Source: a virus | IMG/VR virus record: IMGVR_UViG_3300045738_002140 | Span: 50,177 to 114,176 of that record | Length of the DNA stretch: 64,000 nt | Strand: one strand, 5' to 3' | Shown here: positions 1 to 64,000 of the stretch, one piece after another | Layout of the letters: each line of letters starts with the position of its first letter | Position numbering within the stretch: the stretch's first letter is position 1 | The notes under the pieces: model-generated | What the model was told of the DNA's origin: nothing | The model's input: only the letters and a program-made list of their open reading frames with translations | Databases searched by the model: none | Translations under genes and position numbers: made by a program

Positions 1-660
1 CTTTTCGCAGTGAAGCCTAAACCTGAGTCGATTTGCTTCGTGAAAGTTGTGGACCTCTTGACCGAACCTCCCGTAAAGTAATTGGCAGTGATTTGACCGA
101 CCATAGACATAGTAGTATTTGGCTGGGTGAGCAAGTGCCGGTATAGCTGGGTCATCAAATCGGTTGCTACGTATGCATTTTTGTTTCTCTTCTTCTTCAA
201 AAAATAAAACCTTAGACACTATACCCTGAAGCCCCCAATGTGGGTTTGGAAAGAAAAACATATGATCAAAATATTTTGCTAAATGAATTTTGCTGTTCAT
301 GTTGATTGCCCCTATATTGTTCGAGTCAAGTTCTTCAATTTGTTCCCTTAAGGACGCTGCCCATTCTATGTTTACTCTGTCTGGGGAGTCTGCCAGAACA
401 AACCAGTCTCCGTTGGACATGGTGCCCGCCCTCATGAATTCGTTCATCTGGAAGTCGTGGTCGTTCGTCCATTTTCTTCTTACTATTTTGCCTTGTTTTT
501 TTCTATCATTCAAAAGTTCGTAGGTTCCGTCTTTGGAGAAGCCGTCAGTAAATACTAAGCCATCGAAGTGTTCCATAACCTCTGGGTTAGTCATCTCTTC
601 TATATCCTTCAGCCTGTCTTGGGTTATCCCGCATAGCCATAGCCTTGGTTTGTTAATCAT
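1..660 (-). CDS. GT2-like glycosyltransferase, truncated by window edge (not in ORF track)
   Basis: Own translation MINKPRLWLCGITQDRLKDIEEM...GLVFTDGFSKDGTYELL...GDWFVLADSPD, open to position 1; D-x-x-S-x-D-G-T GT-A motif; start overlaps stop of upstream gene. Confidence 0.7.
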   Translation of the reverse strand, partial: MINKPRLWLCGITQDRLKDIEEMTNPEVMEHFDGLVFTDGFSKDGTYELLNDRKKQGKIVRRKWTNDHDFQMNEFMRAGTMSNGDWFVLADSPDRVNIEWAASLREQIEELDSNNIGAINMNSKIHLAKYFDHMFFFPNPHWGLQGIVSKVLFFEEEEKQKCIRSNRFDDPAIPALAHPAKYYYVYGRSNHCQLLYGRFGQEVHNFHEANRLRFRLHCEK

Positions 661-1414
661 AATTTAAATTTGGTTTTTGTTTGTTGTGTTTTTCGTAATA
701 GTTTTCGTTAAACTCTAGCTCGCTCGTGTCGTAGTTCCATAGATAGCTGCAGAAATCCTCTCCCCATCTGTATTTTTGGTATTCGCATTTCATTTTGCTT
801 GTTTCATTATTGAGCCAAGTCATGTGCCTTATGTGGGCTATGTGTCTGGGAATTTCTAGGTGCGACGTGACTTTATAATCTGAACCATCATTGTAAATAA
901 CATCGTCGTCATAATAAAGTCGATCAATCCCGCCATTGCACTTCATGTTAAATATCCTTGGTGGGCAAAAGCCGTCCACCCAAGTGTTGTCATTAAATAG
1001 GTAGTTCTTAAAGTTTATACTAAACCAAGTTATAAATTTATTGAATTCAACGAACTTTATTATTTGTTTAATTTGATCCACCGTGTAGATCTCATCTAGC
1101 CCCAGTAGCCACATGTAATCGACGTCTTGTTTTTTAAGGTAATCTAGGCATATACTCTTTGAGTCTGCTTCGTCTAGTGGCTTTCTCTCTATGTGTAAAA
1201 AATCAATAATTTTTTCGTCATTGAGTTCTTTGAGTATTGACTCGGTATCGTCTGAGGACTTAGGTGGAAAACCAAGCTCTTGGTTCTCTTTAAAGCATAC
1301 GTGTACGACGCTAATGGTCGTGTCTGATTCTTCTTTAAATTCGCCCCAAGGCCTAAGGGCTTCTTCTAAATACTCTGCGCAGTTATAAGCTGAAGATATT
1401 ATTCCTATTTTCAT
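653..1414 (-). CDS. GT2-family glycosyltransferase
   Basis: IISSAYNCAEYL N-terminus, SSDDT, WLLGLDE (degenerate DxD). Confidence 0.75.
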   Translation of the reverse strand: MKIGIISSAYNCAEYLEEALRPWGEFKEESDTTISVVHVCFKENQELGFPPKSSDDTESILKELNDEKIIDFLHIERKPLDEADSKSICLDYLKKQDVDYMWLLGLDEIYTVDQIKQIIKFVEFNKFITWFSINFKNYLFNDNTWVDGFCPPRIFNMKCNGGIDRLYYDDDVIYNDGSDYKVTSHLEIPRHIAHIRHMTWLNNETSKMKCEYQKYRWGEDFCSYLWNYDTSELEFNENYYEKHNKQKPNLNYD

Positions 1415-2604
1415 TATACTTGGTTTAAATAATCTGTTAGGTTTAGTATCTGGTCTTCTGACACTTGGCTGTGGAGTCCTACATATAATCCATTTTTGTG
1501 CAAATATTCTGCGTTCTTGAAGAGCTTGTAGTCTTCGTATTGCTTATAGCAGGTATGTCTTAGTATGTTGCCGCTAATTATTGGTCTGTATTCTATGTTT
1601 TTTTCTTTAAGATAATTTTTTATTAATTTTGATTTTCTTTTTTTGGATATAATTGGTAGACAAAACGGGACATTAACCCTATCGTTTACGTTGTCTGGCA
1701 ATAGGTATTTACTTACGTCTAGGTTGGACGAATAGGTATTGTATAATTGTAGCCTATCGTAAGCATAGTCGTATATTCTCTTGAAATCTAAAAGCCCCAT
1801 GAACGCCGCAATGTTTGTGCTTCTGTAGTTCCCACCGAGGGTATTAAAATCAAATGATGGATCGACTAGTTTGTTTGATAGGATTTTGGCATAGTCTTTA
1901 GACAAGTCGTATCTGTTGAGCTCTCTCGTAAGGCCATGACTCCTACCTAAAACATAAAAGACAAACTCCTCCTCGTCATTAGTGAAGATCATTCCTCCTT
2001 CTGATCCCGTGGTGGTCTGGTGGCCAAAGTATACGGAGGTGGAGGACGTCGGGCCAGAGCACACGTGTCTGTAGTCGTAGATATCTTCGTCGTAATATGA
2101 GCCAAAAGAGTTTTCGCAATTGTCTAGTTTTAATTGTACGCCGTACTTTTTGCATATGTTTTCGGCGCGAGGTATGTCTGGGGTAAGCCCTATAAGCGAA
2201 GTAAGGAAAACTGTATTTACTGAGTGGTTTTTAGCTTTAAGATAGTTTTCTAGTAGGTCTAGGTCAATAGAAAAATCTTTTAAATTTATATCAATAAATT
2301 TTGGTGTGAACCCATTGTTTATCCAAGGGCTAATAGAGGTTTGCCAAGTGACAGAGGGAAAAACTACTATTGGTTTTTTGGGATTAAGCCTCTTGGCGTA
2401 TTGAGCTATCAATTCGTTGGCCGTGGACCCGCTGCTGACCATGAGTGCGTATTTAGATTTAGTATATTCTTTCCATCCCTCTTCATACTTTAGGACGTAC
2501 TTGTCTTGAGTCCACCTGTTTGATGGGTTAAGAAAAAATTTACAAATTTTAAGTCTATCTGACCAAGTAAAATTAGAATCATTTAAATGCCAGTTAAACT
2601 TCAT
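1414..2604 (-). CDS. colD: PLP-dependent NDP-4-keto-6-deoxysugar 3-dehydratase, ColD-like (DegT/DnrJ family)
   Basis: MVSSGSTAN, DNCENSFG, SVYFGHQTTTGSEGG (His at the catalytic Lys position), RSHGLTREL; no E1-type Cys cluster. Confidence 0.7.
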   Translation of the reverse strand: MKFNWHLNDSNFTWSDRLKICKFFLNPSNRWTQDKYVLKYEEGWKEYTKSKYALMVSSGSTANELIAQYAKRLNPKKPIVVFPSVTWQTSISPWINNGFTPKFIDINLKDFSIDLDLLENYLKAKNHSVNTVFLTSLIGLTPDIPRAENICKKYGVQLKLDNCENSFGSYYDEDIYDYRHVCSGPTSSTSVYFGHQTTTGSEGGMIFTNDEEEFVFYVLGRSHGLTRELNRYDLSKDYAKILSNKLVDPSFDFNTLGGNYRSTNIAAFMGLLDFKRIYDYAYDRLQLYNTYSSNLDVSKYLLPDNVNDRVNVPFCLPIISKKRKSKLIKNYLKEKNIEYRPIISGNILRHTCYKQYEDYKLFKNAEYLHKNGLYVGLHSQVSEDQILNLTDYLNQV

Positions 2605-3484
2605 GACTCAGTATCCTTTCTGCCACGCGATTGGGAAGGTACCACTCTGCAACCTCCTTGGCTTTTTCCATGTCAACTCCATCATGATCAAAATTGAGAA
2701 CTTTTTCTTTGCAATCATCTGGATTTTGAGCCTCGTAAAGTGGCAAAATGTCTCCCCATATTTCTCTTTTAATCGGTATGTCTGCGCTTAGGCATGGTGT
2801 TCCCATCAGGGCCCCCTCTATGGGTTGCATACCTAGGCCTGTGTATATTTCTGAGGCGATTAATAGATGGGCGTGTTTAATTAGGGTGTTGACATTTGCC
2901 CTGTCTAGCCAACCAAAATTTTTTATTTTTATATCTGGAGCAACTGAGTTAAAAAGCTCTGGTGGGCAGGGTTCTCCAGAGACGAAGAGCTCAAAGTCTG
3001 TACCGTTTAAAGCCTGAACTACTGTCGATATGTTTTTTATGGGGTCCATCGGTCTACCAAAATAGTAAACATACGAGTGCCTTTCTCTTTCTTCGTAGTC
3101 GCGCTCACACGATAAGGCTGGTATCCCTACGTGTCTTGAGTCTAGGCCGGTGTACTCTTTTAACACTCGGCTGGTTTCTTTTGAGATGGTCATCAACGAA
3201 TCGCAATGTTCGTAGATTTTCTTTTCTTCGCTTAAAAGCTTTTCGTCGCAGATTCTAAATTCCCCATTGTGAACCCCATAGGACAAATCCAAAATTAAAC
3301 AATACAGGGGTTTTCCTGAGCTTATAGACTCTTCGTACGCAAGGTCTAGTTGAGATCTATCTATATTGAAAATGATGTCGTAGCCCCGTTTAACTATGGG
3401 GTGTCCGGATTTTCTCCACTCTTTCTCTAAGGACTCTAAGTATCCTCCCGGAGTTTTTTTGTATCCAAAAGTTTTTATTTTCAT
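2594..3484 (-). CDS. GT4-like (GT-B) glycosyltransferase
   Basis: YFGR..PIKNI, GLGMQPIEGALMGTPCLSADIP. Confidence 0.8.
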   Translation of the reverse strand: MKIKTFGYKKTPGGYLESLEKEWRKSGHPIVKRGYDIIFNIDRSQLDLAYEESISSGKPLYCLILDLSYGVHNGEFRICDEKLLSEEKKIYEHCDSLMTISKETSRVLKEYTGLDSRHVGIPALSCERDYEERERHSYVYYFGRPMDPIKNISTVVQALNGTDFELFVSGEPCPPELFNSVAPDIKIKNFGWLDRANVNTLIKHAHLLIASEIYTGLGMQPIEGALMGTPCLSADIPIKREIWGDILPLYEAQNPDDCKEKVLNFDHDGVDMEKAKEVAEWYLPNRVAERILSHEV

Positions 3485-4578
3485 AGGCTATTAATCAGGC
3501 ATTCAGAAACATAATCTATTTGGTTATTGGTTATTTCTGGGTAAATGGGTAGGCTTATTTCTCTTCGAGCTTGCCTTTCTGACTCTGGAAAGTCTCCCTT
3601 TTTGTGATTTAAATTTTTATAAGCTTTTTGGAGATGTATGGGTATGGGGTAATGTATTCCTGTTTGGACCCCCTTATCAAGCATTTTCTTGGCTACCTTG
3701 TCCCTGTGCGAAATAAAGACTGGAAAAAGGTGATACACGCACTTGTTGTCGGGGTTGATCTTGAGAAGCTGGATCTTCTTGTGTCCAGATAGGTTCTTTG
3801 TATATCTTTTTGCTGCTCTTATCCTTTTGTCTGTCCATTCGTTTATGTATTTTAGCTTTATGTTTAGCGCTGCCGCTTCTATTTCGCTCATTCTATAATT
3901 ATTGCCCACTATCTCATGTTTATATTTTTCGCTTTGCCCATGGTTAATAAAGGCTTTCATATACTCGAAAGCTACTTTCGAATTCGTAACTGCAGCGCCC
4001 CCTTCTCCGCATGTGCCTAGATTTTTACCGGGATAAAAGCTGAAGCACGTTATCAATGAGAACCAAGAAATTGGTGTGTCAAGTATTTCGGCTCCGTGCG
4101 CTTGAGCTGCGTCATGGACTAAGAACTTCCCGCTCAGTTGGCAAAGCCTTGCGTATTCTACTAGGTTGCATGGATTGCCGTAAAGGCTGACGGGCATCAC
4201 TATTTTTGTCTTGCCGTCTTCTATCGCTGTTTCTGCTTTAGCTGCGTCCATTCCACCCGTCTTGTCGACGTCTATAAATTTGTGCCTAAGCTTGGGCATA
4301 TAGGACACCGCTTCGCTTGTCGCTATAAAACTATTTGGGGGAGTAACAACGTCCCCCTCTACTTTGAAACATGCTAACGCCGCATGTAACGCCGCGGTCC
4401 CGCTGCTCGTGGCGACGCAATACTTAACGTCACAATACTCTGAGAAATCTTCTTCGAATTTTTTGACCCTATCCCCAGCGGCGTAGCTGCCTGAGTCTAC
4501 AATGCTGGAGACCTCTTCCATGAATTCTTTTTTAAATAGCTTGTTCTGTTTGGGCAGATCTAAGAATTTAACATTCAT
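3481..4578 (-). CDS. DegT/DnrJ/EryC1/StrS sugar aminotransferase (WbpE/FdtB-like)
   Basis: SSGTAAL, DAAQAHGA, FSFYPGKNLGTCGEGG, HYPIPIHLQ; alternative start 4587. Confidence 0.92.
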   Translation of the reverse strand: MNVKFLDLPKQNKLFKKEFMEEVSSIVDSGSYAAGDRVKKFEEDFSEYCDVKYCVATSSGTAALHAALACFKVEGDVVTPPNSFIATSEAVSYMPKLRHKFIDVDKTGGMDAAKAETAIEDGKTKIVMPVSLYGNPCNLVEYARLCQLSGKFLVHDAAQAHGAEILDTPISWFSLITCFSFYPGKNLGTCGEGGAAVTNSKVAFEYMKAFINHGQSEKYKHEIVGNNYRMSEIEAAALNIKLKYINEWTDKRIRAAKRYTKNLSGHKKIQLLKINPDNKCVYHLFPVFISHRDKVAKKMLDKGVQTGIHYPIPIHLQKAYKNLNHKKGDFPESERQARREISLPIYPEITNNQIDYVSECLINSL

Positions 4579-5446
4579 TTTCTTCATATCTTTTGAGTCC
4601 GTCTTCTAGCCTAATCGATTCTTCTCCGAGCAATTTATTCATCTTGCTCGTATCAAAAACGAGGTCTGTTTGTTTATAATGGGGTTTGGTGTACTGTATT
4701 TCTAGGTCTTTTTTGTATATTTTAATTATTTTTTTTAAGATTTCTTTTATGGTAAGTGATCTTGATGAGCAAATGTTTATGGGGCCCTCATATTTTGTGA
4801 GGGGTAGGCTTTTGAGTATGAGGCTGCATACATCATCTACGTGAATCAGGCTTCTTTTGCTAAGCCCGTTTCCTGTTACTTGAGGGCTCTTGTTTTCTTT
4901 TATTCTTCTTATGGTTTCTGGTATTATTTTTTTATATGACTCGTCCCCCTTCCCGTATACGTGACCTATTCTTAGTATTTGTAATGTAACGTCGTTTTCT
5001 TTTGCCCAAGCTTCAAGCATTTTTTCGCAGTACAATTTTGACCAGCCATATAAAGACGCTGGGGTTGTCTCTGTGTCCTCGTTAATGCGAGAGGTGTTTG
5101 TCCCTCTGTAAACATCGAGGGTGCTTGCAAATATTATTTTTTGGGGCTTATGTGGTAGTCTGTCTAGAAGGTATTGTGTATTTGTAATATTACTATTTGA
5201 CTCCCTAGCTAAGTCAACCTCGTCTGGGGACTTTGGGGTGAATGCTCCAATGTGGAGGAGAGCGTATATATCTTCCCATGTTTTTTCGTAAGGCTTGGGG
5301 CAGCTTAGGCATGGCAATAGGTTATATTTTTTGTTTTTTGTTTTTATCGGGATCACTCTATACTCTCTGGGGAATTTTTGAGAGATGAGCTCTGTTAGTC
5401 TTTTGCCTATGAAGCCACCCGTCCCTGTCACTAGGAGCTTTTTCAT
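4568..5446 (-). CDS. NAD-dependent epimerase/dehydratase (extended SDR)
   Basis: VTGTGGFIG, YGWSK (YxxxK), LRIGHVYG. Confidence 0.9.
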   Translation of the reverse strand: MKKLLVTGTGGFIGKRLTELISQKFPREYRVIPIKTKNKKYNLLPCLSCPKPYEKTWEDIYALLHIGAFTPKSPDEVDLARESNSNITNTQYLLDRLPHKPQKIIFASTLDVYRGTNTSRINEDTETTPASLYGWSKLYCEKMLEAWAKENDVTLQILRIGHVYGKGDESYKKIIPETIRRIKENKSPQVTGNGLSKRSLIHVDDVCSLILKSLPLTKYEGPINICSSRSLTIKEILKKIIKIYKKDLEIQYTKPHYKQTDLVFDTSKMNKLLGEESIRLEDGLKRYEENEC

Positions 5447-6507
5447 GGCTCAAGCATCTCTTCTTGTATCTCTTTTTCTGTGGTTAGCATGGGGCATGTG
5501 TCCATGTTTCTTAGCCATAGGAGCCCGTCTTCTAGCGGGTTTATCTTTTTGTCTAGCGTGGGGAACCTATTGTATAGCGCTATGTCTTTAAATATTTTAG
5601 GCATATTAAGTCCAGCTCGAGTAAAAAAGAGAGACGTTGTAAAGAATCTTGAAATATTTATCTCTGTTGGGTTGGGGGCTCCTTCGCTGTCGTAGGTCAT
5701 GTCAACTCCATAAATTCCATGAGGTTTTTCGTCTATGGATAAGATGGAGTCTTGGGCCACAGTGTCTACACTCTCTGAGGAAAACGTTTCCCCAACCTTT
5801 GTAACTCCGGTTACTCCGGATAATGTTCGGTTGCCTAGGTTCCAAGACCTTCTTTTTCTGGTTTGAGCAACAACTAAGTCTCCTTCATACCAAATAGACA
5901 ACCAAGTAACGCTATTTTTTGTGAGTAGTTCTGCTGCTGTAAACTCACCCCATCCGCTAAATTTACTTATCCACTTCTCTGCAAAATCATAGTCTCCGGT
6001 TGGGAGCGCCCCCCTGCCTCCGCCCCCCACGTTGGCTCTTAACCAAATTTTACCATCATTGTTTCCTAGGGTTTCAAAGGCTTTCTTGAGGTCTTTTGTG
6101 TTCTTAACGGTGATGGTTTTAGGGATTTTTATTCCTGACTTTTCCCATATGGTTGCAGACTTTCCTTTGTCTACGCAGTTCTCTATTACGTCGTGCGGGG
6201 GCATGAAAACCTTAGTTCCCGTATCGGTTATGCTGTACCTGAGTTTCGAGGCTTCTAATATTTCTATGTCGTTTTGGAAGTGGATTAGTTCTGGCTTCTC
6301 TCTGTTTAAAAGTTTTATTAATGACTTTTTGTATCCTTTTTCTGTGGCGCACGGGACTATGTATTTTCTGGCGGCAGCAGAAAGCATAAGGTCGCTTGAG
6401 TCGCAGTTCATTCCTATTATTTCTTCTTCGTGCCCTCCTGCAAAAAGGCACTCTATCACGTTCTCGGAGGGGGTGCCTCCGGCTCCGGCTATTAGTATTT
6501 TAGACAT
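5443..6507 (-). CDS. ATP-grasp ligase (carbamoyl-phosphate-synthase-like)
   Basis: ILIAGAGG, CVDKGKS, GGGGRGA, GVDM, TEINISRF. Confidence 0.8.
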   Translation of the reverse strand: MSKILIAGAGGTPSENVIECLFAGGHEEEIIGMNCDSSDLMLSAAARKYIVPCATEKGYKKSLIKLLNREKPELIHFQNDIEILEASKLRYSITDTGTKVFMPPHDVIENCVDKGKSATIWEKSGIKIPKTITVKNTKDLKKAFETLGNNDGKIWLRANVGGGGRGALPTGDYDFAEKWISKFSGWGEFTAAELLTKNSVTWLSIWYEGDLVVAQTRKRRSWNLGNRTLSGVTGVTKVGETFSSESVDTVAQDSILSIDEKPHGIYGVDMTYDSEGAPNPTEINISRFFTTSLFFTRAGLNMPKIFKDIALYNRFPTLDKKINPLEDGLLWLRNMDTCPMLTTEKEIQEEMLEP

Positions 6508-7477
6508 CGATTGGTTGCCCTTTAAGTTCTATGGATTTGTTGGTTGCCTCAATGAGTTCTACAACCCTTTTGCCAAGTTCGGGCCCTGAAATACACTCTC
6601 CTCCCTGTATACATTGACAGAAGTGTTTTATTTCTTCCTCTATGGCTTCTGAGTTGTCGAGCTTGGGGGAAAACATGTCTCCTGATCTGTAAGAGAAGAC
6701 ATTTTCGTCATAGCTTACCCCCTTGTCGTAGACCATAATTTTTTCTGAGGGTTTGTTATCGTCGTAAACCGCCATCTTCTCATCGCCGTTAAGTATTATT
6801 TGCCTCACCTTAATGGGAGAAAACCAGCTGATGTGAATATGTGCAGAAAAGCCATCTTCGTAGGTTACGGATATGTTCGCCACGTCCGCATTTCCTTTCG
6901 GGGTGTGGGAAGCGCCGACAGCGGAGATTGTTTTTGGTTTTTTTTCTCCGACAAGATAGCTTAGTATAGAAAAATCGTGAGGGGCCAGATCCCAAACCAC
7001 GTTAGAGTCTCTTTGGAATAATCCTAGATTAATTCTCACTGAATCGAAATGTTTAATCTCCCCCAAGGAACCATTTATTATTAGATTCTTTAGCTCTCTA
7101 ACAGACGAGGTAAACAGGAATGTGTGTGCGACCATGAGCGCTAAGCCTTTCGCTTTGGCTATATTTTCTAGCACGCTGCATTCCTCGGAGCTCATGGCCA
7201 TGGGTTTCTGTATTAGCACGCTCACCCCGCTCTCTAGTACGTGCTTTGCGATTTTAAAATGGGTAGATATTGGCGTAGCTATTATTACTCCGTCTACATT
7301 TGAGTGTCTGCCTAGGGCAAGCTCTGCGTCGTCAAAGAACGCTGTGGCTGCTGGGATTTTTTTAAAAACCTCAACGTCTTTATCTACGATGAACTCTAAG
7401 TCAACGCCGTCAATTTTCTGGATATTGCGAACAATGTTTGGGCCCCAGTAGCCGCATCCTATGAGTCCTAGTTTCAT
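6500..7477 (-). CDS. Gfo/Idh/MocA oxidoreductase (WlbA/WbpB-like sugar 3-dehydrogenase)
   Basis: Start reassigned to MKLGLIGCGYWG (ATGA overlap at 7474-7477); IATP..H, QKPMA, WDLAPHD. Confidence 0.9.
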   Translation of the reverse strand: MKLGLIGCGYWGPNIVRNIQKIDGVDLEFIVDKDVEVFKKIPAATAFFDDAELALGRHSNVDGVIIATPISTHFKIAKHVLESGVSVLIQKPMAMSSEECSVLENIAKAKGLALMVAHTFLFTSSVRELKNLIINGSLGEIKHFDSVRINLGLFQRDSNVVWDLAPHDFSILSYLVGEKKPKTISAVGASHTPKGNADVANISVTYEDGFSAHIHISWFSPIKVRQIILNGDEKMAVYDDNKPSEKIMVYDKGVSYDENVFSYRSGDMFSPKLDNSEAIEEEIKHFCQCIQGGECISGPELGKRVVELIEATNKSIELKGQPIDV

Positions 7478-8331
7478 TTTATTATTTGTTTTAGTTTTTC
7501 TTCGCCTATGTTCATGATTGATTTTCCTTCGTCCGTGAAGGCGGGGGGCGGCACTTTTCCGAACACTTCGTTTGTGTCTCCGTGATCCATGGAAAGGTGC
7601 ATCCTTTGTATCGTCACGCACTGAAAGTGGTGGGCGTAAGAGCGACAATATACACCTGTGGTGAGGCCGAGTTTGCGGCAGTTGTTATACCAATCATAGT
7701 CCTCCCCTCCAGAGAGACCCACGTCTGTTCTGTATCGGGGGATCTTTTTCAGGGCTTCCTTTTTGATGTGATAGCACCCTGTCCAGAGTTGGCCTACGTG
7801 CGACACCGTTGGGAGCGTTAGTATGTGTTTGTCTAAAAATGCCTGCTCTCCTTCCGGGTAGATTATTTTAAGGAATTTTAATATCTTGGCCTTGGACTCT
7901 GGGTGATCTAAGTATTTAGGCTTTAGTTTGTTATGTTGGGCTTTGTTGGCGTCGTTCCAGAACGGAACGTCGCCTTCTATGTGCAGTCCGAATGGGGTCC
8001 ATGGGCTAGCGATATCTACTGGCCCGCCCTCAAGGAAGGGCGTTGACCACCCGGGAAACATGTAGTGGTCATTTGATATATACATTACATCTTGGCCTAG
8101 TCGCTCGCCCACATCCATAAGGTAGTTCACTGCATTTGATGAGCCATAATTATTGTCCAGCTTAAGAAGCGCGGTGTTGCTTGAGTCTATGTCCGTCTCG
8201 TCCAACCTGTCTTCGGACAGATTGTCCCACACAACCAAGTTGATTTCTTCTGGGGGTGTGTTCTTGTATATGGAGTCAATGCAAACCCTTGTGAACTCCG
8301 CGTGTCCGTATGTCAGTACTAATTGTATCAT
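7474..8331 (-). CDS. GT2-family glycosyltransferase
   Basis: LTYGHAEFTRVCIDSI, VWDNLSED, NYGSSNAVN, GGEDYD. Confidence 0.8.
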   Translation of the reverse strand: MIQLVLTYGHAEFTRVCIDSIYKNTPPEEINLVVWDNLSEDRLDETDIDSSNTALLKLDNNYGSSNAVNYLMDVGERLGQDVMYISNDHYMFPGWSTPFLEGGPVDIASPWTPFGLHIEGDVPFWNDANKAQHNKLKPKYLDHPESKAKILKFLKIIYPEGEQAFLDKHILTLPTVSHVGQLWTGCYHIKKEALKKIPRYRTDVGLSGGEDYDWYNNCRKLGLTTGVYCRSYAHHFQCVTIQRMHLSMDHGDTNEVFGKVPPPAFTDEGKSIMNIGEEKLKQIIK

Positions 8332-8334
8332 ACA

Positions 8335-9144
8335 CTATTCATTCCATAGCCTTAGGTTGTGTTTGTAAACGGTATGTGTGGGCATATCTTCTTCTTTCGT
8401 CGGTATGTCATTTGTTTTTCCTGACTCTATTTCCCAGTGGCTTTTCCAGAAGTTTTTGTTTCTTAACGCTCTGTCTGAAAAGTTTGCATACCCTAAATGA
8501 AATACAAAAAGGCCTTCGTTTTCTATAAAATTTAAATATTCTTGCATAGAGTTTTTGCAGGAGTCTTTTGTTATGTGCGCTGACGAGCAAAGGCTTCCGT
8601 CTTTTTTTATTAATTCGCACGTGTCGCTTTTGGCTGTATCTACTTTTCCGTTGGGGAGCCTGCCGAAATCTACGGCCCCTCTATGTAGCCCGCCTTTGTG
8701 AAGGTACCATTTAAAATTCAAATTCATTTCATCATCCCACCTTATAGAATATGTGTCCCCCCAAAGGTTTAAGCTGGGGACTAGATAAGAATCAAAGTTG
8801 GAAAACCTCATCCTGTAGGCGAACGTCTCCCACCTTTCTCTGTGCCTTATGGGGATTCGTTCGTCAAGATCTAAGTTAATTTTGAATTCTTGAGTTGTCG
8901 CTTGAAGTGCGGCGTTTTTTATTTTTCCGTCTAGAAGTGGGTCTTCATAGCTGAATTCGGTTTCTATTATCTTTAGGTTTCTTCTGTCTCTGGCTTCGTC
9001 CTTCAGTTTGCTGAGCGTGTCGTCTTCGCTCTCGTTGACAGCTATGACCACCTCGTTAGCAAAGAAACAAAAATTTTCTAAGGCTTTTCTGTAATCAAAA
9101 TTATTCTTAATTAAGTTAAATGCAGAACTGTAAATAGATAGCAT
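8335..9144 (-). CDS. GT2-like glycosyltransferase
   Basis: EVVIAVNESEDDT, KNAAL, LDLDE, FHLGY. Confidence 0.78.
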   Translation of the reverse strand: MLSIYSSAFNLIKNNFDYRKALENFCFFANEVVIAVNESEDDTLSKLKDEARDRRNLKIIETEFSYEDPLLDGKIKNAALQATTQEFKINLDLDERIPIRHRERWETFAYRMRFSNFDSYLVPSLNLWGDTYSIRWDDEMNLNFKWYLHKGGLHRGAVDFGRLPNGKVDTAKSDTCELIKKDGSLCSSAHITKDSCKNSMQEYLNFIENEGLFVFHLGYANFSDRALRNKNFWKSHWEIESGKTNDIPTKEEDMPTHTVYKHNLRLWNE

Positions 9145-9149
9145 ACCAT

Positions 9150-9177
9150 ATTATAAACTAATATGGCAAAAAGGCAA
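9150..9177 (-). promoter_or_regulatory. sigma70-type promoter for the glycan operon, leaderless
   Basis: TTGCCT-16-TATAAT, ATG 5 nt after -10. Confidence 0.65.
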
Positions 9178-9183
9178 TTTTTT

Positions 9184-9468
9184 TTACTTTTTGAGGTTAT
9201 CTATTTTCTCTTCTAGCCTGTCGAATCTGTCGTTCATCCTTTCGGCGAAGACTCTGAAGTCGTCTTTGTTGACGTATTTATCTGGAAGTGAGAGAGCGAG
9301 ATCCGTAACCTTGCCAGTGAGCTCCCTGTAGTCTTCTGTTTGTTTGACAAATAATGACTGGTGTTCGTCTTTCATTTCCTTAAGCTGTGTGAGGACTAGT
9401 CTAAAGACCCAGCCAGCTATAATGGCGAAAACACCAGTGATTATATCAATAAGGTTTGCAATCTCCAT
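9184..9468 (-). CDS. single-TM coiled-coil protein (holin/XhlA-like possible)
   Basis: N-terminal TM IITGVFAIIAGWVF then coiled coil RFDRLEEKID; start set at MEIANL. Confidence 0.55.
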   Translation of the reverse strand: MEIANLIDIITGVFAIIAGWVFRLVLTQLKEMKDEHQSLFVKQTEDYRELTGKVTDLALSLPDKYVNKDDFRVFAERMNDRFDRLEEKIDNLKK

Positions 9469-9479
9469 AACAATAGTAA

Positions 9480-9485
9480 TTACAC
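9480..9485 (-). promoter_or_regulatory. GTGTAA putative phage promoter element
   Basis: 11 nt upstream of ATG 9468, just after a terminator. Confidence 0.5.
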
Positions 9486-9487
9486 CC

Positions 9488-9519
9488 AAAAAAGAAAAGC
9501 CCCATAAAAAATGGGGCTT
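9488..9519 (-). terminator. intrinsic terminator
   Basis: AAGCCCCAT/ATGGGGCTT stem followed by U-rich tract on minus strand. Confidence 0.75.
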
Positions 9520-9541
9520 GGCGTAAGGTTTTTTATGTTGT

Positions 9542-9727
9542 TTACTTGTCGACCTTTACGCCAGCGCTAACAAGGGGCACCGTTAGGTTAACGTGGTTCC
9601 ACCCTAACGATCCGCTTAGGCAGCTGTTTTTGTTAGCTTTTGGGCCAACGGTTACTGTGCTTGTGCAACCTGCCGCTGTACCTAAGAGAGCGACGGTAAC
9701 AATGATGTATTTAAGTGTTTTCTTCAT
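9542..9727 (-). CDS. small lipoprotein
   Basis: MKKTLKYIIVTVALLGTAAG-C lipobox. Confidence 0.7.
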   Translation of the reverse strand: MKKTLKYIIVTVALLGTAAGCTSTVTVGPKANKNSCLSGSLGWNHVNLTVPLVSAGVKVDK

Positions 9728-9734
9728 TGAAATA

Positions 9735-9763
9735 ATCTTATCATCTAGTGGGCAAAAAGTCAA
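9735..9763 (-). promoter_or_regulatory. sigma70 promoter, leaderless
   Basis: TTGACT-17-TAAGAT with TG extension, ATG 7 nt downstream. Confidence 0.75.
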
Positions 9764-9796
9764 ACTTAAAATTTATATTTAAAAAAATAATTATAT

Positions 9797-11017
9797 TTAT
9801 GATTTATCATCGCGCGGCTTCTTATCCTTTTCGGCTGGGACCTGAGAAGGGGCGGCCGCGGCCAGCGAGGTGACCGACAAGCCGACCTCGCGCAGGGATT
9901 TCCGCTCAGAACCATGGCTGCCTGCGCGGGTTCCTCCCCACCAGAATCTTGCTGGAAGGTAGTTTTCCATTTCTTCTACTACAATGCGGGAATAGTCTCG
10001 GGCAAACTGATCAAATGGCATTCCTTCTATGTCGAAGACCCCTTCAATCAGTGACTGAACTAACCCAATCAGAACCTTTTCTTCTTTCCCGTTCCAGAAA
10101 TGACGATGACCAAAGGATGCCCTTATTGAACCCCTTACGGTCCCCATCATCTTGTCGTAATCGCTTTTTTCAGTTATCTTCATATTGCTCCAGTTTGCTA
10201 TGTATTCCTCTTTGGTCATGCGATCGTAGTGATGGATGGCCGTTACGTCTATTAGCTGATTTGGGAGCCAAATATGGTTTGATACCGCTTTAGCAGCTCT
10301 GTAGAAATCGACATCGTGGAGTTTTTTGTCTAGTTTTTTGGCGCAAACATATGTCCAGTAAAGGGTATTCTCTGTTGCTCCATCACTGAGGGCTTTTTTG
10401 ATGAGGTCAAGCCCATACTCTTCGAGTAGATCTTTTACTACCTGAGTGTTGAATTGACAGTGTGCAGCAATCAATGAGCTCGGTGGCGCCGTTAAGTTCA
10501 GGTGCTCAGATGCTGCCCGCCACCAATGATGCGTGGATCCGGCAGCGCCCGGCGGCTTTCCGACTGCGGTTTTGATTCGTCCATTAATAAAAAAATCTTT
10601 TACTTCACATTTGTTTGCGATATATTGGTCACAGTCTATTATTTGCACAAATTCTGTATCGATGTGCTCATGGAGTAATAGTTTTAGGCCTTTTTGGCGC
10701 TGCCAGTGTTTACCTTTGTGAAAAGTGTGTGCCCATTTTTGACTGTCCTTCACAGGCTCGAAGAGGTGTCCGCGCTTTTGCTGCTTCCCATCGCTGCCTT
10801 GTCCATGATGAAGGAATCCGAGGTCAACATCACGGTCTTTTAATATTTTATACTCATGGGAAGTGGGAAGAGATTCAATATCGTTTGGGGTTACTACTAA
10901 TATTTTGATGTCTTTCTTGTCGACCAATCTCTCTATTGTGGGGATTACGCATTTCATTAGTCTAATTTCGTCTGTGGGGCCAGACATGACTGTAACTAGC
11001 GTTAGTCTTTTATTCAT
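9797..11017 (-). CDS. GT-A-like protein (DUF6492-like)
   Basis: WQRQKGLKLL...IIDCD, TENTLY. Confidence 0.55.
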   Translation of the reverse strand: MNKRLTLVTVMSGPTDEIRLMKCVIPTIERLVDKKDIKILVVTPNDIESLPTSHEYKILKDRDVDLGFLHHGQGSDGKQQKRGHLFEPVKDSQKWAHTFHKGKHWQRQKGLKLLLHEHIDTEFVQIIDCDQYIANKCEVKDFFINGRIKTAVGKPPGAAGSTHHWWRAASEHLNLTAPPSSLIAAHCQFNTQVVKDLLEEYGLDLIKKALSDGATENTLYWTYVCAKKLDKKLHDVDFYRAAKAVSNHIWLPNQLIDVTAIHHYDRMTKEEYIANWSNMKITEKSDYDKMMGTVRGSIRASFGHRHFWNGKEEKVLIGLVQSLIEGVFDIEGMPFDQFARDYSRIVVEEMENYLPARFWWGGTRAGSHGSERKSLREVGLSVTSLAAAAPSQVPAEKDKKPRDDKS

Positions 11018-11035
11018 ATTTTATAAAATCTTTAT

Positions 11036-12046
11036 TTAGAAGTCATCTTCTAGGCTCCCTGAACTTTGATAGTCTTTTACTTTTCTTTCGAAAAAGTTGG
11101 TCATGGCCGTGGTGTCAACAACCTCGGACAACCAAGGGAATGGATTCTGGTCACTGTCAAATCGGAAATCAATACCTATGCCTTCAAGTCTCCTGTTACC
11201 GATATACTTCATGTAGTCCACAAACATATCCGCGTTTAAGCCTAGGATTCCTCTCGGCAGAACGTCATGGGCGTATTGAATTTCGAGGTCTACGGCTTTT
11301 TTAATGTGTTCGACCGTTTCTTCTTCGAACTTCTTTGTCCACACCGATGGGTATTGTTTTTTTATTGTGTTAATTAGGTATGTCCCGAACTGTATGTGGA
11401 GGGTCTCGTCCCTTAGGGTATATCTAATCTGGTCTGAAAGTCCCGGTAATTTGTTTTGTCTACCCAGAGCGAGTAGCATGGCAAATCCACTAAAGAAAAA
11501 TGTGCCCTCGCAAACAATGTAATAGGTTATGAGGTTGCGAAGAAACTCCCTTTTGCCTTCTGTTGTTTTTGTGGAAAAATCTTGCCTGTTGACATCTGTC
11601 GTGATCTCTATCAAAAAGTCGTCCTTGGCTTTAATGCTTGGAATATTAAGGTACGCCTCGTAAACCTCCGAGACCTTTAGCCCGTAGCTGTCGCAACAGG
11701 TTACTATCGTCCAGTTATGAAGGGATTCTTCGTATGCTTGCCTGAGTATATATTGACTGCACTCCGCGTCAGTTATCCACCTGTTGACTGTAAGTAATAG
11801 GTTGTTTCCTACTAGGGACTCCGTGCTGGCAAAGAAGCCCAAGCAGCGCCTGACTAGGAGTTTTTCGTCTTTTGTTAGGGCGTCTGATTTCCATTGGTCA
11901 ACATCGTCGCTCATGTTAATCTCGGACGGAGCCCAACTGTTGGCTACGCCCTTTAGGAATAAGTCCCATGCAAATTTATGTTTGTGCGGAAGTATTTGGT
12001 TTACCCCTCCGATTTCTTCCCCTAGTAGTAGCCCTGTTTTGTTCAT
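11036..12046 (-). CDS. nrdB: ribonucleotide reductase beta subunit, class Ic (R2c)-type signature
   Basis: LGFFASTESLV, EESLHNWTI, EGTFFFSGF, YTLRDETLH, NFFERKVKDYQ; TAATG overlap with nrdA sets start 12046. Confidence 0.95.
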   Translation of the reverse strand: MNKTGLLLGEEIGGVNQILPHKHKFAWDLFLKGVANSWAPSEINMSDDVDQWKSDALTKDEKLLVRRCLGFFASTESLVGNNLLLTVNRWITDAECSQYILRQAYEESLHNWTIVTCCDSYGLKVSEVYEAYLNIPSIKAKDDFLIEITTDVNRQDFSTKTTEGKREFLRNLITYYIVCEGTFFFSGFAMLLALGRQNKLPGLSDQIRYTLRDETLHIQFGTYLINTIKKQYPSVWTKKFEEETVEHIKKAVDLEIQYAHDVLPRGILGLNADMFVDYMKYIGNRRLEGIGIDFRFDSDQNPFPWLSEVVDTTAMTNFFERKVKDYQSSGSLEDDF

Positions 12047-14490
12047 TATTGACAACTCTCGCATGAAGGATCTTGTATATTGCAGGCCGCTGGTTCTCCG
12101 TCCTGTGTCGCTTGGGTGAATGATTTTTCGATTTTGCTTGCGGCTTCTGTTCTTAAGTAGTATGTGCTCTTAAGTCCCCTGTTTCTGGCGTGAATATAAA
12201 GGTCGTTCAAGAGTTTAAGAGATGTCTTATTGTTAAACAGGTTTAAGCTTTGGCCCATATCTATCCATTTTTGTCTCGCTGCGGCACCGTCTATCAAAAT
12301 AAATTGATCCTGATCAAACGCTACCCTGTATTGTCTCTTAAGTCCCTCGGGTAGCTCTCCGTTTAGGTCTGCAACATTTCCGTCTACGGCCTTGATCATT
12401 TCTATAAGATTTTTTGACCAAATATTTAGTTTCTTACATTCTTTCACGAACCACTCGTTTGTTATCGTCAGGTTTCCCGATTTGTTTTCGTAGACGAAAA
12501 GGACAGAAAAATCAGGCTCAACAGAAGGAGAGCAACCTTGAATGTAAGATATAGTAGCAGTAGGAGCGACAGCCATAGTGTTACTGTTACGCATACCGTA
12601 AATCCCAATATCATCCCGTAAACTTTTCCAATCCACCTCAGAAACATATTCTTTGCCCTTATGGATGATAGGCTGTTGGTCCAAATAATCCATAAGTTTT
12701 TTATATGTATCTATGGGAAGAGAGCCCTTGCTCCACTTGGAGCCTTCGTAGGTTTGGTATTTTCCTCTTTCCTTTGCTAGTCTGTTTGAATTTAAGATAC
12801 AATGATATGAAATAAATTCATAAAGTTCATCTGAGAATCTAACCGCCTCCTTCGACGAGAAGTCTATTCCATATGAGTGGAAAACGTCTGCCCATCCCAT
12901 CGTGCCTGCTCCGACGGGTCTGTGTTTGTTGTTGGCTTTTTCTGCTTCTTTTGTGGGGTAGAAGTTCAGGTCTATAACGTTATCTAGCATGCGCATTTGG
13001 GTAGCTATGCTTTTAGCTAAAAGCCTGAGGTCTAGCTTTCCGCTCTCTTTAAGGTGGCTCTTGAGGTTTATGGAGCTCAGGTTGCACACCGCTGTCTCTC
13101 CTATTTCGGTCTTTTCCCCGTGCTTATATTTAGAGGCCTTGGTGTGTAAAAAAATTTCTGTACAAAGATTTGAGCTATTTATTATTCCTTCGTGTGAGTT
13201 TGAGTACCTTATATTGGCGTTGTCCTTGAACGTCATCCACGGGTGCCCTGTTTCGTAAAGGGATCTTAACATCTTCTTCCACAAAGATTTAGCTTTTATT
13301 ATCTTATGGTTTTTAATTTCCCCCTCTTCCGCTAGTCTGCAATAATCTTTATATTTTTCATCAAACTTATCGCCGTAGGTGCCGTGAAGATCCTTTACGT
13401 CATTTGGGCTAAAGAGGTACCAGTCTTCGTTTCTTTCTACTTTTTGCAAAAAAAGATTTGGAATCCAATTGGCCGTATTGATATCGTGACAGCGACGACG
13501 CTCTTCTCCAGTGTTCTTCTTTAAGTCTAAGAATTCCTCTATATCTAGGTGCCAAGTTTCAAGGTACGCACATCCTGCGCCGGGGCGTTTGCCGCCTTGG
13601 TTAACCGCGACTAGGAGATCGTTAAATATCTTAAGCCACGGAACAAGACCGCTTGAGGTCCCGTTTGTCCCCTTTATGTAGGACCCTGACGCTCTAAAAT
13701 TAGAGACATCCAATCCTAATCCGCCCGCGAACTTGGATTTCCTAGCTTCTTGCCACGCCCCTTCGAAAATTCCATCTATTGAGTCGTCGAAAGTATTAAG
13801 GTAACAAGAAGAAAGCTGAGAGCGAGCGCCACCGCTATTAAAAAGTGTTGGGGTCGACGGGCAAAGCCTAAATGTAGAGATAGCCTCATAAAATTCAATT
13901 GCTTTCTTTTCTTTGTTTTTTTCATTTAGCGCTAGCCCCATCGCTACCCTCATCCAAAAGGATTGGGGAGACTCTAGTCGCCTGCCGCCCATGCTGTGCA
14001 GGTAGCGATCATATAATATTTGTAAACCAAGGTATTTAAATTTAAAATCTCTTTCGGGGCAAAGGATTTCTGATAATTTTTTTAAGTCAAAATCAAGAAG
14101 CCTTTCGCTTAGAATTCCTTCTTTCACTAGAAGCTTTATGTTTCTTATGAATGATAGTCTGTATTGATGGTCAAAGGCGTCTTTGTCTACGCTGATTCCG
14201 AATACTTCTTTGTGAATATTCCCTAGGAGTAGCCTCGCTGCAACGTAGCTGTAGTTCGGTTCCTGTTCTATCTTCGTCCTTGCGGACATGATAAGGGCCC
14301 TATCTATCTCCTTGGTGGGGATCTTGTCGTAGAGCTGAACGTTCGCGTCGATTACAACTTCGCTAGCAGAAACCCCCTCTAGCCCTTCGCAGGCTCTCTG
14401 CGCGCAGATATTGGCTTTGTTTATGTCGAGGGGCTGCAGTCTGTTGTTTCTTTTCTTTACGTTAAGTATGTTCTTTTTGTGGGGGTCCAT
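12046..14490 (-). CDS. nrdA: ribonucleotide reductase alpha subunit with ATP cone
   Basis: VKKRN ATP-cone, STPTLFN, SSCYL, NQGGKRPG, SSNLCTEI, APTATIS, KSTYYLR, C-terminal CESCQ. Confidence 0.98.
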   Translation of the reverse strand: MDPHKKNILNVKKRNNRLQPLDINKANICAQRACEGLEGVSASEVVIDANVQLYDKIPTKEIDRALIMSARTKIEQEPNYSYVAARLLLGNIHKEVFGISVDKDAFDHQYRLSFIRNIKLLVKEGILSERLLDFDLKKLSEILCPERDFKFKYLGLQILYDRYLHSMGGRRLESPQSFWMRVAMGLALNEKNKEKKAIEFYEAISTFRLCPSTPTLFNSGGARSQLSSCYLNTFDDSIDGIFEGAWQEARKSKFAGGLGLDVSNFRASGSYIKGTNGTSSGLVPWLKIFNDLLVAVNQGGKRPGAGCAYLETWHLDIEEFLDLKKNTGEERRRCHDINTANWIPNLFLQKVERNEDWYLFSPNDVKDLHGTYGDKFDEKYKDYCRLAEEGEIKNHKIIKAKSLWKKMLRSLYETGHPWMTFKDNANIRYSNSHEGIINSSNLCTEIFLHTKASKYKHGEKTEIGETAVCNLSSINLKSHLKESGKLDLRLLAKSIATQMRMLDNVIDLNFYPTKEAEKANNKHRPVGAGTMGWADVFHSYGIDFSSKEAVRFSDELYEFISYHCILNSNRLAKERGKYQTYEGSKWSKGSLPIDTYKKLMDYLDQQPIIHKGKEYVSEVDWKSLRDDIGIYGMRNSNTMAVAPTATISYIQGCSPSVEPDFSVLFVYENKSGNLTITNEWFVKECKKLNIWSKNLIEMIKAVDGNVADLNGELPEGLKRQYRVAFDQDQFILIDGAAARQKWIDMGQSLNLFNNKTSLKLLNDLYIHARNRGLKSTYYLRTEAASKIEKSFTQATQDGEPAACNIQDPSCESCQ

Positions 14491-14609
14491 TCTGGTGATA
14501 GGGCGTAATAGATATTACATGGTTTTGCCTTAAAAAGAAAGAAAAAAAGAGCAACGAGAACTTTTTTGACATCAGGGGTAGGGAAAGTGTACGAGGCTTT
14601 GTTTTCCGG

Positions 14610-14963
14610 CTACACTAGGCCAGAGGAATCGTTAGGGTGTTTTTTCCCTTTTCTTTCTTCGCTATATTTTTTGAAGTTTTCTTTTTGGATTGGGTCGTAG
14701 CCTTCTTTTTGTATTCTCATTTCGCTTGCCTCTTTTGCCCTGTCCCATAGCTCTCCGACTGTCCCTTTCCCGTCTCTTGTTTTCTCTATGAACTTTTTCG
14801 GGGACCATGGGTTCGGCCGCCCCTCTACATTGAAGTTCGTCGGAGTAAAAACTCTGGACCATTCTGTTCCGTCTTTGTCTATATACGCGTGGACGTCGGT
14901 CATCTTTTGGTGAAGCTCTACCATCTCTTCTGTTTCTGGATGTACGTATATATAAAGCGGCAT
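14610..14963 (-). CDS. FmdB-like hypothetical phage protein
   Basis: MPLYIY N-terminus resembles FmdB ribbon proteins but lacks Cys. Confidence 0.5.
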   Translation of the reverse strand: MPLYIYVHPETEEMVELHQKMTDVHAYIDKDGTEWSRVFTPTNFNVEGRPNPWSPKKFIEKTRDGKGTVGELWDRAKEASEMRIQKEGYDPIQKENFKKYSEERKGKKHPNDSSGLV

Positions 14964-14967
14964 GTTC

Positions 14968-16059
14968 TTATTCTAGGGCTTTAAGCTCTTCTGTTATGGA
15001 GTCTAGCATTTTTCCGTAAGTAAATTTTTCTTGTAGCTTCATTCCTTCTTCGTTTATTCTGTTTTTATTTAGCCTTTCCACGACCCTTTCGCAACCTTTG
15101 ATGAAGTCTTCGTCGTCAAAATCATATATGTTTCCTTGGTTAAAGTTCTCGCCTTTTCGAAAAAACATATTATCATAAACTTCTATTTTGTTTTTAGGCT
15201 CAACTAAGACGGAGTTTTCTTTGTTTGCCCACTGTTTATATCCGCTGCAATTTAATACAACCGCGTGTTTGCCCATAGCAACAGAGTGAAACTCTGGTAG
15301 TCCCCACCCTTCCCCGCCAGACATGGCAATAACGACGTCTGCTGAATTTAGGAAGTCGTTATAGACGCTGTTCTTTTCCATGCTCCCAAGAAAATTTACA
15401 TTGAAGTATTCTTTCCCTTCCATTATTTGCTGTACAATTTGGTTGTTGTCTTCTGGCTTAAGGAAGGGGTTCCAGATGGCGCATTGTAAAAAATATTTTG
15501 GATTATTTCCGTATGTTTTTATCCAAGCTCTTATCGCTTTTACGTGGTGTTTTCTTTTTTCAAATTTTCCTGTAAGATTGAAGACTATCCTCTCGTCGGA
15601 GAAGTATTTTTTGTTTAATATCTTAAAGTTAAAGTCGTCAAAGGCTAGAGGGACTGTCCCAACGTTGTCTGCGCCATTCATAGTTAGAATGTCCTTGGTC
15701 TCTTCGTTGCTAACAAGAACTCTGCTGTTGTTCTTTATTATGTTTAGCTCTGTTTCTGTCGGTTGGTCTAGTTCGTAGAATGTAAATAGAACTTGTCTCT
15801 CGCTGAAGGACTCTAAGGATCCATTAATGTGCCAAAGCTTAAAAATGGGTGTTTTTCTGTTGTGTGTGTGTTGTGACTTCTTAACACAGACGTCTATCCA
15901 GTCGGAGAAGTCTTTCTCTGCGGGTTGGCAATTTATATCTACGTTACCTACTGGAAATAGGCAGGGCTCTAGCCCTCTCTTGTGCATTTCCCTAAGCAGG
16001 GACGTCGAAACCTGCCCAAAGCTAACGCTATTTACGGGCAGATGTAAGGAAAGATTCAT
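14968..16059 (-). CDS. GT4 glycosyltransferase
   Basis: GKFEKRK, SGGEGWGLPEFHSVAMGK; start MNLSLH. Confidence 0.88.
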   Translation of the reverse strand: MNLSLHLPVNSVSFGQVSTSLLREMHKRGLEPCLFPVGNVDINCQPAEKDFSDWIDVCVKKSQHTHNRKTPIFKLWHINGSLESFSERQVLFTFYELDQPTETELNIIKNNSRVLVSNEETKDILTMNGADNVGTVPLAFDDFNFKILNKKYFSDERIVFNLTGKFEKRKHHVKAIRAWIKTYGNNPKYFLQCAIWNPFLKPEDNNQIVQQIMEGKEYFNVNFLGSMEKNSVYNDFLNSADVVIAMSGGEGWGLPEFHSVAMGKHAVVLNCSGYKQWANKENSVLVEPKNKIEVYDNMFFRKGENFNQGNIYDFDDEDFIKGCERVVERLNKNRINEEGMKLQEKFTYGKMLDSITEELKALE

Positions 16060-16091
16060 ATATGATATTACTATCAATCATGCAAAAATAC

Positions 16092-16122
16092 AAAAAAATC
16101 AGGGCACGAATGCCCTGATTTT
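16092..16122 (-). terminator. intrinsic terminator, UUCG tetraloop
   Basis: AAAATCAGGGCA-TTCG-TGCCCTGATTTTTTT on minus strand. Confidence 0.88.
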
Positions 16123-16147
16123 CTTTTGTGGACACTCTCGGGTGCCT

Positions 16148-16441
16148 CTATTGCAGGAGATCCGCCGTGTCTTCTGCTTGTTTCTCGGTGCTTTCGGTGC
16201 TTTCGGTGCTTTCGGTTGAGGAACCTTCCGTTGATGTGGATAGCTCTTCGGACCTATAGACCCTAAAGTCTGGGGCCTTGTCGTTTGTCTTATTGGAGTT
16301 CAAAAAGACAACTACCTTTTCCTTTTCGCCCTCTGCGTTGACCATGTGGCCTGCAAGATACTTGCGTCCAGTGCTTTTGCCTTCCCTTTTCCAAAGGGCA
16401 CCGATTTCCCTGTCACTCCATTTATTAGTGCTGTTGTTCAT
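16148..16441 (-). CDS. small DUF736-like, putative ssDNA-binding protein with acidic tail
   Basis: EIGALWK..GRKYL, KAPDFRV, acidic S/T/E tail. Confidence 0.55.
   Translation of the reverse strand: MNNSTNKWSDREIGALWKREGKSTGRKYLAGHMVNAEGEKEKVVVFLNSNKTNDKAPDFRVYRSEELSTSTEGSSTESTESTESTEKQAEDTADLLQ
16185..16216. repeat. 9-bp tandem repeat (TCGGTGCTT x3.5) encoding TES repeats
   Basis: Directly visible, in frame in the acidic tail. Confidence 0.9.
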
Positions 16442-16478
16442 ATATTAATATATAACACATACTCCTAGTGTTGTCAAA

Positions 16479-17078
16479 TTATATTTTGTCTGGCCATTGG
16501 TGTTTGCCCTTCATCTTTTTGTTGAGTACTTTAATTCCCCTTTCGTGGAGGTTTATGGCTGTCTGTGTGCTGGCCTTTATTGTCTTAGCTATCTTTGCCC
16601 ACGGAGCCTTCTTCCCGTTTTTGTCGAAGTACCTTAGTTCAAAAACCTGTTTTATTCTTTTATCTTTTAGTTGATTAAGTATATTAAATACAAACTCTAG
16701 GTCGTCTTTGTAGTTTTTCTGTGGTTGTGGGCCGTGGTTGTTCACTAGGTAATCTAGGTCCTTCTCGTCCACGGCGAGATACCTGTTGTTGTTTATTACA
16801 TTCAGGCAGTGGTACTTTATTTGGTTCCCGAGCCAAGTCGAAAACTTTACGTTCCTTGTCGGGTCAAAGCTCTTTGCGGCTTTATAGACATAGAAGTCTT
16901 TTTCTTTGGATACCTCATGTACGCAATGCCCTGACGCCATTATCGCTGGAGAGTATTTTTTATAAATAGTAAAACACAGCGGGCTGTGTCTGCTTATTAA
17001 TTCGCACAGGCTTTTCTCGCAGTTTTCTGCCTTAACGTTTTCTGCTAGGGCTTTGTCTTGAATTAGGTTTTCATCCAT
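16479..17078 (-). CDS. phage RNA polymerase sigma factor (sigma70 family)
   Basis: Region 2 KAAKSFDPTRNVKFSTWLGNQI; region 4 HTH PWAKIAKTIKASTQTAINLHERG. Confidence 0.88.
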   Translation of the reverse strand: MDENLIQDKALAENVKAENCEKSLCELISRHSPLCFTIYKKYSPAIMASGHCVHEVSKEKDFYVYKAAKSFDPTRNVKFSTWLGNQIKYHCLNVINNNRYLAVDEKDLDYLVNNHGPQPQKNYKDDLEFVFNILNQLKDKRIKQVFELRYFDKNGKKAPWAKIAKTIKASTQTAINLHERGIKVLNKKMKGKHQWPDKI

Positions 17079-17512
17079 TTTTCTATCCTTTGTTTAAAAT
17101 TTTCTATACTCATTTTCTTGTCCTCAAATCTCAGGAGGTCTATGTGCTGCCCCTTCATGTCGAACATCCTCAGGGGGGTTCTGGAATACTTTAGTAATTC
17201 TTTTTTTTCTTCCTCTCTAAAGCACTTTTGTTCTTCTATAACCTCTTCACTGTTTAGGGAGTTTATTATTATTTTTACGCATAAAGTGTGTTCATTTTCT
17301 ATTGTTGTTTTGGCGCAGGAAACTGCGAACAAAAATTTTTGGTTGGGTGATATGTGGTTAATTACTTTAGCATAGTTCTCGTTCATAAAGACAGGAAACC
17401 TAGGCTTCATGACAAAAACGGGAGTCACGAGCCCTTCACCGTTCTTGTCTCCTGTTTTAGAAGCGTAGTTCGATATTATTTCTTTAAGCTTTTTCCAGCC
17501 ATTTTTCTTCAT
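17063..17512 (-). CDS. hypothetical protein
   Basis: Overlapping operon member. Confidence 0.6.
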   Translation of the reverse strand: MKKNGWKKLKEIISNYASKTGDKNGEGLVTPVFVMKPRFPVFMNENYAKVINHISPNQKFLFAVSCAKTTIENEHTLCVKIIINSLNSEEVIEEQKCFREEEKKELLKYSRTPLRMFDMKGQHIDLLRFEDKKMSIENFKQRIEKWMKT

Positions 17513-18146
17513 GTTCTCTTAGCCATTTTAGGAATTTTTTAACTTTTGCGGCGACGCATGCTTCGACCTTTTCCATTGTCCCGTGTATGTACTCCAGCTC
17601 TACTCTGTAGTCTGCGTCTTTTTTGACCAACGGGTCTTGCCGTTTTTCTTCTTCGTTTGCGGGTGCGCGGAAGACTTTGCCTATCTTTGTTTTGGGCCAG
17701 TGCCTTTTGTCTGGGGTCTCTTTTATTTCATATTGGGAAATATGCACCAGCACTCCCCCAAGTTCATTCTTGAGCCAGTAGGCTTCGTCCTTTTCGTGTT
17801 CGTTATATCTTATGTCCGTTATACATATAACTGTTGGTTCGTCAAAGCGGAGCACGTCTAGGGTGTGCTGTAGTCTGTCTATCCAGTGCCTTCCCTTTGA
17901 CATTTTTCTCTTTGTCCTCCCGTGACAAACCAATAAGTCTCTTATGCTTTCCTTTTCTTTTCTTGAGCAGCTTAGGGCGTCTATGCCGTAACTTGGGAAG
18001 GTTATGGAGTTTATCTCCACCTTAAGGGCATCTGCTAGAGCAAACCTTTCTGAATTAATTTTTAATTTTTTTAATTCTTTTTTAAGAACCTTGAAGAATA
18101 AATCTTTTCCTGATCCAGCTACGCCTGATAATCCTATATAAAACAT
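17484..18146 (-). CDS. deoxynucleoside monophosphate kinase
   Basis: GLSGVAGSGKD P-loop, ALADALK, ITDIRY.E. Confidence 0.85.
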   Translation of the reverse strand: MFYIGLSGVAGSGKDLFFKVLKKELKKLKINSERFALADALKVEINSITFPSYGIDALSCSRKEKESIRDLLVCHGRTKRKMSKGRHWIDRLQHTLDVLRFDEPTVICITDIRYNEHEKDEAYWLKNELGGVLVHISQYEIKETPDKRHWPKTKIGKVFRAPANEEEKRQDPLVKKDADYRVELEYIHGTMEKVEACVAAKVKKFLKWLREHEEKWLEKA

Positions 18147-18152
18147 CAATCA

Positions 18153-18181
18153 AAGATATCATAAAGTAACCGAAAAGTCAA
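18153..18181 (-). promoter_or_regulatory. sigma70 promoter, leaderless
   Basis: TTGACT-17-TATCTT, ATG 6 nt downstream. Confidence 0.7.
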
Positions 18182-18600
18182 TCGTTAACTTTGACTATGC
18201 TTTTTAGGTTGATTTGAAGGTCTTTGCAGATTTCTAAGGATGAATAGTCATTTTGGTAAATCTCCCCGAAAACTACATTGGGAATTCCGTATGCGGCGAT
18301 GGTTCTTAGGCACTCATTACACGGCAGGTGTGTGCACGCAAGCACACGGCCTTCCCCGGGTTTTATGTATCTTAGTGCGTTTACTTCTGCATGGACCACT
18401 CTCTTTCTTCTCGCATCCCTGTCTTTCCAGTCGATCTCTATGTTGGGGGGAGCCCCGTTGTAACCCAGTGAGGCTACAGAATTGTCTCCTCGGAGAACGC
18501 ACGCCCCAACCTTAAGGTAGGGGTCTTCGCTTCTTTTCGAAGCCACTTTTGCTAGTTCAAGTGCATAGCTTTCCCAGCTTATTCTTTTTGTTTTATCCAT
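18178..18600 (-). CDS. dCMP deaminase
   Basis: KVGAC, GYNG, HAEVNAL, PCNEC. Confidence 0.95.
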   Translation of the reverse strand: MDKTKRISWESYALELAKVASKRSEDPYLKVGACVLRGDNSVASLGYNGAPPNIEIDWKDRDARRKRVVHAEVNALRYIKPGEGRVLACTHLPCNECLRTIAAYGIPNVVFGEIYQNDYSSLEICKDLQINLKSIVKVND

Positions 18601-18601
18601 T

Positions 18602-18654
18602 AAAAGGGGGGGCAGCGCGGCACTGATATGAAAACGGTTATGCCTCGCCGCCCC
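18602..18654 (-). terminator. GC-rich hairpin with 16-nt loop (terminator or sRNA)
   Basis: GGGGCGGCGAGGCAT/GTGCCGCGCTGCCCC stem then CCCTTTT. Confidence 0.55.
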
Positions 18655-18663
18655 GTTGTTGGT

Positions 18664-18939
18664 TCAACTCTGCAAAAAAGACCCTTGTTGGGTGCTCTGA
18701 GCTTTGGAATACAGAACTCGTGGCCTCCCTGCTTTTGGGGTAGACTTTCCGACCACCCTAAGTGCACCGCTTCTTACTGCTGTATTAATCTTTAGCTGGA
18801 TTGATACATTAGACAAGGGTGTTGATACCGTGGAGGCTAAGTCCTTGACTGTAAAGTGGCCGTCCGGCCACTCTACCTTCACTGCTGGTCTTCCGCGACG
18901 CTTTACGTCTGTATTGACTGATTGATTTTGTGTGTTCAT
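18664..18939 (-). CDS. small basic DNA-binding protein (AT-hook-like + wHTH)
   Basis: KRRGRP, FTVKDL, AGRPRVLY. Confidence 0.6.
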   Translation of the reverse strand: MNTQNQSVNTDVKRRGRPAVKVEWPDGHFTVKDLASTVSTPLSNVSIQLKINTAVRSGALRVVGKSTPKAGRPRVLYSKAQSTQQGSFLQS

Positions 18940-18948
18940 ATTCTCTAT

Positions 18949-19011
18949 AAGATAGAATACTTTTATTAAAAAGTCAAAAAAAATTGATTAATTTTTGTTT
19001 GGGCATATTAT
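18949..19011. promoter_or_regulatory. back-to-back divergent sigma70 promoters at the strand switch
   Basis: Minus: TTGACT-17-TATCTT (18977-18949); plus: TTGATT-16-TATTAT (18984-19011). Confidence 0.7.
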
Positions 19012-19018
19012 GCTATTG

Positions 19019-19429
19019 ATGACTTCGCTTGACGCATCTAATAAGCTTTTTGAATGGTTCGCTGAAAACGATACCTTTTCCTTGGAGCGAGACTTTGGCG
19101 GCGTTATGCCTGAGTTTAATGATAGGGAGGAGGGGGGCGCCATACTCACCTGTGCCCTAAGAGATCTTGAAGCAATAGATTTTATACAAAATTGTGGTGA
19201 CTTTTGGGTTTTGAAGAAACCCTTTGTCTCGTTTTCTCAAAACGTAGAGCTACAGCCTCAGGTCTGCTTGGGTATCTCTCAGGTCATCAATGGGTTTTGC
19301 GGTATTATAGGCGACGAATCGGACGCCTGCGACCCTTCTAGGGTACAGCCCAAGGACATATCAAACATGCTGACTATATGCGGTTATCTCATGCAGCAGA
19401 ACGCTCAAGAAAGTGATAAGGAAGAATGA
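19019..19429 (+). CDS. hypothetical protein
   Basis: ORF, ATGA-coupled to next gene; start placed 7 nt after -10. Confidence 0.65.
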   Translation: MTSLDASNKLFEWFAENDTFSLERDFGGVMPEFNDREEGGAILTCALRDLEAIDFIQNCGDFWVLKKPFVSFSQNVELQPQVCLGISQVINGFCGIIGDESDACDPSRVQPKDISNMLTICGYLMQQNAQESDKEE

Positions 19430-20289
19430 ATATAGGAATCGTAGGGAATGGGTTTGTGGGGAAAGCTACCGCCCTGCTCGGGTGCAGGGATGAGCGCGGT
19501 ACTTATCGTTCTGAAGATAATGTCATAATGACTTACGACAAGGACCCAGACAAGAGGGTGCCTAGGGAAGTGGAGCTTCATCATCTTAAGGATTGTGGCG
19601 TGGTGTTCGTATGCGTTCCAACGCCCATGAATAAAGATGGGTCATGTTACACGGGTATCGTTGAGGAAGTCATCGAAGAGCTTCGGTCGAACGACGTCGA
19701 GGATATAGTCATAAGGTCAACTGTGCCTGTGGGGTTTTGTCGCGAGCAGGGCGTTAACTTTATGCCTGAGTTTTTAACTGAAGCTAGCTGGGGAGAGGAC
19801 TTTAAGTCGTGCAGGAACTGGGTGTTTGGTTTAGACGATCCAGACAATAAGGATTTGAAATTAAAATTAAGACAAATATTCTTAACTGCCAAGCATAATG
19901 GCAAAATTAACCATGCTAATTTTATGTTTTGCCCTAGCGAGGTGGCAGAGTTGAGCAAGTACGCTAGAAATTGTTTCTTGGCAACCAAGGTCTCTTTTTT
20001 TAATGAAATAGAAGAATTTTGTAGGGTTAAAAACATCTCGTACGAACAAGTAAGAGAGCTCGTAGGCATGGACGACAGGATTGGGACAAGTCACACCTCT
20101 GTTCCGGGCCCGGACGGAAAAAGGGGCTTCGGTGGAACCTGTTTCCCTAAAGATATAAGTTCTCTTTTTAACCAAATGGCAAGCTCTGGGATGGAAAGCT
20201 ATGTCGTCGAGGCTGCCTGTGCCAGAAATGTGCAGGTGGACAGAAAGGGTCAGGACTGGAAAAATAGCAAAGGAAGAGCCGTGGTTTGA
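19426..20289 (+). CDS. UDP-glucose/GDP-mannose dehydrogenase family, lacking C-terminal domain
   Basis: GIVGNGFVG, CVPTP, RSTVPVG, PEFL, GFGGTCFPKD. Confidence 0.9.
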   Translation: MNIGIVGNGFVGKATALLGCRDERGTYRSEDNVIMTYDKDPDKRVPREVELHHLKDCGVVFVCVPTPMNKDGSCYTGIVEEVIEELRSNDVEDIVIRSTVPVGFCREQGVNFMPEFLTEASWGEDFKSCRNWVFGLDDPDNKDLKLKLRQIFLTAKHNGKINHANFMFCPSEVAELSKYARNCFLATKVSFFNEIEEFCRVKNISYEQVRELVGMDDRIGTSHTSVPGPDGKRGFGGTCFPKDISSLFNQMASSGMESYVVEAACARNVQVDRKGQDWKNSKGRAVV

Positions 20290-20771
20290 ATATAATATTC
20301 GAAAAGACTTCCTTAAGCGCGGTTAAGCCAACAAAACAGCACCCACAAGACGCTGGCTATGATTTGTACAGCACACACAGGGTTGTTATCAATCCAATGG
20401 AAAGAGCAGTCGTCCCAACTGGAATAATCGCTCAAATTCCTGAAGGATATTATGGCAGGATTGCGCCAAGAAGCGGGTTGGCGATCAGGAATGGGGCGGG
20501 CATACTTGCCGGGGTAATCGACTCAGGCTATGCAGGGGAAATAGGCGTCGTCCTTGTGAACTTAAACCTGCCCGTGTCCCTGTTGAACCCAAGCAAAAAG
20601 ATCGCTGCTTTTGAAAACATGTTCGGACAAAAAGGAAAAATAGAAATAAATCCCGGCGACAGGGTAGCTCAAATAATTATTGAAAAATGTTATGATGTGA
20701 CATGGACAGAGTCAACAGAAACAAAACAGTCCGAAAGGGGAGAGGGAGGTTTTGGTAGCTCAGGAATTTGA
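20286..20771 (+). CDS. dut: trimeric dUTPase
   Basis: AGYDL, PRSGLA, GVIDSGYAG, RVAQ, RGEGGFGSSG. Confidence 0.97.
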   Translation: MNIIFEKTSLSAVKPTKQHPQDAGYDLYSTHRVVINPMERAVVPTGIIAQIPEGYYGRIAPRSGLAIRNGAGILAGVIDSGYAGEIGVVLVNLNLPVSLLNPSKKIAAFENMFGQKGKIEINPGDRVAQIIIEKCYDVTWTESTETKQSERGEGGFGSSGI

Positions 20772-20796
20772 CTTTCGTACATAAAGCAACTATAAT
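20768..20796 (+). promoter_or_regulatory. consensus sigma70 promoter driving a non-coding region
   Basis: TTGACT-17-TATAAT. Confidence 0.88.
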
Positions 20797-20800
20797 CAGA

Positions 20801-21152
20801 AAACGGTAAAGTCCGTTTAAGCTCGCTGAGAGAAAACAGTGGAGTTTCCCCTAGGTGAGACATAATTTGTCAGGGTGGCAGCAGGAGCCCCAACCCTAGG
20901 GAATACCTGCTAGGGAAATACACACCCATTAAAAAACTGATAGGTAGTTCCTATCGCAATGCCCCGGCGTGTTGTGGTAACTGCTGTAAGGAGTTTTCAA
21001 GCACAGTTTCTCCGCCTGTAAAAAGGTAGGTAGTTTCAGGTAAAACTGATCGTGTATGTCTGCTGAATGTCCCCTCAGCTTCAAAAAAACAGGGCTTAAA
21101 GAAGGCGAAAGACATGCTCAAAACCCTCTCTCGTAGGGGGTTTTGTCTTTTC
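20801..21152 (+). ncRNA. candidate ~350-nt structured ncRNA
   Basis: No ORF >=60 aa; promoter at 5' end, hairpin AAAACCCTCT/AGGGGGTTTT plus U-rich tail at 3' end; nested helices and a pseudoknot (see findings). Confidence 0.65.
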
Positions 21153-21214
21153 TCCTTAAGAAAGGCGTCAACATACTTTTGAAAAAATTATTATAAATTG
21201 ATATATTTTACTAG

Positions 21215-21568
21215 ATGGATATCGATTATGATGTTGTTCTTGCTAATTCTTTTATAAGCTGTGCTGTGTTACTGGTCTGGTTTAAGACTGAGGCTGTGCT
21301 AGAATACGCAAAGCTATTCGGCTTGGGTAAGATTTTCTACGAAAAAGAATATGAAAAATTTGCAAAGACTAATATGTTTCTTGGGTACCACGATTTTCTT
21401 TTAAAAAAACATAACTGTTTTGTAATGAGGCTTATCACTTGCCCTGTTTGTCTTACGGTTTGGATGAGCGTTTTTTTTGCTTTATTTTTTGGTTTTTATT
21501 ACTTGTGTCCTAATATTATTATTAGTTTGAGTATCTATTTTTTTGTGTTAAAATTAATGAAGGATTAA
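21215..21568 (+). CDS. membrane protein with CPxC (DUF1360-like)
   Basis: LITCPVCLTVW plus TM helices. Confidence 0.6.
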   Translation: MDIDYDVVLANSFISCAVLLVWFKTEAVLEYAKLFGLGKIFYEKEYEKFAKTNMFLGYHDFLLKKHNCFVMRLITCPVCLTVWMSVFFALFFGFYYLCPNIIISLSIYFFVLKLMKD

Positions 21569-21571
21569 GTT

Positions 21572-21847
21572 ATGGTAATTGATAGTTTTGGAAGATTTTT
21601 TGTTGAGTTAGAGTCTATAGGTAAATTGTCTGAATATAACGAGATGCTTTCCCATTGGAGAAACATGGTTACAGGCCTACGGGGAGGGTGCGGCTGCGAC
21701 AGAAGCAAAAGGGTAGAAGGTGTAGAGATTATGTATAAAAATATGTGCGAAATACTTTCAGACGAAGACAAGAAGGAAATAAAAGAGAAGCTTCAAGTAG
21801 ACAAAATAGAACTAAGCCACGATGAACAGATCTTTTGCTCCTTCTAA
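21572..21847 (+). CDS. hypothetical protein (GCGC motif)
   Basis: ORF in operon. Confidence 0.6.
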   Translation: MVIDSFGRFFVELESIGKLSEYNEMLSHWRNMVTGLRGGCGCDRSKRVEGVEIMYKNMCEILSDEDKKEIKEKLQVDKIELSHDEQIFCSF

Positions 21848-22034
21848 CAGGGCCCACCCCTTCAACAGCTTCACGAAGAAAATGGTTGGTAAGACCGTGC
21901 TCGTAAGCAGGGGCGACAGAGAATATCCCGCCGAAGTCTTGGGCACAAAAAACGAAAATGAGTTGATAATTCGACGGTTCGGCCCCAATTCCCACGAAGA
22001 ATGTGTAAATTTGTTTGATATTCGCTCCCTCTGA
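21822..22034 (+). CDS. hypothetical protein
   Basis: ORF in operon. Confidence 0.55.
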   Translation: MNRSFAPSNRAHPFNSFTKKMVGKTVLVSRGDREYPAEVLGTKNENELIIRRFGPNSHEECVNLFDIRSL

Positions 22035-22132
22035 TCAAAAAAAATGGAGTTCTTTTCTTTTTCTCACTATAATAAGTTAGTGTAACGACCTTCAGTATAG
22101 GTTAAAATGACGCATTAACTATAAAGTATATT

Positions 22133-23068
22133 ATGAAAATTCTATCTACCTTAATCCTCGGTCTCACCCTTGCGATATCTTCGCTTGGAGCAGAGAAGAA
22201 GCAAACCACAGCAGAGCATCTACAGAATGTTTCCGTTACAATACGATCCGAGTCAGGCTTTATGGCCGGAGAAGGGTCGGGGGTGATTTTTACCAGAAAA
22301 GATTCGAAAGGAAACCTAGTAAATTTTGTATGGACCGCCGCTCACGTAGTGGACAACATGCGCCTTACTAAGCGCATACTCGTCGATGGCACATATAAAA
22401 CCATTGTACATTTTAGAGACCCTGTAATTATCAAGGAAATCCGTCAAGACGGCAGAACGGTTGGTCGCTTACAAATGGATGCGGAAGTGTTAAAGTATTC
22501 AGAAAGCGAAGACGGACATGACCTTGCGCTGCTTCGCATTCGTAAGCTGAACTTCGTAACGGATAGCGTCGTATTCTATCTTGACAAAGAGATCCCTCCC
22601 CTAGGAACAGACTTACTTCACGTTGGTTCTCTATTAGGTCAATTTGGGGCGAACTCTATGACATCAGGAATAATGTCTCAACACGGCAGGATCCTTAAAG
22701 ACCTCAATAAGCACATATTCGACCAGACTACCTGTACGGCGTTTCCGGGGTCTAGTGGAGGTGGTGTGTATTTAAAATCTGACGCCAGATATGTAGGGAT
22801 GTTGGTTCGTGGAGCAGGAGAAGGGTTTAATTTAATCGTACCTGTGAGGCGCATGGTCGAGTACTGCCAAGAGAACAAAATCATGTGGGCCCTAGATAAA
22901 AATGTGCCAATGCCCACAGAAGCCGAACTCAAGAAAATGCCCATAGAAAATGCCCCTAAGGAAAAAGAAGAAACTAAAGAGGCAAAAAAGGAAACAACTA
23001 AAAAGATGTTCCCGTTCATGTTGCGTGTAACCTACCCTAGAGTATTTATTATTAAGGAAAAAAAATAA
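22133..23068 (+). CDS. secreted trypsin-like serine protease
   Basis: Signal peptide; TAAHVV, HDLALL, PGSSGGG triad. Confidence 0.92.
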   Translation: MKILSTLILGLTLAISSLGAEKKQTTAEHLQNVSVTIRSESGFMAGEGSGVIFTRKDSKGNLVNFVWTAAHVVDNMRLTKRILVDGTYKTIVHFRDPVIIKEIRQDGRTVGRLQMDAEVLKYSESEDGHDLALLRIRKLNFVTDSVVFYLDKEIPPLGTDLLHVGSLLGQFGANSMTSGIMSQHGRILKDLNKHIFDQTTCTAFPGSSGGGVYLKSDARYVGMLVRGAGEGFNLIVPVRRMVEYCQENKIMWALDKNVPMPTEAELKKMPIENAPKEKEETKEAKKETTKKMFPFMLRVTYPRVFIIKEKK

Positions 23069-23217
23069 TGAAGAAAATGATTTTTACAATTACCGCGCTA
23101 TTTGCAATCGGCTGTAACTGGAACAATTCCGGATGCCCTGACTGCTCGTGTGATTCGAGCTGTTGTTCATCCGACACCTGTTCGGTTGCTGATTGCTCTT
23201 GCGCGTGCAAAGATTAA
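23068..23217 (+). CDS. 49-aa Cys-rich metallothionein-like lipopeptide (not in ORF track)
   Basis: MKKMIFTITALFAIG-CNWNNSGCPDCSCDSSCCSSDTCSVADCSCACKD; TAATG coupling to protease. Confidence 0.78.
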   Translation: MKKMIFTITALFAIGCNWNNSGCPDCSCDSSCCSSDTCSVADCSCACKD

Positions 23218-23264
23218 AGCCAAGGGGATATATGAGACAGGTCCAAGGGTGGAGACCGACAGTG

Positions 23265-23300
23265 AAGCGTAGCTGGTTGCGGCCAGCTACGTTTTTTTTT
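23265..23300 (+). terminator. intrinsic terminator between convergent units
   Basis: CGTAGCTGG-TTGCGG-CCAGCTACG followed by T9. Confidence 0.9.
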
Positions 23301-23859
23301 AATAAATAACCAAAGACTTAATCTCTTTTATCTCAAGCACCCCATACCACGACTCCGCCCTGTTATCTCCTATTATCCAAACGCTGCCATTAGGAATGGT
23401 TTTCTTTACTTGATTCACCAAGCTAACAACAGGTTTGCCTTTGTCAGGGCCATTCCAATATATAAGGTTCTTGTCGTTGTCGTCGACCAAGAAAAACGAT
23501 ATCAGTCCGCGCCCGTACGGGTCCTTAAATAATTTATCATTTAAATAAATTTCCCCTTCTTTTATTTCTACGGTTTCCCCCGGTAAACCTATAACCCTTT
23601 TAGTGAGTAGATCTCCTGCCTCCTTGTCCTTTATTAATACTAGGTCTAACCTGTCAGGCGTCCACCCTTTTCCTAGAGTCGATCTATTTTGCACAACCAG
23701 CCATTCATTATCATAGATAGTAGGCTCCATGCTAATTCCTGACATATATATAAATTGATATTTATACCCGAACAGGGCAAGCCATGACAGCAGAATGAAG
23801 ATCACAAGGATACAGAAGTCCCTTATTCTTTTTGAAATTTTTTTCTTTAAAATATTCAC
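23299..23859 (-). CDS. lepB: signal peptidase I (S26)
   Basis: TM, GISMEPT, KRVIGLPGE, GDNR. Confidence 0.93.
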   Translation of the reverse strand: MNILKKKISKRIRDFCILVIFILLSWLALFGYKYQFIYMSGISMEPTIYDNEWLVVQNRSTLGKGWTPDRLDLVLIKDKEAGDLLTKRVIGLPGETVEIKEGEIYLNDKLFKDPYGRGLISFFLVDDNDKNLIYWNGPDKGKPVVSLVNQVKKTIPNGSVWIIGDNRAESWYGVLEIKEIKSLVIY

Positions 23860-23862
23860 AAC

Positions 23863-24543
23863 CTACCACACTCGGGTTTTGTATTCAATTATTATACCCA
23901 TTGTGCTACTCAAATTATAAACAGAATGGTTATATCTATAAGGCACGAACACCACGTCCCCAGACTCTTGAGTACATTCAATGGTTTGTATTGTCTTTTT
24001 TAAATTAAGGTACTCCGCCTCATACCACTGAGGCCACAGAGAGCCCTTTGCGTATTCGTCGTAATATAAAAGCTCCAAGCGCGCACCCACAATAGTCGAA
24101 GAATCAAAAAGTATCCACTTCTTTTTCCCATAAACCATAAAATTTAAAGCGTCTCCATGAGAATGAGGCAGCGCGCCAGTCCCTGCATCACCAGAAAAGA
24201 ATATATGACCACCAACATCCCCTTCATCAAAGAATACATTAGGAAACGTAAAGTCGCTTAAAAAATCCCCACGCTCTACCACTCCCTGTCTTGTAAAGGT
24301 ATACTCTTTTTTGTCATATAGATTGTTAAAAAAGTTTTCATAAGTTGCACGCTTAGAAGAATAAACAGGCCGAGCGTCATCGCTATAAGAACAAATACTT
24401 TTTCCCCATTTTTTAATGATATATTCTTTGTCCCATTTTTTTAAGTTTTTAAATTCGCTTGTGCCGTTTTTTATTAGAGTTGGTATCCTTCGCCGCCTAA
24501 GATCAGCAAGGGACTCCCTTGTTATATCAGTTACTGTATTCAT
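23863..24543 (-). CDS. JmjC/cupin-8 2OG-Fe(II) oxygenase, JMJD8-like HxH...H ligands
   Basis: GTGALPHSHG, VYGKKKWILF, QESGDVVFVP..YNHSVYN. Confidence 0.85.
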   Translation of the reverse strand: MNTVTDITRESLADLRRRRIPTLIKNGTSEFKNLKKWDKEYIIKKWGKSICSYSDDARPVYSSKRATYENFFNNLYDKKEYTFTRQGVVERGDFLSDFTFPNVFFDEGDVGGHIFFSGDAGTGALPHSHGDALNFMVYGKKKWILFDSSTIVGARLELLYYDEYAKGSLWPQWYEAEYLNLKKTIQTIECTQESGDVVFVPYRYNHSVYNLSSTMGIIIEYKTRVW

Positions 24544-24623
24544 CTAGGTTAAAATAATTATCGACATATAACTAAAAAAAGTCTAGAAATTCTCACAGCG
24601 TCCTTCTACTATTAAGAAGACAG

Positions 24624-25955
24624 ATGGATAAGATTTTTATACAAATAGCCAGCTACAGAGACCCCGAGTTAGTGCCCACCATAAAGGACTGTCTTGATAA
24701 CGCATCAGACCCAGAGGCCCTAGTGTTTGGAATATGCAGGCAATTTCATGAAGACGACGGATTCGATAGCCTTGAAGAATACAAAGATGATCCGAGATTT
24801 AGGATAAAAGATATACCCCATAACGAAACGAAAGGAACCTGTTGGGCCAGAAACCAAATACAACAGCTGTATGAAGGAGAAAAATATACCCTACAGCTTG
24901 ACTCCCACCACAGATTCACAAAGGACTGGGACGATCAGCTTAAGAAAATGTTCCACGACCTAGTAGGCCTCGGTTACCAAAAACCCCTACTTACAGCATA
25001 CATATCCTCATATAACCCCAGAAAGGACCCAGAAGAACGGGTGCAAGAGCCTTGGCAAATGAATTTCGATAGGTTCATACCAGAAGGCGCGGTGTTTTTT
25101 ATGCCATCAACGATAGAGAACTGGGAGAAGCTAAAATACCCAGTACCCGCTAGGTTCTATTCCGCTCATTTTTGTTTTACTTGGGGAAAATTCTGCGAAG
25201 AGGTCCAGCATGATCCAGAATATTATTTCCACGGGGAGGAGATAAGCATCGCGGCAAGAGCTTACACCCATGGGTACGACATGTTCCACCCGCATAAGGT
25301 TGTAATATGGCACGAATACACAAGGAAAGGGAGGACGAAACAATGGGACGACGATTCAGATTGGGGAAACAAGAACGCCTCGTCTCACCTAAGGAACAGA
25401 AAGCTATTTGGAATGGACGGGCTTAAGCGTGACATAGAATTCGGAAAATATGGATTCGGGAGCCAGAGGTCACTGCAGGATTATGAAATATACTCAGGAC
25501 TTCACTTCGCAAAGAGAGCCATTCAGCAATGGACCAAGGATGATAACTATCCGCCCAACCCAAATACATACAAGTCACAAGAAGAATGGGAGGAGTCATT
25601 TCTAAAAATATTTAAGCATTGCATAGACCTTGACAAAAACCAAGTACCAGAAAATGATTATGATTTCTGGGCCGTAGCCTTCCACGACAAAAAAGGCAAT
25701 ACGATAAACAGAAGAGATGTGGTTGCAGAAGAAATGCCACACCTCTACAACGACCCAGACGGATATATAAAGATTTTCAGAGAATTCGAAACGAATGAAC
25801 TCCCCTACGAATGGGTTGTTTGGCCGCACAGCAAGTCCAAAGAGTGGATGGATAGGCTTTCTGGAAGAATATTTCCAGAAGACACACACCAAGAAAATCC
25901 CGCCACGCCAGAAGGTCCGAGCGTAGTTGATGCGGTTGTTTTAAATGAAGAATGA
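24624..25955 (+). CDS. Gnt1-like (GT60) polypeptide/hydroxyproline GlcNAc transferase
   Basis: IFIQIASYRDPEL, QLDSHHRF..WD, FHGEEISIAARAYTHGYD, WHEY. Confidence 0.88.
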   Translation: MDKIFIQIASYRDPELVPTIKDCLDNASDPEALVFGICRQFHEDDGFDSLEEYKDDPRFRIKDIPHNETKGTCWARNQIQQLYEGEKYTLQLDSHHRFTKDWDDQLKKMFHDLVGLGYQKPLLTAYISSYNPRKDPEERVQEPWQMNFDRFIPEGAVFFMPSTIENWEKLKYPVPARFYSAHFCFTWGKFCEEVQHDPEYYFHGEEISIAARAYTHGYDMFHPHKVVIWHEYTRKGRTKQWDDDSDWGNKNASSHLRNRKLFGMDGLKRDIEFGKYGFGSQRSLQDYEIYSGLHFAKRAIQQWTKDDNYPPNPNTYKSQEEWEESFLKIFKHCIDLDKNQVPENDYDFWAVAFHDKKGNTINRRDVVAEEMPHLYNDPDGYIKIFREFETNELPYEWVVWPHSKSKEWMDRLSGRIFPEDTHQENPATPEGPSVVDAVVLNEE

Positions 25956-27585
25956 ATCAATCATATCCATATATGGCTCTCACAACGGTGGAGTTTCCGT
26001 TTACCACAACGGTGAGATTCATGTAATAGAATCTGAAAGATTTTATGGTATAAAAAATTGCGGCCTCTGCCAATACAAGACGCCCACCCAATACAAAATT
26101 GATTTTTCTTTTCAAGAGATATTAAGGTTCCTCAATAGACATTACAACATACCGCTAAAGTTTGGCAAGTGCCTACACCAAAGCACAGACTACGTCATAG
26201 GGGAAGAAAGATTTGAACTCACAGAGGGCATAGACTGCGAAGAGCGCACCCACTGCCTGCACCACGAAAGCCATGCAAACGGCTCATTTTACCAATCAGA
26301 CTTCCTAAAAGCCCTTGTTCTCTCATATGACGGCGGAGGCAACGACGGAACTTTCAACATCTACCTAGCCGACAGAAAGAAGGGCATTAAATTAATAAAA
26401 AATTACTTCATGGTTAACCTAGGTTTTCCCTATATGATATTTGGACATTACTTTAGCGACATTGCCCAAGAGATGCTGTCGCAAGGCAATCTAGTTTATT
26501 CCGGCAAGATCATGGGGTTAGAAGCGTATGGAAAAGTCGTAGAGAAATGGCTCCCGTTTTTTGAGGACTTTTATGATTGCCCTATGCACGCCGACTTTCA
26601 AAAAGTGGAAGAAGATTATTTTTATGTAAATAAACTCAACAAACTTTCAGAGCACACGGGTATAACGTTCGACGAGGCGGCCAGACTAGAAGGCGAAGAA
26701 GAATACAACACTGCAGCGACATCACAAAAGGCCTTTGAAAACGTTTTTATAAAATACGCAAGACCATTCATAGAAGAGCACCCCAAGCTACCCATTATAT
26801 TAACTGGCGGCTGCGCCCTCAACATATCCCTCAACTCGAGAATTAAAGAGGAGTTCAACAGACCCATGTTCATAGCCCCAAACAGCAACGACTCAGGGCT
26901 GTCGCTTGGCATGCTCCTCGGACACCTCAAGCCACAACAAGCCCCGGAGGTAACCTATTGCGGCCTCCCCTTACTGGACAGGGAGTCCCTACTCTCTGAC
27001 CTAGGTGAGCGCCTGCTAGGCAATTACGCAGAAGAGGACATAAACGATGTTTGTTTGGAAAGCTTAGCCGGGATGCTTAAGGCCGGTAAAATAATTGGTG
27101 TAGCGAGAGGAAATTCTGAGCATGGGCCCAGAGCACTAGGGAACAGGAGCATACTGTGCAATCCTTCTATAGAGGGAATGAAAGATACGCTTAACGAAAA
27201 AGTCAAACACAGAGAATGGTTTCGACCCTTTGCTCCAGTCGTGAGACTTGAAGATGTTAATAAATATTTTTTATTTAATGGAGAATCAAGACACATGACT
27301 TACTCATGTAAAGTAAAAAAAGCATGGAGAAAAAAATTGAAAGCGGTTACGCATATAGACAACACGGCGAGAATACAAACCGTAAAAAGAACAGAAAACC
27401 CTTGGCTCTACGATCTATTAACTTACTTTGATTCAGTTAATGACCATGGAGTTCTTCTCAACACGTCCCTTAATGTAAACGGTAAACCCATACTCTCGAC
27501 AATAAAAGATGCAGTGCAAATATTTGACGAGGGATTGGACGCATTAGTGATAGACGACCTCATCATATCAAAAAATGACAAGTAA
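25945..27585 (+). CDS. NodU/CmcH-family carbamoyltransferase
   Basis: HHESHA, DGGG, GKIMGL, GGCALN, EHGPRALGNRS, REWFRPFAP, LNTSLN. Confidence 0.95.
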   Translation: MKNESIISIYGSHNGGVSVYHNGEIHVIESERFYGIKNCGLCQYKTPTQYKIDFSFQEILRFLNRHYNIPLKFGKCLHQSTDYVIGEERFELTEGIDCEERTHCLHHESHANGSFYQSDFLKALVLSYDGGGNDGTFNIYLADRKKGIKLIKNYFMVNLGFPYMIFGHYFSDIAQEMLSQGNLVYSGKIMGLEAYGKVVEKWLPFFEDFYDCPMHADFQKVEEDYFYVNKLNKLSEHTGITFDEAARLEGEEEYNTAATSQKAFENVFIKYARPFIEEHPKLPIILTGGCALNISLNSRIKEEFNRPMFIAPNSNDSGLSLGMLLGHLKPQQAPEVTYCGLPLLDRESLLSDLGERLLGNYAEEDINDVCLESLAGMLKAGKIIGVARGNSEHGPRALGNRSILCNPSIEGMKDTLNEKVKHREWFRPFAPVVRLEDVNKYFLFNGESRHMTYSCKVKKAWRKKLKAVTHIDNTARIQTVKRTENPWLYDLLTYFDSVNDHGVLLNTSLNVNGKPILSTIKDAVQIFDEGLDALVIDDLIISKNDK

Positions 27586-29992
27586 AAAAAAGAACGAGCT
27601 GATAAGGAGATGGCATAAAGAACAATGCAGACATGTAGACTCTTTAATTCACAGCATTACGGAGATCCTGCCCAAGAAAGACTCCTATAATATAATAGAT
27701 ATTGGCAGCAACACAGGGAGATTTTTTGTAAACCTTTCAAAAAAAATAAAGATAAACAAAGGTATCCTAATAGAACCATCAGTTGACCTATACCGCTTTT
27801 CTAAAAGAAACCTATACAAAAACAAAAAAGTTAAAATATATAACTACGGACTAGCCTCAAAAACAAAGAGCGTTAACTTTTATAGCGCACTTAGCTCAAA
27901 CAAAAAGGTAGACGAATCAGACCTTAACCTTGGCCTAGACAAAGTTGTCGGACACGGGGGAGAGGAAGTCACATTTTATAGCCTTGACGACCTAGTCGCA
28001 GACAAGAGGATCGACCTCAAAGGGCTAGGCGAGGTTGATTTAATTAAAATAGACTGCGAAGGATACGACTACGAAGTGCTTGAAGGTATGTTGGTTTTTC
28101 TGTCGTCGCTTAAGCTCAAACCAGTGATAGTCTTTGAATCAGCCCAAGGAAAACTTGGCGCAGACTTTTCAAATAACGAAAGCCTCATCAGCAAATATAA
28201 CGAGGCAGGCTTTTACTGCGAGGAGCTTTACAAGGGTAGCTCAGACATGTTCTTTGCCCCATCAGGACTAACAAACAAAGATGACTATCCCTCCGACACA
28301 GAAAGCATAACCGTTGTCACGGGAATATGGAACCTAAGAAGAGACAAGGCAGGGAAGGGCTTTAAGAGATCGTTCGACTACTACACAGAAAATTTCATTA
28401 AACTATTGAAGACCGATGTCCCTATGTATATATACATAGAAAAAGAATACGAGAAGTTAGTTTGGGAACATCGATCAAAAACAAATACCCACGTCCACAT
28501 AAAAGAGTCAGCCGAGTTCAAGGACTTCCCCTTTTTCAAGGACGTTCAAAAAATAAGAAAAAGAAAAAGGTGGAAGGGCCAAGCTAGCTGGCTAGCCGAG
28601 AGCACACAGGCGACGATGGAGCTCTACAACCCCATGGTAATGAGCAAGATGTTCATGCTCCATGACGCAAGCCTACTTGATCCATTTGGAAGTGAATACT
28701 TTCTGTGGGTTGACGGAGGCCTAACATCGACCACGCACGAAGGATACTTCACGAAGCACGAGATCATACCTAAAATAAAACCATTCCTAGACAGTTTCTT
28801 ATTCCTTTGCTTTCCATATCACACGGAAGCAGAGATACACGGCTTCGAGAAACGAGCAATGGACACCTATTCAGAAACAAAAAGCGTAGAATGGGTGGCG
28901 AGAGGGGGGCTGTTCGGAGGAAGGAAAGAGTTCATATCCGAGGCGAATGGGCTTTATTACTCTTTACTAGAAACCTCTCTGAGAGAGGGCTTTATGGGCA
29001 CAGAAGAGAGCGTCTTTACCATCATGACGTATTTAAATCCTCAGATTTATAACAGGTTCATGATAAAAGAAGATGGGTTTATTCATACCTTTTTTGAGGA
29101 CATACTAGAAGGCAAGGCTAAGATAGAGGACCCAATTGCGACGGCCAGAAAGCAGAACAAAATAGTAGACCTAAGAAAAATAAAAGCATCTCTATATGTG
29201 ATAACATTTAATTCCCCAGAACAGTTGCAACTACTTCTAAGCTCGTACGAATTACACAAAGACTTCCTGAGCTCTCCTAACCTCACAAAGGTCCTAATAG
29301 ATAACTCGACAAAGAAAAAGGTAGACAAAAAATATAAAGCAATATGTAAAAAATATGGCTTCGAGCACATAAAGAAAGGCAACATAGGCATCTGCGGCGG
29401 AAGACAGCTAGCAGCAGAACACTTTGATAAGTCAGACTCAGACTATATGTTTTTCCTAGAGGACGACATGACCCTTTACCCTCCCCAAAGCCAATTGCTG
29501 TGCGCCAACGGGCTCAAGACTTATGTCGCTGGCCTGTACGAAAAATCCCTGAAGATAATGATTAAAGAAAACTATGACTTTATGAAGCTTTCTTTTACTG
29601 AATTTTTTGGTGACAACACGAACCAGTGGGCGTGGTATAATGTACCGCAAAACAAGAGAGAAGAGTACTGGCCAGACTACAATGAGCTGCCCATCGTTGG
29701 GCTCGATGCAAATTGTCCTAACACAAAATTCAATAATATAAAAAGCCTAGACGGCCTACCATACGTAGACGGAGAAATTTACTACTGTAACTGGCCACAG
29801 GTGGTGAGCAAGGAAGGAAATAAAAAGATGTTCCTTGAAACAACTTGGGGCCACCCATTTGAACAGACTTGGATGTCTTACATATTCCAAAAAACTAAAG
29901 AGGGAGAAATAAAACCAGCTATACTCCTAGCTTCACCCATCCATCACCACAGAGAGCACCATTACAGGGCAAGCGAAAGAGTGGAGTCCTAA
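27575..29992 (+). CDS. three-domain fusion: FkbM methyltransferase + HtrL/YibB-like + GT2-like
   Basis: IDIGSNTG, IKIDCEGYD; ITVVTGIWN, MSKM, WVDGG, GGLFGG; IDNST, GICGGR, FLEDD. Confidence 0.78.
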   Translation: MTSKKKNELIRRWHKEQCRHVDSLIHSITEILPKKDSYNIIDIGSNTGRFFVNLSKKIKINKGILIEPSVDLYRFSKRNLYKNKKVKIYNYGLASKTKSVNFYSALSSNKKVDESDLNLGLDKVVGHGGEEVTFYSLDDLVADKRIDLKGLGEVDLIKIDCEGYDYEVLEGMLVFLSSLKLKPVIVFESAQGKLGADFSNNESLISKYNEAGFYCEELYKGSSDMFFAPSGLTNKDDYPSDTESITVVTGIWNLRRDKAGKGFKRSFDYYTENFIKLLKTDVPMYIYIEKEYEKLVWEHRSKTNTHVHIKESAEFKDFPFFKDVQKIRKRKRWKGQASWLAESTQATMELYNPMVMSKMFMLHDASLLDPFGSEYFLWVDGGLTSTTHEGYFTKHEIIPKIKPFLDSFLFLCFPYHTEAEIHGFEKRAMDTYSETKSVEWVARGGLFGGRKEFISEANGLYYSLLETSLREGFMGTEESVFTIMTYLNPQIYNRFMIKEDGFIHTFFEDILEGKAKIEDPIATARKQNKIVDLRKIKASLYVITFNSPEQLQLLLSSYELHKDFLSSPNLTKVLIDNSTKKKVDKKYKAICKKYGFEHIKKGNIGICGGRQLAAEHFDKSDSDYMFFLEDDMTLYPPQSQLLCANGLKTYVAGLYEKSLKIMIKENYDFMKLSFTEFFGDNTNQWAWYNVPQNKREEYWPDYNELPIVGLDANCPNTKFNNIKSLDGLPYVDGEIYYCNWPQVVSKEGNKKMFLETTWGHPFEQTWMSYIFQKTKEGEIKPAILLASPIHHHREHHYRASERVES

Positions 29993-30315
29993 TAATCCCT
30001 TAAGCCTTTTAGTTGGCCCAATATCAATGGCGTATTTTCGCACCTTATGTATTTTGTTTGAATTGTCCTTGGAAAATCTAGTTCAGTATCGATCCTTACG
30101 CCATCTATTCTCCATTCAGGAAGAACAAAGTCTTCAATGAAGTCAAACCACCCTCTTTTTTTAAGAAATTTATAGTAAATATCTATCTCTTCTTTTTTTG
30201 CTTCTATGACGACAGAGTAATCGAGATCCTCTTTAGCTATCATAGTTACGTGCCTAAAGTACAGCCCCTCCGATGGAGGGTCTGACGTAAGTCCCGATGA
30301 GATGATTAAATTCAT
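29989..30315 (-). CDS. hypothetical protein
   Basis: Start MNLIISS downstream of GTGTAA. Confidence 0.6.
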   Translation of the reverse strand: MNLIISSGLTSDPPSEGLYFRHVTMIAKEDLDYSVVIEAKKEEIDIYYKFLKKRGWFDFIEDFVLPEWRIDGVRIDTELDFPRTIQTKYIRCENTPLILGQLKGLRDY

Positions 30316-30323
30316 AATTATAT

Positions 30324-30340
30324 TTACACTTAAGGTGTAA
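30324..30340. promoter_or_regulatory. divergent pair of GTGTAA elements
   Basis: TTACAC-TTAAG-GTGTAA between divergent genes. Confidence 0.55.
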
Positions 30341-30343
30341 TTT

Positions 30344-30592
30344 ATGGCGACACAACGAGTCATGCTTTATCTAGGGTATCACATAGAAATCAAGAGCAAA
30401 GACTATTCAATGACCCCATTTGCTAAAGCGCATTGGGCTTCTAAAATAATTACTATTTACGACCCCAAAAAACAAATAAATGAAGCCTTTTGTACAATGA
30501 TGATACAGTATCTATATGACGAGGGGTTTATAGAGGACAGAAGAACTGACGTAGAAATCGTAGACAGCGGCTGGGATATCAGACAGGAGTAA
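30344..30592 (+). CDS. hypothetical protein
   Basis: ORF; YLYDEGFI; alternative start 30362. Confidence 0.6.
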   Translation: MATQRVMLYLGYHIEIKSKDYSMTPFAKAHWASKIITIYDPKKQINEAFCTMMIQYLYDEGFIEDRRTDVEIVDSGWDIRQE

Positions 30593-30783
30593 AGACAAGT
30601 AAGTGAAAAAAATACCGTGGCACTTAGAGCTGTGGATAAGATGTTTCTTTAGATGTATCTTCAGATTCAAGTGGAACGTACTGCCTTGGATAGTCAAAAA
30701 TATTGTCAGAAATATAAAAGAATTATTAAAAAAATGATTTTTGAACCGCGACGAAAATAAAACTCAGGGTGGACGATATATTC

Positions 30784-30789
30784 GTGTAA
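30784..30789 (+). promoter_or_regulatory. GTGTAA putative phage promoter element
   Basis: 21 nt before ATG 30811. Confidence 0.5.
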
Positions 30790-30810
30790 ATATTCAAAGG
30801 AATAAGGAAA

Positions 30811-31455
30811 ATGATCTCGCACGAACATAAAGCCATATTGATACACATCCCCAAAACAGGAGGGTCATCATTCGAAAGGCTCCTGTGTGGCCAAGTTTTT
30901 GACCACCCGACTGTCAGTCGCATGCCTAATGCCCAAGGCTTCCAACATCTCGACGCAAGAGAAATGAAAGCAAGCTTCGGTAGAGAAATATGGGAAGAGT
31001 ACTTCACATTTAGCTTCGTCAGGAATCCTTGGGATTTGATGGTTTCTCTTTATGCCTTTCTTCTCACCGAACACTGGCCCGGCAAGTATCTTTACTATCA
31101 TGACGTATTTAAAACGGGAGTCCGGGAAGGCATCCAGTCGGATGGCCCGATTAGCTTCGAAGACTTTATTGACAGGGCGCCTACGTTTAACAGATACTCA
31201 ACCGCAGGGCAACTAACGTACCTTGTCGATAGAAGAGGCAAAATAGAGCTAGACTTCATAGGTCGGTTCGAGAATTACGCGGAAGATGCAGAGAAAATCC
31301 TGAAAACCCTAGGGGTTAAAGAGAAAATAGGGCACGATAAAAAGTCAGAACACAACCACTACTCCACATATTACAATGAAAGAACAAAAGACAAAATATA
31401 CAAGCTCTTCAGGCGAGACATTAAATACTTTGGATACGAATTCGAAAAAGAATAA
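30811..31455 (+). CDS. sulfotransferase (Sulfotransfer_2 family)
   Basis: HIPKTGGSS (5'-PSB), FVRNPWDLMVS (3'-PB), DFIGRFE. Confidence 0.92.
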   Translation: MISHEHKAILIHIPKTGGSSFERLLCGQVFDHPTVSRMPNAQGFQHLDAREMKASFGREIWEEYFTFSFVRNPWDLMVSLYAFLLTEHWPGKYLYYHDVFKTGVREGIQSDGPISFEDFIDRAPTFNRYSTAGQLTYLVDRRGKIELDFIGRFENYAEDAEKILKTLGVKEKIGHDKKSEHNHYSTYYNERTKDKIYKLFRRDIKYFGYEFEKE

Positions 31456-31615
31456 ATACAAGCATCAGAAAAAGTATTTCAGCACAGAAAAGGGCTCGAA
31501 TAGCCTCGACAAAGCCAGAAAATCCTACGACAATCGAGACCCAGAGAGAAGGAGGAAGCAGAAAAGAGAATATATGAGAAGAAAACGGGCAGAGGACCCT
31601 AGTATCTGGAGGTAA
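31376..31615 (+). CDS. small basic protein
   Basis: Lys/Arg-rich ORF, start uncertain. Confidence 0.45.
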   Translation: MKEQKTKYTSSSGETLNTLDTNSKKNKYKHQKKYFSTEKGSNSLDKARKSYDNRDPERRRKQKREYMRRKRAEDPSIWR

Positions 31616-31638
31616 TGCATACTTAGCGAAGAAAATAT

Positions 31639-31644
31639 GTGTAA
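31639..31644 (+). promoter_or_regulatory. GTGTAA putative phage promoter element
   Basis: 15 nt before ATG 31660. Confidence 0.5.
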
Positions 31645-31659
31645 ATAGAAAAGACAATT

Positions 31660-33828
31660 ATGCCTAGGAAAACGATTAAAGTAGCGGGCGGAGGGGGATA
31701 CTCAAAACCCACTTACCCGAAGAACCCCACCTCTGAAATCAAGGTCATCAAGGGTGTGAAAAAATCGGTCCCGATCAAAAGACCGTATCCCAAGACCCCC
31801 TCAGTCGTAAAGCCAATGACCAACCTATCCAACGGCAGGAAAGTTGGAAAAGGGGCACGCATTACCACCCTAGAAAACCCAAACGCTACACAAAAGAAAG
31901 CCGGCAACATAGTTCAACAAGGATCAGTTCCGGTGGGGACCAACGTTAATCAGGCAAATAACAGCGGGCCGAGCGGCACCAATCCCCTGCAAAAAGCGGT
32001 AAACAATACGTACATAAAAGAACCCCAAGCAACCAAAACGTCCGATCTACCCACGACTAGGAACGTAATCAAAGCAGCCAAAAAGGAAGGCACCGACGGC
32101 CGTAAAATTAAAAAGATTGCAGGAACCTCTGGCGTGCCCGGCATCGCCTCTAAAATCCAACTGCCCGGCATAAGCGGAGGAAACACTTCGCCAGAAGGAC
32201 CGCCCGGCAACAGGCTTCAACACCAAACCTTCGGCGAAACTTTAAACGTTGTTAAAACCAAAGTTACCAAAGCAGAAAACCCTGCGCTTACCCCGGGCGA
32301 GAATCAAACGACCACGGGCCAACCGGTCAACATTGGCAAGAGTGGAAAAAAGGGAGGAAACATTCCCGACATACCAAAGCAACCTAAGGGCGGCGGTCAA
32401 CAAGGCGGCGGCAACCCCGGCAAAAAAGCGGCAAGGAAGCTGAAGAATAAAATAATCCCAATTGACCTTAACGACCCCAGCAAAGGCACGAAGACCATAA
32501 CGATCCTAAAAAATGACCCCAAGAAAAGCAATAAAAACACCCTCAACAACCTCCCCAAGGTCGAGCCCAAGCCGAAGGCTAAAAAACCCAAGATTGAGAA
32601 GACCATGCCCGCAAAAATACTGCCTAAGCAAACAAACGGAAGACTTCTCAAGAAAGCCGTGCAGACGAACCTAAACGGAACAACAGACCCCATCAGCGAG
32701 CTGCCAGTACAAAAAGTTAAGCCACGCCCAAAAACGAAGGTTACTCCAACAACAGAGGTGACTACGCCAGTCGTCACTATCGTGCCAAAAAAGAAACCGA
32801 AACCGAAGCTACCCCCGAAGAAAGAGCCCAAGAAACAGCCGCCACCAGAAAAGCGGCCGAAGAAGCAGATCATCATCGTCGATCCGATCGTCGATCCAAT
32901 TCCACAAAAACCAACCGGCAGGAAGGTAAAGAATCCTAAAGTAATCATTGACATTGAGCCCGGCTGCGCCGTCCTTAGCGGCCCGGGAGACTCAGGTATG
33001 TGGGCGCTCCCCAGAATGATTAATGGAAAAATGGTTCCCGGCACATCGAACTTTGGCATCCGAGTAGCAAAGGTGGTCACCTATGGTCAGGCAACGACTG
33101 CCCGGGTAACCCGTGGGGGCCCAAGAGGTCCCCAAGTAAACCCGCAAACTGTTTCCCGAATTGAGTTTCCAGAAGAGGCCTTTCTCCTTCAAGTTCAGTG
33201 GCTAGAAAGACCACCCGAAGCTGGCACCTTTGTATTCAGAAATATCCCAAGCACAGGTATACCCGCAGCCCTTAACCCAAATAATATAAACAGTGGTGGG
33301 TTTTTCATGTCTCCAAAAAAGAACGGCGAATGGCAGATTTTTCAATCGATCACAGGACATCTTGGCGGCGGAAACATGATGACCGCGTCTGCGCAGTACG
33401 GATCCAATGGCCCCGGACTTATGCTGGGTGGCATCCAAACAAAACAGAGTCTCACAAACTCGTACGGGATCGCCAACGGGATGTCAGGAAAAGAACTTAC
33501 CGAGGCCTTGGCTATGAGAAGATCGGAGCTTGTGATGATGGCTCAGATTGCACGGGCGAGCGGAATCTGGGAGGTTGGCGGTGCCATGCGGGCTTACGGA
33601 CCGAAAGGCGAGAGGCTCTTGACCGGCACGCTGGCACACCACTACAAGCAAATGTCAATTAGAGGGACGATCGGCGACCCGAACTATGGCGGAGGCGCTT
33701 CAGTTGAGGTCGGCCTGAGGGCCAAGCAGGGGAGCAATATCAATTGGAATGTCAATATAGGCTATGGCGACAGCGGCGAGGGGCGGGTAACCTTCGGGAT
33801 CGATCTGCTGCCTTTCTTCAATAGGTGA
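31660..33828 (+). CDS. large protein: ~430-aa K/P/T/G/N-rich disordered region + Gly-rich beta-like C-terminal domain
   Basis: 722-aa ORF, composition visible in translation. Confidence 0.75.
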   Translation: MPRKTIKVAGGGGYSKPTYPKNPTSEIKVIKGVKKSVPIKRPYPKTPSVVKPMTNLSNGRKVGKGARITTLENPNATQKKAGNIVQQGSVPVGTNVNQANNSGPSGTNPLQKAVNNTYIKEPQATKTSDLPTTRNVIKAAKKEGTDGRKIKKIAGTSGVPGIASKIQLPGISGGNTSPEGPPGNRLQHQTFGETLNVVKTKVTKAENPALTPGENQTTTGQPVNIGKSGKKGGNIPDIPKQPKGGGQQGGGNPGKKAARKLKNKIIPIDLNDPSKGTKTITILKNDPKKSNKNTLNNLPKVEPKPKAKKPKIEKTMPAKILPKQTNGRLLKKAVQTNLNGTTDPISELPVQKVKPRPKTKVTPTTEVTTPVVTIVPKKKPKPKLPPKKEPKKQPPPEKRPKKQIIIVDPIVDPIPQKPTGRKVKNPKVIIDIEPGCAVLSGPGDSGMWALPRMINGKMVPGTSNFGIRVAKVVTYGQATTARVTRGGPRGPQVNPQTVSRIEFPEEAFLLQVQWLERPPEAGTFVFRNIPSTGIPAALNPNNINSGGFFMSPKKNGEWQIFQSITGHLGGGNMMTASAQYGSNGPGLMLGGIQTKQSLTNSYGIANGMSGKELTEALAMRRSELVMMAQIARASGIWEVGGAMRAYGPKGERLLTGTLAHHYKQMSIRGTIGDPNYGGGASVEVGLRAKQGSNINWNVNIGYGDSGEGRVTFGIDLLPFFNR

Positions 33829-33852
33829 TACCGACGAAACTACTTTTTTTTG

Positions 33853-33858
33853 GTGTAA
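33853..33858 (+). promoter_or_regulatory. GTGTAA putative phage promoter element
   Basis: 8 nt before ATG 33867. Confidence 0.5.
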
Positions 33859-33866
33859 TTTAGTTC

Positions 33867-34175
33867 ATGAGAAAGGAGCTATCTCAAGCTATCGACAGCC
33901 TTGTTGTCCAGTCAAAATTTGAAGGAATTGACCTTACAATAAAAGAAGGACTAGGTAACGCCGCAATAATAGCCAATATATCTGCCCAAAAAGTAGCGCT
34001 TTTAGGGATAGACGACAAAAACTCCATACACGCGCTAATGATTGACATAAACAGGTGGAAATGGGCAGAAGATGAAGGCTTCACCATGGAAGACGTAGTA
34101 GAGAAGCTTTCTGACGAAATATTCACAGAAGTACGCCTCCACAGGCTAGTATATGAGCTCAATAAAAAACAATAG
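33867..34175 (+). CDS. hypothetical protein
   Basis: ORF. Confidence 0.65.
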   Translation: MRKELSQAIDSLVVQSKFEGIDLTIKEGLGNAAIIANISAQKVALLGIDDKNSIHALMIDINRWKWAEDEGFTMEDVVEKLSDEIFTEVRLHRLVYELNKKQ

Positions 34176-34203
34176 AAATTTCCCCTGAAAATTACTATTA
34201 TTT

Positions 34204-34362
34204 ATGATGATCAGAAAAAAAGAAAAATACTACCTAGTGCTTTCCAAATCAAGGAACTACAGGATGGGGGTTTATCCCTATACGGAAGAAGGGAAGAAAC
34301 AGGCAGAAGAGTTCGTAAAAAAGAACAAGAAAACAGAAGAGCTCTATATAGTTGAGAAGTAA
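34204..34362 (+). CDS. small hypothetical protein (52 aa, not in track)
   Basis: MMIRKKEKYYLVLSKSRNYRMGVYPYTEEGKKQAEEF... Confidence 0.55.
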   Translation: MMIRKKEKYYLVLSKSRNYRMGVYPYTEEGKKQAEEFVKKNKKTEELYIVEK

Positions 34363-34441
34363 TGTCACACCTTCACTGTGTCATTTTGTCACACAAACTA
34401 TAAAATATACCACCTTCTCTTGTCTTAATTCAAAAACAAGC

Positions 34442-34457
34442 TGGCACGCTACCTGCT
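34442..34457 (+). promoter_or_regulatory. sigma54 (-24/-12) promoter of hsp20
   Basis: TGGCACG-CTAC-CTGCT, GG-N10-GC spacing. Confidence 0.7.
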
Positions 34458-34471
34458 GAATAGGATGTATT

Positions 34472-34795
34472 ATGAATACATCACTATATACCAATAGGTT
34501 ATTTAACGACCTATTCGATACCCTTAGCTTGGATTCCAGAATCCACCCATCAGAGGAGGCTTACGAGTTTAATGTCAATTTGGCTGGCTTTAAAAAAGAA
34601 AACGTAAAAGTTAAAGCCGAAGACGGACTACTCCACATCAGCGTAGAGCAGGGTGACAGGAGCTACTCCAGATATTTCACAGTCCCAGACAAGGCAGACC
34701 CTACAGCCACGGTAATAAAATACGAAGAAGGTTTATTGCACGTCAAATTTATTAAAAATGAAAAAGAAAAAGGGGTGAATATAGCAGTAAATTAA
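34472..34795 (+). CDS. small heat shock protein (Hsp20/alpha-crystallin)
   Basis: NLAGFKKENVKVKAEDGLLHI, YEEGLLHV. Confidence 0.92.
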   Translation: MNTSLYTNRLFNDLFDTLSLDSRIHPSEEAYEFNVNLAGFKKENVKVKAEDGLLHISVEQGDRSYSRYFTVPDKADPTATVIKYEEGLLHVKFIKNEKEKGVNIAVN

Positions 34796-34831
34796 AGTTG
34801 AAAAACAAAAACCAACCCATATCATTATAGT

Positions 34832-34973
34832 ACATACCAAAAGAACGCTTGTTTGGAAAGTGAGCGCACCTAGAGACTGGGTAAAAAGAGCGTTGTTTTT
34901 ACCCGGCTCTCTTCTCCAAACAAATCTAGGTACTACTAAGCCGGCCTTTGATCTGAGGGCCGGTTTTTTTTTT
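34832..34973 (+). ncRNA. candidate ~140-nt pseudoknotted ncRNA with intrinsic terminator
   Basis: TTGAAA-16-TATCAT (34798-34825); long rod 34849-34923; terminator GCCGGCCTT/AGGGCCGGT + T tract. Confidence 0.7.
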
Positions 34974-35078
34974 GAAAAACTGAATTTTAAACCGAAGGGG
35001 CTTTTTTTGCTTGGGTGGACGATATATATTGTTTTTTTTGATTTAGTGTGACTTTTAGTCTAAAATAATTAGACAAAA

Positions 35079-36173
35079 ATGGAAAGAGAAGACGAAATAA
35101 GAAAAGCCGTTAATTCCTTTGGCCAAGACGATACGACGTACAAAATACCTTCTAATAAAAAAGGTAAAATAAACCTTGGGACACAGGTGACCTTCTCCAC
35201 GCACAGAAGCGGATGGGCTTACGCTATGAGAGCCCTCAAGCCCATCCACAACAAGAAAGGGGTCTATTTTCACGGTTTTCTTGAAGATGTTTTTTGTTGG
35301 AGAAAGAACTCGTACGAAGAGGGAGGACTTCTGCCATTCAAGCATAAATGGTGCGGTTTTTTACATAACCCCGCCTCTGAACCTAATCGCCATCCAAATT
35401 GGTTTTGGGATATGTACTCTGGCCGAGAAATAATTAAATCAGACGCTTTTAAATACAGTTTGGATAACTGCATAGGGCTATGGACGCTCTCAGAAAGTCA
35501 TGCCGAGTTCTTGAGGAAAGAAACAGGGAAAACCATATCTTCACTGATTCACCCTTCGGAGATACCAGAAGTGCAGTTTGACTTCAACAAATTTAAAGAA
35601 AATAAATCAAAAAGAATAATAAACATTGGATATTGGCTTAGAAAAATAAACTCTATTGACATTTTGCCGGTTCATGTAGATAAGTACATCAAGACAAGGG
35701 TATTACCATTCCACAAAGATAGTGTAGCTTATGGACATTTTCTTACGTTAAAAAAACTTGAGTTCAAACATGAGCATTGGTTACGCTCAGCGTGGGGAAA
35801 GTACAATAACGAATCATACAACAGAGTAGACGAACTGAACAGAATCCCTGACGAAGATTACGACAATCTTTTTGTTGACAATATAGCTTTCTTAGACATG
35901 TACGACTCTAGCGCAAACAATGCGGTGATAGAGTGCATAGCTCGTTGTACGCCGCTATTAGTTAACCGGATTCCTTCCATAGTGGAGTATCTTGGGGTAA
36001 ATTATCCGTTTTATTTTGAATCTTTAGAAGAGGCCGCAGAAAAGGCAATGGACGAGAACTTAATAAAAGTTACAAGCGAGCACATGAGGCACAACGTAAA
36101 AACGAGAAAGAAGCTCACACCAGAAGCCTTTCTCAAAGATTTTGTAAATAGCGAGGTATACAAAAAAATATGA
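35079..36173 (+). CDS. GT-B-like putative glycosyltransferase
   Basis: IGYWLRK, DSSANNAVIECIARCTPLLVN resembles GT4 C-terminal domain. Confidence 0.55.
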   Translation: MEREDEIRKAVNSFGQDDTTYKIPSNKKGKINLGTQVTFSTHRSGWAYAMRALKPIHNKKGVYFHGFLEDVFCWRKNSYEEGGLLPFKHKWCGFLHNPASEPNRHPNWFWDMYSGREIIKSDAFKYSLDNCIGLWTLSESHAEFLRKETGKTISSLIHPSEIPEVQFDFNKFKENKSKRIINIGYWLRKINSIDILPVHVDKYIKTRVLPFHKDSVAYGHFLTLKKLEFKHEHWLRSAWGKYNNESYNRVDELNRIPDEDYDNLFVDNIAFLDMYDSSANNAVIECIARCTPLLVNRIPSIVEYLGVNYPFYFESLEEAAEKAMDENLIKVTSEHMRHNVKTRKKLTPEAFLKDFVNSEVYKKI

Positions 36174-36964
36174 TTATTTCGCATAAACATAAATTTATTT
36201 TTATTCACACAGAAAGGACTGGCGGAACGTCTATTGCAAAATCGCTCATCCCCCACCTAGGGCCTAAGGATGAAATTTATGGCTACACCCACGAAGGAGA
36301 ACTACTCTCCGACAAAAACAGAAGCATAAACCTAAGAGGCGGATCAGGCAAACGCCACGAGCAAGGACTGAGCCCTTGGAAGCATTCGACCGCACATTGG
36401 GTGAAAAAGCATGTGGGCAACAGGAAATGGAAGGCGTACTTTAAGTTCGCTTTCATTAGGAACCCTTGGGATATATATCTTTCTCTTTTTCATCACTGGA
36501 AAAAAGGCAAAGGCAAATGGGACCCAGTTCCGAAGGGTTTTCCGGAAAAGTACAATAAGATAAAAAAAATGTCATTTGATGAGTATCTCTGCTCAAACCT
36601 TAAGTGGGAATATACGTTACTAGATTACCTCCTTGTGGAAAAAAAAGAGCCCAGCAGAGTTGACCCCTTTGCCTCAGGAACCTCTGCTCAGGACATAGGA
36701 ATTGACCTAGACTTTGTGGGGAGATACGAAAAACTAAGATTAGATTTTTCTTATTTATGTGGTCGGCTAGACCTACCTAATTTGTTTTTATGGAGAAATA
36801 ATGAATCTAGATCACTAGAGGACAGGCGTCATTTTTCCTCGTATATAAAAAACGAAAAATCGAGAAGCGAAATAAGAAAAAAACATAGCGTTGATACAAA
36901 TTATTTTAAATACTCATACGAATATAACGAATATGAGGACAGTTGGAACTATTACATGATGTAA
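36170..36964 (+). CDS. sulfotransferase (Sulfotransfer_2 family)
   Basis: HTERTGGTS, FIRNPWDIYLS, DFVGRYE. Confidence 0.9.
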   Translation: MIISHKHKFIFIHTERTGGTSIAKSLIPHLGPKDEIYGYTHEGELLSDKNRSINLRGGSGKRHEQGLSPWKHSTAHWVKKHVGNRKWKAYFKFAFIRNPWDIYLSLFHHWKKGKGKWDPVPKGFPEKYNKIKKMSFDEYLCSNLKWEYTLLDYLLVEKKEPSRVDPFASGTSAQDIGIDLDFVGRYEKLRLDFSYLCGRLDLPNLFLWRNNESRSLEDRRHFSSYIKNEKSRSEIRKKHSVDTNYFKYSYEYNEYEDSWNYYMM

Positions 36965-36965
36965 C

Positions 36966-37319
36966 ATGAAAACAAGAGCGAAAAGGGTAGAAAAAATATG
37001 GGGTTACGAGCTGTGGCTAGCTAATGACGAAGATAACGACTACTGCGGCAAGATACTGCACGTAAATAAAGGGCATTCCTTTTCCATGCACTTCCACGCC
37101 GCTAAACACGAAACCTTTTACATACTAAGTGGATCAGCAAGACTCAACATAATTGATACGGTGACAGCAAAGGTAAACTCGACAATCCTAGAAGAGGGCG
37201 ACTGTTATATGATAGACAGGCTGGTGCCACACCAAATAGAAGCCCTAGAAGAGCTAGAAATAATAGAGAGCAGCACACACCACATGGACGAAGACAGCCA
37301 CAGAGTATGGATAAAATAA
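36966..37319 (+). CDS. cupin, mannose-6-phosphate isomerase type II-like
   Basis: VEKIWGYE, SMHFHAAKHETFY, PHQI, ESST. Confidence 0.8.
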   Translation: MKTRAKRVEKIWGYELWLANDEDNDYCGKILHVNKGHSFSMHFHAAKHETFYILSGSARLNIIDTVTAKVNSTILEEGDCYMIDRLVPHQIEALEELEIIESSTHHMDEDSHRVWIK

Positions 37320-38038
37320 CATATCTTTTCGACGTAGACGGCACGCTTACGAAGCCTATACAAAAAATGGAAGCAGGGTTCACTGTCTCTTTTCTTTCTT
37401 GGATGAATGACAAGACTGTTTTTTTGGCTGCAGGCAGCAACATAGAAAAAATACAAAGACAACTCCCCTCTAGCGTGTTATCTAGATTAGATGGAATTTT
37501 CTGTTGTATGGGTAACGAATTCTGGCAAAAAAATAAATTAATTTATCAAAACGAATTTAATGTACCATTTAGATTAAAAGAAATGCTCACCTCGTTTCAA
37601 ATGTATACGAGCTTTCCGGTTAAAGCAAAAAAGGGTGGTCGTGGCAATATCTTTGAACATAGAGCGGGCATGTTGAACTTTACCACGATAGGAAGAAACG
37701 CAGACACAGAAGAACGAAATAAATACTGTAAATGGGACGAAAAATACGGAGAAAGAAAGAGTATAGCGCTTGAAATTGAAGACCAATTCCCAGAGCTAGA
37801 GGCTAGACTTGGCGGACAAATAAGCATAGACATACAACCCAAAGGCAACAACAAATCACAGGCCAGCCAATGGGTAAGAGAAAATATAGGAGGAGAAATA
37901 ATTTTTGTTGGAGACAAATGCCTCAAAGGCGGAAATGATTATGATATTGTTTTTGACCTTATACGTAACCAAGATGGCCTATTCTTTCAGGTCGACTCCC
38001 CCGACGAAACAGAGGGGCTACTTAAAGACTTAAAATGA
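37307..38038 (+). CDS. eukaryote-type phosphomannomutase (HAD family)
   Basis: FDVDGTLT, EHRAGMLNF, GGQISIDIQPKG, GDK..GGNDY. Confidence 0.88.
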   Translation: MDKITYLFDVDGTLTKPIQKMEAGFTVSFLSWMNDKTVFLAAGSNIEKIQRQLPSSVLSRLDGIFCCMGNEFWQKNKLIYQNEFNVPFRLKEMLTSFQMYTSFPVKAKKGGRGNIFEHRAGMLNFTTIGRNADTEERNKYCKWDEKYGERKSIALEIEDQFPELEARLGGQISIDIQPKGNNKSQASQWVRENIGGEIIFVGDKCLKGGNDYDIVFDLIRNQDGLFFQVDSPDETEGLLKDLK

Positions 38039-38211
38039 AAGACAAAAAACAAGCACTAGACCTACTGGGTCAAATAATTGAGAAGTCAGAATATGACGAC
38101 TCCCAGCACAAAAAAGAAATGATAGAACAACACCAAGGCTCTAAAGCTATAGGGGAAAGCTGGATGACTTTTTATTTGAAAAGGCTAAGGGAGCTAATGA
38201 TAGATGAGTAG
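38035..38211 (+). CDS. small hypothetical protein (58 aa, not in track)
   Basis: ATGA overlap; MKDKKQALDLL...IGESWMTFYLKRLREL. Confidence 0.55.
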   Translation: MKDKKQALDLLGQIIEKSEYDDSQHKKEMIEQHQGSKAIGESWMTFYLKRLRELMIDE

Positions 38212-39118
38212 TTCCAAGAAAATAATTCACCTTTCTCATCACAAAACAGGGACAGTTCTTATTAAGAACTTTTTGTCTATTTTGCTTGAGGAAACAGGGA
38301 GGAAAGTCATTCTCGATGAAGACTGTTCTTCTGTAGTTGACTTTTCTCCTCACGGAAGAGAGTGGAGGGCAGGCATAACAGAATCTGTTCGCATGTTTTC
38401 GCGCGGTGAGCCACAACACAATATTTTTAATTTTTCTCAGCTGCGCAAATGGTACAATTTACCAGTCAAGGATCGCCTTCTGATTTCTCACTCAGTTAGA
38501 GACCCAAGAGATATGGTGGTTTCTGGTTATTTTTATCACAGCAGATGCAGCAAAGAGCTAGAACCTTGGGTCTTCGAAGAACAACACGAACAAGACTGGC
38601 CGAGATATTGGCTAAGGGAAAAAGGCGAGGACGCAAACAGGGTATATGACGATGTAGTCCTTAAATACCTTAAGCCAAATGAAGGATTAATAAAACAAAA
38701 TATCTTAAAAAAGATGGAGAAGAAAGAGGCGTTAATATACGAAATGTTCGTCATGATTCACGAGCCCCTAAGACAAATGCACTATTGGAGAAACGCCAAA
38801 GGACAGGCCGCGACGGATGGCGTCCTAATTAAAGAAGTAAAATACGAAGATATAATGAAAGACTTTCGTGGGAGCTTTAGTGGGATTTTGGATTTCTATG
38901 AAATAACAGAGAAAAGAGAGCAGATCCTAGAAAGGGCACAAGACCTAGATACATCTACTTGGAGCAAAAAGCAGGTTAAGAACGATCCGCACGTTAGCTT
39001 TAAATATAAAGAGAATCGATGGAAAGAACACTTTACCGACGAGACCAAATACTTATTTAAGTTATTTTTTGGGGATATACTTATTGATTTTGGGTACGAA
39101 AAAGACTATAATTGGTAG
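38204..39118 (+). CDS. sulfotransferase domain protein (Sulfotransfer_1-like)
   Basis: HHKTGT, VRDPRDMVVSGYFYH, KYEDI, WKEHF. Confidence 0.88.
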   Translation: MSSSKKIIHLSHHKTGTVLIKNFLSILLEETGRKVILDEDCSSVVDFSPHGREWRAGITESVRMFSRGEPQHNIFNFSQLRKWYNLPVKDRLLISHSVRDPRDMVVSGYFYHSRCSKELEPWVFEEQHEQDWPRYWLREKGEDANRVYDDVVLKYLKPNEGLIKQNILKKMEKKEALIYEMFVMIHEPLRQMHYWRNAKGQAATDGVLIKEVKYEDIMKDFRGSFSGILDFYEITEKREQILERAQDLDTSTWSKKQVKNDPHVSFKYKENRWKEHFTDETKYLFKLFFGDILIDFGYEKDYNW

Positions 39119-39696
39119 TGATAGATACAGTCACATGTGAATACGCGCTTCCCATATCTGGTGGGTGTCTAGCGGAAATAATTGATCCCCCAGATTGGCA
39201 GGAGGTAGATTTTCAGACAGATTCCTTTTTTACCCCACAAAAAGGGCTCTTTATTGATAACTATACAATATCAGAAGACGGACAACTATATAAAGACATA
39301 GTAGAAAGAGAAGTTGCAGAAAACAAAGACGGATTTAGCGAAATAAAAGAAAAGAACAATGGCATAGAGAAACAAGACTATACAGGAGAAATAAACCTAT
39401 ACGGAATCCACCTTGAGGAGGAATATGATTTCTATGTCACCTTTAGAGCCCTTTTTTGGAAAGGCGACCTCAAAGAGCTTCTCTTAGATCAATGCGACAA
39501 GAACAGTAACGAGAAAAGAAAAGAAAGCCAGCGCAAACTAAAAGAACAACTGAAAAAGATACAGAAAGAAGAAAAGGAACAGAATGTGGTTTTGTCTTTT
39601 TTTAAAAATATACTTATTTTGTTTTTATTCTTGATAAGATGGATCTTTGGTAGCATAGTTAGGTTTGTTTGGAGGATTGAAAGGAAAATAAAATGA
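39112..39696 (+). CDS. hypothetical phage protein, paralog of 53158..53775
   Basis: CEYALP, FQT, YTISEDGQLY, YTGEI. Confidence 0.65.
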   Translation: MVVIDTVTCEYALPISGGCLAEIIDPPDWQEVDFQTDSFFTPQKGLFIDNYTISEDGQLYKDIVEREVAENKDGFSEIKEKNNGIEKQDYTGEINLYGIHLEEEYDFYVTFRALFWKGDLKELLLDQCDKNSNEKRKESQRKLKEQLKKIQKEEKEQNVVLSFFKNILILFLFLIRWIFGSIVRFVWRIERKIK

Positions 39697-40169
39697 AAAG
39701 GTTAATTGTATTATTTATGTTTTTAGCATCGTCAGTTTTCTCGGACGAAGTGCTGACCCGAGACGAGCGAATCGTCGCTCTTACTATTCTCGGCGAAGCC
39801 AGAGGCGAAGGCAAGCGCGGCATGGAGGCCGTGGGGTGCGTAATTCAAAAACGGATGGATGAAGGCAATACCTTGACTCCGGCTCAAGTGTGCCTAGAAC
39901 CTTGGCAGTTTAGCATCTGGAACGCCGGACGAGGGAAGGTTAAGAAAGAAAGCGAGTTGCATTATCTCTGGGGGTCGCCGTCCATGAAGGAGGCCAGAGA
40001 GATAGCGAGAAAAGTTTGTCGCCACGGCATGAACCAGAAGCTAACGGGCGGCGCAAACCACTTTTGCACATTGGAAAAGAAACCATATTGGGCGTTTGAT
40101 AAGGAAGCAAAGAGGTGGATTAAGCCCACTAAGATTATAGGTAATCATAAATTTTTTAAATTAAAATGA
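39693..40169 (+). CDS. secreted cell-wall hydrolase (SleB/CwlJ, Hydrolase_2)
   Basis: Signal peptide, EARGEG, AVG.VI..R, QFS, GANHF, IGNHKF. Confidence 0.92.
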   Translation: MKRLIVLFMFLASSVFSDEVLTRDERIVALTILGEARGEGKRGMEAVGCVIQKRMDEGNTLTPAQVCLEPWQFSIWNAGRGKVKKESELHYLWGSPSMKEAREIARKVCRHGMNQKLTGGANHFCTLEKKPYWAFDKEAKRWIKPTKIIGNHKFFKLK

Positions 40170-40375
40170 AATTTTACGAAGCTAAGAGGAAGATGAACAA
40201 TCTACAGTGGTGTCATCTCGCTTACTTTAAAAAAAAGACTGATGCTGAGAGGTTTTTAAAAGATATAGGCGAATCCTACATTAAATCAGGGGTTAAAATA
40301 GAAGACGTTTATGGTGTTCCAACCCTAGAAATAGAAGAAAAGAAATTTTCTAATTTGAAAGATTTTGATTTATAA
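40166..40375 (+). CDS. hypothetical protein
   Basis: ATGA-coupled ORF. Confidence 0.55.
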   Translation: MKFYEAKRKMNNLQWCHLAYFKKKTDAERFLKDIGESYIKSGVKIEDVYGVPTLEIEEKKFSNLKDFDL

Positions 40376-40387
40376 TATATAATAGGC

Positions 40388-40948
40388 GTGAGATTAGACC
40401 ACATAGCGTACAGAGTAAAGGATAGACATAAAACAGCCAAGCTTTTCGTAGAGGCTTTTGGGTATGAGATAGGCACCTCTTTTGAGGTAAAGTTTGACGA
40501 CGGATCACACGCAGACTGCCTCGTCTTAGCGCCGCCAGAAACAAGGCACCCACAAACTGACATGTGGACATACAGCGTATTGATGGGCGTTAATTTTAAG
40601 GGGGGAACAATTAAACCAGAATATCACGCCCCACCTGAGATTTTTATTAGTGACGGAGGGCTTGGCTCGATCGTGGGGGACTGGGTAGCCGAAAGAGGCG
40701 GTGTAGGCGGCATACATCACATCGCTTACCAAGTTGAAGACGTAGAGGCCGTAATGGAGGAGTGGAAAGAGAAGGGCTACGCAGAATTTTACACAGAAGA
40801 CCCCATTATCTGCAAAGAGCCAGACCTTACCCAAGTATTTACAAAACCATCAGAGCTAACAGGAGTTATATATGAATTCATTAACAGAGAAGGTGCTGGC
40901 TTCTGCAAAGACAGCGTTAAGCAACTTATGGAAAGCTCGGCCAAATAA
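40388..40948 (+). CDS. VOC-fold enzyme resembling the isolated catalytic domain of HPPD
   Basis: LDHIAY, GIHHIAYQVEDV, LTQVFTKP, YEFINREG.GF. Confidence 0.75.
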   Translation: MRLDHIAYRVKDRHKTAKLFVEAFGYEIGTSFEVKFDDGSHADCLVLAPPETRHPQTDMWTYSVLMGVNFKGGTIKPEYHAPPEIFISDGGLGSIVGDWVAERGGVGGIHHIAYQVEDVEAVMEEWKEKGYAEFYTEDPIICKEPDLTQVFTKPSELTGVIYEFINREGAGFCKDSVKQLMESSAK

Positions 40949-40958
40949 TTATCATTTT

Positions 40959-42491
40959 ATGAAATTCGACGGCAAAAATTACATTGATGGAAAATGGGAG
41001 ACCATAGCCCCGGACTATCAAAACATTAACCCCGCTACAGGGGCATCTTTGGGTTCGTTCCCAGCTACCGAACACAACGACGTACACAGGGCATACCTTG
41101 CGGCCCGCAGGACTTTCAAGAAATGGAGAAAAGTTAGCAGGTTCGTAAGATCAGACTACATGTATAAAGTGGCCCAAATAATAGAGAGAAGGAGAGACGA
41201 ATTAGCGACGGTCATATCTCTCGAAACAGGAAAAAATTACAACGAATCTATAGCGGAGGTGAACGAGGCGCTTCATATGGCTCAATTCGCCTTTAGCTCA
41301 GGAAGGTATTCCCACGGGGAAGTAGTCTCTTCTGAAATTGAAGATAAAGACGCGTACATGCTCCGTAAGCCAAAGGGTGTGATAGCAATTATATCACCGT
41401 TTAATTTCCCACTGGCAATAGGGGCCTATTGGTGCGCAGCGCCAGCCATTGTCGAAGGCAACACGGTCGTAATAAAACCAAGCGAAGATGCGCCGATGTC
41501 GACACAACTGGCTGTGGAAATTTATGAGGAAGCGGGGCTCCCCCGTGGAGTCATTAACTTGGTTCACGGCTGCGGTGACACTGGCGATTTTCTGACCCAC
41601 AGCGATGTGGATCATATTTGCTTTACTGGTTCTGCCGAAGTTGGTCAGCATATTCGCAAGGTGGCAGCGGAAAGCTGGCATAAAACCACCTCTTGTGAGA
41701 TGGGAAGCAAATCGGCATGCATTGTTTTTGATGACGTAGAGTACAGCCTGACTATGCCCGCGACAGTAGCAAGCGCGTTTAAACTTTCCGGTCAGCGCTG
41801 CGTTTCTTCTGGCCGCATGATTGTTCAGAGGACTATTTTTGATGAATTTGCAAAACGGTTTGCAGAAGAAGCCTCTAAGCTTAAGACCGGAAATCCGTTT
41901 CGTAAAGTGCTGGGGTCCACAGGGACACCAGACGCCATCTGCTGGGAAGACTACCTCCCAGATGAGGGCATGTATTATGGGCCGCTTATCAACGAACAAG
42001 CATACCTTAAGGTCGCAAAGTATAACCGAATGGTAATGAGCGACAGGGAAGCAGAGGTTTTACTAGAAGGAAAAAGACTAAGCGATTCAGATGGATACTT
42101 CATGTCTCCAATGGTTTATAAAAGCGAGTGGAGGGGCGCAGACGCCCCGTATCTCAGAGAGGAGGTTTTCGGCCCCCATGTAGCAATAATCCCCTTTGAC
42201 ACAATGGAGGACGCCATTCGCATTTATAACGATACAGAATACGGCCTTGCTCTTGGGGTTTTGACAAACGACTTCAGAAAAGCGAGGGTCATGAGGGACG
42301 AGTGCGAGGCGGGTATGATTTACTGGAATGGCGGGTCAATCGCAGCAGAGTCTCACCTATCCTTTGGCGGGGTTAAAAAATCAGGCAATGGATTTCCGAG
42401 CGCGGCAAGAACCTATCGCGCGGTGACACATGAGGTTAGCTGGACAGTCAACCATGCTGACGAGTTAACTTTTCCACAAGGGATGAAATGA
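40959..42491 (+). CDS. aldehyde dehydrogenase
   Basis: PFNFP, KPSE, FTGS, EMGSK, GQRCVS, EEVFGP, FGGVKKSG; start MKFDGK. Confidence 0.96.
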   Translation: MKFDGKNYIDGKWETIAPDYQNINPATGASLGSFPATEHNDVHRAYLAARRTFKKWRKVSRFVRSDYMYKVAQIIERRRDELATVISLETGKNYNESIAEVNEALHMAQFAFSSGRYSHGEVVSSEIEDKDAYMLRKPKGVIAIISPFNFPLAIGAYWCAAPAIVEGNTVVIKPSEDAPMSTQLAVEIYEEAGLPRGVINLVHGCGDTGDFLTHSDVDHICFTGSAEVGQHIRKVAAESWHKTTSCEMGSKSACIVFDDVEYSLTMPATVASAFKLSGQRCVSSGRMIVQRTIFDEFAKRFAEEASKLKTGNPFRKVLGSTGTPDAICWEDYLPDEGMYYGPLINEQAYLKVAKYNRMVMSDREAEVLLEGKRLSDSDGYFMSPMVYKSEWRGADAPYLREEVFGPHVAIIPFDTMEDAIRIYNDTEYGLALGVLTNDFRKARVMRDECEAGMIYWNGGSIAAESHLSFGGVKKSGNGFPSAARTYRAVTHEVSWTVNHADELTFPQGMK

Positions 42492-42919
42492 GCAACGGAC
42501 ACCCAGAAGCGGCACAATACGAAGAATACATGAGATATATGGAAAGACTTGACATGGAATTTCACGAATCAAAAAAATTATCATCAGATGATAGACAGGT
42601 TGTATTAGTTGACGTTGATGAGACAATTTGTTTTTATTCTGGAGCAAGACAATACGATCTTGCTGAACCAAACCAAGAAAATATAGCAAAAATAAATAAA
42701 TTATATGACGAGGGTTGGTATGTCGTTTACTGGACGGCTAGGGGAGGTTCTCAAAAATCTATATCATTAGGTAAGTGTTATTATGAATTTACTTGGAAGC
42801 AGCTAGAGTCTTGGGGGTGTAAATTCCACGACCTATCTACTGGGTCAAAAGGCAAATACATTAAACCCGCTTGCGACATGGTTATTGATGATAAAGCTAG
42901 AAGAATTGAGGAGGTATAA
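42488..42919 (+). CDS. HAD-like phosphatase (capsule-biosynthesis type)
   Basis: VDVDETI, WTARG, KP..D..IDDKA. Confidence 0.85.
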   Translation: MSNGHPEAAQYEEYMRYMERLDMEFHESKKLSSDDRQVVLVDVDETICFYSGARQYDLAEPNQENIAKINKLYDEGWYVVYWTARGGSQKSISLGKCYYEFTWKQLESWGCKFHDLSTGSKGKYIKPACDMVIDDKARRIEEV

Positions 42920-42970
42920 AGTTATAGCTAATAAAGAAAAAAGTAATGCAGGAAAGCTTGCCGAAGATTG

Positions 42971-43120
42971 ATGAACTATAAAGAATGGCTAAAATGGAGA
43001 GAAGAATATTTTAAAGAGGGTTGGAATTTGATTGAAAAAGAAAAATTAACTGAAGAACAACAAATGGAAGCTTGGGGAAAATATCTTAAGGAGACGGATT
43101 CAGGGCACAGACCGAGTTAA
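42971..43120 (+). CDS. small hypothetical protein (49 aa)
   Basis: MNYKEWLKWREEYF... Confidence 0.45.
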   Translation: MNYKEWLKWREEYFKEGWNLIEKEKLTEEQQMEAWGKYLKETDSGHRPS

Positions 43121-43143
43121 AAAATAAAACTAAAATATATTAA

Positions 43144-43536
43144 ATGAAAAAAATATTACTATTAATTGCGTTAATCTTTGTCACGGGTTGCCCGTCGACC
43201 AAGTCCCCTTATTGGCCGCTAGCGACCAAGTCCCCAGAGCGCCCAGAGCTACACCCTTTGGGTCCGATATCGGTGACTGGTGAAATTGATTCCATGCTCG
43301 CATATAAAGTTTATGTAAAGGGGCTAGTATGTCCAGCCTGTGCGGTTGGATTAAAAAAATTCTTACTGCGATTGCCTTTCGTTAAAACAATCCACGTTAA
43401 TTATAAAACTGGTTTGGTTTTAATATATGAAATACATCCGCGCATTGACCCCAAAGGTATCAGAAAATTTGATAAGTCACGAATCACAAAAGCCGTTGAT
43501 GACAGCGGGTATGAAGTAGATAGATTTGTAAAATAA
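43144..43536 (+). CDS. lipoprotein with heavy-metal-associated (HMA) domain
   Basis: FVTG-C lipobox; VKGLVCPAC; DSGY. Confidence 0.8.
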   Translation: MKKILLLIALIFVTGCPSTKSPYWPLATKSPERPELHPLGPISVTGEIDSMLAYKVYVKGLVCPACAVGLKKFLLRLPFVKTIHVNYKTGLVLIYEIHPRIDPKGIRKFDKSRITKAVDDSGYEVDRFVK

Positions 43537-43547
43537 AGAAAAATATT

Positions 43548-43649
43548 ATGGCCAATAAAGAAAAAAGAAGAAAAGAAAAGAAAAAAGAACCACAACTAAC
43601 TCCAGCCGAAAAAAGAAAGAAGAAAAGAGAAAAAAAGAGGAGTAAATAA
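43548..43649 (+). CDS. 33-aa highly basic peptide
   Basis: MANKEKRRKEKKKEPQLTPAEKRKKKREKKRSK. Confidence 0.55.
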   Translation: MANKEKRRKEKKKEPQLTPAEKRKKKREKKRSK

Positions 43650-43793
43650 ATGGTAGGAAGAAAAACATTTTCATACGACCACCAAGGGATAAAGAAAAAG
43701 ACTCGCCAAGGCTGCGGCAACAAGAGCAAGGGTATGAAAAAATACAGGGGTCAAGGTGGCCCCAGAAAAAGATGCAAATTACCTAAAAAATAA
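43650..43793 (+). CDS. 47-aa basic peptide (KKYRGQG)
   Basis: MVGRKTFSYDHQGIKKKTRQG...KKYRGQGGPRKR; abuts previous stop. Confidence 0.6.
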   Translation: MVGRKTFSYDHQGIKKKTRQGCGNKSKGMKKYRGQGGPRKRCKLPKK

Positions 43794-43797
43794 CTTT

Positions 43798-44001
43798 ATG
43801 AACAAACAAGAAGAAAACTGGAAAATAATGCACATGCTTAACATGGCTTGGTCAGAGGCAACGAAACTGGAGAGCGAAGACAGAAGTTTTCTCCTAGAAA
43901 GAGCCGAGACCATAAGGGTTAAGATGGAAAAAGAAGCCGAAGATGCTAGGCGTGGAGGGGCGCAAAACGTAGTGGCTCCTTCGGACTTAGACATCAAATG
44001 A
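43798..44001 (+). CDS. hypothetical protein
   Basis: Start MNKQEENW, ATGA overlap with next gene. Confidence 0.6.
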   Translation: MNKQEENWKIMHMLNMAWSEATKLESEDRSFLLERAETIRVKMEKEAEDARRGGAQNVVAPSDLDIK

Positions 44002-45107
44002 AAGCTGTTGTATTCGGCATAGGCAGGATGGGTCAGGCCATAGCTTACGCTATGGACAAGCTTGGCTATGATGTAATGGGCGTAGACGCTAAATCTACTG
44101 CTCGCAAATTACTGGAAGACCTAGTTCCCAACGCTAAATTTTTTCAATCTAGTGATTTGGAATTAGACTTCCCAGAGATACTTGACGAGGATAAACCAAA
44201 AGTAGATATCGTCATATCCTCGCTTCCCTACCATCAGACGAAAAGCCTTGGCGTCTATTGCATAGACGCCGGAGTTCGTTATTGCGACCTAGGAGGAAGG
44301 GTAGATGTTTCCGAGGCCATTGATGACTACGCGAAGCAAGTAGCAAGTAAGCCCGTAATGACAGACCTCGGCTTGGCCCCGGGGTGGGTTAACATACTGG
44401 CAGAACAGGGCTGCAGAGACATTCACGGCGACGCGACAGACGTTAAGATGATGGTCGGCGGCTTACCAGATTACCTTGAGAGCAACAAGAACCCACTCAG
44501 ATACGGAATTACTTGGTCAATCGATGGGCTTATTAATGAATACAGAGACGATTGCGTTATCCTAGAAAACGGAGAAATAAAAATAGTTAAAGGAATGGAA
44601 GGTCTCGAAGATGTAGAAGGGCAAAACTTCGGAAGGATGGAAGCATTCTATACCAGCGGTGGAGCCTCGCACTCCATTCGTTCAATGAAAGACAGAGGAG
44701 TCAAGAACTGTTCGTACAAAACCTTAAGATATAAAGGACACAGAGACATAGTTAAGTTTTTAATTAGAGACTGCGGATTAGACAACGAAACACTTAAACA
44801 CATCTTTACCAAAGGGTGCGGCTTTGCAGATAAGGACGAGGTTCTCGTGCTGGCAGAAGTAAAGGGCGGGGACAAAACTTGGAGACAAGAGAAAGTCATC
44901 AAGGCTGATAAAAAATTTTCAGCAATGCAAAAAGCGACAGCTTTTCCAATTTCTTCCGTAGCAGCCCTTATGGCTAAAGGAACCTTTGACGGCAAGAAAG
45001 ACCAGCACAGAGATTATTATACTCATTTTGAAAAAGCATTATCTTACAAAGATATACCATTTGATGAATTTTACAAAAACCTTATAACCCTTGGCCTAGA
45101 GAGTTGA
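43998..45107 (+). CDS. saccharopine dehydrogenase family, lysine 6-dehydrogenase-like
   Basis: FGIGRMG, YCDLGG, GLAPG, VGGLP, WSIDGLINEY, EAFYTSGG, YKTLRYKGH. Confidence 0.88.
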   Translation: MKAVVFGIGRMGQAIAYAMDKLGYDVMGVDAKSTARKLLEDLVPNAKFFQSSDLELDFPEILDEDKPKVDIVISSLPYHQTKSLGVYCIDAGVRYCDLGGRVDVSEAIDDYAKQVASKPVMTDLGLAPGWVNILAEQGCRDIHGDATDVKMMVGGLPDYLESNKNPLRYGITWSIDGLINEYRDDCVILENGEIKIVKGMEGLEDVEGQNFGRMEAFYTSGGASHSIRSMKDRGVKNCSYKTLRYKGHRDIVKFLIRDCGLDNETLKHIFTKGCGFADKDEVLVLAEVKGGDKTWRQEKVIKADKKFSAMQKATAFPISSVAALMAKGTFDGKKDQHRDYYTHFEKALSYKDIPFDEFYKNLITLGLES

Positions 45108-45108
45108 G

Positions 45109-45663
45109 ATGGACGCAGAAAACTGGCATTACCCTATTTCCGAGGTGGGAGATTCATTTTGTGATGTGATTGATCAAATGGGTGATTTCAAGATGGAACA
45201 AAAGGAGGTTCCGCTCATAATCAGATTAACAGAAAACCCGCGCTACAAAACATCCAAGATATTCACCGGAGCCGTCAGTCTCTTTGCCCATGACTGTATT
45301 CATGTACTACTTGGCCGAGGTCTTCTGCTAAAAGACGAAGCTTTCGTAATCGGATATACAATGGGGTCAGCCAAAAAAATGAGCAGATGGCGCAGAAATT
45401 TATTCATGATCGTGTCAAAGCACCTTTACCCAGAGGGTTATCGTTTTGGAGAAGAAGAACGTTATGTTTTTTACTCAGGGATAATGGCAGGCAATAGATG
45501 CCCAGTTGACCTTTCCCTGATTGACTTTAGCAGCCCAGAGTACCAAGACTGTACCGTCGGTCAGGTTAGAAAAAAAATAGGGATAGACAAAGCCCTACTT
45601 AAATGTTATTATTGTACCGAGAAGAAGCTCTTTAAAGATAAAGAGTCTCAAAGGTTGGTATGA
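45109..45663 (+). CDS. Coq4-like metal-binding protein
   Basis: HDCIHVLLG...DEA motif. Confidence 0.6.
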   Translation: MDAENWHYPISEVGDSFCDVIDQMGDFKMEQKEVPLIIRLTENPRYKTSKIFTGAVSLFAHDCIHVLLGRGLLLKDEAFVIGYTMGSAKKMSRWRRNLFMIVSKHLYPEGYRFGEEERYVFYSGIMAGNRCPVDLSLIDFSSPEYQDCTVGQVRKKIGIDKALLKCYYCTEKKLFKDKESQRLV

Positions 45664-45926
45664 AAATAAAATATTTACTTTTTTTCTATAATTTAAAAGA
45701 AAATTTTTTAAAAAACGCTCTAGGGTGGATAGGAGCCTCACTGGTCTTATTCGGGTACGTGCTAAATGCTCAAAAAATGCCTATATCTTGGCTTATTTGG
45801 GTTGTTGGCAACGCCATGGTGGGCACTTATTGTCTACAGAAGAAGACCTACCCAACAGCCGTCATGTCCTTTATTCTGGTGATTTTGAACGTATATGGCT
45901 ATTTGTGTTGGATAAAGTGGTTCTAA
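45660..45926 (+). CDS. PnuC-like small membrane protein
   Basis: Three TM segments, WLIWVVGN, NVYGYLCW. Confidence 0.55.
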   Translation: MKIKYLLFFYNLKENFLKNALGWIGASLVLFGYVLNAQKMPISWLIWVVGNAMVGTYCLQKKTYPTAVMSFILVILNVYGYLCWIKWF

Positions 45927-45965
45927 ATAATTTGTTTTTTATGTTAAGTATGTTATTATTAGTTA

Positions 45966-46136
45966 ATGGAAAAGATAATACGAGAAGTCCTTGAGGAGCT
46001 TGTTGGGTCTCAAATGAACATAGATTCAGAGGTAGCAAGAGAATATTTAACAAAGACCCTCCACGAAAGGATAGGCAAAAAGTATTATCTTTTCAAGAAA
46101 AAAGAACCAATAGTCGAAGAGGATGACGTATCTTAG
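45966..46136 (+). CDS. small hypothetical protein (56 aa)
   Basis: MEKIIREVLEELVGSQMNIDSEVAR... Confidence 0.5.
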   Translation: MEKIIREVLEELVGSQMNIDSEVAREYLTKTLHERIGKKYYLFKKKEPIVEEDDVS

Positions 46137-46305
46137 CATTAAAGAAATTTTTGACACCTTAAGCGAAAAGGAGTCCTCGCTTATCGAGTCCTATAGGGTG
46201 GAGAGGGACTCAGGAGACAGAAAAGTCATATTCTCCAACATTCTCTTAACGAGAGAAATAAGAAAAAAATTTAAAGACAAAATCATTTCTAAATATGACA
46301 ACTAA
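46123..46305 (+). CDS. hypothetical protein
   Basis: Overlapping ORF in operon. Confidence 0.5.
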   Translation: MTYLSIKEIFDTLSEKESSLIESYRVERDSGDRKVIFSNILLTREIRKKFKDKIISKYDN

Positions 46306-46837
46306 CGTCCTAGAGAACACAAGAACATATCTGGTAGGCCATATGCAATATGCGAGCGGCAGAGATTGGCGCGAGCATGTTGAGGCCGAACTGGAACCCC
46401 TCCAAATAAAGATCTTTAACCCGTACAAAAAACCATTCGTCAAGGATGTAAAAGAGGATGAAGACACCAGACTCTCAATAGCTCACTGTATGGAACACGG
46501 CTACTTTAATGACGTAGCAGAAAGAATGAAGCTTATTCGTAGCTACGACTTAAACCTCGTTGACAGAAGTGATTTCATCATAGCGCACCTACTTCCAGAG
46601 GTGGCAAGCTGGGGCAGCGCAGAGGAAATAGTTACGGCGGTTAGGATGAAGAAACCAATGTTTATATCGATGGAAGGGGGCAAACACAAGACTCCTTTAT
46701 GGATGATGGGTATGCTGCCACATAATTACATTTATGACTCCATTGAAGAAGTTGTAGAAATGATTAAGCAAATTGATAATGGTGAAAAAAAGATTGACAG
46801 CGACAGATGGAGACTCCTAAAGAAAGAACTGAGGTAG
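46295..46837 (+). CDS. nucleoside 2-deoxyribosyltransferase/nucleotide N-glycosidase-like
   Basis: YLVGHM, WR, FNP, DLNLVDRSD, SWGSAEE. Confidence 0.75.
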   Translation: MTTNVLENTRTYLVGHMQYASGRDWREHVEAELEPLQIKIFNPYKKPFVKDVKEDEDTRLSIAHCMEHGYFNDVAERMKLIRSYDLNLVDRSDFIIAHLLPEVASWGSAEEIVTAVRMKKPMFISMEGGKHKTPLWMMGMLPHNYIYDSIEEVVEMIKQIDNGEKKIDSDRWRLLKKELR

Positions 46838-46960
46838 ACTGGAAGGATTCCATGCTTAAGTTCATGAAGCTGACTGGCGAGAAATCGAACGAGTGGAACC
46901 CAGAGCTATGGGAATCTTACGGCATAACCCGTAGCCACGCCAAAGAGATAATAGACGAGT

Positions 46961-47083
46961 ATGAAAAACGATTTACCTAAAAGATTATGGTATTTATTTC
47001 TTGTATTAGTTCTAAGCGCGGCCTATTTCGTACAGATAGTCTTTATTGCAATTTGGGAGCAAATAAAAAGGATTTTTAAATGA
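46961..47083 (+). CDS. 40-aa single-TM protein
   Basis: LWYLFLVLVLSAAYFVQIVF; ATGA overlap with cysC-like gene. Confidence 0.45.
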   Translation: MKNDLPKRLWYLFLVLVLSAAYFVQIVFIAIWEQIKRIFK

Positions 47084-47583
47084 TATATATATTATACGGA
47101 CAACCAGCGTCAGGAAAAACAACCCTAGGCAAATTATTAGCCAGCCATCTCGACACGCCATTCATTATTGATGGTGATGAGTTTAGAGAGATGTTTACAA
47201 ATAAAAATTACGGTAAAGAAGGGCGAGAAGAAAACATTAGAAACGCAAATGCAGTTGCGACCTATTTAAACAAGAAAGGTAAGTCAGATGACTGGGTTTG
47301 CATTTACGTTAGAGAGGAGCCGAACAGCATAAAAGGTATCTCGGTAAATAATGAAACTGATGTAATTATGAGTTTAGTGAACCCCTATAGGCGTTTACGA
47401 GATGAATTAAAAGCGAACAATGATGGAGAAGTACAGGAAGTATTGCTAGTTTCCGAGAGGGAGCTGAGAAAAGAATATCATGTGGAAGGCTTTGAAGCAG
47501 GAAACCCGAATTATACAGTAATCACAGACGGAGAAGTGGAAGACACTTGGAAACAACTAAAAGATTTACTAAAAGTACAATGA
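47080..47583 (+). CDS. cysC: adenylylsulfate (APS) kinase-like
   Basis: GQPASGKTT, IDGDEFR, YGKEGREENIR, SLVNPY..R. Confidence 0.8.
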   Translation: MIYILYGQPASGKTTLGKLLASHLDTPFIIDGDEFREMFTNKNYGKEGREENIRNANAVATYLNKKGKSDDWVCIYVREEPNSIKGISVNNETDVIMSLVNPYRRLRDELKANNDGEVQEVLLVSERELRKEYHVEGFEAGNPNYTVITDGEVEDTWKQLKDLLKVQ

Positions 47584-48119
47584 GAACGCATAGTCTTAAA
47601 AATCTCGTATTAGTTTTCTTCTTATTGGCTTTTAGCCTAAGCGCCGCCCCCCCTACCAGAAGGTCGGTGTTAAGTGATCTGAACAGCATCGTCATAAAGG
47701 AAATAGAGCTTAACGACCTAACAATAGAAGAGGTAATAAGAGTTTTACAAACAAAATCTACAAATAAAATTAATTTTTTATATTTGCCGCACACCAAACC
47801 TAAGCCGCCCACCCCTCAAGTGACAAACAATATACCTTTTGGGTTTGACCCAGCCACAGGACTACCACAAGCGCCGCTTCCTCCTCCAGTATTTCTTGCG
47901 CCCCCGATAGCCGATAATGTGCCACGCATCATCAATGGCAATATTATCCTTAGAAACATCACACTAAAACAGGTGTTAGACATCTCTACCCTATGCTTTA
48001 ACCAACCCATGCAATATATAGTTACAGATTTCGGAGTCGTGTTTATCCACCCCAAAGACGACGAAAAAGGGCTGTTTACCCGCGTGTTTAGAGTTAATCC
48101 TAGGGTTTTTAGAAAATGA
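47580..48119 (+). CDS. secreted protein resembling the periplasmic N-terminal part of verrucomicrobial secretins
   Basis: Signal peptide; [19 protein letters not shown]; INF; DPATGLP; [11 protein letters not shown]; [10 protein letters not shown]. Confidence 0.6.
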
Positions 48120-49270
48120 GAATTGAACCAGAAATAAAGCTAGACTACAAGGACGTCCTTCTCCGCCCAAAGCGTTCTACGCTAGAGTCCCGCAAAGAAG
48201 TTGATTTGGTTCGTGAGTTTACCTTTCCTAATGCTGGTGGCGAAGGCAGTGACCCCAAAGCCTATGGCTGGAAAGGTGTCCCAATTGTCGCATCTAATAT
48301 GGATACAGTCGGAACCTTTGAGATGGCAAAAGCTCTTGCTGAATACCGTATGCTTACTTGCATCAGCAAACACAACGATATAAAAAGATGGCTACACAAG
48401 CTAAATGGTTATGGAGTCTATAAAAACCAAGAGCAAAAAGACGGCACGGTTTGGGAGCATGACCCAAACTCAAAGAGCTCTCACAATAGAATCTATGAAC
48501 ACATTTCTCCTTCTATTGGAATTAAATATGACGAGAAAGAATTTGACGATATAGACTACCTCCATACTATCACTTGGAATTTTCATCATACTAGGTTTGT
48601 ATGTATTGACGCGGCGAATGGATATACAAAAAGGTTTTGTGACTTTATAAAAAGAGTTAGAGAAGAACACCCTGCGCTTATTATAATAGCTGGGAATGTC
48701 GTCACTGGAGAGATGACAGAACAATTAATTTTAAATGGAGCAGATATTGTCAAAGTCGGCGTTGGAAGCGGTTCTGTTTGTACTACTCGCATTCAGACTG
48801 GTGTTGGTTATCCCCAATTTAGCGCGGTGGTTGAATGTGCCGATGCCGCTCATGGTGTTGGGGGGTATATTATGGCTGATGGCGGTTGTACCTGTGCTGG
48901 GGATGTTGCCAAAGCTTTTGGTGGTGGCGCTGATTTTGTCATGCTTGGCGGGATGTTGGCTGGACATACGGAATGCGAAGGACAAGAAGAAGAAATAGAT
49001 GGCAAAAAGTATAAAACCTTCTACGGCATGAGTTCCGAAAAAGCTATGAAAAAACACAACGGGGGCGTAGCAGCCTACAGGAGCGCAGAGGGGAAGACAG
49101 TGAGGGTGGAGCACAGGGGCCTCGTTAAAAACACGTTAGAGAGCATCCTCGGAGGCCTACGGTCCACCTGTACATATATCGGTGCAAAAAGGTTGAAAGA
49201 TATGCCTAAATGTGCTACATTTATTAGGGTGACCCAGCAGTCTAACGAGATTTTTGGAAAGAACGCATGA
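48116..49270 (+). CDS. guaC: GMP reductase
   Basis: [50 protein letters not shown]. Confidence 0.96.
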
Positions 49271-49638
49271 AAACAATAGAAGAAATAAAATTAAACTGGA
49301 AAAGCCAAGTCTTTTCGAGTAAAGAATGCAAAAAGGCGGAACAACGACTTGAATGTTCGCTTGATGATTTCTTTTGCTCCGAAAGCCCAGAGGCAGCAAG
49401 AAAATTGGTTGATTTATGTGGAAAATTGATTTTTTTATCTAAAAAATGTATTTTTGATTCCAATGCCCTGCTAGACTCTGTGGACAGGTTGTCTGAGGAA
49501 GAATTTGACAATCATAAAGACTTTTTATACGAAATAAGCAAATCCCTTGCCCTTATGGTGGAAGACCATTCCGCGCTAAGAGACAAGATACACCTAACCA
49601 AGCAGTTAATTAAGGATCTCTGTGAAGAAGATAAATAA
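49267..49638 (+). CDS. hypothetical protein
   Basis: ATGA-coupled ORF. Confidence 0.6.
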
Positions 49639-49660
49639 TTTTCTTATCTATTTGTTTATA

Positions 49661-49689
49661 TTGAAAACAAGATCAGACTTGTTTATTAT
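49661..49689 (+). promoter_or_regulatory. sigma70 promoter of tRNA/exbB unit
   Basis: TTGAAA-17-TATTAT. Confidence 0.65.
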
Positions 49690-49747
49690 AGACAAGGTAA
49701 AGAAATTATTTGCTATAATAAAGATACGTTAAGCCTGAATCAGTTTT

Positions 49748-49825
49748 GCTCCGGTAGCTCAACTGGTTTAGAGCACACGCCTTATAAGCGTGAGGTTGTG
49801 GGTTCGAGGCCCACTCGGAGTACCA
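49748..49825 (+). tRNA. tRNA-Ile(UAU)
   Basis: Acceptor GCTCCGG/TCGGAGT, D stem GCTC/GAGC, anticodon stem CACGC/GCGTG with loop CT-TAT-AA, T arm GTGGG-TTCGAGG-CCCAC, A73, encoded CCA. Confidence 0.95.
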
Positions 49826-49838
49826 ATTTTAAATAGAT

Positions 49839-50309
49839 ATGAAAACTTTCACAAAATGGTTCCTGCTCAACGCAGTCACGTTAACTGCTGTTTTTTTTGC
49901 AGAAACAAAAGGCGCAATCTCAACAATGGTTAAAAATGATGTTAGCTATATAACCATTGTTATAATGGCCCTATACGTGGTTATCTCTATAATGGTGGGA
50001 AGGCTGTGCTTTTTGTCAGACAAAATAAACAAAGGCAGAGAAAAAGAAGCGAGAAGGCACCTATCAAAGAGAGCAGAGGTTGGCTGGTTCGCCGCAGAGC
50101 ACTTTTTTTCGCTCGGCCTGTTGGGTACAGTTTTTGGGTTGTGCCTAGCAACCTCAACCAATCTTGGTACAGACGCCCCCGTAAGTGATATAGTAGCTGG
50201 GCTCAAGGTGGGACTAAACACTGCATTTTATACTACCATTTGTGGCATAGTATTCAGCCTTGCCCTGCAAATACAACTAATGATTTTAAGATTTAAGCTA
50301 GAGGAATGA
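49839..50309 (+). CDS. MotA/TolQ/ExbB proton-channel family protein
   Basis: LGLLGTVFG, GLNTAFYTTICG. Confidence 0.88.
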   Translation: MKTFTKWFLLNAVTLTAVFFAETKGAISTMVKNDVSYITIVIMALYVVISIMVGRLCFLSDKINKGREKEARRHLSKRAEVGWFAAEHFFSLGLLGTVFGLCLATSTNLGTDAPVSDIVAGLKVGLNTAFYTTICGIVFSLALQIQLMILRFKLEE

Positions 50310-50914
50310 TCAATAAAGGATACAAAAAATTCTTTTCGTTTAGGCCATTCATTGATGTGCTTTTTTGTTGTCTATTAATGCTGGTGGCTATCCTATTCCT
50401 TCTCAAAACAGAAGAAGAACAAACAAGGTCTCGGCCACCCAATGCGATTTATGAGGTTATTCTCACGTGGGACGGAGAAAGCGAAGACGACTTAGACCTT
50501 TATGTCCAAGCGGCATCAGGACACACGGTTAGCTTTAACAACAGGGAAGGTGGGCAAGGGAGCCTAATTTCCCTAGACCATGACGCTCTTGGAAAGCGAA
50601 GAAACAATAGCTTAACCCAAGGCTCACAGGGCAAGGTTGTGAACTTTAATGAAGAAATAGTTTCTTTTCGTGGGGTAACAGAGGGGGAGAATATAGTAAC
50701 CGTACACGTTTACTCCAAGCGGGACGAGTTACCAACAAAAGCGACAATTAAATTAATAAAAATAAAGCCCTTTAAGGAGATAGCCTCCAAAGAAAGAGAA
50801 TTTACCATTACAGGGGACGAAAAAATAGCCTTTAGATTTAAGACAGACAAAGACGGCAACATTTTAGAAATAAATGAATTACCAGCGAATTTAGTTAAGC
50901 CATTAGGAGAATAA
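50306..50914 (+). CDS. ExbD/MotB-like TM anchor + YfaP-like periplasmic domain
   Basis: PFIDVLF TM with Asp; LTWD...DDLDL; LDHD; VTVHVY. Confidence 0.7.
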   Translation: MINKGYKKFFSFRPFIDVLFCCLLMLVAILFLLKTEEEQTRSRPPNAIYEVILTWDGESEDDLDLYVQAASGHTVSFNNREGGQGSLISLDHDALGKRRNNSLTQGSQGKVVNFNEEIVSFRGVTEGENIVTVHVYSKRDELPTKATIKLIKIKPFKEIASKEREFTITGDEKIAFRFKTDKDGNILEINELPANLVKPLGE

Positions 50915-50916
50915 TT

Positions 50917-51672
50917 ATGAGGTATGTAACATACGCTAGTAATGATAAACATAGATGCATTTACTTTAATGTAGCCAAGAACGCGAGCACTACTATGATG
51001 GTCTTCCTCAATCATGCGGGTATCCTACACCACTCGGCAGATCGTCCGTTGCGGTGGAGTAAATTGACCAGTGAGAGGGGACTGACGGCGCGCGGCCCCC
51101 AAAAACTAAGCCATGTTAAAGCCCTCTTTAAAGAAAAATATGATTCTTATTTTAAATTTGCAATAGTAAGAAACCCGTGGCATAGGGTAGTCTCTTGTTG
51201 GAAGAATAAATGTCGTCCCGATCATAAAACAAGCTGGCCGAGATCTCCCTTTATCAAAGCGGAAAACGATACTCTTGCAGAATTTGTTAACAGGATAATT
51301 AATGGAGAATTTACGGAAGGCGAGCAGTCTTGGGTTTGGGACCGGCTTAGCCAGCAATCAAATCATCGTGACCGGTATGTCAAAGAGCTCTATAATCCAA
51401 ATGATATTAACTGGTACGGGGATGAGCAACACGTGCTATCACAGGCCATACAAATTCCCGACGACGTAGATTTCGTCATAAGACTTGAAAACTTTCAAGA
51501 GGGACTTGATATTGTCTGCGACAAGATTGGGGTGCGGCGAGAGGAGCTTCCACGCAGCAACCAAACAAAACCCTATAGTTACACCGAATACTATGATGAC
51601 GAAACAAGACAAATCGTTGCGGAAAAGTATAAGGAGGACATTGAGAGGTTTAAGTATAAATTTGGGGAATAG
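50917..51672 (+). CDS. sulfotransferase (Sulfotransfer_2 family)
   Basis: VAKNASTT, IVRNPWHRVVS, DFVIRLE. Confidence 0.9.
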   Translation: MRYVTYASNDKHRCIYFNVAKNASTTMMVFLNHAGILHHSADRPLRWSKLTSERGLTARGPQKLSHVKALFKEKYDSYFKFAIVRNPWHRVVSCWKNKCRPDHKTSWPRSPFIKAENDTLAEFVNRIINGEFTEGEQSWVWDRLSQQSNHRDRYVKELYNPNDINWYGDEQHVLSQAIQIPDDVDFVIRLENFQEGLDIVCDKIGVRREELPRSNQTKPYSYTEYYDDETRQIVAEKYKEDIERFKYKFGE

Positions 51673-51690
51673 ACAATTACCAATTTAGGC

Positions 51691-51719
51691 TTGACACACC
51701 CAGAAAACAGTGCTATCCT
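51691..51719 (+). promoter_or_regulatory. sigma70 promoter, leaderless
   Basis: TTGACA-17-TATCCT with TG extension, ATG 6 nt downstream. Confidence 0.8.
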
Positions 51720-51725
51720 TATAAG

Positions 51726-52088
51726 ATGGCTGATAGAGAAAAATTTATTAAATGTGATTGTCATGGCGAAGGGATACTCGTTACCAAGTATGACGACGAG
51801 GAAGAGATGTACTTTAGCTACTGGCGCGAGGGCATGAACCCCATCAAACTATCTTGGTGGATGAGGTTGAAGTTGTGCTATTTAGCTTTATTTAAAGGTA
51901 ACTTTTATAATGACCAAGTCATTCTAAATAAAGAAAAAGCCATGGAACTTGCGTTGTGGATTCAAGAAGAGCACGATGCTGTTCCCCCTATGGATAAGAC
52001 TAAATTCGCAGTAGGGAATTTGCTCGATCGGAAACCCCCCGACCCAGCTTTAGAACAGGACAAAACCGATGAGTGGGGGGGAGTATAA
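51726..52088 (+). CDS. hypothetical protein (CDCH; C-terminal DPALEQDKT)
   Basis: ORF. Confidence 0.7.
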   Translation: MADREKFIKCDCHGEGILVTKYDDEEEMYFSYWREGMNPIKLSWWMRLKLCYLALFKGNFYNDQVILNKEKAMELALWIQEEHDAVPPMDKTKFAVGNLLDRKPPDPALEQDKTDEWGGV

Positions 52089-52459
52089 TGAAAATAACAA
52101 TTGAACCAACCGAACAACGTAGGCCGGAAACCGTAGACACCATGCACTCGACGGTAAGCGTAAGCATTGCCAGCGACGATTTGGATATTGGCGAGACAAT
52201 GGAACAAGTAGTGAAAGCCCTGCAAGCGTGGGGATTTCACAACGAGAGCATCGCGGGATACCTCGATGAAGAACTTGCGTGGCAACTCGGGTTGGGTGGA
52301 AGAGACGACCAAGCAACGATGCTCGAAAGCATTTATCAGAACGCAGATGCAATCAGCAAGGACGTAATAAAAATTGATCCAGCCCTAGAACAAGACAAAA
52401 CCCCCAAAGAAACCGTTACTCCGTCATCGGGGTGCTGTGGCGCGAAAGACAAGCGATGA
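52088..52459 (+). CDS. hypothetical protein (C-terminal DPALEQDKT)
   Basis: TAATG-coupled start MKITIE. Confidence 0.7.
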   Translation: MKITIEPTEQRRPETVDTMHSTVSVSIASDDLDIGETMEQVVKALQAWGFHNESIAGYLDEELAWQLGLGGRDDQATMLESIYQNADAISKDVIKIDPALEQDKTPKETVTPSSGCCGAKDKR

Positions 52460-53058
52460 GTAAAGAAAAAAGAACAATAGTAAAAGAAGAAATCGTTGAA
52501 CGATTCTTGGAAGATATTGTCGGTAGGTCAAAGGTTCCTTGGTATACAAGAGTTTGGTGGCGGTTTTACTGGAAGTATGAAGTGGTCGCGGGTTGGTGGC
52601 GCAACAAACGTCAGACTTGGCAAACAGGGTTTCCACACGAACAGGCGTGGAACTTTCATAGTTGGCATTCTGAGACGGTTGCACCTCGCTTGAAGCACCT
52701 TAGAAATAATCTCAATGGTTGCCCTAGCGAGATGTTCGAAAAGGATTACGACCACAGTACGGCCTACGAATTGCCCAAGGCAGAGAGCGAATTAGCTATG
52801 GACAGGGCCATGCGTAATTGGGAGAAGACCTTGGACAAAATGATTTGGTCGTTCGAGCATTGGGATGATACGATTGACCCAATTAAGCCTAAAGACTACG
52901 ACCCAAGACACAAGAAGACCACCTACAGTGACGGTAGCGTTGGGTATGAGGGCTTGGATGATAGAGATTGGGATTGGACACCATGCGAGAAGCATAATGA
53001 GAGGGTTCAAGAAGGGTTGAATTTGTTTAGTAAATATTATTTGAATTTGTGGGATTGA
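52456..53058 (+). CDS. hypothetical phage protein
   Basis: W..LDKMIWSF, GLNLFSKYYLNLWD. Confidence 0.75.
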   Translation: MSKEKRTIVKEEIVERFLEDIVGRSKVPWYTRVWWRFYWKYEVVAGWWRNKRQTWQTGFPHEQAWNFHSWHSETVAPRLKHLRNNLNGCPSEMFEKDYDHSTAYELPKAESELAMDRAMRNWEKTLDKMIWSFEHWDDTIDPIKPKDYDPRHKKTTYSDGSVGYEGLDDRDWDWTPCEKHNERVQEGLNLFSKYYLNLWD

Positions 53059-53060
53059 TT

Positions 53061-53147
53061 TAACTTAGCCGTAACCGCTAACCCACCGGTAATAGGCACT
53101 GAGAGTTGATGGAAAGCGCTCGCGGGTAATATCCTGCGGCTAGGTTA
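53061..53147 (+). other. GC-rich intergenic structured element, tRNA-like fold possible
   Basis: Closing helix TAACTTAGCCGTA/TGCGGCTAGGTTA with internal arms. Confidence 0.45.
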
Positions 53148-53157
53148 TTAATTTATT

Positions 53158-53775
53158 ATGGGAATGTTTGATTATATAAGCTGCGAAATGCCACTACCAC
53201 GAGGCGGTGCAAATACTATACCTACTTTTAGGTACGACCACCAATTCCAAACTAAGGATTTGGTCAACGGTCTTATAGAGTACAAGATTGGCAAGGATAA
53301 AACTCTTTACGAGAGGAAGATAGAGTACGAGGAAAGGGAGCTAACCGAAGAGGAGAAGAAGGATAGAGACAGCGGCGGGTTTTGGAGTCCTATGTGGTCT
53401 ATGGAAGAAAAGAGCCATGAGTGGGTAAAGGATAACTTTACAGGTTATATTACGTTCTATGATATTCTTCATGATGTAGACGGTACACATGATGGTTGGG
53501 TAGATTACCGTATCCATGTAAAAAATGGAGAAGTGCAGGGAGATGTGGAACTAGCAGAATACAGGCTTGAAGACAATACGGAGAGCAAAGCCAATCAGGT
53601 AAAATGGAAAGAAGAAGCAAAAGCCCGAAAAGAATACGAGGAGAAATGGAGATACAAATATTGCTTCAAGTATTGGAACAGGCTAGTAGGCTGGATATTT
53701 CGTGGGGTCAGAAGGATTCGCGAGTGGGAAGGCAAGCTTTATTCGTGGAAGGTAGAAAATAAATTAAAATTTTAA
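53158..53775 (+). CDS. hypothetical phage protein (MGMFD family)
   Basis: MGMFDYISCE, FQTKDL, FTGYITFY. Confidence 0.75.
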   Translation: MGMFDYISCEMPLPRGGANTIPTFRYDHQFQTKDLVNGLIEYKIGKDKTLYERKIEYEERELTEEEKKDRDSGGFWSPMWSMEEKSHEWVKDNFTGYITFYDILHDVDGTHDGWVDYRIHVKNGEVQGDVELAEYRLEDNTESKANQVKWKEEAKARKEYEEKWRYKYCFKYWNRLVGWIFRGVRRIREWEGKLYSWKVENKLKF

Positions 53776-53776
53776 T

Positions 53777-54061
53777 ATGAAGAAAAAAAATGAAGCCAAA
53801 TTAAACGATGGAACCCTCGAAGAAGTTATGGCGAGTGACTTCCCGAGAATCTATATCCACAGCATGGAGGATGAACCAGACGGCGACTGCACCATGACCT
53901 TTGACACAAATAAAGCATTTGATGAAGTATATAAAAAAGCAAAGGGCCGCAAGCGAGTTACCCAAAAAGGTATGGGAAATTATATATTAGAGATTATGAC
54001 AAAGGCCCTTGACAAGAAAGACGGGTACGAATTAAAGACTTTAAGCGACACGTTCAAGTAA
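53777..54061 (+). CDS. hypothetical protein
   Basis: ORF. Confidence 0.6.
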   Translation: MKKKNEAKLNDGTLEEVMASDFPRIYIHSMEDEPDGDCTMTFDTNKAFDEVYKKAKGRKRVTQKGMGNYILEIMTKALDKKDGYELKTLSDTFK

Positions 54062-54122
54062 TATGTCGATGAGATAAACATAAAATAAAAGTAAACTTTA
54101 CAAATAGACGCCCATACGCAAA

Positions 54123-54998
54123 ATGAACAAGTCTAAAATAAACGACTTAGCGGACAATGTATATGTTCTTAATTTAGAAAAAGATTCATTTAAGTATGAT
54201 ATTTTGAAGAGAAAGCTAAACCAGAAAAACATACATCACGAACGATTCGTCGGAGTTGACGGGTGGGATGGTTGCCGCTCGCCAGATAAAACAGTGGAGT
54301 CATTTATTAAAATTTTGGACGGCTACAGAGACTCGGGACTTTATGAGCCAATACGAGAGAAGGGGGCGCATATCGTAGCTCACGGTTGGGGAGCTTATCG
54401 CAGTGCGGGAGCCATGGGGTGTGTGTTGTCGCATTTAAAAATTTTTAAAGATGCGATTGAAAACAAATACAAAAAGATACTGCTTCTTCAAGACGATATT
54501 TATTTTCATAACCAATTTGAAGAGTTACTTGAGGAACGAGAAGAGCAAATTAAACGAAGTTCAATATTTTACTTGGGAGCCACAGAACATGCGGGCTGGA
54601 TGAAAAACGATTGGCACTGGCGAAACCCTCACTGGAGTAGGAAGCACCATAAGCTTGGCTACTACAACACGACCGACAGCAGCTTGGGAATGTTTGCGGT
54701 GATAATTGATAAAAAAATATTTTCCCCGTTCATAAAATTAGTAGAATTTGAGCTTCTCGCATGCGATCAAGCCTTGGCCCTGTTAGGCACGAAAGGCTTT
54801 GCTGGTGAGAGCTTTGTGTCCTACCCGAACCTAATAATGCCAGACACGACCTACAGCAATACGTCCTCCGACGTTGCTGGAGGACGCTCCTTCCATGACG
54901 GCAACACATGGAGAGACTTTGGGAAATGGTCTATTGAGCAGGGCTGGGATTACAATTACTACGACTTAAGCGAAAGATACTATACAACAGAGAAATGA
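54123..54998 (+). CDS. GT25-family glycosyltransferase
   Basis: YVLNL, ERFVGVDG, GAMGCVLSH, ILLLQDD. Confidence 0.88.
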   Translation: MNKSKINDLADNVYVLNLEKDSFKYDILKRKLNQKNIHHERFVGVDGWDGCRSPDKTVESFIKILDGYRDSGLYEPIREKGAHIVAHGWGAYRSAGAMGCVLSHLKIFKDAIENKYKKILLLQDDIYFHNQFEELLEEREEQIKRSSIFYLGATEHAGWMKNDWHWRNPHWSRKHHKLGYYNTTDSSLGMFAVIIDKKIFSPFIKLVEFELLACDQALALLGTKGFAGESFVSYPNLIMPDTTYSNTSSDVAGGRSFHDGNTWRDFGKWSIEQGWDYNYYDLSERYYTTEK

Positions 54999-55405
54999 AA
55001 TACTCAATGTTCATAGGTCGGTGGCAAATATGGCATTCTGGCCATCAGTGGTTAATCGACCAACGATTGGAAAAGGGAAAAAATGTTCTAATCTGCATAA
55101 GAGATATGGGGATAGACAAAAATAACCCCCTCGAAGCGCAAGAGATTTACAATAACCTTTCCGAAAGATTTGGAGCACTAATTGATTCTGGGCGGATTAA
55201 ACTTAGAATTATCCCAGACATTGAATCAGTTAATTACGGCAGGGATGTCGGCTATGAAATAATAGAACATAGCCCACCAGAAGAAGTAAAAAAAATAAGC
55301 GGGACAAAAATAAGGAATAAGGGAGAGCATAGCAATTGGGAAAATGAGGGAGGTAGCAACTTAGGCAGCCTGCCCGAAGAAGGATGCGAGGGAGGACACT
55401 ATTAA
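54995..55405 (+). CDS. HxGH nucleotidyltransferase (cytidylyltransferase-like)
   Basis: IGRWQIWHSGH, YGRDVGY, ISGTKIR. Confidence 0.85.
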   Translation: MKYSMFIGRWQIWHSGHQWLIDQRLEKGKNVLICIRDMGIDKNNPLEAQEIYNNLSERFGALIDSGRIKLRIIPDIESVNYGRDVGYEIIEHSPPEEVKKISGTKIRNKGEHSNWENEGGSNLGSLPEEGCEGGHY

Positions 55406-55549
55406 ATGAATAAAAAAAACTGGAAAGACTTATTCATTGGCTTTTCAATGATAGGATTATCAGCGTGGTTGTTCGTTAATGGGCAATATACGCTTGAGAT
55501 TGGAATATTGTTAGGCTTATTGACCTTATGGTGGTTGGAGCTTTTTTAG
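55406..55549 (+). CDS. 47-aa membrane protein (not in track)
   Basis: Two hydrophobic segments; fills the gap exactly between neighbours. Confidence 0.5.
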   Translation: MNKKNWKDLFIGFSMIGLSAWLFVNGQYTLEIGILLGLLTLWWLELF

Positions 55550-55858
55550 ATGGAAGACGCTGGAGAACATAAAAATTTAGGAGTAGGCATAGTAGGTAGC
55601 CTAAAGAAGAAAGAACCCGCCGAGACCGAGAAGAAGCCCAAGGCCAAGAAAATAACAAAAAAGAAACTAAAAGAGGGAGAGGTAAACGAAGGCATAAGGA
55701 CAGCAAAGGCAGAATATTTACGGCACTGTACGAAAACAGTAGGAATTGTAAACAAGAAGGGCGAATACGAAATAAAATTAACTAAAGACTGTGGAGAAGG
55801 AGATGTAGTTTGGGTACTGGAAGACGACGGAACCTTTACAAAAACTAAAATATATTAA
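55550..55858 (+). CDS. hypothetical protein
   Basis: ORF. Confidence 0.6.
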   Translation: MEDAGEHKNLGVGIVGSLKKKEPAETEKKPKAKKITKKKLKEGEVNEGIRTAKAEYLRHCTKTVGIVNKKGEYEIKLTKDCGEGDVVWVLEDDGTFTKTKIY

Positions 55859-56062
55859 ATGAATGATAAATTATATACCATGCTTAAGAGTTCTGCAGAA
55901 GCAGACGTAGCCAAGGCCGAACTTACCTTAGACCTGTTAGATAACAGGGCTGCGGGGATCGGAGACCACTCAACAGGAGACTTCTATAAAAACGCGGAAG
56001 AAGCATTGTCCTTGCTTGCGGACGCCGTGGACAGGTTAGAAGTATTGGCAAGATATAAATGA
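55859..56062 (+). CDS. hypothetical phage protein (GIGDHS motif)
   Basis: ORF in operon. Confidence 0.65.
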   Translation: MNDKLYTMLKSSAEADVAKAELTLDLLDNRAAGIGDHSTGDFYKNAEEALSLLADAVDRLEVLARYK

Positions 56063-56253
56063 TAAAAGAAAGTGACATTTTTGGCGGCGTTCAGTGGACA
56101 AAGCGACAGCAGTACGGCGAGGAGATAAAGTCATTGCTTGCCCAAATATATAATACAGTAGAAAGTTATGGAGAGTTATCTCGCAAAGAAAAAAAGACGC
56201 TGAAAGGTGATATAGGAAATTTTGAGTTCGCCCTAAATGAGTATAACAAATGA
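56059..56253 (+). CDS. hypothetical protein
   Basis: ATGA-coupled ORF. Confidence 0.55.
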   Translation: MIKESDIFGGVQWTKRQQYGEEIKSLLAQIYNTVESYGELSRKEKKTLKGDIGNFEFALNEYNK

Positions 56254-56444
56254 AAAAAATATTATTAATTTTACTATTATTAACCGTGGGGTGCAAGACG
56301 TATTACGCTCCCAGCGGAAAGGCTTTTCCGAGAAGCTGGGGTAAGCCACCAGAAATACAGTTAACAGACCATCGTCCACTACCCTATGGGTATGGTTCCG
56401 GTAGCAGTACGCTTTACGGCTGGATAATGGAGAACAAAAAATGA
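56250..56444 (+). CDS. small lipoprotein
   Basis: MKKILLILLLLTVG-C. Confidence 0.7.
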   Translation: MKKILLILLLLTVGCKTYYAPSGKAFPRSWGKPPEIQLTDHRPLPYGYGSGSSTLYGWIMENKK

Positions 56445-57022
56445 ATATAGCATTACCAACCTTACTATTAGTATTTGGCAGCTTAACCCTTTGGCTACTT
56501 ACAGAGTCTTCGGTTCGGTGGCTTCTTAAGGCGGCTTGTATTTCTGCTTTTTGTTTATTTACTGTTGTTTTCTGGTCGTCGATTCATTCTTTTCTCGGGT
56601 GGCCAGCGGATGAAGACGACATGCCAGAAAAGGTACTTATCCATTGGGTTATTATCAAGGAGCCGAATAAATTTACAAAATTTGATGGACAGATTTATAT
56701 ACTTCTTGAATCCGTAGAAGACGCAGAGGATAGTGCTGTTGAAAAATTCTTTGGCTACGAACAAAAGAAGATAGAGCCACGACTTTACGGTCTTAAATAC
56801 AATAGAAGCCTACACGAGAACCTAGAGAAAAACGTGATGCCCAAACTCAGAAGAGGCCAGCCCGTGCTTGGCAAGCTGGACAGAGGAAAATCGTTAGGCA
56901 AACAAGGAAGAACGGAGGGGGAGGGGGCAAATAAAAAGGGTCACGGCAGCGAATCTCAGGAGCAAGAATGGCACTTTCATGAGCTATTACCGTCAGAAAT
57001 ACACAAAAAGCCAGATAGATAA
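56441..57022 (+). CDS. two-TM membrane protein, likely partner of the ExbB/ExbD-like pair
   Basis: GWP..P..LIHW.I.EP.K..G.IY, EPRLY..Y...LHE. Confidence 0.6.
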   Translation: MNIALPTLLLVFGSLTLWLLTESSVRWLLKAACISAFCLFTVVFWSSIHSFLGWPADEDDMPEKVLIHWVIIKEPNKFTKFDGQIYILLESVEDAEDSAVEKFFGYEQKKIEPRLYGLKYNRSLHENLEKNVMPKLRRGQPVLGKLDRGKSLGKQGRTEGEGANKKGHGSESQEQEWHFHELLPSEIHKKPDR

Positions 57023-57033
57023 TAGTAATTTAC

Positions 57034-57062
57034 TTGATTAAATAGAATAAAAATGATATAAT
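57034..57062 (+). promoter_or_regulatory. sigma70 promoter, leaderless
   Basis: TTGATT-17-TATAAT with TG extension, ATG 5 nt downstream. Confidence 0.75.
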
Positions 57063-57067
57063 AAACT

Positions 57068-57613
57068 ATGAACAGAAGGCAATTCATCAAAACCGCTATA
57101 CCCGTAGCGGCTATTCCAGCGATAGCAATCACTTGCAAATACGAGGATGACGAAAAGGGGCCAGAGAAAGAAAGCAAATGCGATTGGCCCTATCGCGTCT
57201 ATTGTTATGAGCGAGAACAGGGCGAGTGGACATTTAGCCACAATATAAGGGGCAGCTTTGCTCCAGAAAGAGAGTACATGGCCTTTGAGGAAGAGAACGA
57301 CCTTAGTTGGAATCCTCACTATGCGGGTGGCTGGATGGATGGGGGCAAATTACATTTTCAAACCCTTGACGATGCTACAGAATTTGTAGAGATGCACGCT
57401 AGAACCAAGGACGACATAAATCTTATAGATTCTATTTATGATATTTATTATATTAGTAGAAATACCGTTAGAGATCAATACGGCGTTGAAGATGTAGAAA
57501 CGAGAGAAATAAAGGTTGCTCATTATTGGTTTAATGGGGATACAGGAAGGCAGATACAATGGGTAGCCAATGATCGGCCTTATACAGACTGGGGCAAGGT
57601 AGAGTGCGCATAA
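57068..57613 (+). CDS. protein with Tat-like signal
   Basis: MNRRQFIK + hydrophobic stretch. Confidence 0.65.
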   Translation: MNRRQFIKTAIPVAAIPAIAITCKYEDDEKGPEKESKCDWPYRVYCYEREQGEWTFSHNIRGSFAPEREYMAFEEENDLSWNPHYAGGWMDGGKLHFQTLDDATEFVEMHARTKDDINLIDSIYDIYYISRNTVRDQYGVEDVETREIKVAHYWFNGDTGRQIQWVANDRPYTDWGKVECA

Positions 57614-57810
57614 TGAAAGCCAAGAAAAAACCCACAAAGAAAAAGGATGGTAGCTGGGACACCACAGACCTTTATAGAAATAGCGAGAGATACCCCTTTG
57701 ATATAGAATGGCTTAAATACTACAACTCCATGGAGGGTCGAGACCAAGTCCTATTTCTCTACAAAGATAAAAAAACGAAAAAAATTATAAAGCATAGAAT
57801 ACTTAGATGA
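57613..57810 (+). CDS. hypothetical protein
   Basis: TAATG-coupled ORF. Confidence 0.5.
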   Translation: MKAKKKPTKKKDGSWDTTDLYRNSERYPFDIEWLKYYNSMEGRDQVLFLYKDKKTKKIIKHRILR

Positions 57811-58670
57811 AGGAAGAAACCAAACAAAAGGGACAGCTTGCAGCGGTAGGCACGAAGGTTCCCGAACTCCTCTATCTTGAAAAAGAAATAGAAAAATTCT
57901 TAGCAAATAAGAAAGGGGAAGACACAGACGTATTGGTAATCGGAGAGAGGGAGGGCGAGGAGAATGTAATCCAGACAGTCCTTCTGAGCGAACAGCTACG
58001 CTCGGTTAAGTGTGTGGATATATCCCCCATCAAAGAAGGAGGGCCGCTTCAAGAAATAATAGAACAGAACAACAAAATTTCCTTTGAACAGTGTGATTTT
58101 GTAGAAAATAAAATAGATGAAAAATTTGATATAATTGTTTGTATAAGCGTCTTAGAACATTTTGGCATGAAGTTCAACGAGCAGGAACACAGTATGTTTG
58201 AGGGGGAGAAAAGAAGAGACCAGATACTATGGAACTACGACCTAGACGGCATGCTTGCCATGTCGAAACTTCTTCGTGATAACGACAGCGTTTGTATAAT
58301 AACCCTTCCAATAGGCCCGTTTATGAATTATTTTGAAAGCGGTTTCCCTTTTTTAAGATACTATGACCAGACTCGGCGAAATGTAATCGGAAGGTTTTGT
58401 GACGAAAACAACATTACATTTAGTGAAAGGTTTTTTGTTTCTCCGCTCGCCCCGACGCCAGATGAAGCGAAAGAGGAAGTAGGGCAGTCCCATATGATGT
58501 TCACTGTTTGGAGGGAGTTCAACGAGTCTATCTTCACTGACCTAACGATTCACTATAACGGAACAGTATGTGCGGCCTCTTCTCATCACCCCAAAGATTC
58601 CGAGGTGATAGGGATTAACCCAATGACCCCAAACGCTATCTGGGGATTGACATTACAAAATGAATGTTAA
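57807..58670 (+). CDS. class I SAM-dependent methyltransferase-like (DUF268-like)
   Basis: VLVIG, CVDI, FDIIVCISVLEHFG, ITLPIG. Confidence 0.72.
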   Translation: MKEETKQKGQLAAVGTKVPELLYLEKEIEKFLANKKGEDTDVLVIGEREGEENVIQTVLLSEQLRSVKCVDISPIKEGGPLQEIIEQNNKISFEQCDFVENKIDEKFDIIVCISVLEHFGMKFNEQEHSMFEGEKRRDQILWNYDLDGMLAMSKLLRDNDSVCIITLPIGPFMNYFESGFPFLRYYDQTRRNVIGRFCDENNITFSERFFVSPLAPTPDEAKEEVGQSHMMFTVWREFNESIFTDLTIHYNGTVCAASSHHPKDSEVIGINPMTPNAIWGLTLQNEC

Positions 58671-59385
58671 GTTAATATCAATTACGCAACCCCACGTTAA
58701 AGGGTATGATGATAAAATCATGTGCGCGGAAGACATTATAGCTTACTGTGCTAGAGTCTCTAACCCGAGCAATCAACACAACGTAAAGACTGCCCCAAAA
58801 CTATTGGGGTTCCTAATCAAGCACAAGCACTGGTCGCCGTTTGAGCTTGCAAATATGTGTGTCGAAATAAAGACGAGCAGGGCAATTGCCGCACAGATTC
58901 TTCGACACAGGAGCTTTAGCTTTCAAGAGTTCAGCCAAAGGTATAGCAAGGCTGAACAGCTAGAGCCTCTTGAATTACGTGGGCAAGCAGAAAAGAATAG
59001 ACAAAGCTCGACAGATGTAACCGACCCTCTTCTTACGGATGACTATAAGAACATTAAAGCGTCCACGGCAATCTCTCAATATTTAAATGAAGGCATTAAA
59101 TTGTATGACGAGCTGATTGAGGCGGGAGTAGCAAAAGAAAGCGCGAGGATGATGTTACCGCTGACAACTGAGACGACAATGTACATGAATGGTACGGTTC
59201 GTAGTTGGATTCATTATATTAGTTTAAGAACAGAAGAAAACACACAGAAGGAGCATAGAGATATAGCTAAGGCTATAAGGAATATTTTCATAAACCAATT
59301 CCCGAACACAAGCGAGGCATTAGGGTGGATTAGGAAGGTCGATGACGCGGGCGTTGACATAGACACGGGAAAATTTACGGGATGA
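58660..59385 (+). CDS. thyX: flavin-dependent thymidylate synthase
   Basis: HWSPFE, RHRSFSFQEFSQRY, KESARMMLP, TQKEHR. Confidence 0.97.
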   Translation: MNVKLISITQPHVKGYDDKIMCAEDIIAYCARVSNPSNQHNVKTAPKLLGFLIKHKHWSPFELANMCVEIKTSRAIAAQILRHRSFSFQEFSQRYSKAEQLEPLELRGQAEKNRQSSTDVTDPLLTDDYKNIKASTAISQYLNEGIKLYDELIEAGVAKESARMMLPLTTETTMYMNGTVRSWIHYISLRTEENTQKEHRDIAKAIRNIFINQFPNTSEALGWIRKVDDAGVDIDTGKFTG

Positions 59386-60188
59386 ATAAGAATGCCATAT
59401 ATACCTTAAAAGCCGATCCACAAAAAACGGGCCGGATAGACGAATGGAGTGCGCTCCCGCTGAAGAGAATGAAGCTATACGCAAAGAGGGTAAGAGCAGA
59501 CCTTGTCGTTGTAGATGAATCGAAAATAAGAGAGATGAATATACCCAGCACACTAAATACTTTTCAAGCAGTCAATATGCTTAAGTTTTATATTTTAGAC
59601 AATTTTTCTCGCAGCGAATATGAACGTATGTTGTTTTTAGATTTAGATATTTTGATTAGAACTGGTGCGGAAAATATTTTTGATGAAGTTGAATGCAAAG
59701 GGATTCACATGACCATAAATAAAAATGAATCGGACGACAGAACGTATAAAAAACTCATGGAGAATCATTATTTCGAGCGTCGGCCAGTTCCCCAATTAGT
59801 TTACGAATCTCCTGTATATAACGGAGGAATTATTTACGCGGATAAGCCTACTATTGAAAGATTTTGTAAAAAAATACCGAAGCTAAAGGATTGGACTAAA
59901 TTCTTTGAATCTTATAATTTAGCATCGAACCCTCTTTTTAGCGGCGACCAAATGAACGAACAGCACTTAATAAGTTTGTTCCTAGCCAAACACCACTTTG
60001 AGGTTAATATATTAGATATAAAATGGAACGTAATGGGCAAACGATTCTATGGGCCGTGGGCCTTCTTATGGCAGAAACCAGATTCTAATTTTGTTCATTA
60101 TTTTGGGCAAGAGGGTAAAGAAGTTTTAAATAAATTAAATACATGGGAAAAGAACGGACACACAGAAAATTTGTGTTTTTATTATTAA
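59382..60188 (+). CDS. GT8-like glycosyltransferase
   Basis: LFLDLD, YNGG, NEQ, WN, FVHY. Confidence 0.78.
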   Translation: MNKNAIYTLKADPQKTGRIDEWSALPLKRMKLYAKRVRADLVVVDESKIREMNIPSTLNTFQAVNMLKFYILDNFSRSEYERMLFLDLDILIRTGAENIFDEVECKGIHMTINKNESDDRTYKKLMENHYFERRPVPQLVYESPVYNGGIIYADKPTIERFCKKIPKLKDWTKFFESYNLASNPLFSGDQMNEQHLISLFLAKHHFEVNILDIKWNVMGKRFYGPWAFLWQKPDSNFVHYFGQEGKEVLNKLNTWEKNGHTENLCFYY

Positions 60189-60191
60189 ATT

Positions 60192-60692
60192 ATGAATACC
60201 ATTATCGAATACGGAGTAAATAAAGAAGAACTCAGTCAGGCCAAACAAGAAGCCCTAGCAATGGGGCGACTTAGGAACTCCATACTAAAGGGGGCAGGAA
60301 ATGCGGCGGGACTCCTTTCCGAAATAATTTTGGCAAATAACTACCCCAACCTAGAAAGAGATTCCACGCGTAACTGGGATTTGGTAGACAGGGCGGCAAA
60401 TAAGACATATGATTCCAAGGCAAAACAGACGATAGTCGAACCTCTTCCCCACTATGAGTGTAGCGTAGCCAATTTTAACCCAAACCAAAAGTGCGATTCT
60501 TACATTTTTACAAGGGTTCACAAAGGTCTATTAAAGGTGTGGGTACTTGGGTACATAGATAAGTATGAATTTTTTGAAAAAGCCACGTTCCACCGTCGAG
60601 GCGACTACGATGAAAGTAACAATTTTACCTTCCACGCAGATTGTTATAATCTTAAAATAGAAGAACTAAACCCAATGTCAGAAATAACTTGA
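60192..60692 (+). CDS. PD-(D/E)xK-like nuclease fold protein
   Basis: GLLSE, WD...YDSKAK, D.YIF. Confidence 0.55.
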   Translation: MNTIIEYGVNKEELSQAKQEALAMGRLRNSILKGAGNAAGLLSEIILANNYPNLERDSTRNWDLVDRAANKTYDSKAKQTIVEPLPHYECSVANFNPNQKCDSYIFTRVHKGLLKVWVLGYIDKYEFFEKATFHRRGDYDESNNFTFHADCYNLKIEELNPMSEIT

Positions 60693-60721
60693 TTTTTTTA
60701 TTTAATATAGTATCATAATGT

Positions 60722-60868
60722 ATGAAGGTATTACCAGACTGGCTCTATAACGTGGAAAGGAAGCTAGATTCATGTAATCACTTAATGGAAATGCTGAGAA
60801 CCTTGTTAGCTATTTGCACCCTAACATTACAAGTGGTTATTTTATTAAAATTATTTAATATCATATGA
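60722..60868 (+). CDS. 48-aa C-terminal-TM protein (not in track)
   Basis: MKVLPDW...LRTLLAICTLTLQVVILLKL; ATGA overlap with next gene. Confidence 0.5.
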   Translation: MKVLPDWLYNVERKLDSCNHLMEMLRTLLAICTLTLQVVILLKLFNII

Positions 60869-61329
60869 AGAAGAAAAAATTAAACAGTAAAGACGGCAGC
60901 GAGTTCACTGTTTTTTACTTGAAAGATAAAGAAAGCGAGCCAAATAAAATGAGCGACAAGGAAGACATAGCAGCGCAGAACTTGGCCGCAGCGTTTTCCG
61001 CCTTGGGCGGGAGCCTCCCGAAGTTGCCTATAAGTAACTTTTTCGGCGCATCAGAGGGTAGCGTTGAAGTTCTTATAGACGATACAATCGAAAGCGACTT
61101 CTTGGACACGGACGCTTTGGTGGTTGGCCGAATTTATAGAGTCCACGAACTAAATAGCCTGATTATAAGATACAACGGCCTTGGAGTAACCAGTCGCGCC
61201 AGTTCCGGAGTCACAAGCCTCATCGTTCTGAAGGTCAGCCACAATGATTTTCACTTTTGGGTGAATGAAAAGTCTTTAATTAAGGCGAACAAAGATGAAG
61301 TTAATTTTTATTTAAATAAAACGATATAA
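60865..61329 (+). CDS. hypothetical protein
   Basis: ORF. Confidence 0.6.
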   Translation: MKKKKLNSKDGSEFTVFYLKDKESEPNKMSDKEDIAAQNLAAAFSALGGSLPKLPISNFFGASEGSVEVLIDDTIESDFLDTDALVVGRIYRVHELNSLIIRYNGLGVTSRASSGVTSLIVLKVSHNDFHFWVNEKSLIKANKDEVNFYLNKTI

Positions 61330-61330
61330 T

Positions 61331-61528
61331 ATGAAAGCACAGCCAAGATTAGTTAGACTAACAAAAATGGACGAGGACAAAGAAGTTCTGGTAAACTGGA
61401 TGGCCGTGACATACGTTTACCCCACCTCCGCGAGAGGAAAAGGTGATTACAGTGATGTTTATTTTATAGGAGGCTCATCGCTTCCCGTAAAAGAAACAAC
61501 TGAAGAAATTCAACTTCTTGTAAAATGA
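61331..61528 (+). CDS. FlbD-like small protein
   Basis: RLT...VLVN...V..V...G..L.VKETTEEI. Confidence 0.55.
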   Translation: MKAQPRLVRLTKMDEDKEVLVNWMAVTYVYPTSARGKGDYSDVYFIGGSSLPVKETTEEIQLLVK

Positions 61529-61878
61529 AAACATTTGCAGTAGAGGGGTGCAACTGGCACACGGAAGTTCAAATAAACGATGAACTTTTTGAAAATGAGA
61601 TGGACATGGCTTTTGAGGCCATGACGCAGGGGGTGGAGCGTTTCATTAACGAGGACGAAAGAATAGAGTTGGTTGGCTACGATGAACCCGCGCTAGGGTT
61701 TTTTATGGCAGCGCATGATAGCAGCAAAAAAAATAATTCAACAAATAAGGCGATGTGCCTCACGGAAAAGCTGCTGGTTAATGGGGGTTTTTATGACATA
61801 GCAACAGAGTTTGAAAGCCAGATGCACGGAGCAATAGAGCAGGAGCAACAGGACAAAAAAAACAAGAAGAAGCCTTGA
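61525..61878 (+). CDS. hypothetical protein
   Basis: ORF. Confidence 0.6.
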   Translation: MKTFAVEGCNWHTEVQINDELFENEMDMAFEAMTQGVERFINEDERIELVGYDEPALGFFMAAHDSSKKNNSTNKAMCLTEKLLVNGGFYDIATEFESQMHGAIEQEQQDKKNKKKP

Positions 61879-61903
61879 CTTTTGTTTGATTATATTTTAT
61901 AAT
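61875..61903 (+). promoter_or_regulatory. sigma70 promoter, leaderless
   Basis: TTGACT-17-TATAAT, ATG 5 nt downstream. Confidence 0.85.
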
Positions 61904-61908
61904 TATCT

Positions 61909-62670
61909 ATGAGAACATTGCAGAGCCTGTTGTTACTTTTTTTTACTCAATCTTTATTTTCTGCGCCCCAATTCAGTACGGAGAACATCGAGGGATGGAC
62001 GGTTTATCTAAATAAAAGCGCAAATAATAAAGCCAAAAACGAAGCAAGGGCTTTCCTCGCTAAAGACCTCCGAATTATTAAACAAAAAGTGCCAAATAAT
62101 GCGCTTGATGTGTTACAGAAAATCTCAATCACCGTGGGTCGAGGGTCAAATAAATTCTGGGCAAAATATAGTTACGGAAATAAGAGCGTTGAATTTAAAA
62201 GCGTTAAGGGCTTTATAGACGGGAGGGGCGTTTACCCAGATGTAGTCCTTCACGAAATGGCTCATGGGTATCACACTCTTAAAATTGGTCTTGATTACAG
62301 AAAGGATTCTCCAGACGGAAGCGTCAGCAAGGAACTAAAACAATCATTAGTCGCGGCTTGGAAAAGACACAAGACAGACTACTCATCCCTTGGAAAAAAT
62401 GCGCTCACCCCCAAAAATAAGCCCTCAAATAGCTTTTTCCTAAAGTGGGCTACCCTAAACCAGCTTGAGTATTTTGCTGAAATGTCAACCACACACTACG
62501 GAGTTCATAGGTATTGGGCCGAAATAAAAGATAAAGATTCAGAAAGAGTGATAGGTGAGCTTTGGGGAGAAAAAAAAACAGGCCAAATAAAAGAAGTAAA
62601 TAAGAGGACATTTGCCCATCCGCTTACCAGACGGGGCTTGAGAATCTTAATGAGGCAACCCCAAAAATAA
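61909..62670 (+). CDS. secreted zinc metallopeptidase (HEXXH)
   Basis: Signal peptide; IEGWTV; VLHEMAHGYH; EYFAE. Confidence 0.82.
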   Translation: MRTLQSLLLLFFTQSLFSAPQFSTENIEGWTVYLNKSANNKAKNEARAFLAKDLRIIKQKVPNNALDVLQKISITVGRGSNKFWAKYSYGNKSVEFKSVKGFIDGRGVYPDVVLHEMAHGYHTLKIGLDYRKDSPDGSVSKELKQSLVAAWKRHKTDYSSLGKNALTPKNKPSNSFFLKWATLNQLEYFAEMSTTHYGVHRYWAEIKDKDSERVIGELWGEKKTGQIKEVNKRTFAHPLTRRGLRILMRQPQK

Positions 62671-62673
62671 ATT

Positions 62674-62702
62674 TTGATATTTTAGGGTCAGCTCGATATA
62701 CT
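62674..62702 (+). promoter_or_regulatory. sigma70 promoter with no ORF before the next terminator
   Basis: TTGATA-17-TATACT. Confidence 0.75.
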
Positions 62703-62707
62703 ATTAA

Positions 62708-62780
62708 GTAACTCTGCGACAAAAATAAAGCTGGACGAGGTTTTGCTCCTTTCTCTCCTTGTTCGGCTTTATTTTTTTTT
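62708..62780 (+). ncRNA. candidate hairpin sRNA with anti-Shine-Dalgarno loop
   Basis: 20-bp stem 62721-62740/62757-62776 (with G-U pairs), 16-nt loop containing CTCCTTTCT, U tract. Confidence 0.55.
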
Positions 62781-62792
62781 AAGTATTTTAAA

Positions 62793-62798
62793 GTGTAA
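62793..62798 (+). promoter_or_regulatory. GTGTAA putative phage promoter element
   Basis: 8 nt before ATG 62807. Confidence 0.5.
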
Positions 62799-62806
62799 AT
62801 AAGGGC

Positions 62807-63202
62807 ATGGCAGCAGCAGAGCTAATTAGCCCTAATTTTATAGAAAGATGGCAGCAGGAAGGCTTTTTACCCAAAGGGGTGATTAGCTGCGAGAGGTGTA
62901 GCTGGACAAACTATACCGTGGAAGAATACAAGATTCTCTACGAACACAAGAAGCTCGCTTATTTTTTCTTTATTAGCGACGACGAGAAGATTGAAGAAAC
63001 CCCATTCCTTTGTCATGGTTGTTTATTTAATGAATTAAAAAAAGCCGCTGGCAACGAACCCTTGAGAGTAACACTCTTGGACGAGGAGAACTCATACAGT
63101 TGCGAGCTTATTCCAGAAGAATGGATGGACGGCGACCCTTACCCAGAACCAGAAGAAAGTGACGAGGATGATGACGAGGACTTTTGGTTTCCAAAAGAAT
63201 AA
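62807..63202 (+). CDS. zinc-finger-like protein with acidic tail
   Basis: CERC...CHGC. Confidence 0.65.
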   Translation: MAAAELISPNFIERWQQEGFLPKGVISCERCSWTNYTVEEYKILYEHKKLAYFFFISDDEKIEETPFLCHGCLFNELKKAAGNEPLRVTLLDEENSYSCELIPEEWMDGDPYPEPEESDEDDDEDFWFPKE

Positions 63203-63211
63203 TTTTTTTAC

Positions 63212-63240
63212 TTGACACGGCATGAACCCTATTGTAAGGT
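63212..63240 (+). promoter_or_regulatory. sigma70 promoter, leaderless
   Basis: TTGACA-17-TAAGGT, ATG 6 nt downstream. Confidence 0.7.
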
Positions 63241-63246
63241 AGGTCA

Positions 63247-63993
63247 ATGCAAGCACAACTAGACTTCATCGGAACCCCGAAAGTAGAGCGGGAACCAGAG
63301 CAGTTTGCTCTTTGGAACAGAGAGGGCAAACCAAACAAACCACAAAAAGACATTGACTTCGCCAATGTTGATACCCTATTTAACTCATTCGATTCGGAAG
63401 AAATTGAACGCTATAAAAATTATTGGGAAAGCGTTAAGCCCAAGAATGATACAGAGATATTTCAGCGTTGGCTTTTTGCTTTTATGTCCGTCCACACAGG
63501 TTGGGAAGCCAACGTGAGAGGCTACGAAGCCGTTAAGGATTGGACTAAATGGGTAAACCGTGATGATGAGCTTGAACGACTGCTCGTACAGAGTCGAGTG
63601 GGCTTGCATAAAAATCGTACAAGATTTATCTCACAGTTTGCCCAAAAATTTTGGAGTGACCCCGAATGGTATAAGCACCAAGAAGGTAACTGGCAAACAC
63701 TCCGCGACAGGCTCGTCAAGAGCATCCTTGGCCTTGGCATAGCAAAGGTATCGTTTTCTCTTGAAATGATTTACCCCAACAAGGCAGAAGTAACCTGTAT
63801 GGATACTCACTTGTTTCAAGCGTATGGGCTTAACCAGACGAAGGACGCTCGCCGCTATAAGGAAATCGAAGACTATTGGCTAGGTATGTGCCGTATGTGG
63901 AACGTGCCATCATACATTGCACGGTGTATCTTGTGGGACAGAAAGCAGGACAAAACCGACAGCAGATATTGGAGCTATGTATTGGAGGATTAA
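63247..63993 (+). CDS. HhH-GPD DNA glycosylase-like (Ogg2/thermostable 8-oxoG glycosylase-like)
   Basis: RDRLVKSILGLGIAKVSF HhH, CMDTHL, Y.EIE. Confidence 0.7.
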   Translation: MQAQLDFIGTPKVEREPEQFALWNREGKPNKPQKDIDFANVDTLFNSFDSEEIERYKNYWESVKPKNDTEIFQRWLFAFMSVHTGWEANVRGYEAVKDWTKWVNRDDELERLLVQSRVGLHKNRTRFISQFAQKFWSDPEWYKHQEGNWQTLRDRLVKSILGLGIAKVSFSLEMIYPNKAEVTCMDTHLFQAYGLNQTKDARRYKEIEDYWLGMCRMWNVPSYIARCILWDRKQDKTDSRYWSYVLED

Positions 63994-64000
63994 ATTATGA

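Follow-up and report, generated by a model that had tools for sequence, protein, structure and literature searches.

The locus described here raises the question of whether a marine phage that carries isoleucine in place of the radical tyrosine in its ribonucleotide reductase (RNR) encodes an enzyme of class Ic, with a manganese/iron cofactor. The type of RNR constrains the trace metals that are needed for phage replication, and it therefore serves as a marker in the ecology of marine viruses. The original prediction, made from the letters of the DNA, had recognised a class Ic signature in the gene and had regarded its particular residues as atypical. Both statements are examined below.

The nrdAB genes and their phage record

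The DNA analysed (the window) is a stretch of 64,000 nucleotides from an IMG/VR virus fragment of about 114 kb, the completeness of which was estimated by using CheckV at 66%. The gene nrdB lies on the minus strand (11036..12046) and encodes the β subunit of a class I RNR of NrdBz type with a class Ic signature (336 aa). Translation of the minus-strand frame from 12046 to 11036 gave 336 codons without interruption. Over its full length the product was matched above the curated cut-offs as a class I RNR β subunit, both by Pfam PF00268 (1.4e-74; 251.5 bits, cut-off 33.6; profile positions 2–281 of 281) and by the NrdBz-type profile NF005550 of NCBIfam (PRK07209; 438.6 bits, cut-off 309). The phage RNR gene that had been predicted at 11036–12046 was borne out by these two profiles and by the origin of the DNA from an IMG/VR virus record, in which nrdB is the sole PF00268 gene. 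A further in-frame ATG is present 5′ of nrdB (12047..12064, minus strand; MRELSI-) and would give a protein of 342 aa, but it is probably not used as the start; relatives of nrdB mostly encode 336–337 aa, and a minority 342 aa.

The partner gene nrdA (12046..14490, minus strand) encodes a class I RNR α subunit of 814 aa with one N-terminal ATP-cone. The Pfam domains ATP-cone, Ribonuc_red_lgN and Ribonuc_red_lgC (3e-174) were found in NrdA, and its best solved relative is 5IM3 (1.1e-234). The motifs SSCYL (227), NLCTE (441), VCNLSS (468), TYYLR (776) and the C-terminal CESCQ (810) are present, so that NrdA is intact, with the all-α domain and the barrel, the motifs of the catalytic Cys, Glu and Asn, a Tyr pair and a CxxC at its C-terminus. 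The two genes overlap by one base, the final A of the nrdA stop codon TAA being the A of the nrdB ATG (junction TGTCAATAATGAAC). The pairing of nrdB with a class I α gene is conserved: of 88 related loci, 86 have nrdA 5′ of nrdB, and in the remaining two the upstream flank is shorter than 300 bp. Among related phages (L013–L092), the median identity of NrdA to that of the window is 74%, and NrdB is 85–90% identical.

In the part of the record that lies beyond the window there are genes for a J-like central tail fibre, for a DNA polymerase and a DnaB-like helicase, and for an exonuclease; the tail fibre, the polymerase and the helicase confirm its phage origin. The stretch is present in seawater and marine metagenome sequencing runs, and there was no RNA run among the listed sequencing runs that contain it. 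DNA similarity to isolated phages was confined to short stretches of nrdA, about 70% identical, in phages of Pseudomonas and Acinetobacter, and the best NrdB proteins of phage isolates are 42–45% identical; no cultured relative or host can therefore be named. No thioredoxin or glutaredoxin gene was found within the 114 kb record (66% complete), so the reductant is presumably that of the host.

Several further genes were observed around the locus. Some kilobases upstream of nrdA, and in the same orientation, lie a dCMP deaminase gene (window 18178–18600, minus strand) and a gene at window positions 16479–17078 (minus strand) for a sigma-70 region-2-like protein, the match of which is weak and just under the Pfam cut-off. 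The next gene downstream of nrdB (window 9797–11017, minus strand) encodes 406 aa; DUF6492 was its sole match (2e-08), and there was no PHROG match. Upstream of the window, the record contains an ORF of 3,611 aa (G000:C1:1343-12178, L010), and an ORF of 275 aa is situated between this and the gene of the J-like central tail fibre (1,519 aa).

Metal site, radical site and fold of NrdB

In a phmmer search of the PDB, entries of R2c from Chlamydia trachomatis (Ct) were ranked first (about 1e-109 for 1SYY, 4D8F and 2ANI, the last being the F127Y mutant), followed by R2 of Saccharopolyspora erythraea (6Y2N; 1.4e-99); the next R2 was matched only at about 6e-38. The alignment with 1SYY (E 1.8e-109, 369 bits) places residues 14–332 of NrdB on residues 27–344 of the chain, with an offset to Ct numbering of 13 that is constant and gap-free through the metal-site helices. 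E76, E107, H110 and I114 therefore fall exactly on Ct E89, E120, H123 and F127. The original prediction had named E76 in FFASTESL, E107-x-x-H110, W112 and I114 and had described their spacing as identical to that in Ct R2c; every one of these positions was found again when the gene was read codon by codon, and the spacing agrees with the phmmer alignment. At the radical site, where an aligned tyrosine would have spoken against the class Ic reading, the alignment sets I114 on Ct F127.

The first metal ligand, E76 (GAG, 11819..11821, minus strand), is Glu as opposed to the Asp of subclasses Ia and Ib; Glu was found at this position in all 120 close relatives that match the motif (best 120 of 5,612). 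The segment E106-E107-S-L-H110 (11717..11731, minus strand; motif YEESLH) supplies the second-sphere Glu, the bridging Glu ligand (E107, GAA, 11726–11728) and the His ligand of site 1 (H110, CAT, 11717–11719), and corresponds to Ct E119/E120/H123. In alignment A1, E107 is invariant and H110 is conserved in at least 90%. Two and four residues beyond this His follow W112 (TGG, 11711..11713, minus strand), which corresponds to Ct H125 and is characteristic of the clade but variable across the family, and I114 (ATA, 11705..11707, minus strand), at the position of the class Ia radical Tyr.

The ligands of site 2, E180, E214 and H217, are found together with F184, Y209 and the second-sphere D213 at 11396..11509 (minus strand). 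With the offset of 13, E180, F184, Y209, E214 and H217 correspond to Ct E193, F197, Y222, E227 and H230; E180, F184, D213, E214 and H217 are all invariant in alignment A1. The ligands E180, E214 and H217 and the second-sphere residues E106 and D213 had been omitted from the original prediction, although all five are present. W38 (11933..11935, minus strand), also invariant in A1, is the counterpart of Ct W51 and E. coli W48, the electron relay to the cofactor. The C-terminal tail (11036..11071, minus strand) contains Y326 (DYQ, in KDYQ), the radical-transfer Tyr, conserved in at least 90% of alignment A1, and ends in the acidic sequence LEDDF, the α-binding tail. The claim that the equivalents of Ct Y222 and of the C-terminal Tyr are kept holds for Y209 (in RYTLRDE) and Y326.

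An AlphaFold2 model of NrdB, calculated from an alignment of 56 sequences, had a mean pLDDT of 89.4. The C-terminal tail was modelled with low pLDDT, as is expected for a segment that gains order only on the α subunit. When placed on the Mn(II)/Fe(II)-loaded Ct NrdB (4M1I), the model gave an rmsd of 0.9 Å over 297 columns with 51% identity. NrdB thus resembles Ct R2c (1SYY, 4D8F, 4M1I) in fold, in the spacing of the E/E/H/E/E/H ligands and in the second-sphere Glu and Asp; the relay Trp and the equivalents of Y222 and of the C-terminal Tyr are kept, and neither protein has a Tyr at the radical site. The phage protein differs in having Ile114 (Val in most members of its clade) instead of F127 and W112 instead of H125; its partner NrdA carries one ATP-cone. 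With R2 of S. erythraea (6Y2N; PMC7467353), NrdB shares 45% identity in a structural alignment and the Glu at ligand 1, whereas the radical site is Phe there and Ile or Val here, and the two proteins were placed in different parts of the NrdBz tree.

These residues correspond to the description of subclass Ic. According to Table 4 of PMC6370689, NrdBzc proteins have E/E/H/E/E/H as ligands and E and D in the second sphere, which is the set formed here by E76, E107, H110, E180, E214 and H217 with E106 and D213. The same paper assigns an NrdBz protein to subclass Ic if Phe, Leu or Val occupies the radical site. Ile is not in that list; substitutions by Leu, Ile and Val in R2c were, however, documented by Hogbom in 2010, as reported in a passage of PMC3824934, and on that basis the replacement of Tyr by Ile, likewise a non-oxidisable residue, is also within the subclass. 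The class Ic signature that the original prediction had recognised was upheld; it comprises the six ligands, the second-sphere Glu and Asp, the absence of Tyr, the relay Trp and the C-terminal Tyr.

Other members of the superfamily were compared and set aside. Subclasses Ia and Ib do not fit E76 and I114, and their profiles scored far under the cut-offs (NF006576 for Ia, 71.7 versus 346; TIGR04171 for Ib, 73.6 versus 355). Subclass Id (NrdBi) differs at two positions, with Ile instead of Tyr at 114 and Glu instead of Cys/Ser at 106 (PMC6370689, Table 4); its chains 6CWO, 6CWP and 6CWQ matched only at about 1e-14, over residues 126–327.

The lack of the radical Tyr and the all-Glu ligand set are also features of the ligand-binding oxidases that resemble R2 (R2lox), and a β-like protein might act outside ribonucleotide reduction, either as such an oxidase or as an inactive or regulatory R2 (β′). 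Weak matches to R2lox profiles of NCBIfam, at about 50–60 bits (cut-offs 194–315), could be cited in favour of the former. However, the R2lox profiles as a group gave 40–60 bits against cut-offs of 194–346, while NF005550 was passed; all six ligands are intact; and Y326 and the acidic α-binding tail are present, which R2lox lacks (PMC3824934). The one-base overlap with nrdA, the conservation of this pairing in related phages and the position of nrdB as sole PF00268 gene of the record also argue against a role other than in RNR, which we regard as very improbable.

Relatives, variation at position 114 and phylogeny

When a protein collection was searched with NrdB, 5,612 relatives reached E ≤ 1e-30. 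The best 120 of these share 82–90% identity with it; they originate from marine sets (Tara among them), and their contigs measure up to 176 kb. In IMG/VR, 439 contigs carry a close nrdB relative (85–90% identical). Because the residue pattern recurs in 120 of the 120 closest proteins and in 81 of 88 related loci, as found by motif scanning, it is not due to chance. Close relatives were also observed on three contigs of metagenome-assembled genomes (MAGs) labelled Pseudomonadales (L002, 86%), Woesebacteria (L003, 72%) and Cellvibrionales (L004, 71%; 211 kb); these are either phage contigs that were mis-binned into MAGs or a hint of a gammaproteobacterial host.

Among the best 120 proteins, the site motif is HNWTV in 105 and HNWTI in 15; Leu was seen in one internally truncated protein (P0117). 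The codons at site 114 in the 81 loci that showed the motif were GTT (20), GTA (17), GTC (15), GTG (12), ATA (11), ATC (4) and ATT (2), so that each of the four codons for Val and of the three for Ile occurs, and no further amino acid is encoded. On a tree of 121 rows that was built without column 114, at least 12 residue changes at this site were counted (Val/Ile, one Leu). From the use of every Val and Ile codon and from these repeated changes it follows that the site is held to a β-branched aliphatic residue, Val and Ile being interchangeable. Ile114 of the window is the minority state of an ordinary Val/Ile polymorphism. The residue two positions after the His ligand (H+2) differs with distance: most close relatives read HNWT, those at about 72% identity HNLT, and alphaproteobacterial homologues HNHT.

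For the wider family, 1.84 billion cluster representatives were searched exhaustively with HMMER; 240 clusters were found at E ≤ 1e-30, and the key columns were read in the best 150 of these (representatives of clusters at 50% identity). In these 150 clusters the radical site is Phe, Val, Ile, Leu or Ala where ligand 1 is Glu, and Tyr where it is Asp; a few Glu/Tyr clusters are the exceptions. Ile at the radical site is also found in other clusters, for example P0123, P0148 and P0177. Pairs of nrdA and nrdB with Glu and Ile were located on chromosomes of Alphaproteobacteria MAGs (L005:3412-7002, 1.65 Mb; L009, 1.32 Mb); the NrdB encoded there is 60% identical to that of the phage and reads EECLHNHTIV, and the genes are flanked by yaaA-like (peroxide stress) and dsbD-like genes. 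As small-genome Alphaproteobacteria carry Ile in a chromosomal nrdAB, the variant is not specific to phages. Besides Trp, the H+2 column contains H, L, D, M, A, E, Q or R across the family, and Trp also occurs there in Asp/Tyr clusters (P0163, P0204, P0219, P0230, P0242 and P0251), which argues against a role tied to tyrosine-less chemistry.

The view that the combination of Ile at the radical position with Trp at H+2 is an atypical variant could therefore not be sustained. Val is the norm of the clade and Ile its frequent alternative, Ile occurs in Alphaproteobacteria and in other clusters, and Trp at H+2 occurs in Asp/Tyr proteins. Moreover, Ile and Val in R2c had been documented before (Hogbom 2010, as cited in a passage of PMC3824934), and a viral clade with Ile or Val had been described as "subclass Ic-like" (PMC12918982).

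Many of the related cluster representatives (P0122, P0125, P0126, P0129, P0130, P0132, P0133, P0135 and P0139) are about 615–685 aa long and match NrdB in two stretches. This length and the divided match indicate that about 300 aa are inserted where the metal site lies, probably as an intein; the NrdB of the window is without it.

Maximum-likelihood trees were calculated from representatives of clusters with complete ligands (78 rows, quick PMSF). NrdB was placed in a clade of 14 cluster representatives (99% SH-aLRT), all of which have Glu together with Val, Ile or Ala, and this clade is nested in a group of 35 rows (96%) that includes most of the Glu/Phe and Glu/Leu clusters. The Val/Ile clade is abundant in marine phages and occurs as well in small-genome marine Alphaproteobacteria. 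P0128, which represents the solved R2c type and is near-identical to 6Y2N (688 bits to 6Y2N, 459 bits to Ct), was found among the Asp/Tyr proteins, apart from the 35-row group; for this reason function might not transfer directly from the solved R2c to the phage protein. NrdB itself is about as similar to the Asp/Tyr protein P0127 (337 bits) as to P0128 of the R2c type (323 bits). R2c is described as polyphyletic by Lundin 2010, as quoted in a passage of PMC3824934. In an AU test (70 rows, LG+G4), from which eight long-branch rows were left out (P0263, P0148, P0214, P0257, P0271, P0244, P0242 and P0248), a single clade of all Glu/non-Tyr rows was not rejected (p = 0.18).

The Val/Ile clade might be a separate subclass of class I in which Glu and the loss of Tyr were gained independently of the Chlamydia lineage, perhaps with a cofactor or site of the oxidant other than Mn(IV)/Fe(III). 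We consider this doubtful and put its probability low.

Cofactor, proposed mechanism and the Ic-like viral clade

We consider it probable that nrdA and nrdB encode a working RNR of class Ic type, with a Mn/Fe cofactor that stores the oxidant as Mn(IV)/Fe(III). The intactness of the genes, the residues, the fold, their conservation, the synteny, the phage origin and the abundance in marine samples are shown by the data above, whereas homology is the sole ground for the choice of metals, for an oxidant centred on them and for enzymatic activity. In the proposed mechanism, the overlapping genes would provide a complete, oxygen-dependent class I enzyme. NrdB is predicted to assemble with O2 a heterobinuclear cofactor, with Mn in site 1 beside I114 and Fe in site 2, so that the oxidising equivalent would be held on the metal as Mn(IV)/Fe(III) and not on a tyrosyl radical. 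The hole would travel by way of W38 and Y326 into NrdA, to its YY pair and its catalytic Cys. At position 114, which is the radical Tyr in class Ia and Phe in Chlamydia, the aliphatic side chain of Val or Ile would merely fill space and be inert. Regulation would be exerted through the ATP-cone of NrdA, and reduction would depend on thioredoxin or glutaredoxin of the host. Such an enzyme would most likely supply deoxynucleotides during infection, in keeping with a nucleotide-metabolism neighbourhood that includes the dCMP deaminase gene. Resistance to stress and sparing of iron, as proposed in the original prediction, may plausibly be benefits of a tyrosine-less phage RNR.

Ligand sets are unreliable predictors of the metal in this superfamily (PMC4118035), and this counts against the Mn/Fe reading. 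The Val/Ile clade may instead be functionally distinct, with Mn2(IV/III) as in class Id, with diiron Fe(IV)/Fe(III), or with a radical located elsewhere, for example on W112; to this possibility we assign a small but appreciable probability. It would agree with the separation of the 14-representative clade (99% SH-aLRT) from the solved R2c type and with the decision in PMC12918982 to keep such sequences apart as "Ic-like" on account of their own α clade and a differing β residue. Class Id, moreover, likewise has Glu as first ligand (PMC6370689, Table 4), but it keeps the Tyr and has Cys/Ser, not Glu, in the second sphere (PMC6370689), and its chains matched NrdB only partially, as given above. 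The conservation of W112 within the clade could point to a function of this residue, yet position 112 is variable (H, L, D, M, A, W) and Trp is found there in Asp/Tyr proteins too; judged by helix geometry, a side chain at a distance of two residues from a ligand would be expected to face away from the metals. The AU test, in which one Glu/non-Tyr clade was not rejected, also speaks against a distinct subclass.

The Mn/Fe reading may be set beside two groups of marine viral enzymes. In a bioRxiv preprint of February 2026 (PMC12918982), a viral clade of 269 α sequences was described from GOV 2.0; it amounts to 1.44% of viral RNRs, is nearest to NrdAz and was named "subclass Ic-like". The adjacent β subunits are without the Tyr and have Ile or Val in its place. 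The clade was kept apart from Ic because the α sequences form a clade of their own and the β residue differs from the references. Its abundance peaks near 60 degrees S and at the deep chlorophyll maximum. It is anti-correlated with predicted iron, although the authors conclude that no single-metal pattern explains it, so that the ecological support for iron sparing is weak; it is without a biochemically characterised member, and they allow for mixed metals, another metal or none. The window agrees with this description in its marine viral origin, in an α subunit nearest NrdAz (here 5IM3), in the β gene adjoining that of α and in Ile/Val at the radical site. We infer from the match of descriptions that the window and its approximately 440 IMG/VR relatives belong to the same clade. 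That study is confined to ecology; the ligand set, the fold, the toggling between Val and Ile, the cellular Ile relatives and the phage type are added here.

The second group is Cyano SP of cyanopodo- and cyanosiphoviruses, for which a "subclass If" was proposed (PMC6370689). It likewise comprises marine phage β subunits that lack the radical Tyr and whose first ligand is Glu, but its second-sphere residue is Asp, whereas phage NrdB has Glu, the NrdBzc pattern. Cyano SP also forms a branch apart from NrdBzc, and according to PMC6370689 its α subunit is unregulated, in contrast to NrdA with its ATP-cone. Similar ecological arguments, including the avoidance of inactivation by nitric oxide, were made for Cyano SP in PMC6370689.

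As both the substitution and the viral clade had already been reported, little is added here by way of discovery. The window, part of a fragment of about 114 kb with an estimated completeness of 66%, shows the Ic-like viral clade in a long and clean genomic context, and three points emerge from it: the full class Ic set of ligands and relay residues is kept, Val and Ile can stand in for each other at the former radical site, and there are closely related cellular proteins that carry Ile. This NrdB is of value chiefly as a clean candidate with which the Val/Ile clade could be tested biochemically for the first time. At stake is whether a sizeable fraction of the viral class I RNRs of the ocean would run on one manganese and one iron instead of two irons, and whether class Ic chemistry may reach beyond the Phe-bearing enzymes.

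Follow-up and report, generated by a model that had tools for sequence, protein, structure and literature searches.

A stretch of about 345 nt in the genome of a large uncultured marine phage very likely encodes, as a gene of its own, a non-coding RNA with a compact fold, whose family lies outside Rfam and has so far been found only in such phages. It was identified in a 64,000-nt stretch of viral DNA (the window; positions 50,177 to 114,176 of IMG/VR record IMGVR_UViG_3300045738_002140), for which an earlier note had proposed a novel large phage ncRNA. The proposal is supported: the element is conserved, covarying, non-coding and independently placed, and it has no match in Rfam. Folded by itself, the window sequence scores only slightly better than shuffled sequences (z = -1.94), so the case rests on comparative evidence and not on folding energy.

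The probable RNA gene and its predicted boundaries

A sigma-70-type promoter, TTGACT and TATAAT separated by a 17-nt spacer as the earlier note had read it, is found on the + strand at 20768-20796 and has 11 of 12 consensus matches. From its position, transcription is expected to start at about 20803. The terminal hairpin noticed earlier (21119-21145) is also present, with a T-run after it, and forms the intrinsic terminator AAAACCCUCU-CUCGU-AGGGGGUUUU plus U-tract (21119-21151, +); the upper stem is 90% paired in 41 sequences. The predicted RNA, delimited by promoter and terminator, would run for about 345 nt from the putative start to the U-tract (20803-21148, +). We infer the ends, the abundance and the timing of this RNA from sequence signals only. 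In the window, the next gene has a separate promoter at 21179-21207.

Sequence conservation extends along the full length of the RNA (nhmmer E values of 1e-42 to 1e-97) and stops at DR2, a repeat located past the terminator. A TTGAC -35 box is found at the same position in about 14 of 27 homologues. A recognisable sigma-70 promoter is missing in about half of the relatives, so some copies of the RNA may come from read-through of the upstream gene.

Could the element encode a protein? In agreement with the gap described earlier, the + strand has no ORF of at least 30 aa between 20771 and 21215. Among 23 homologues, no frame of any kind stays open throughout; the longest open stretch switches frame and strand between genomes, and the indels in the alignment are not multiples of three. 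A protein-coding gene or a small peptide is ruled out, because no frame is kept across relatives.

Homologues and distribution

The collection of homologues began with 10 from loci neighbouring dut and reached 54 distinct full-length sequences in viral and metagenome contigs, 41 of them below 95% identity. Each genome carries one copy of the gene. Among 50,697 phage records, cultured or deposited, none was matched by positions 20700-21220 in a blastn search. When a loose pattern of the core was used, bacterial genome contigs gave at least 120 matches, and among the matches listed all were judged to be chance by nhmmer; on viral contigs the matches were mostly due to chance, with two new members. 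In contigs assembled from four marine DNA runs, the conserved blocks were represented by diverged relatives alone. The phage itself has no close cultured relative and encodes a J-like tail protein and a DnaE-type polymerase.

Covariation and the predicted fold

The earlier note had recommended collecting homologues and testing them for covariation, and compensatory changes were found among the 54. They support a model of about 12 hairpins or helices and five or six long-range pairings (PK1 to PK4, X and Pz). In alignment A2, 80% of cells are paired, compared with 68% in shuffles and about 45% when the partners are slid; both sides change in 62 of 83 pairs, and the observed value was reached by none of 500 shuffles. 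An alignment-free test compared the duplex energy of strands from the same genome with that of strands from different genomes. H1, H3, PK1, H6, PK2, H11 and Pz all gave p<=0.0005, versus p>0.4 for negative controls. The same helices hold when re-scored on the 41 sequences that are all below 95% identity.

All elements of the model lie on the + strand, and energies are given below as same versus different genome. The RNA would begin with a 5'-terminal hairpin, H1 (AAACGG/CCGUUU, 20801-20818; -5.2 vs -4.1 kcal/mol), followed by H2 (CUCGCUG/CAG-U-GGAG, 20822-20844), which has the conserved loop AGAGNAAN and is 95-98% paired with compensatory changes. The H3 domain (20846-20903) is bounded by an outer helix, UUCCC-C-UAGG with CCUA-GGGAA, whose column counts are depressed by misalignment. 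It contains H4 (20859-20871), present in one clade only, and H5 (20874-20891). The H5 loop AGCAGG (20880-20885) is predicted to pair with CCUGCU (20906-20911) to form PK1 (20880-20911; -6.7 vs -5.0 kcal/mol), variants of which are visible by eye in the alignment as GGCA/UGCC, AGAGCA/UGCUCU and AAUGGU/ACCAUU. Hairpin H6 (20913-20927; -6.3 vs -1.8 kcal/mol) provides the loop AUACAC (20918-20923), the putative partner of GUGUAU (21052-21057) in PK2 (-6.4 vs -4.9 kcal/mol).

In the centre of the RNA, two long-range pairings would converge on the loop of H10: PK3, between AAAC (20934-20937) and GUUU (21006-21009), is 100% paired, with A-U replaced by G-C in 8-14 of 41 sequences, while helix X, between GUGU (20969-20972) and GCAC (21001-21004), is 94-98% paired, with double changes in two of its four pairs. 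Hairpin H7 (GAUAGG/CCUAUC, 20939-20955) is 99% paired, and all six of its pairs have changed on both sides. A three-way junction (20979-21035) consists of H9 enclosing H10 and H11. H9 joins AACUGCU (20979-20985) to GGUAGUU (21029-21035) and is 98% paired, with double changes in 7 of 7 pairs; H10 (20990-20993 with 21010-21013) is likewise 98% paired, and H11 pairs 21015-21017 with 21024-21026. Invariant bases are found at the junctions, namely GUAA (20986-20989) and AGGUAG in the three-way junction, an A-rich strand, and UUUU.

Towards the 3' end, H12 (UCAG/CUGA, 21036-21049) is 84-88% paired with double changes in all four pairs, and is capped by a GNRA loop in several relatives. H13 (GCUGA/UCAGC; 93% paired, double changes in five of five) occupies 21062-21094 together with PK4, in which the H13 loop CCC (21071-21073) would pair with GGG (21092-21094; 96% paired, double changes in two of three) as an H-type pseudoknot with an A-rich linker. 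The closing helix Pz (21054-21117) brings together strand a, GUAUGUCU (21054-21061), and strand b, AGACAUGC (21110-21117), thereby enclosing H13, PK4 and the purine tract of a repeat named DR1. Its energy is -8.0 kcal/mol within genomes, compared with -5.2 kcal/mol between them, and duplexes of 7-10 bp with differing sequences are found in 30 genomes. Pz and PK2 overlap by 4 nt, and some bases are claimed by P1, H2a and PK4 alike, so that parts of the model may exclude one another and not belong to a single fold.

How does this model compare with the helices proposed from the single sequence? Those now called H1, PK1, PK2 and H7 stand, with the covariation described above. It had also been suggested that TTCCCCTAGG can pair with either of two copies of CTAGGGAA; the pairing with the first copy is H3, but that with the second is 42% paired in the 41 sequences. 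The helices GGCG/CGCC (50% paired) and AACTG (20979)/CAGTT (69% paired) are not conserved in this set; in place of the latter, the conserved partners are those of H9 and PK3. A closing helix P1, TTAAGCT/GGCTTAA (UUUAAGCUC with GGGCUUAAA), can form in the window, where it conflicts with H2 and PK4; it is 77% paired and does not covary (p 0.12-0.16). The direct repeats AAAACTGAT and TAGGTAGTT are indeed present in the window but are not kept in relatives. Several of the helices named earlier, and the 'alternative pairings', are features of one sequence and not of the family.

The repeat around the terminator and the 3' tail

The terminator is flanked by a direct repeat of about 23 nt. DR1, CUU-A-AAGAAGGCG...AGACAUGC (21095-21117, +), lies before the terminator and is made up of a YCN triplet, one extra base, a purine tract and Pz strand b. 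DR2, CUU-AAGAAAGGCG...AACAUAC (21155-21177, +), is a copy of DR1 past the terminator; it is found in 41 of 41 sequences and is always 1 nt shorter than DR1. The local alignment score of DR1 is 12.9 with the DR2 of its own genome and 7.6 with that of other genomes (p<=0.0002). The match always contains a 1-nt bulge plus further mismatches.

The motif is not spread across the genome. No third copy is found nearby, including upstream of the promoter, where the idea of a mobile cassette had been considered. The window contains 15 loose matches to the motif (7.9 expected), none of them close, and direct repeats are not a general feature of other terminators in the same phage. In the contigs of the four marine DNA runs, which are blind to rare variants, there is no joint that deletes the terminator between DR1 and DR2. 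A sliding duplex scan and mutual information revealed no third partner for the triplet or the purine tract; the only partners of the DR1 end are Pz and DR2 itself.

The terminator stem can be extended by pairing AAAGACA (21108-21114) with UGUCUUU (21144-21150), and this lower stem covaries (-5.4 vs -4.5 kcal/mol, p<=0.0005). Strand a also shows a preference for strand b' in the DR2 of its own genome (-4.3 vs -3.6 kcal/mol, p 0.0055). Pz competes with the lower extension only, and the G+C-rich upper stem is untouched.

These pairings are consistent with a 3' tail that has two states. In one, strand b would close the core by pairing with strand a in Pz; in the other, strand b and the bases past the U-tract would lengthen the terminator stem. 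DR2 may then serve as a second partner for strand a in read-through transcripts. The reading that we prefer, if only weakly, is that the RNA senses or controls read-through of its own terminator, which would be reminiscent of the phage P4 CI and P1 c4 RNAs, and we put it forward as a tentative suggestion. The similarity of DR1 and DR2 over the YCN triplet and the purine tract is not explained by the idea of read-through control.

A different possibility, also raised in the earlier note, is a ribozyme of a new class. Its target would be either the RNA itself, with the extra base of DR1 as one conceivable site, or a different RNA. The globular architecture with multiple pseudoknots and invariant junction nucleotides would suit such an activity, as would the finding that DR1 and DR2 differ systematically by one base at a set position. 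However, conserved junctions would be just as likely in an RNA that binds a protein or a ligand, and neither a self-cleavage motif nor a match to an Rfam ribozyme family was found. A ribozyme is so far not supported and is considered unlikely.

Genome neighbourhood

The RNA gene is surrounded by genes of nucleotide metabolism: dut, dCMP deaminase, dNMP kinase and RNR. The protein family upstream of it (144 aa, 25 of 27 loci) gave no lead in Pfam, PHROG, tblastn or Atlas. Two types of synteny are found among the homologue loci, and in several the next gene is convergent, so that there is no constant downstream gene. The comparison of these loci shows that the RNA, the terminator and DR2 have moved as one unit between two gene neighbourhoods.

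Does the RNA act in cis on the genes that follow? It might be a leader that works as a very large riboswitch or, like HK022 put, as a processive antiterminator, and that gates the 43-kb rightward block. The order of promoter, structured domain and terminator is a classic layout for a leader, strand b pairs with either strand a or the base of the terminator in a mutually exclusive manner, every large ORF between 19.4 and 62.7 kb has the + orientation, and the RNA gene lies among nucleotide-metabolism genes. By contrast, the alternative pairing spares the G+C-rich upper stem of the terminator, the core far exceeds known aptamers in size, and in the window the next gene has its own promoter. The two gene contexts and the occasional convergent neighbour argue for a stand-alone RNA and not a leader, and we regard a cis-acting role as very doubtful.

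The strand switch that the earlier note had placed about 2 kb away is found at about 18950, 1.85 kb upstream of the RNA gene, and among relatives the distance to the divergent strand switch is always 0.5-2 kb. This constancy could point to a replication-origin RNA akin to ColE1 RNA II or the T4 oriF/oriG transcripts. In such a scheme, the purine-rich DR1 RNA would anneal to the template strand of DR2, and the resulting R-loop would be processed into a primer for the leading strand. The two repeats lie on one strand, have almost the same sequence and covary within genomes, which is compatible with RNA-DNA pairing past the terminator, and the core common to both is a polypurine tract. Beyond DR2, the window and several relatives continue into AT-rich DNA. 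Cumulative GC skew, proposed as a test in the earlier note, begins to rise at about 18 kb; however, the change coincides with the switch of coding strand, and the skew there only follows the coding strand.

Other features do not fit a primer. A strong terminator lies between DR1 and DR2, which makes a co-transcriptional hybrid unlikely, and the match between the repeats is interrupted by the constant bulge and the mismatches. The 3' end of the RNA would be a hairpin left unpaired. Genes for RNase H or reverse transcriptase are not found in the 66% of the phage genome examined, and a DnaB helicase and a probable primase are present. The scheme also leaves the pseudoknotted core of 300 nt unexplained. 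An origin RNA, or the replication-primer RNA of the earlier note, is so far not supported and is judged to be quite improbable.

Possible function and significance

Provided that the gene is real, the RNA probably works in trans by way of its folded core, either in a particle with protein or in one of RNA only, and not as the leader of the next gene. It would be made early in infection by the host RNA polymerase.

A more elaborate and distinctly speculative proposal, to which we give little credence, is that the RNA, the terminator and DR2 make up an undescribed self-referential device. The core would sense conditions in the cell or the state of the polymerase, and an exchange among strands a, b, a' and b' would then either re-form the RNA around DR2 in read-through transcripts, switching the 43-kb early-to-middle operon, or open an origin through the binding of DR1 and strand a to the two DNA strands of DR2. 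If this were true, in either outcome the core would be a new functional class of RNA, catalytic or sensing, that is specific to marine phages.

To our knowledge, few large RNAs combine an intricate fold with conserved tertiary pairings, and almost all of those that have been characterised (ribosomal RNA, RNase P, group I and II introns, riboswitches and tmRNA) perform fundamental biochemistry. A new class of this complexity, carried by many abundant ocean phages and apparently transcribed early by the host polymerase, may have a new RNA function in infection, and more than 50 natural sequences make it a defined structural target. The covarying repeat that brackets the terminator poses a question of its own and may reveal a new coupling of RNA folding to termination or to DNA.

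Comparison with known RNA classes

Which known class does the RNA most resemble? The Rfam comparison that the earlier note had advised was carried out with Rfam 15 on the window and 18 homologue loci, and no family matched the element at the gathering score or at E<=10; cmscan of the same loci reported tRNAs only, and no ROOL, GOLLD, OLE, raiA or HEARO.

A very divergent RNase P RNA, tmRNA or group I intron would be of similar size, and several H-type pseudoknots are found in tmRNA as well. Furthermore, GGUAAAGUCCG and AAACAGGGCUUAA are strings that we take to resemble CR-I and CR-V of RNase P, the conserved strands that form its P4 pseudoknot. However, these strings belong to H1 and to PK4/DR1, where they are not partners of one another, and they are not conserved among the 27 homologues; moreover, bacterial RNase P RNA (RF00010/RF00011) has no match at E<=10. 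For tmRNA (RF00023 and permuted forms), which combines a tRNA-like acceptor and T-arm domain with a tag reading frame, there is no match in Rfam and no conserved ORF, and ARAGORN finds neither tRNA nor tmRNA in the region of the RNA gene. A group I intron (RF00028), whose P3-P9 core contains the P7 G-binding site, is rejected by the lack of an Rfam match and of flanking exons, with the element lying between complete genes and having its own promoter. The order of helix strands is unlike that of group I intron and RNase P cores, and relaxed filters gave no match for any of these classes. Membership of a known large class is thus largely refuted already and must be regarded as extremely improbable.

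The C4/CI antisense RNA family (RF01695) has no Rfam match in the element. The CI RNA of phage P4 and the c4 RNAs of P1 and P7 are about 70-90 nt long, are processed from the operon that they control, and have a single-stranded box that pairs with repeated complementary boxes of the same transcription unit; the P4 CI and P1 c4 RNAs act on such boxes within their own transcripts. Similarly, strand a of the marine-phage RNA is complementary to both b in DR1 and b' in DR2. A shared mode of action would be tentative, and the marine-phage RNA differs in its length of about 345 nt and its large independent core.

With transcriptional riboswitches and T-box leaders, the RNA shares a promoter, a conserved fold, an intrinsic terminator and one strand that takes part in two helices. 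It differs in that the upper terminator stem is never sequestered and in that no constant class of same-strand downstream gene is found, some neighbours being convergent. Like ColE1 RNA II and the T4 oriF/oriG transcripts, it is a promoter-driven structured RNA near a likely origin region with a segment that matches DNA downstream; unlike them, it is separated from the matching DNA by a terminator, and the match is imperfect.

The final comparison is with ROOL and GOLLD. ROOL is about 580 nt in length, and the marine-phage RNA is much smaller. Many GOLLD RNAs exceed 800 nt, both classes are often encoded near tRNA genes, and cryo-EM structures are available for both (PMC12286853). Might the marine-phage RNA also assemble into a homo-oligomeric particle made of RNA only, like the ROOL and GOLLD nanocages? 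Its small size speaks against this, as does the lack of a conserved palindromic loop for symmetric kissing contacts, none being seen in the alignments by eye. tRNA genes are found within about 0.6 kb of the RNA gene in some relatives (L015 and L008), but this proximity is inconstant, and in the window the nearest tRNA gene is 28 kb away (tRNA-Ile at 49748, the only one that ARAGORN finds). We consider such a particle improbable. The marine-phage RNA has no similarity to ROOL or GOLLD in sequence or by covariance model, and it is distinguished by its own sigma-70 promoter and by the repeat that flanks its terminator. What it has in common with them is that phages encode it, that it is a non-coding RNA with an ornate fold rich in pseudoknots and without an apparent partner protein, and that tRNA genes lie near it in some relatives.

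Genomic Setting of the RNA

The predicted non-coding RNA of ~345 nt (20803-21148, plus strand) belongs to an uncultured marine phage, whose source record is a 114 kb IMG/VR viral contig with a completeness estimate of 66%. It fills the gap between the dUTPase gene, dut (20286-20771, plus strand; Pfam dUTPase, E 4e-33), and a plus-strand gene starting at 21215, directly 3' of the gap, whose 117-aa product is of membrane type and weakly matches DUF1360. The promoter and terminal hairpin read by eye in the earlier note were both recovered by consensus scans on the plus strand, as TTGACT-17-TATAAT at 20768-20796 (11 of 12 matches) and as an 11-bp hairpin followed by a T-run at 21119-21145. As described there, the gap lacks long ORFs in a gene-dense genome: no plus-strand ORF of at least 30 aa was found between the two genes. 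A second sigma-70-like promoter (TTGAAA-17-TATATT with TG; 21179-21207, plus strand) lies between DR2, the repeat copy that follows the terminator, and the DUF1360-like gene, which therefore need not rely on read-through.

The phage genes include a lambda-J-like tail protein and a large sugar-synthesis block. A DnaB-type helicase (G000:C1:40722-42184, minus strand, outside the window; E 1.5e-22) adjoins a weak DnaG-primase-like match, and a DnaE-type polymerase is found at L102:15211-17853, both handles denoting DNA attributed to the phage; with these genes, much of the replisome is supplied by the phage itself. Coding switches strand between ~18940, where minus-strand genes stop, and 18995, where the plus-strand genes that continue to the window end begin; the RNA thus stands 1.85 kb into a rightward block of at least 45 kb. 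The nearness of this switch had raised the idea of a replication-primer RNA, and an origin or primer role is now considered very improbable. In PHROG, a 199-aa protein encoded 4 kb upstream of the RNA (16479-17078, minus strand) gives weak hits to sigma factors as well as to transcription regulators; the phage may redirect transcription itself.

The RNA sits within a nucleotide-metabolism cluster (17484-20771) that holds, besides dut, a dNMP kinase-like gene (17484-18149), a dCMP deaminase (18178-18600), and a truncated UDP-glucose dehydrogenase-like gene (19426-20289); a Class I RNR lies at 11036-14490. In two relatives, tRNA genes are found ~0.6 kb downstream of the RNA (L015:4557-4734 and L008:4539-4609).

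Relatives and Gene Order

Nothing similar to the RNA was found in cultured or deposited phages, and a loose pattern run against bacterial and archaeal genomes gave chance matches alone among the matches listed. IMG/VR loci around dUTPase homologues yielded ten full-length matches (nhmmer, E 3e-42 to 6e-15), and two specific DNA patterns and a profile HMM enlarged the set to 27 distinct sequences. One metagenome scan added 43 further matches, giving a pooled set of 54 distinct full-length copies, 41 of them with <95% identity; the source record, 66% complete, carries a single copy. Within single marine metagenome runs, diverged contigs of many different kinds match the conserved blocks 20805-20860 and 20950-21040, so numerous variants of the family coexist in one sample.

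Is this a stand-alone gene or the leader of the next one? Two types of synteny are seen. In type A the order is family 0, (UDP-glucose dehydrogenase-like), dut, RNA, DUF1360-like; in type B it is family 0, RNA, dNMP kinase, with dut and the DUF1360-like gene side by side on the other strand. The unit of RNA, terminator, and DR2 is thus placed between different genes. The most constant neighbour is family 0 (here an acidic protein of 144 aa, 18995-19429, plus strand), which occurs in 25 of 27 loci, stands directly upstream of the RNA in type B, and has no named relative in Pfam, PHROG, tblastn, or Atlas. The differing neighbours, together with next genes that are convergent to the RNA in several loci, argue against a leader or riboswitch serving one downstream gene, and a cis-leader is the least probable of the roles weighed here. 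In ~14 of the 27 relatives, a TTGAC -35 box stands at a constant spacing from the first hairpin, H1; the remaining ones may rely on a different kind of promoter or on upstream read-through.

A hidden coding function finds little room. No reading frame on either strand is open throughout 23 homologues, indels are not multiples of three, and substitutions cluster at paired positions. A 23-codon ORF at 21114-21185 (plus strand; ATG at 21114 preceded by GAAGG) crosses the terminator and DR2. The equivalent ATG is found in the relative L004 but is absent from most others, so the ORF is probably due to chance.

A Covarying Fold

RNAalifold on a first alignment gave 41 pairs, 27 with compensatory changes. 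A fuller model of helices (H1-H13) and pseudoknots (PK1-PK4), made by eye and by a column-pair scan, was counted formally on A2, an alignment of 23 sequences. Here, 80.4% of cells are paired; shuffles give 68.2%, and sliding the partners by 1-3 columns gives 36-46%. Double-sided changes are seen in 62 of 83 pairs, and none of 500 shuffles reached any of the observed measures. Across 41 sequences, the well-aligned helices are essentially perfect: cells are paired in 97-98% for H2, 99% for H7, 98% for H10 and the long-range helix X, 96% for PK4, 93% for H13, and 90% for the upper terminator stem. H9 (98%) covaries at all seven pairs, and the four pairs of PK3 are 100% paired, with A-U replaced by G-C in 8-14 of the 41 sequences.

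MAFFT fails to keep the variable parts in register, and these were therefore assessed without alignment, by comparing the duplex energy of two segments from the same genome with that obtained when one was swapped from another genome. H1, H3, PK1, H6, PK2, and H11 each pass at p<=0.0005, values that are generous since phylogeny is ignored; negative-control pairs behave as controls should (p>0.4).

Five pairings proposed in the earlier note are borne out by covariation: H1 (AAACGG/CCGTTT), H3 with the first CTAGGGAA copy, the pseudoknot of loop AGCAGG with CCTGCT (PK1), ATACAC with GTGTAT (PK2), and GATAGG/CCTATC (H7). Others are not conserved, namely the alternative pairing with the second CTAGGGAA copy (42% of cells), GGCG/CGCC (50%), and AACTG (20979) with CAGTT (69%), each strand of which pairs better, and covaries, with another partner. 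The sequence of the window allows the proposed closing helix, but this helix does not covary and is in competition with H2 and PK4. The two short direct repeats of that note do occur in this sequence but are not features of the family.

These results lead to a model in which a 5' hairpin is followed by a core of ~300 nt, whose hairpins would be locked together by at least five to six long-range pairings. H10 has a 16-nt loop that serves as a hub, pairing with two distant strands (PK3 and X). Invariant bases lie in junctions: an A-rich strand (20932-36), CCC...GG (20963-77), GUAA (20986-89), UUUU (20994-97), and AGGUAG (21024-29).

A Repeat Around the Terminator

Directly after the GGG of PK4 begins a repeat of ~23 nt, DR1 (21095-21117), which recurs in every genome as DR2 (here 21155-21177), 8-12 nt past the U-tract. 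DR1 scores 12.9 against DR2 of its own genome and 7.6 against those of other genomes (p<=0.0002), and in 23 of 25 genomes the genome's own DR2 is among the two best-scoring ones. In nearly all genomes the repeat begins with CCG, CCU, CUU, or UCU, a leading triplet that, by eye, does not differ between the two copies of a genome. In DR1 this triplet is always followed by one additional base, and simple gene conversion thus fails to explain the likeness. No third copy was found upstream, nor comparable repeats at other terminators of the phage, and the motif is no genome-wide signal.

DR1 ends in strand b (AGACAUGC), which forms the 3' side of the closing helix Pz and pairs there with strand a (GUAUGUCU, 21054-61). 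Pz covaries strongly (-8.0 versus -5.2 kcal/mol), forming 7-10 bp whose sequence differs from genome to genome. A second covarying partner of strand b is a', the bases after the U-tract (-5.4 versus -4.5 kcal/mol), a pairing that would extend the terminator stem, while strand a fits b', the end of DR2, as well (p 0.0055). These pairings lead to an exchange scheme, a·b / b·a' / a·b'. A search for pairing partners found none for the DR triplet or the purine tract.

Function and Comparison with Known RNAs

What does the RNA do? Very probably, this is a real gene for a structured RNA, independent of its neighbours and belonging to a family not described before. Its architecture stays constant while the gene context changes, and this, together with the 5' hairpin and the strong terminator, points to a stable RNA whose folded core would act in trans, together with a protein, a ligand, or further copies of the RNA. 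The tail suggests an additional link, either to read-through of the RNA's terminator or to the DNA that follows it. Self-control of read-through by the RNA, by analogy with c4/CI, is an unlikely form of this. Each of the other roles is rated below it: a ribozyme, as the earlier note had also suggested, and a cage-forming RNA are both decidedly doubtful, and an origin or primer role and a cis-leader stand lower still.

At gathering score, Rfam 15 matched only the sole tRNA of the window, tRNA-Ile (anticodon TAT, 49748-49825), leaving the RNA unassigned, as first reported; relaxed filters (E<=10) gave terminator look-alikes alone, over 21039-21163. In 18 homologue loci, Rfam found tRNAs alone, and ARAGORN found no tmRNA. 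Certain strings that resemble RNase P CR-I and CR-V belong to other helices and are not conserved in relatives, and an RNase P reading was rejected. No Rfam family accommodates this RNA, nor does any mechanism with which it could be matched, and we rate it a new class of structured RNA. Although they have no sequence or model similarity in common with it, the orphan ornate phage RNAs ROOL and GOLLD (PMC12286853) are its nearest analogues.

What the first reader, a model, noticed from the sequence alone, without database searches (positions are those of the whole stretch)
34798..34973. Compact ncRNA whose 5' and 3' tails are complementary to its own apical loop and bulge
Seen: promoter TTGAAA-16-TATCAT; rod TTGTTTGGAAAGTGAGC (34849-34865)/GCTCTCTTCTCCAAACAA (34906-34923) continued by TGGGTAAAAA/TTTTTACCCG. 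The one-sided bulge ACCTAGA (34868) is complementary to the 3' tail TCTAGGT (34925), and apical loop GCGTT (34890) to the 5' tail AACGC (34844). A strong terminator follows. Inference: a double pseudoknot, or intermolecular hand-in-hand pairing like phi29 pRNA (self-assembling RNA). I do not recognise the family.
Basis: partly seen in the sequence, partly recalled or inferred. Interest (0 to 1): 0.7.

Follow-up and report, generated by a model that had tools for sequence, protein, structure and literature searches.

The report
Orphan small RNA gene in marine phage
Just after the heat-shock gene of an uncultured marine phage lies what looks like a self-contained gene for a hairpin-shaped non-coding RNA of about 140 nucleotides with no known relatives, but the proposed knotted or self-assembling fold is not supported.

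Summary
These are a sigma70-type promoter, a roughly 95-nt imperfect hairpin rod, a 7-nt bulge/3'-tail complement, a 5-nt loop/5'-tail complement and a strong intrinsic terminator.

The promoter belongs to a class that is enriched in this phage's intergenic DNA and also precedes its tRNA and a second RNA gene. The fold is among the ten most stable 100-nt windows of the 114-kb record. A natural 93%-identical variant carries a 2-nt deletion that frameshifts the only ORF. So a stand-alone non-coding RNA cassette is the best reading.

It matches no Rfam family. I found no homologue in IMG/VR, JGI metagenomes, GTDB genomes or cultured phages. Related phages carry a small membrane-protein gene in the same slot.

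The double-pseudoknot or pRNA-like reading is not supported:
- The 5-nt pair is at chance level (P about 0.07).
- The 7-nt pair is unusual (P about 0.002-0.009) but cannot coexist in cis with the rod as drawn.
- Neither the pseudoknot nor a dimer gains net energy in nearest-neighbour estimates.
- No covariation data could be obtained, and no RNA-seq data exist.

The scan noted this same stretch once before in an overlapping window, not on other DNA. It is an orphan phage small RNA of modest interest.

The parts
34798..34825 (+). sigma70-type promoter TTGAAA-16 nt-TATCAT, starting 3 nt after the hsp20 stop codon
   Evidence: scores it 10/12. In one search, 9 of the 23 promoter-like sites scoring >=10/12 in the window lie in the 11% of DNA that is intergenic. 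Five of those sit 6-8 nt before an ATG, and three precede RNA genes (20768, 34798, 49661). A perfect TTGACT-17-TATAAT occupies the same place after hsp20 in relative G001.
34832..34848 (+). inferred transcription start (A34832, 7 nt after the -10 box) and 17-nt 5' tail, which includes AACGC at 34844-48
   Evidence: Inference from the 6-8-nt spacing between the -10 box and the ATG in the leaderless genes of the same phage. No RNA data.
34849..34865 (+). 5' strand of the rod: P1 at 34849-57, and P1b at 34858-60 plus 34862-65
   Evidence: P1 (9 bp) appears in every low-energy structure. P1b is the MFE pairing once the natural 2-nt deletion is applied.
34866..34877 (+). 12-nt 5'-side bulge GCACCUAGAGAC containing ACCUAGA. 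It is alternatively part-paired (AGAGA/UCUCU) in the reference MFE.
34877..34906 (+). P2 hairpin: 11 bp including one U.G pair, with the 8-nt apical loop GAGCGUUG (34888-95)
   Evidence: The loop is predicted unpaired with probability 0.5-1.0.
34906..34923 (+). 3' strand of the rod: the CU-rich CUCUCUUC segment, then UCCAAACAA
34924..34937 (+). 3' linker AUCUAGGUACUACU between the rod and the terminator. It holds UCUAGGU, which is complementary to the bulge and also, more weakly, to the 5' tail.
34938..34975 (+). intrinsic terminator with a 13-bp stem (6 GC pairs), a 3-nt loop and a U10 tract

Best explanation
This is a stand-alone gene for a non-coding RNA of about 140 nt in an uncultured large marine phage. 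Host sigma70 RNA polymerase would start at about A34832 from TTGAAA-16-TATCAT and stop at the 13-bp/U10 terminator.

The transcript folds into a roughly 95-nt imperfect hairpin rod. It consists of P1 (9 bp), P1b (7 bp), a 10-12-nt purine-rich bulge on the 5' side, P2 (11 bp) and an 8-nt loop. A 14-nt single-stranded linker and the terminator hairpin follow.

The most likely mode of action (inferred, not shown) is that of a trans-acting phage regulatory small RNA. It would be made early and would act on host rather than phage targets. It could pair through the exposed CUAG-containing bulge or 3' linker, or be bound as a rod by a protein.

The same sequence would also form the 3' UTR of hsp20 transcripts, because hsp20 has no terminator of its own. 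The bulge/3'-linker complement is best read as competing pairing or chance, not as a fixed pseudoknot.
For: - Promoter and terminator are at the stated places.
- The promoter type is enriched in intergenic DNA and drives the other two RNA genes of the window, the tRNA-Ile and the RNA at 20768.
- A sigma70 promoter plus terminator cassette sits in the same slot after hsp20 in relatives.
- The fold is strongly non-random.
- The transcript has no ATG. Its only ORF (GTG at 34860, 63 aa) runs through the terminator and is frameshifted by a natural 2-nt deletion in a 93%-identical contig of run X11.
- The stretch 34801-34951 is identical in a contig from another study, and the phage is present in DNA runs of 13 marine studies.
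- No reverse transcriptase is present, there is no second copy, and no phage target is evident. This fits a host-directed or protein-binding role.
Against: - There is no transcript evidence at all.
- No homologue more than about 7% diverged is available, so there is no covariation.
- No target has been identified and the host is unknown.
- Relatives hold a protein gene in this slot rather than an RNA, so the cassette could be a recent, possibly functionless, product of cassette shuffling.
- The sequence just before the terminator is not U-rich as in classical Hfq-binding modules.
- Because hsp20 lacks its own terminator, the structure could serve only as its 3' UTR.
Confidence: 0.5

Rival explanations
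1. The element is the 3' UTR of hsp20. The rod and terminator would stabilise the hsp20 mRNA or serve as a processing site for a double-strand-specific RNase, like the T7-type RNase III hairpins with a lower stem, internal loop and upper stem. The promoter match would be fortuitous or secondary.
For: No terminator lies between the hsp20 stop codon (34793-95) and the rod, so hsp20 transcripts must run into it and end at 34975. The two-stem layout with an asymmetric internal loop resembles phage RNase III sites (established knowledge, not tested).
Against: The promoter is a good match of a type that is clearly used in this phage. Relatives place an independent promoter at exactly this position. 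A 95-nt rod plus a separate 13-bp terminator is more than 3'-end protection needs.
Confidence: 0.15
2. The cassette is a functionless by-product of cassette shuffling. A promoter and a terminator would have been left behind around a palindromic remnant when a small gene was replaced in a hypervariable region, as with PeSL-bounded modules in T4-like phages.
For: The slot is variable. Three relatives carry a homologous 66-71-aa membrane-protein gene there, and flanking genes in this phage are orphans. The rod folds almost as well on the opposite strand, as a DNA palindrome would. PeSL cassettes are described in PMC2839356 and PMC4122927.
Against: There is no similarity to the relatives' gene. 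The sequence is not repeated elsewhere in the record, unlike PeSLs. It is kept intact apart from one 2-nt slip in a relative whose upstream DNA (34302-34690) differs at 10% of sites.
Confidence: 0.15
3. The element is a cis-acting leader (attenuator or riboswitch-like) of the downstream sugar and sulfate modification operon (35079 onward). The rod would be the sensor and the terminator the expression platform.
For: The order promoter, structured RNA, terminator, operon is the usual one. CCGGCU (34903-08, inside P2) can pair with AGCCGG (34939-44, the terminator's 5' arm) as a 6-bp antiterminator (read). Marine phage sugar genes are known to carry candidate cis-RNAs, the manA and wcaG motifs (from memory, not checked).
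Against: A gap of 104 nt separates the terminator from the ATG. A separate promoter-like site (TTGATT-17-TAAAAT, 35038-66) sits 13 nt before the ATG, as at the phage's other leaderless genes. Folding the nascent RNA up to 34950 keeps P1 and P2 and shows no antiterminator. No riboswitch family, manA or wcaG appears even at E<=10. CCGG and GCCGGC are palindromes, so the 6-bp match is cheap.
Confidence: 0.08
4. The first reader's model.
For: The exact 7-nt complement between bulge and 3' linker is rare in shuffles (P = 0.0016, or 0.009 for any pair), and the joint event with a second complement of >=5 nt has P = 0.002. The bulge is the unpaired element in the MFE of the natural deletion variant, and ACCUAGA survives that deletion. 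A fold with only the 9-bp P1 standing and P2 bent back is topologically possible.
Against: - The 5-nt pair alone has P = 0.07.
- The rarity test is post hoc, over a 64-kb window with many hairpins.
- Survival of ACCUAGA follows automatically from slippage in the AGAG run.
- In cis the 7-bp helix (-8.3 kcal/mol) requires loss of P1b or its alternative (7.7-9.6 kcal/mol) plus a pseudoknot penalty.
- A dimer gains about 0 to -3 kcal/mol at 1 M by these numbers.
- The 3' linker has a simpler nested partner in the 5' tail.
- Bulge and loop are not mutually complementary.
- There is no pRNA or ribozyme match.
Confidence: 0.05

Closest known systems
Trans-acting small RNAs with their own promoter placed at the 3' end of a protein gene and sharing its intrinsic terminator ('type I' 3'-UTR sRNAs such as DapZ or MicL; also phage-encoded sRNAs in general)
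   Same: The promoter lies immediately after (here) or inside the upstream gene, there is no ORF, the length is about 100-150 nt, the transcript ends at the gene's intrinsic terminator with a long U tract, and a single-stranded stretch precedes the terminator.
   Different: No target, no chaperone and no conservation are known. The body is one long rod rather than short hairpins with an exposed seed. The host is unknown. The comparison rests on general knowledge, not on a homology test.
phi29 prohead RNA (pRNA, Rfam RF00044)
   Same: It is a phage-encoded RNA of about 120-170 nt with a helical body, a bulge loop and a hairpin loop, and short complementary single-stranded segments that could in principle link molecules.
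   Different: In pRNA the bulge loop pairs with the hairpin loop of the next molecule. Here those two share only 2 complementary nt, and the complements involve the tails. There is no Rfam match. The phage is a >114-kb genome (estimated 66% complete), not a ~20-kb phi29-like phage. No three-way junction is present.
PeSL promoter/stem-loop cassettes of T4-like phages (PMC2839356, PMC4122927)
   Same: An early sigma70-type promoter and a stem-loop or terminator bound a small exchangeable module in a hypervariable region. Relatives carry a different module in the same slot.
   Different: PeSLs are short motifs repeated many times in one genome. This 95-nt rod is single-copy.
PrrF RNA (RF00444), the best Rfam score
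   Same: The general layout of promoter-like 5' end, hairpin and terminator.
   Different: It scores 26.4 bits against a gathering score of 90, and the alignment rests on the promoter and terminator only. It is not a member.

Membership tests
phi29 pRNA (RF00044) | Match to the family covariance model | tested here: not met
   No hit at the gathering threshold over the window, nor among 15 hits at E<=10 over 34700-35100.
   The longest complement between the bulge (34866-77) and the apical loop (34888-95) is 2 nt. The complements found involve the 5' and 3' tails instead.
phi29 pRNA (RF00044) | Encoded by small phi29-like phages, next to the genome end and packaging genes | tested here: not met
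   The record is 114 kb and estimated 66% complete. The locus lies between hsp20 and sugar-modification genes. The nearest cultured phages by RNR reach only 40-46% identity and are 112-202-kb phages of Acinetobacter and Pseudomonas.
Self-cleaving or double-pseudoknot ribozymes (HDV-like, twister, pistol, hatchet, hammerhead) | Match to any Rfam ribozyme model | tested here: not met
   None is listed even at E<=10.
Stand-alone bacterial or phage small RNA gene | Own promoter and intrinsic terminator | tested here: met
   Consensus scans and genome-wide behaviour of the promoter type. By sequence only, with no transcript data.
Stand-alone bacterial or phage small RNA gene | Non-coding | tested here: met
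   There is no ATG. The only ORF crosses the terminator and is frameshifted by a natural 2-nt deletion.
Stand-alone bacterial or phage small RNA gene | Detected transcript of defined length | not testable with these tools
   Only DNA runs hold the stretch.
Stand-alone bacterial or phage small RNA gene | Structure conserved with compensatory changes | tested here: inconclusive
   The only diverged copy seen (run X11, about 93% identical) keeps the rod after a 2-nt deletion. Its substitutions in the RNA were not displayed. No other homologue was found.
Transcription-terminating riboswitch or attenuator leader | Mutually exclusive terminator and antiterminator pairing linked to the sensor, directly upstream of the regulated gene | tested here: inconclusive
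   Only a 6-bp palindrome-based antiterminator is possible, and it is absent from the predicted nascent fold. A 104-nt gap with a separate promoter-like site precedes the gene.
PeSL cassette | Same short promoter/stem-loop motif repeated across the genome | tested here: not met
   There is no second copy by blastn-short over the 114-kb record or by covariance model over the window (own hit 132 bits, next 16 bits).
Retron msr/msd RNA | Adjacent reverse transcriptase gene | tested here: not met
   No RVT_1 match in the record. The downstream 364-aa protein has no Pfam or PHROG match.
CRISPR repeat mimic (solitary repeat / RNA anti-CRISPR) | Hairpin matching a repeat that occurs in arrays in prokaryote genomes | tested here: not met
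   The P2 stem pattern occurs as 102 scattered single hairpins in GTDB genomes, never in arrays, and these match the model only over the hairpin (<=26 bits).

The most novel reading that the evidence does not exclude
The RNA is a new class of phage RNA that uses its 3' linker and 5' tail to dock onto the bulge and apical loop. It would do this within a compact bent fold or between molecules, giving a self-assembling or switchable RNA particle unrelated to phi29 pRNA.
Probability: 0.05. Interest if true: 0.65.

Novelty: new member of a known kind. Interest (0 to 1): 0.3.

Why it matters
Small RNAs of lytic marine phages are almost unstudied. This candidate is cleanly delimited, sigma70-driven and non-coding, and the phage is seen in seawater DNA runs from 13 studies, so it is a usable target for metatranscriptome mapping or cloning. 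With no homologues, no target and no transcript evidence it currently tests no open question. The eye-catching self-assembly idea does not survive the geometric, energetic and statistical checks.

Tried and rejected
- **Rfam:** gathering threshold and E<=10 searches gave only promoter/terminator look-alikes, the best being PrrF at 26 bits against 90.
- **Cultured phages:** blastn against 50,697 phage records found nothing.
- **IMG/VR scans:** an exact 17-mer gave two chance hits. A transition-tolerant structure pattern gave none.
- **Flanking genes:** Hsp20, the 364-aa protein and the 722-aa protein have no close relatives in IMG/VR.
- **RNR relatives:** the RNR large subunit gave 192 relatives. 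Of the 80 loci kept, 50 were submitted and 38 records were held and searched. The single-sequence covariance model R1 found nothing at E<=1 in those 38 records, two of them near-complete.
- **Distant hsp20 loci:** the best R1 hit in 11 loci is a terminator hairpin.
- **JGI metagenome scans:** none by protein pattern and none by RNA pattern.
- **GTDB genome scans:** none for the full pattern, and only scattered generic hairpins for the P2 stem.
- **Read laying:** its table was cut before the RNA region, so the substitutions of the X11 variant inside the RNA are unknown.
- **Sequencing runs:** no RNA holder listed.
- **Targets in the phage:** antisense matches are at most 11 nt. Duplex energies of the four unpaired segments against 131 gene starts do not differ from background.
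- **Coding reading:** rejected.
- **Other identities rejected:** retron, CRISPR-repeat mimic and decayed copy of the relatives' small gene.
- **Other look-ups:** relatives of a virus record cannot be drawn. Earlier-findings look-ups by sequence and by relatives returned nothing new.

Full report
**Where it lies**

The window is the last 64 kb of a 114-kb IMG/VR virus record judged 66% complete. The phage is an uncultured marine one. The stretch occurs in DNA runs of seawater and other marine samples from 13 studies. Its ribonucleotide reductase has 192 relatives at 69-78% identity in IMG/VR, but reaches only 40-46% in cultured phages.

The finding lies between an Hsp20 gene (34472-34795, Pfam PF00011) and a cluster of sulfotransferase, cupin and phosphomannomutase-like genes. 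That cluster starts with an orphan 364-aa gene at 35079.

**Observation**

- **Promoter:** TTGAAA-16-TATCAT (34798-34825) scores 10 of 12.
- **Terminator:** 34938-34966 has a 13-bp stem with 6 GC pairs, followed by ten T.
- **Rod:** 34849-65 with 34906-23 forms 16 pairs with one U.U mismatch and one bulged C. It is continued by the 10-11-bp P2 hairpin with an 8-nt loop.
- **Complements:** ACCTAGA (34868-74) and TCTAGGT (34925-31) are exact complements. So are AACGC (34844-48) and GCGTT (34890-94).

The fold is far from random. The z-score is -4.9 with the terminator and -3.75 without it. The region ranks 8th of 11,408 windows of 100 nt across the record.

There are two qualifications:
The MFE (-30.4) pairs AGAGA of the 'bulge' with UCUCU and forms a small GUG/CAC hairpin.
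- When the 5' end is included, the MFE pairs the 3' tail with the 5' tail (UACC/GGUA and AGA/UCU). This simply closes the rod.

**Is it a gene for an RNA?**

*The promoter type is real in this phage.* Of 23 sites scoring at least 10/12 in the window, 9 lie in the 11% of DNA that is intergenic. Five of those end 6-8 nt before an ATG, which implies leaderless mRNAs. Three precede non-coding genes: the structured RNA at 20768, this element, and tRNA-Ile(UAU) at 49748. By the same spacing, transcription would start at about A34832, giving an RNA of about 140 nt.

*The slot is a transcription unit in relatives too.* In relatives that carry hsp20 (28-47% identity), the gene is followed at the same place by a sigma70 promoter; in G001 this is a perfect TTGACT-17-TATAAT. 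There it drives a homologous 66-71-aa membrane-protein gene ended by a terminator. So the slot after hsp20 is an independent promoter-to-terminator cassette in this phage group. Here it holds a non-coding insert with no similarity to that gene.

*It is not coding.* There is no ATG. The only ORF (GTG at 34860, 63 aa) runs through the terminator. A contig of run X11 covers 34302-35300 at about 93% identity and encodes the 88%-identical Hsp20 P0002. It has a 2-nt deletion at 34872, which frameshifts that ORF.

This is weak comparative support for that rod over the AGAGA/UCUCU alternative. The caveat is that the variant's substitutions inside the RNA were not displayed.

A contig from another study is identical over 34801-34951.

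**Family**

No Rfam family reaches its threshold. At E<=10 the best hit is PrrF at 26 bits against a threshold of 90, aligned only through the promoter and terminator.

No homologue was found anywhere:
- blastn against cultured phages;
- pattern scans of IMG/VR, JGI metagenomes and GTDB genomes;
- a covariance model (own score 132 bits) run over 38 related phage records, two of them near-complete, and over 11 hsp20 loci, where the best hit of 16 bits is a terminator.

Other findings bearing on identity:
- The P2 stem pattern occurs only as scattered single hairpins in prokaryote genomes, so it is not a CRISPR-repeat mimic.
- There is no reverse transcriptase.
- There is no second copy in the phage.
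- No phage mRNA start has above-background complementarity to the unpaired segments.

*Statistics.* I shuffled the four unpaired segments. A 7-nt perfect complement between bulge and 3' tail arises in 0.16% of trials, and between any two segments in 0.9%. A 5-nt complement between 5' tail and loop arises in 7%. Only the first is notable, and it was picked out after reading a 64-kb window.

*Geometry.* The 3' tail leaves the base of the rod with a 1-nt linker, while the bulge lies 16-17 bp up. So the 7-bp helix cannot coexist in cis with the rod as drawn. It becomes topologically possible only if 34858-67 and 34907-14 are unpaired and run alongside P1.

*Energetics.*
- That rearrangement costs 7.7-9.6 kcal/mol. 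This is the difference between P1+P2 alone (-20.8) and the two full folds.
- The 7-bp helix returns only 8.3 kcal/mol before any pseudoknot penalty.
- A symmetric dimer of two reader-type rods with two intermolecular helices comes out within about 0-3 kcal/mol of two free monomers at 1 M. That gives no drive to assemble at cellular concentrations.

These are nearest-neighbour estimates that ignore tertiary and Mg2+ effects. They disfavour the model but do not exclude it.

*Comparison with pRNA.* The defining pRNA contact, bulge loop to hairpin loop, is absent here at 2 nt. The genomic setting is also wrong. Survival of ACCUAGA in the deletion variant follows automatically from slippage in the AGAG run and is not independent evidence.

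**Most likely function**

I commit to a stand-alone, early-transcribed, non-coding phage RNA acting in trans on the host. It would act by base pairing through the exposed bulge or 3' linker, or as a protein-bound rod. Confidence is about 0.5.

The sequence doubles as the hsp20 3' UTR, because hsp20 has no terminator of its own. What the sequence supports is the cassette, the fold and the non-coding nature. Inferred are transcription itself, the start site and the mode of action.

The rivals are:
- an hsp20 3'-UTR stabiliser or RNase III site (0.15);
- a functionless remnant of cassette exchange, in the manner of PeSL-bounded modules (0.15; PMC2839356 and PMC4122927);
- a leader or attenuator of the downstream operon (0.08). 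Arguing against this are the 104-nt gap, the separate promoter-like site 13 nt before the ATG, and the absence of a predicted antiterminator;

**Verdict**

This is a real, well-delimited, orphan small-RNA candidate: a new member of a known kind. The unusual self-complementarity is half chance-level and, for the other half, untestable here. Interest is modest.

Noticed in passing
window 9150-9177(-), 21179-21207, 51691-51719, 57034-57062, 61875-61903: Sigma70-type promoters whose -10 box ends only 6-8 nt before the ATG of the next gene. This implies that many genes of this phage are transcribed as leaderless mRNAs.
   Followed up: partly
L085:1786-1802 and 2079-2095; L092 about 205-221 nt after the hsp20 stop; L095 about 37-54 nt after the hsp20 stop: In related phage records the motif GTGTAA sits 8-9 nt before ATG start codons (read). 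This matches the GTGTAA promoter-like motif that other first-stage notes describe for this phage.
   Followed up: no
L086:1918-2133, L088:1888-2088 (= L084:1801-2001), L089:1781-1990: Three relatives carry a homologous 66-71-aa protein with a hydrophobic segment (TGYAR...L.A.NL..TGY) directly after hsp20, with its own sigma70 promoter and terminator. It is followed by a gene that starts like a UDP-glucose/GDP-mannose dehydrogenase. In this window that cassette is replaced by the RNA.
   Followed up: partly
window 34302-35300 versus the run X11 contig: Substitutions are unevenly spread. There are 40 in 34302-34690 (10%) and only 23 in 34691-35300 (3.8%), so the end of hsp20, the RNA, the spacer and the start of the next gene are together better conserved than the hsp20 promoter and 5' part.
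   Followed up: no
window 63545-63644, 49625-49724, 9495-9594, 16085-16184, 62685-62784, 6045-6144: These are other 100-nt windows with GC-corrected folding energies as extreme as, or more extreme than, the finding. 49625-49724 is the 20%-GC stretch around the promoter and leader of tRNA-Ile. None was examined.
   Followed up: no
window 49748-49825 with promoter 49661-49689: tRNA-Ile with anticodon UAU, preceded by its own TTGAAA-17-TATTAT promoter and a leader of about 59 nt.
   Followed up: no
window 35046-35078: Just before the 364-aa gene lie GTGTGA and an inverted repeat GTCTAA-AATAA-TTAGAC, overlapping the TTGATT-17-TAAAAT promoter-like site. This could be an operator or a 5'-end hairpin.
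   Followed up: no

Follow-up and report, generated by a model that had tools for sequence, protein, structure and literature searches.

The gene at positions 61909-62670 of the window, the 64-kb stretch of DNA that was analysed, encodes a metallopeptidase-like protein of 253 aa on the plus strand and ends with a TAA at 62668-62670. This accessory protein carries a HEMAHGYH motif and has a weak match to Peptidase_M90 with the invariant HExxH. By eye, its sequence begins with a hydrophobic, signal-peptide-like N-terminus. The gene is the last of an early rightward block and is preceded by a sigma70-like promoter, TTGACT-17-TATAAT (61875-61903, plus strand); only 5 nt separate its -10 box from the ATG, so that the mRNA would be leaderless. 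It is followed by a 136-nt gap (62671-62806) and then by a second plus-strand gene (62807-63202), the product of which has 131 aa, two cysteine pairs and a strongly acidic C-terminal tail; no family match was found for this protein. The gap holds a promoter-like site, a hairpin and, 8 nt before the ATG at 62807, a GTGTAA element (62793-62798, plus strand). There is no plus-strand ORF of at least 30 aa in the gap and no ATG 3' of the -10 box of the promoter-like site. On the minus strand, no start codon follows the complement that resembles a ribosome-binding site, and the only ORF is one of 32 aa with a TTG start, 24 nt away. The features on which the original prediction was built, namely the promoter-like site, the 20-bp stem, the loop, the U tract and the lack of an ORF, were all recovered in place, as was the GTGTAA element that it had assigned to the next gene.

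The window is the end of a 114,176-bp record of an uncultured virus, and its DNA was found in seawater and marine metagenomes from several studies. The phage has hundreds of relatives in IMG/VR. Its proteins include a tape measure of 3,611 aa, a J-like tail protein and a DnaE-type polymerase, which is only 25-31% identical to the DNA polymerases of cultured phages. The genome is A+T-rich and 95% coding, with a non-coding share of 4.6%. The lineage has a tmRNA, two further orphan structured RNAs and tRNAs, among them a tRNA-Ile(UAU) in the genome of this phage. There is weak evidence that the host lineage is Planctomycetota or Verrucomicrobiota; a secretin-like phage protein gave weak matches in 6/301 Verrucomicrobiota and 1/301 Planctomycetota genomes.

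The peptidase-like protein has cellular homologues that are 25-30% identical to it, mostly from Planctomycetota and Verrucomicrobiota and, with Armatimonadota added, nearly all from these three phyla, a weak clue to the host lineage. Two homologues, P0001 and P0003, reach 57% identity to the peptidase.

The hairpin (62721-62776, plus strand) consists of a 20-bp stem, in which 62721-62740 pair with 62757-62776, and an open pyrimidine loop of 16 nt, UUUUGCUCCUUUCUCU (62741-62756). The loop contains CUCCUUUCU at 62746-62754, and a second CUCCUU at 62755-62760 extends into the stem. The upper 11 bp of the stem comprise six G-C, two A-U and three G-U pairs, and the lower 9 bp are formed by an A tract paired with a U tract. 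The U tract, UUUAUUUUUUUUU (62768-62780, plus strand, with a T run at 62772-62780), lies directly 3' of the G+C-containing upper stem. The hairpin alone has a folding energy of -24.0 kcal/mol and a z score of -6.95, and none of 200 shuffled sequences folded as well; the upper 11-bp stem alone contributes -14.6 kcal/mol, and the 77-nt RNA predicted from this locus has a z score of -4.70. The minus-strand fold of the same region is poor (z = -1.2), because the three G-U pairs turn into C-A mismatches. The fold and its strand specificity therefore indicate that the structure was selected as a plus-strand RNA. A search of Rfam gave no match at the gathering thresholds, and relaxing the E value to 10 brought up unrelated families only, all far below threshold.

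The hairpin begins 50 nt 3' of the stop codon of the peptidase-like gene, at the end of a plus-strand block. It resembles intrinsic terminators with an upstream A tract in having a G+C stem, a U tract of at least 9 nt and an A tract that extends the stem. It is also placed like them, a short distance 3' of a stop codon on the coding strand, where two transcription units meet. Other clear terminators of this phage, at ~9490, 16100 and 21130, are likewise built of an A tract, a stem and a U tract, and near 9490 there is a second case of a terminator followed by GTGTAA. While the stable G+C stem, the adjacent U tract and the position at the end of a transcription unit are those of a terminator, the loop is not of the usual short kind. 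Intrinsic terminators typically have loops of about 3-8 nt and the phage's other terminators have loops of 4-7 nt, whereas the loop here has 16 nt, the stem includes three G-U pairs, and a promoter is located between the stop codon and the stem. A consensus terminator scan did not list the hairpin because its loop exceeds the limit of 8 nt set in that scan. The only other hairpin with a loop of 16 nt is the one at 18602. The hairpin is most probably a plus-strand intrinsic terminator that closes the sigma70-driven early block, where transcription would be expected to end. The original prediction would have counted as refuted if the hairpin were only the terminator of the upstream peptidase gene, and the hairpin does lie where a terminator of the upstream block is to be expected.

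The promoter-like site, TTGATA-17-TATACT (62674-62702, plus strand; TTGATA at 62674-62679 and TATACT at 62697-62702), is sigma70-like and agrees with the consensus at 10/12 positions. Only 18 nt separate TATACT from the stem, and no start codon lies behind the promoter. When the 53-nt spacer that separates the stop codon from the hairpin was shuffled, a promoter-like site of at least 10/12 appeared in only 1.2% of the shuffles. The class to which the site belongs is real. In ten cases, a sigma70-like promoter ends 5-7 nt ahead of an annotated ATG, compared with ~0.4 expected by chance (the promoters at 9177, 21179, 51691, 57034 and 61875 are examples), and a -10 box this close to the start codon means that the mRNAs are leaderless. 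This result, together with the absence of SD (Shine-Dalgarno) enrichment, bears out the premise that the mRNAs of the phage are leaderless or lack SD sites. The Ogg-like gene that follows the 131-aa gene has a TTGACT-type promoter a few nucleotides before its ATG in 10/10 relatives.

In the genome as a whole, 48 sites score at least 10/12, ten of which have the -10 box in the non-coding 4.6%. Six of these ten have an ATG at +5 to +7, three lie before the tRNA-Ile or the RNA genes 20768 and 34798, and the remaining one is the site described here. In co-directional intergenic DNA, sites of at least 10/12 were found seven times in the sense and never in the antisense orientation. The looser 9/12 sites, in contrast, were near chance (25 vs. 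18.9 +/- 4.4; 14 sense vs. 8 antisense). Both hexamers of the present site, TTGATA at -35 and TATACT at -10, are among the weaker members of the class. By this test, which operates only at the level of the consensus, the promoter at 62674-62702 is probably genuine. Since it belongs to a validated class and is not followed by a start codon, it is likely to give rise to a separate non-coding RNA of ~70-77 nt. The spacing seen in the leaderless class would place the RNA start at 62708-62710, giving a predicted single-stranded 5' leader at 62708-62720 (plus strand), and the RNA would end in the U tract. The appearance of a stand-alone unit of promoter and terminator with no ORF, as first described, holds in that the promoter scores 10/12 and the plus strand is free of ORFs.

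The GTGTAA element is probably part of a second, phage-specific promoter class. There are 24 copies of GTGTAA in the genome compared with 71 expected, yet eight lie within 40 nt upstream of a gene start on the strand of the gene, where ~0.6 would be expected; the other sites include those at 33853, 31639, 30784 and 30335. The element is also kept upstream of homologous genes in L172, L299, L300 and L302.

The conservation of the region was assessed in a ~93% identical relative (run X12). There are 20 differences over 62637-62932 (296 nt), none of which falls within 62695-62782. Both hexamers are unchanged, the two substitutions in the promoter region being confined to the spacer, and GTGTAA is intact. 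The probability of finding no change is ~0.009 for the 62-nt hairpin, which is therefore under purifying selection; the corresponding value of 0.33 for the loop alone is uninformative. This relative is the only one in which the hairpin is identical. When 42 related records, among them a complete 172-kb genome, were searched with a covariance model of the hairpin, no homologue was found; the same held for 10 closer relatives whose Ogg-like genes are 75-84% identical, and the matches in related records and other loci were at chance level only (E of about 0.2-0.5). With no homologue in these 52 records, there is no covariation in support of the stem, and the loop conservation with stem covariation envisaged in the original prediction was not seen. 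The phage collection and IMG/VR gave no match containing the peptidase gene, the 131-aa gene or the local DNA, and exact-pattern scans for the hairpin and for the loose end of X12 returned nothing.

The absence of the hairpin from the relatives is explained by their synteny, which omits the unit of peptidase gene and hairpin. These phages have either g61525 with the Ogg-like gene directly behind it or a homologue of g62807, equipped with GTGTAA and free of the hairpin, with the Ogg-like gene behind it. In L172/L173, for example, a protein 36% identical to the 131-aa protein is encoded directly upstream of the Ogg-like gene, and no hairpin precedes its gene. No peptidase gene is present in any related phage record in which the neighbouring genes occur. 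However, contig L002, the one contig that a metagenome scan yielded, retains g61525, the leaderless promoter and the peptidase gene, inside which the contig ends; the promoter sequence and its spacing before the homologous gene are identical to those in the window. From this arrangement, the peptidase gene with its promoter and terminator behaves as a variable, moron-like unit.

Comparison with L172-L181 and L002 shows that a variable cassette site (61525-63247) separates g61525 from the Ogg-like glycosylase gene. Its contents in the relatives are small unrelated ORFs, the g62807 homologue or, in L002, the peptidase gene. Record 3 of X12, a 151-nt contig of the metagenome that also contains the ~93% relative, aligns to 62743-62776 (the loop and the 3' arm) with 4 differences, and its upstream part is unrelated sequence ending in ...GAGTTTTGCTC. 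It may represent a second, diverged copy of the element that belongs to another phage.

As it stands, the element is a strain-level singleton and its primary explanation is an ordinary one, a terminator at a module boundary. On balance, we lean toward a dual-use element, that is, a module-boundary terminator that also yields a short orphan RNA. The hairpin would end the sigma70-driven early rightward block, the last gene of which encodes a moron-like, putatively secreted peptidase, and it would insulate the next gene, which has a GTGTAA-class promoter element of its own. The promoter 18 nt upstream of the stem would fire into the same terminator, which would release a non-coding RNA of ~70-77 nt, with a leader of about 12 nt, then the hairpin and its open pyrimidine loop of 16 nt, and finally a U tail. 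If this RNA acts in trans, the loop would be expected to pair with AAGGAG-type purine tracts. Against dual use, the 16-nt loop exceeds the size that is usual for efficient intrinsic terminators, and the promoter may be a chance or vestigial match.

An arrangement of this kind has precedents among sRNAs that derive from the 3' ends of mRNAs. Those of the DapZ/MicL type have a promoter of their own, share a terminator with the mRNA and contain a single-stranded pairing region. The present element is similar in its independent promoter near the end of a gene, its shared terminator and its single-stranded region. It differs in that the promoter lies just after the stop codon and not inside the coding region, and in that the putative pairing region is the terminator loop and not a 5' seed. 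If the short RNA is real, it would add to the RNA genes of a marine phage lineage in which such genes are already numerous. The lineage itself is a useful natural system for the study of translation control where SD pairing matters little, because its early genes are leaderless and it makes no use of SD sites.

The possibility was considered that the hairpin is a terminator only and that TTGATA-17-TATACT is silent, either as a chance sequence or as what remains of a leaderless gene that has been lost, so that no separate RNA is made. The position and anatomy of the hairpin fit this explanation, promoter-like sites of 9/12 are near chance in such A+T-rich DNA, and among the relatives the element does not show the conservation of an RNA gene. 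However, a silent site is difficult to reconcile with the strict sense orientation of the sites of at least 10/12 and the rarity of such a site in the shuffled spacer. Furthermore, each of the other nine intergenic sites of equal quality has a product behind it, and ~50 nt of conserved spacer would be left otherwise unexplained in a genome that is 95% coding. We consider this explanation rather unlikely, although it deserves serious attention.

If the dual-use element does release a short RNA, its partners might be found among the mRNAs of the phage itself. Pairing of the loop with phage start regions was not enriched in windows of -30..+6, the reverse complement of the loop gave nothing when compared with the phage start regions, and the 5' leader showed no significant pairing with any of them. 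In windows of -20..+20, the best loop-complementary site was GAGAAAGGAGC (33869-33879, plus strand), which takes in the G of the 33867 start codon and codons 2-4 of that gene. The match is perfect over 11 nt and has an energy of -20.3 kcal/mol, the best among 133 start regions (the next being -14.7 kcal/mol), a level that was equalled by 2/1000 shuffled loops. The element could, on this basis, encode an antisense RNA in which loop positions 62745-62755 pair with the 11 nt that follow the AU of the 33867 start codon and delay translation. It would suit such a role that the mRNA is only weakly structured and has the site at its 5' end, and that the gene is near-leaderless and of the GTGTAA class. 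However, seven sense-strand sites of -20 kcal/mol or stronger occur inside genes, so that ~0.3 sites would be expected by chance in the 5.3 kb of start regions, and the 33867 match is unremarkable. Moreover, the signal emerged only after the windows had been shifted from -30..+6 to -20..+20, the match is set by the codons for R-K-E-L, which are kept as K-K-E-L with one mismatch in the closest relative, and the two partners occur together in no relative. An antisense role at 33867 is accordingly regarded as improbable.

Phage regulatory RNAs of 70-80 nt include lambda oop, P22 sar, P1/P7 c4 and P4 CI, and the loops of c4 pair with the ribosome-binding regions of specific phage mRNAs. The predicted RNA is of similar size and would have its own promoter and a terminator hairpin like these RNAs. 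They, however, are antisense to or matched with defined targets with which they are co-conserved, whereas here there is no overlapping antisense gene and the sole candidate target is at chance level.

The hairpin at 18602 was also compared with the phage start regions. It lies on the minus strand (18605-18662), in the gap between two genes of that strand and immediately ahead of the start of a dCMP-deaminase-like gene, and has a 14-bp G+C-rich stem, a loop of 16 nt and a z score of -3.9. The loop has a perfect 11-nt complement, GATATGAAAAC (49836-49846), across the start codon of the ExbB-like gene 49839. This pairing was rejected, the A+U-rich duplex having an energy of -12.8 kcal/mol, no better than that of shuffled loops. 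The original prediction had joined this hairpin and the tRNA-Ile(UAU) with the present element in a translation-takeover kit. Both do exist, but the support for a kit is limited to their co-occurrence.

The original prediction had read the loop as a copy of the anti-Shine-Dalgarno tail of 16S rRNA. Exactly 9 nt of the loop are identical to that tail, but the full CCUCC core is missing, the first C being omitted. The proposal was that an early sRNA carrying this copy masks AAGGAG-type SD sites of the host and shuts off host translation, while the leaderless or coupled mRNAs of the phage escape. Several features are in keeping with this idea. The open loop does contain CUCCUUUCU, the phage is SD-free with leaderless early genes, and a promoter of the early class is likely. 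The exact loop 16-mer has 112 matches in IMG/VR, mostly antisense of ordinary ribosome-binding sites; in 37/73 distinct contexts, it is the antisense of AGAGAAAGGAGCAAAA followed by an ATG within 0-4 nt. To judge from these contexts, the complement of the loop is a canonical ribosome-binding site that is used in other phages.

The use of SD sites by the phage was evaluated by pairing to the generic 16S tail across 99-132 phage genes. Pairing of -6 kcal/mol or stronger was found in 18% of upstream regions vs. 17.5% of gene interiors, compared with 39% vs. 7% for E. coli, which was run through the identical crude script as a control. The start regions of phages mirror those of their hosts. Since this phage makes no use of SD sites, even in its leadered internal genes, the ribosomes of its host are probably SD-independent as well, which argues against a shut-off based on SD masking. 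In loci dominated by Planctomycetota and Verrucomicrobiota, SD enrichment was weak (21% vs. 15%), and Planctomycetes are reported to be among the phyla with small fractions of SD genes (PMC5397173). A host that is poor in SD sites would therefore offer few SD-led mRNAs for selective silencing. In addition, the element is absent from the 52 related records, and a single short RNA would have to titrate the entire mRNA population. The seven equally strong loop sites inside phage genes mean, furthermore, that the phage would not be protected by sequence alone. In 114 kb, CTCCTTTCT is found once on each strand, close to the frequency expected.

A general shut-off of host translation is thus unlikely, and the masking of host SD sites in the form first proposed is highly improbable. 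In a narrower version, an early RNA of ~75 nt would block SD-dependent initiation on the SD-led minority of host mRNAs or on purine-rich late leaders of the phage; we regard this version as very improbable too, if a shade less so. If it were true, an SD-blocking RNA would amount to a re-partitioning of ribosomes between two modes of initiation by RNA only, and the leaderless and SD-free messages of the phage would be immune to it.

The closest parallels for a loop of this kind are the Cuckoo and alpha-r14 sRNAs of Alphaproteobacteria, which likewise expose an SD-complementary pyrimidine loop on a stable hairpin, together with other sRNAs in which C- or U-rich loops mask SD sites. However, the Cuckoo and alpha-r14 RNAs have at least two hairpins with CCUCCUCCC-type loops, whereas the present one has a single hairpin with CUCCUUUCU and without CCUCC. 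It is, moreover, a phage-borne singleton with no Rfam match in what seems to be a non-SD system.

A promoter that fires into a nearby terminator can also serve as a checkpoint. In lambda, a constitutive promoter runs into a nearby terminator to give the short PR'-tR' transcript (6S RNA), and StxS of Stx phages arises in the same way. By analogy, the hairpin might be a promoter-proximal terminator that is read through by antitermination or attenuation, with the short RNA as a by-product. The predicted arrangement here is the same, in that a promoter and a short leader are followed by a strong terminator and, further along, by genes in the same orientation, and the size of the loop might make termination less efficient or allow a factor to bind. 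In contrast to 6S RNA and StxS, the genes downstream have promoter elements of their own, in the form of the enriched GTGTAA 8 nt before the next ATG and the conserved sigma70-like promoter of the Ogg-like gene, and no antiterminator or qut-like site was identified. Together with the leader, in which no alternative antiterminator fold was seen, and the homologous gene in L172, which appears to be served by GTGTAA with no hairpin, this makes a checkpoint highly unlikely.

In the course of the loop searches, a conserved intergenic hairpin with the loop UUUUGCUCCUUU was encountered in unrelated G+C-rich phages (L193, L194, L206, L231, L247, L262, L266 and L297). The 19 nt that it shares with the present loop are within chance, and it was rejected as a relative. 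The UUUUGCUCCUUU hairpin (for example, L247:2850-2960) is located shortly 5' of a strong AAGGAGG site, which precedes a gene of 545 aa. A compensatory stem change is present in one contig, and the hairpin looks like a cis anti-SD element.
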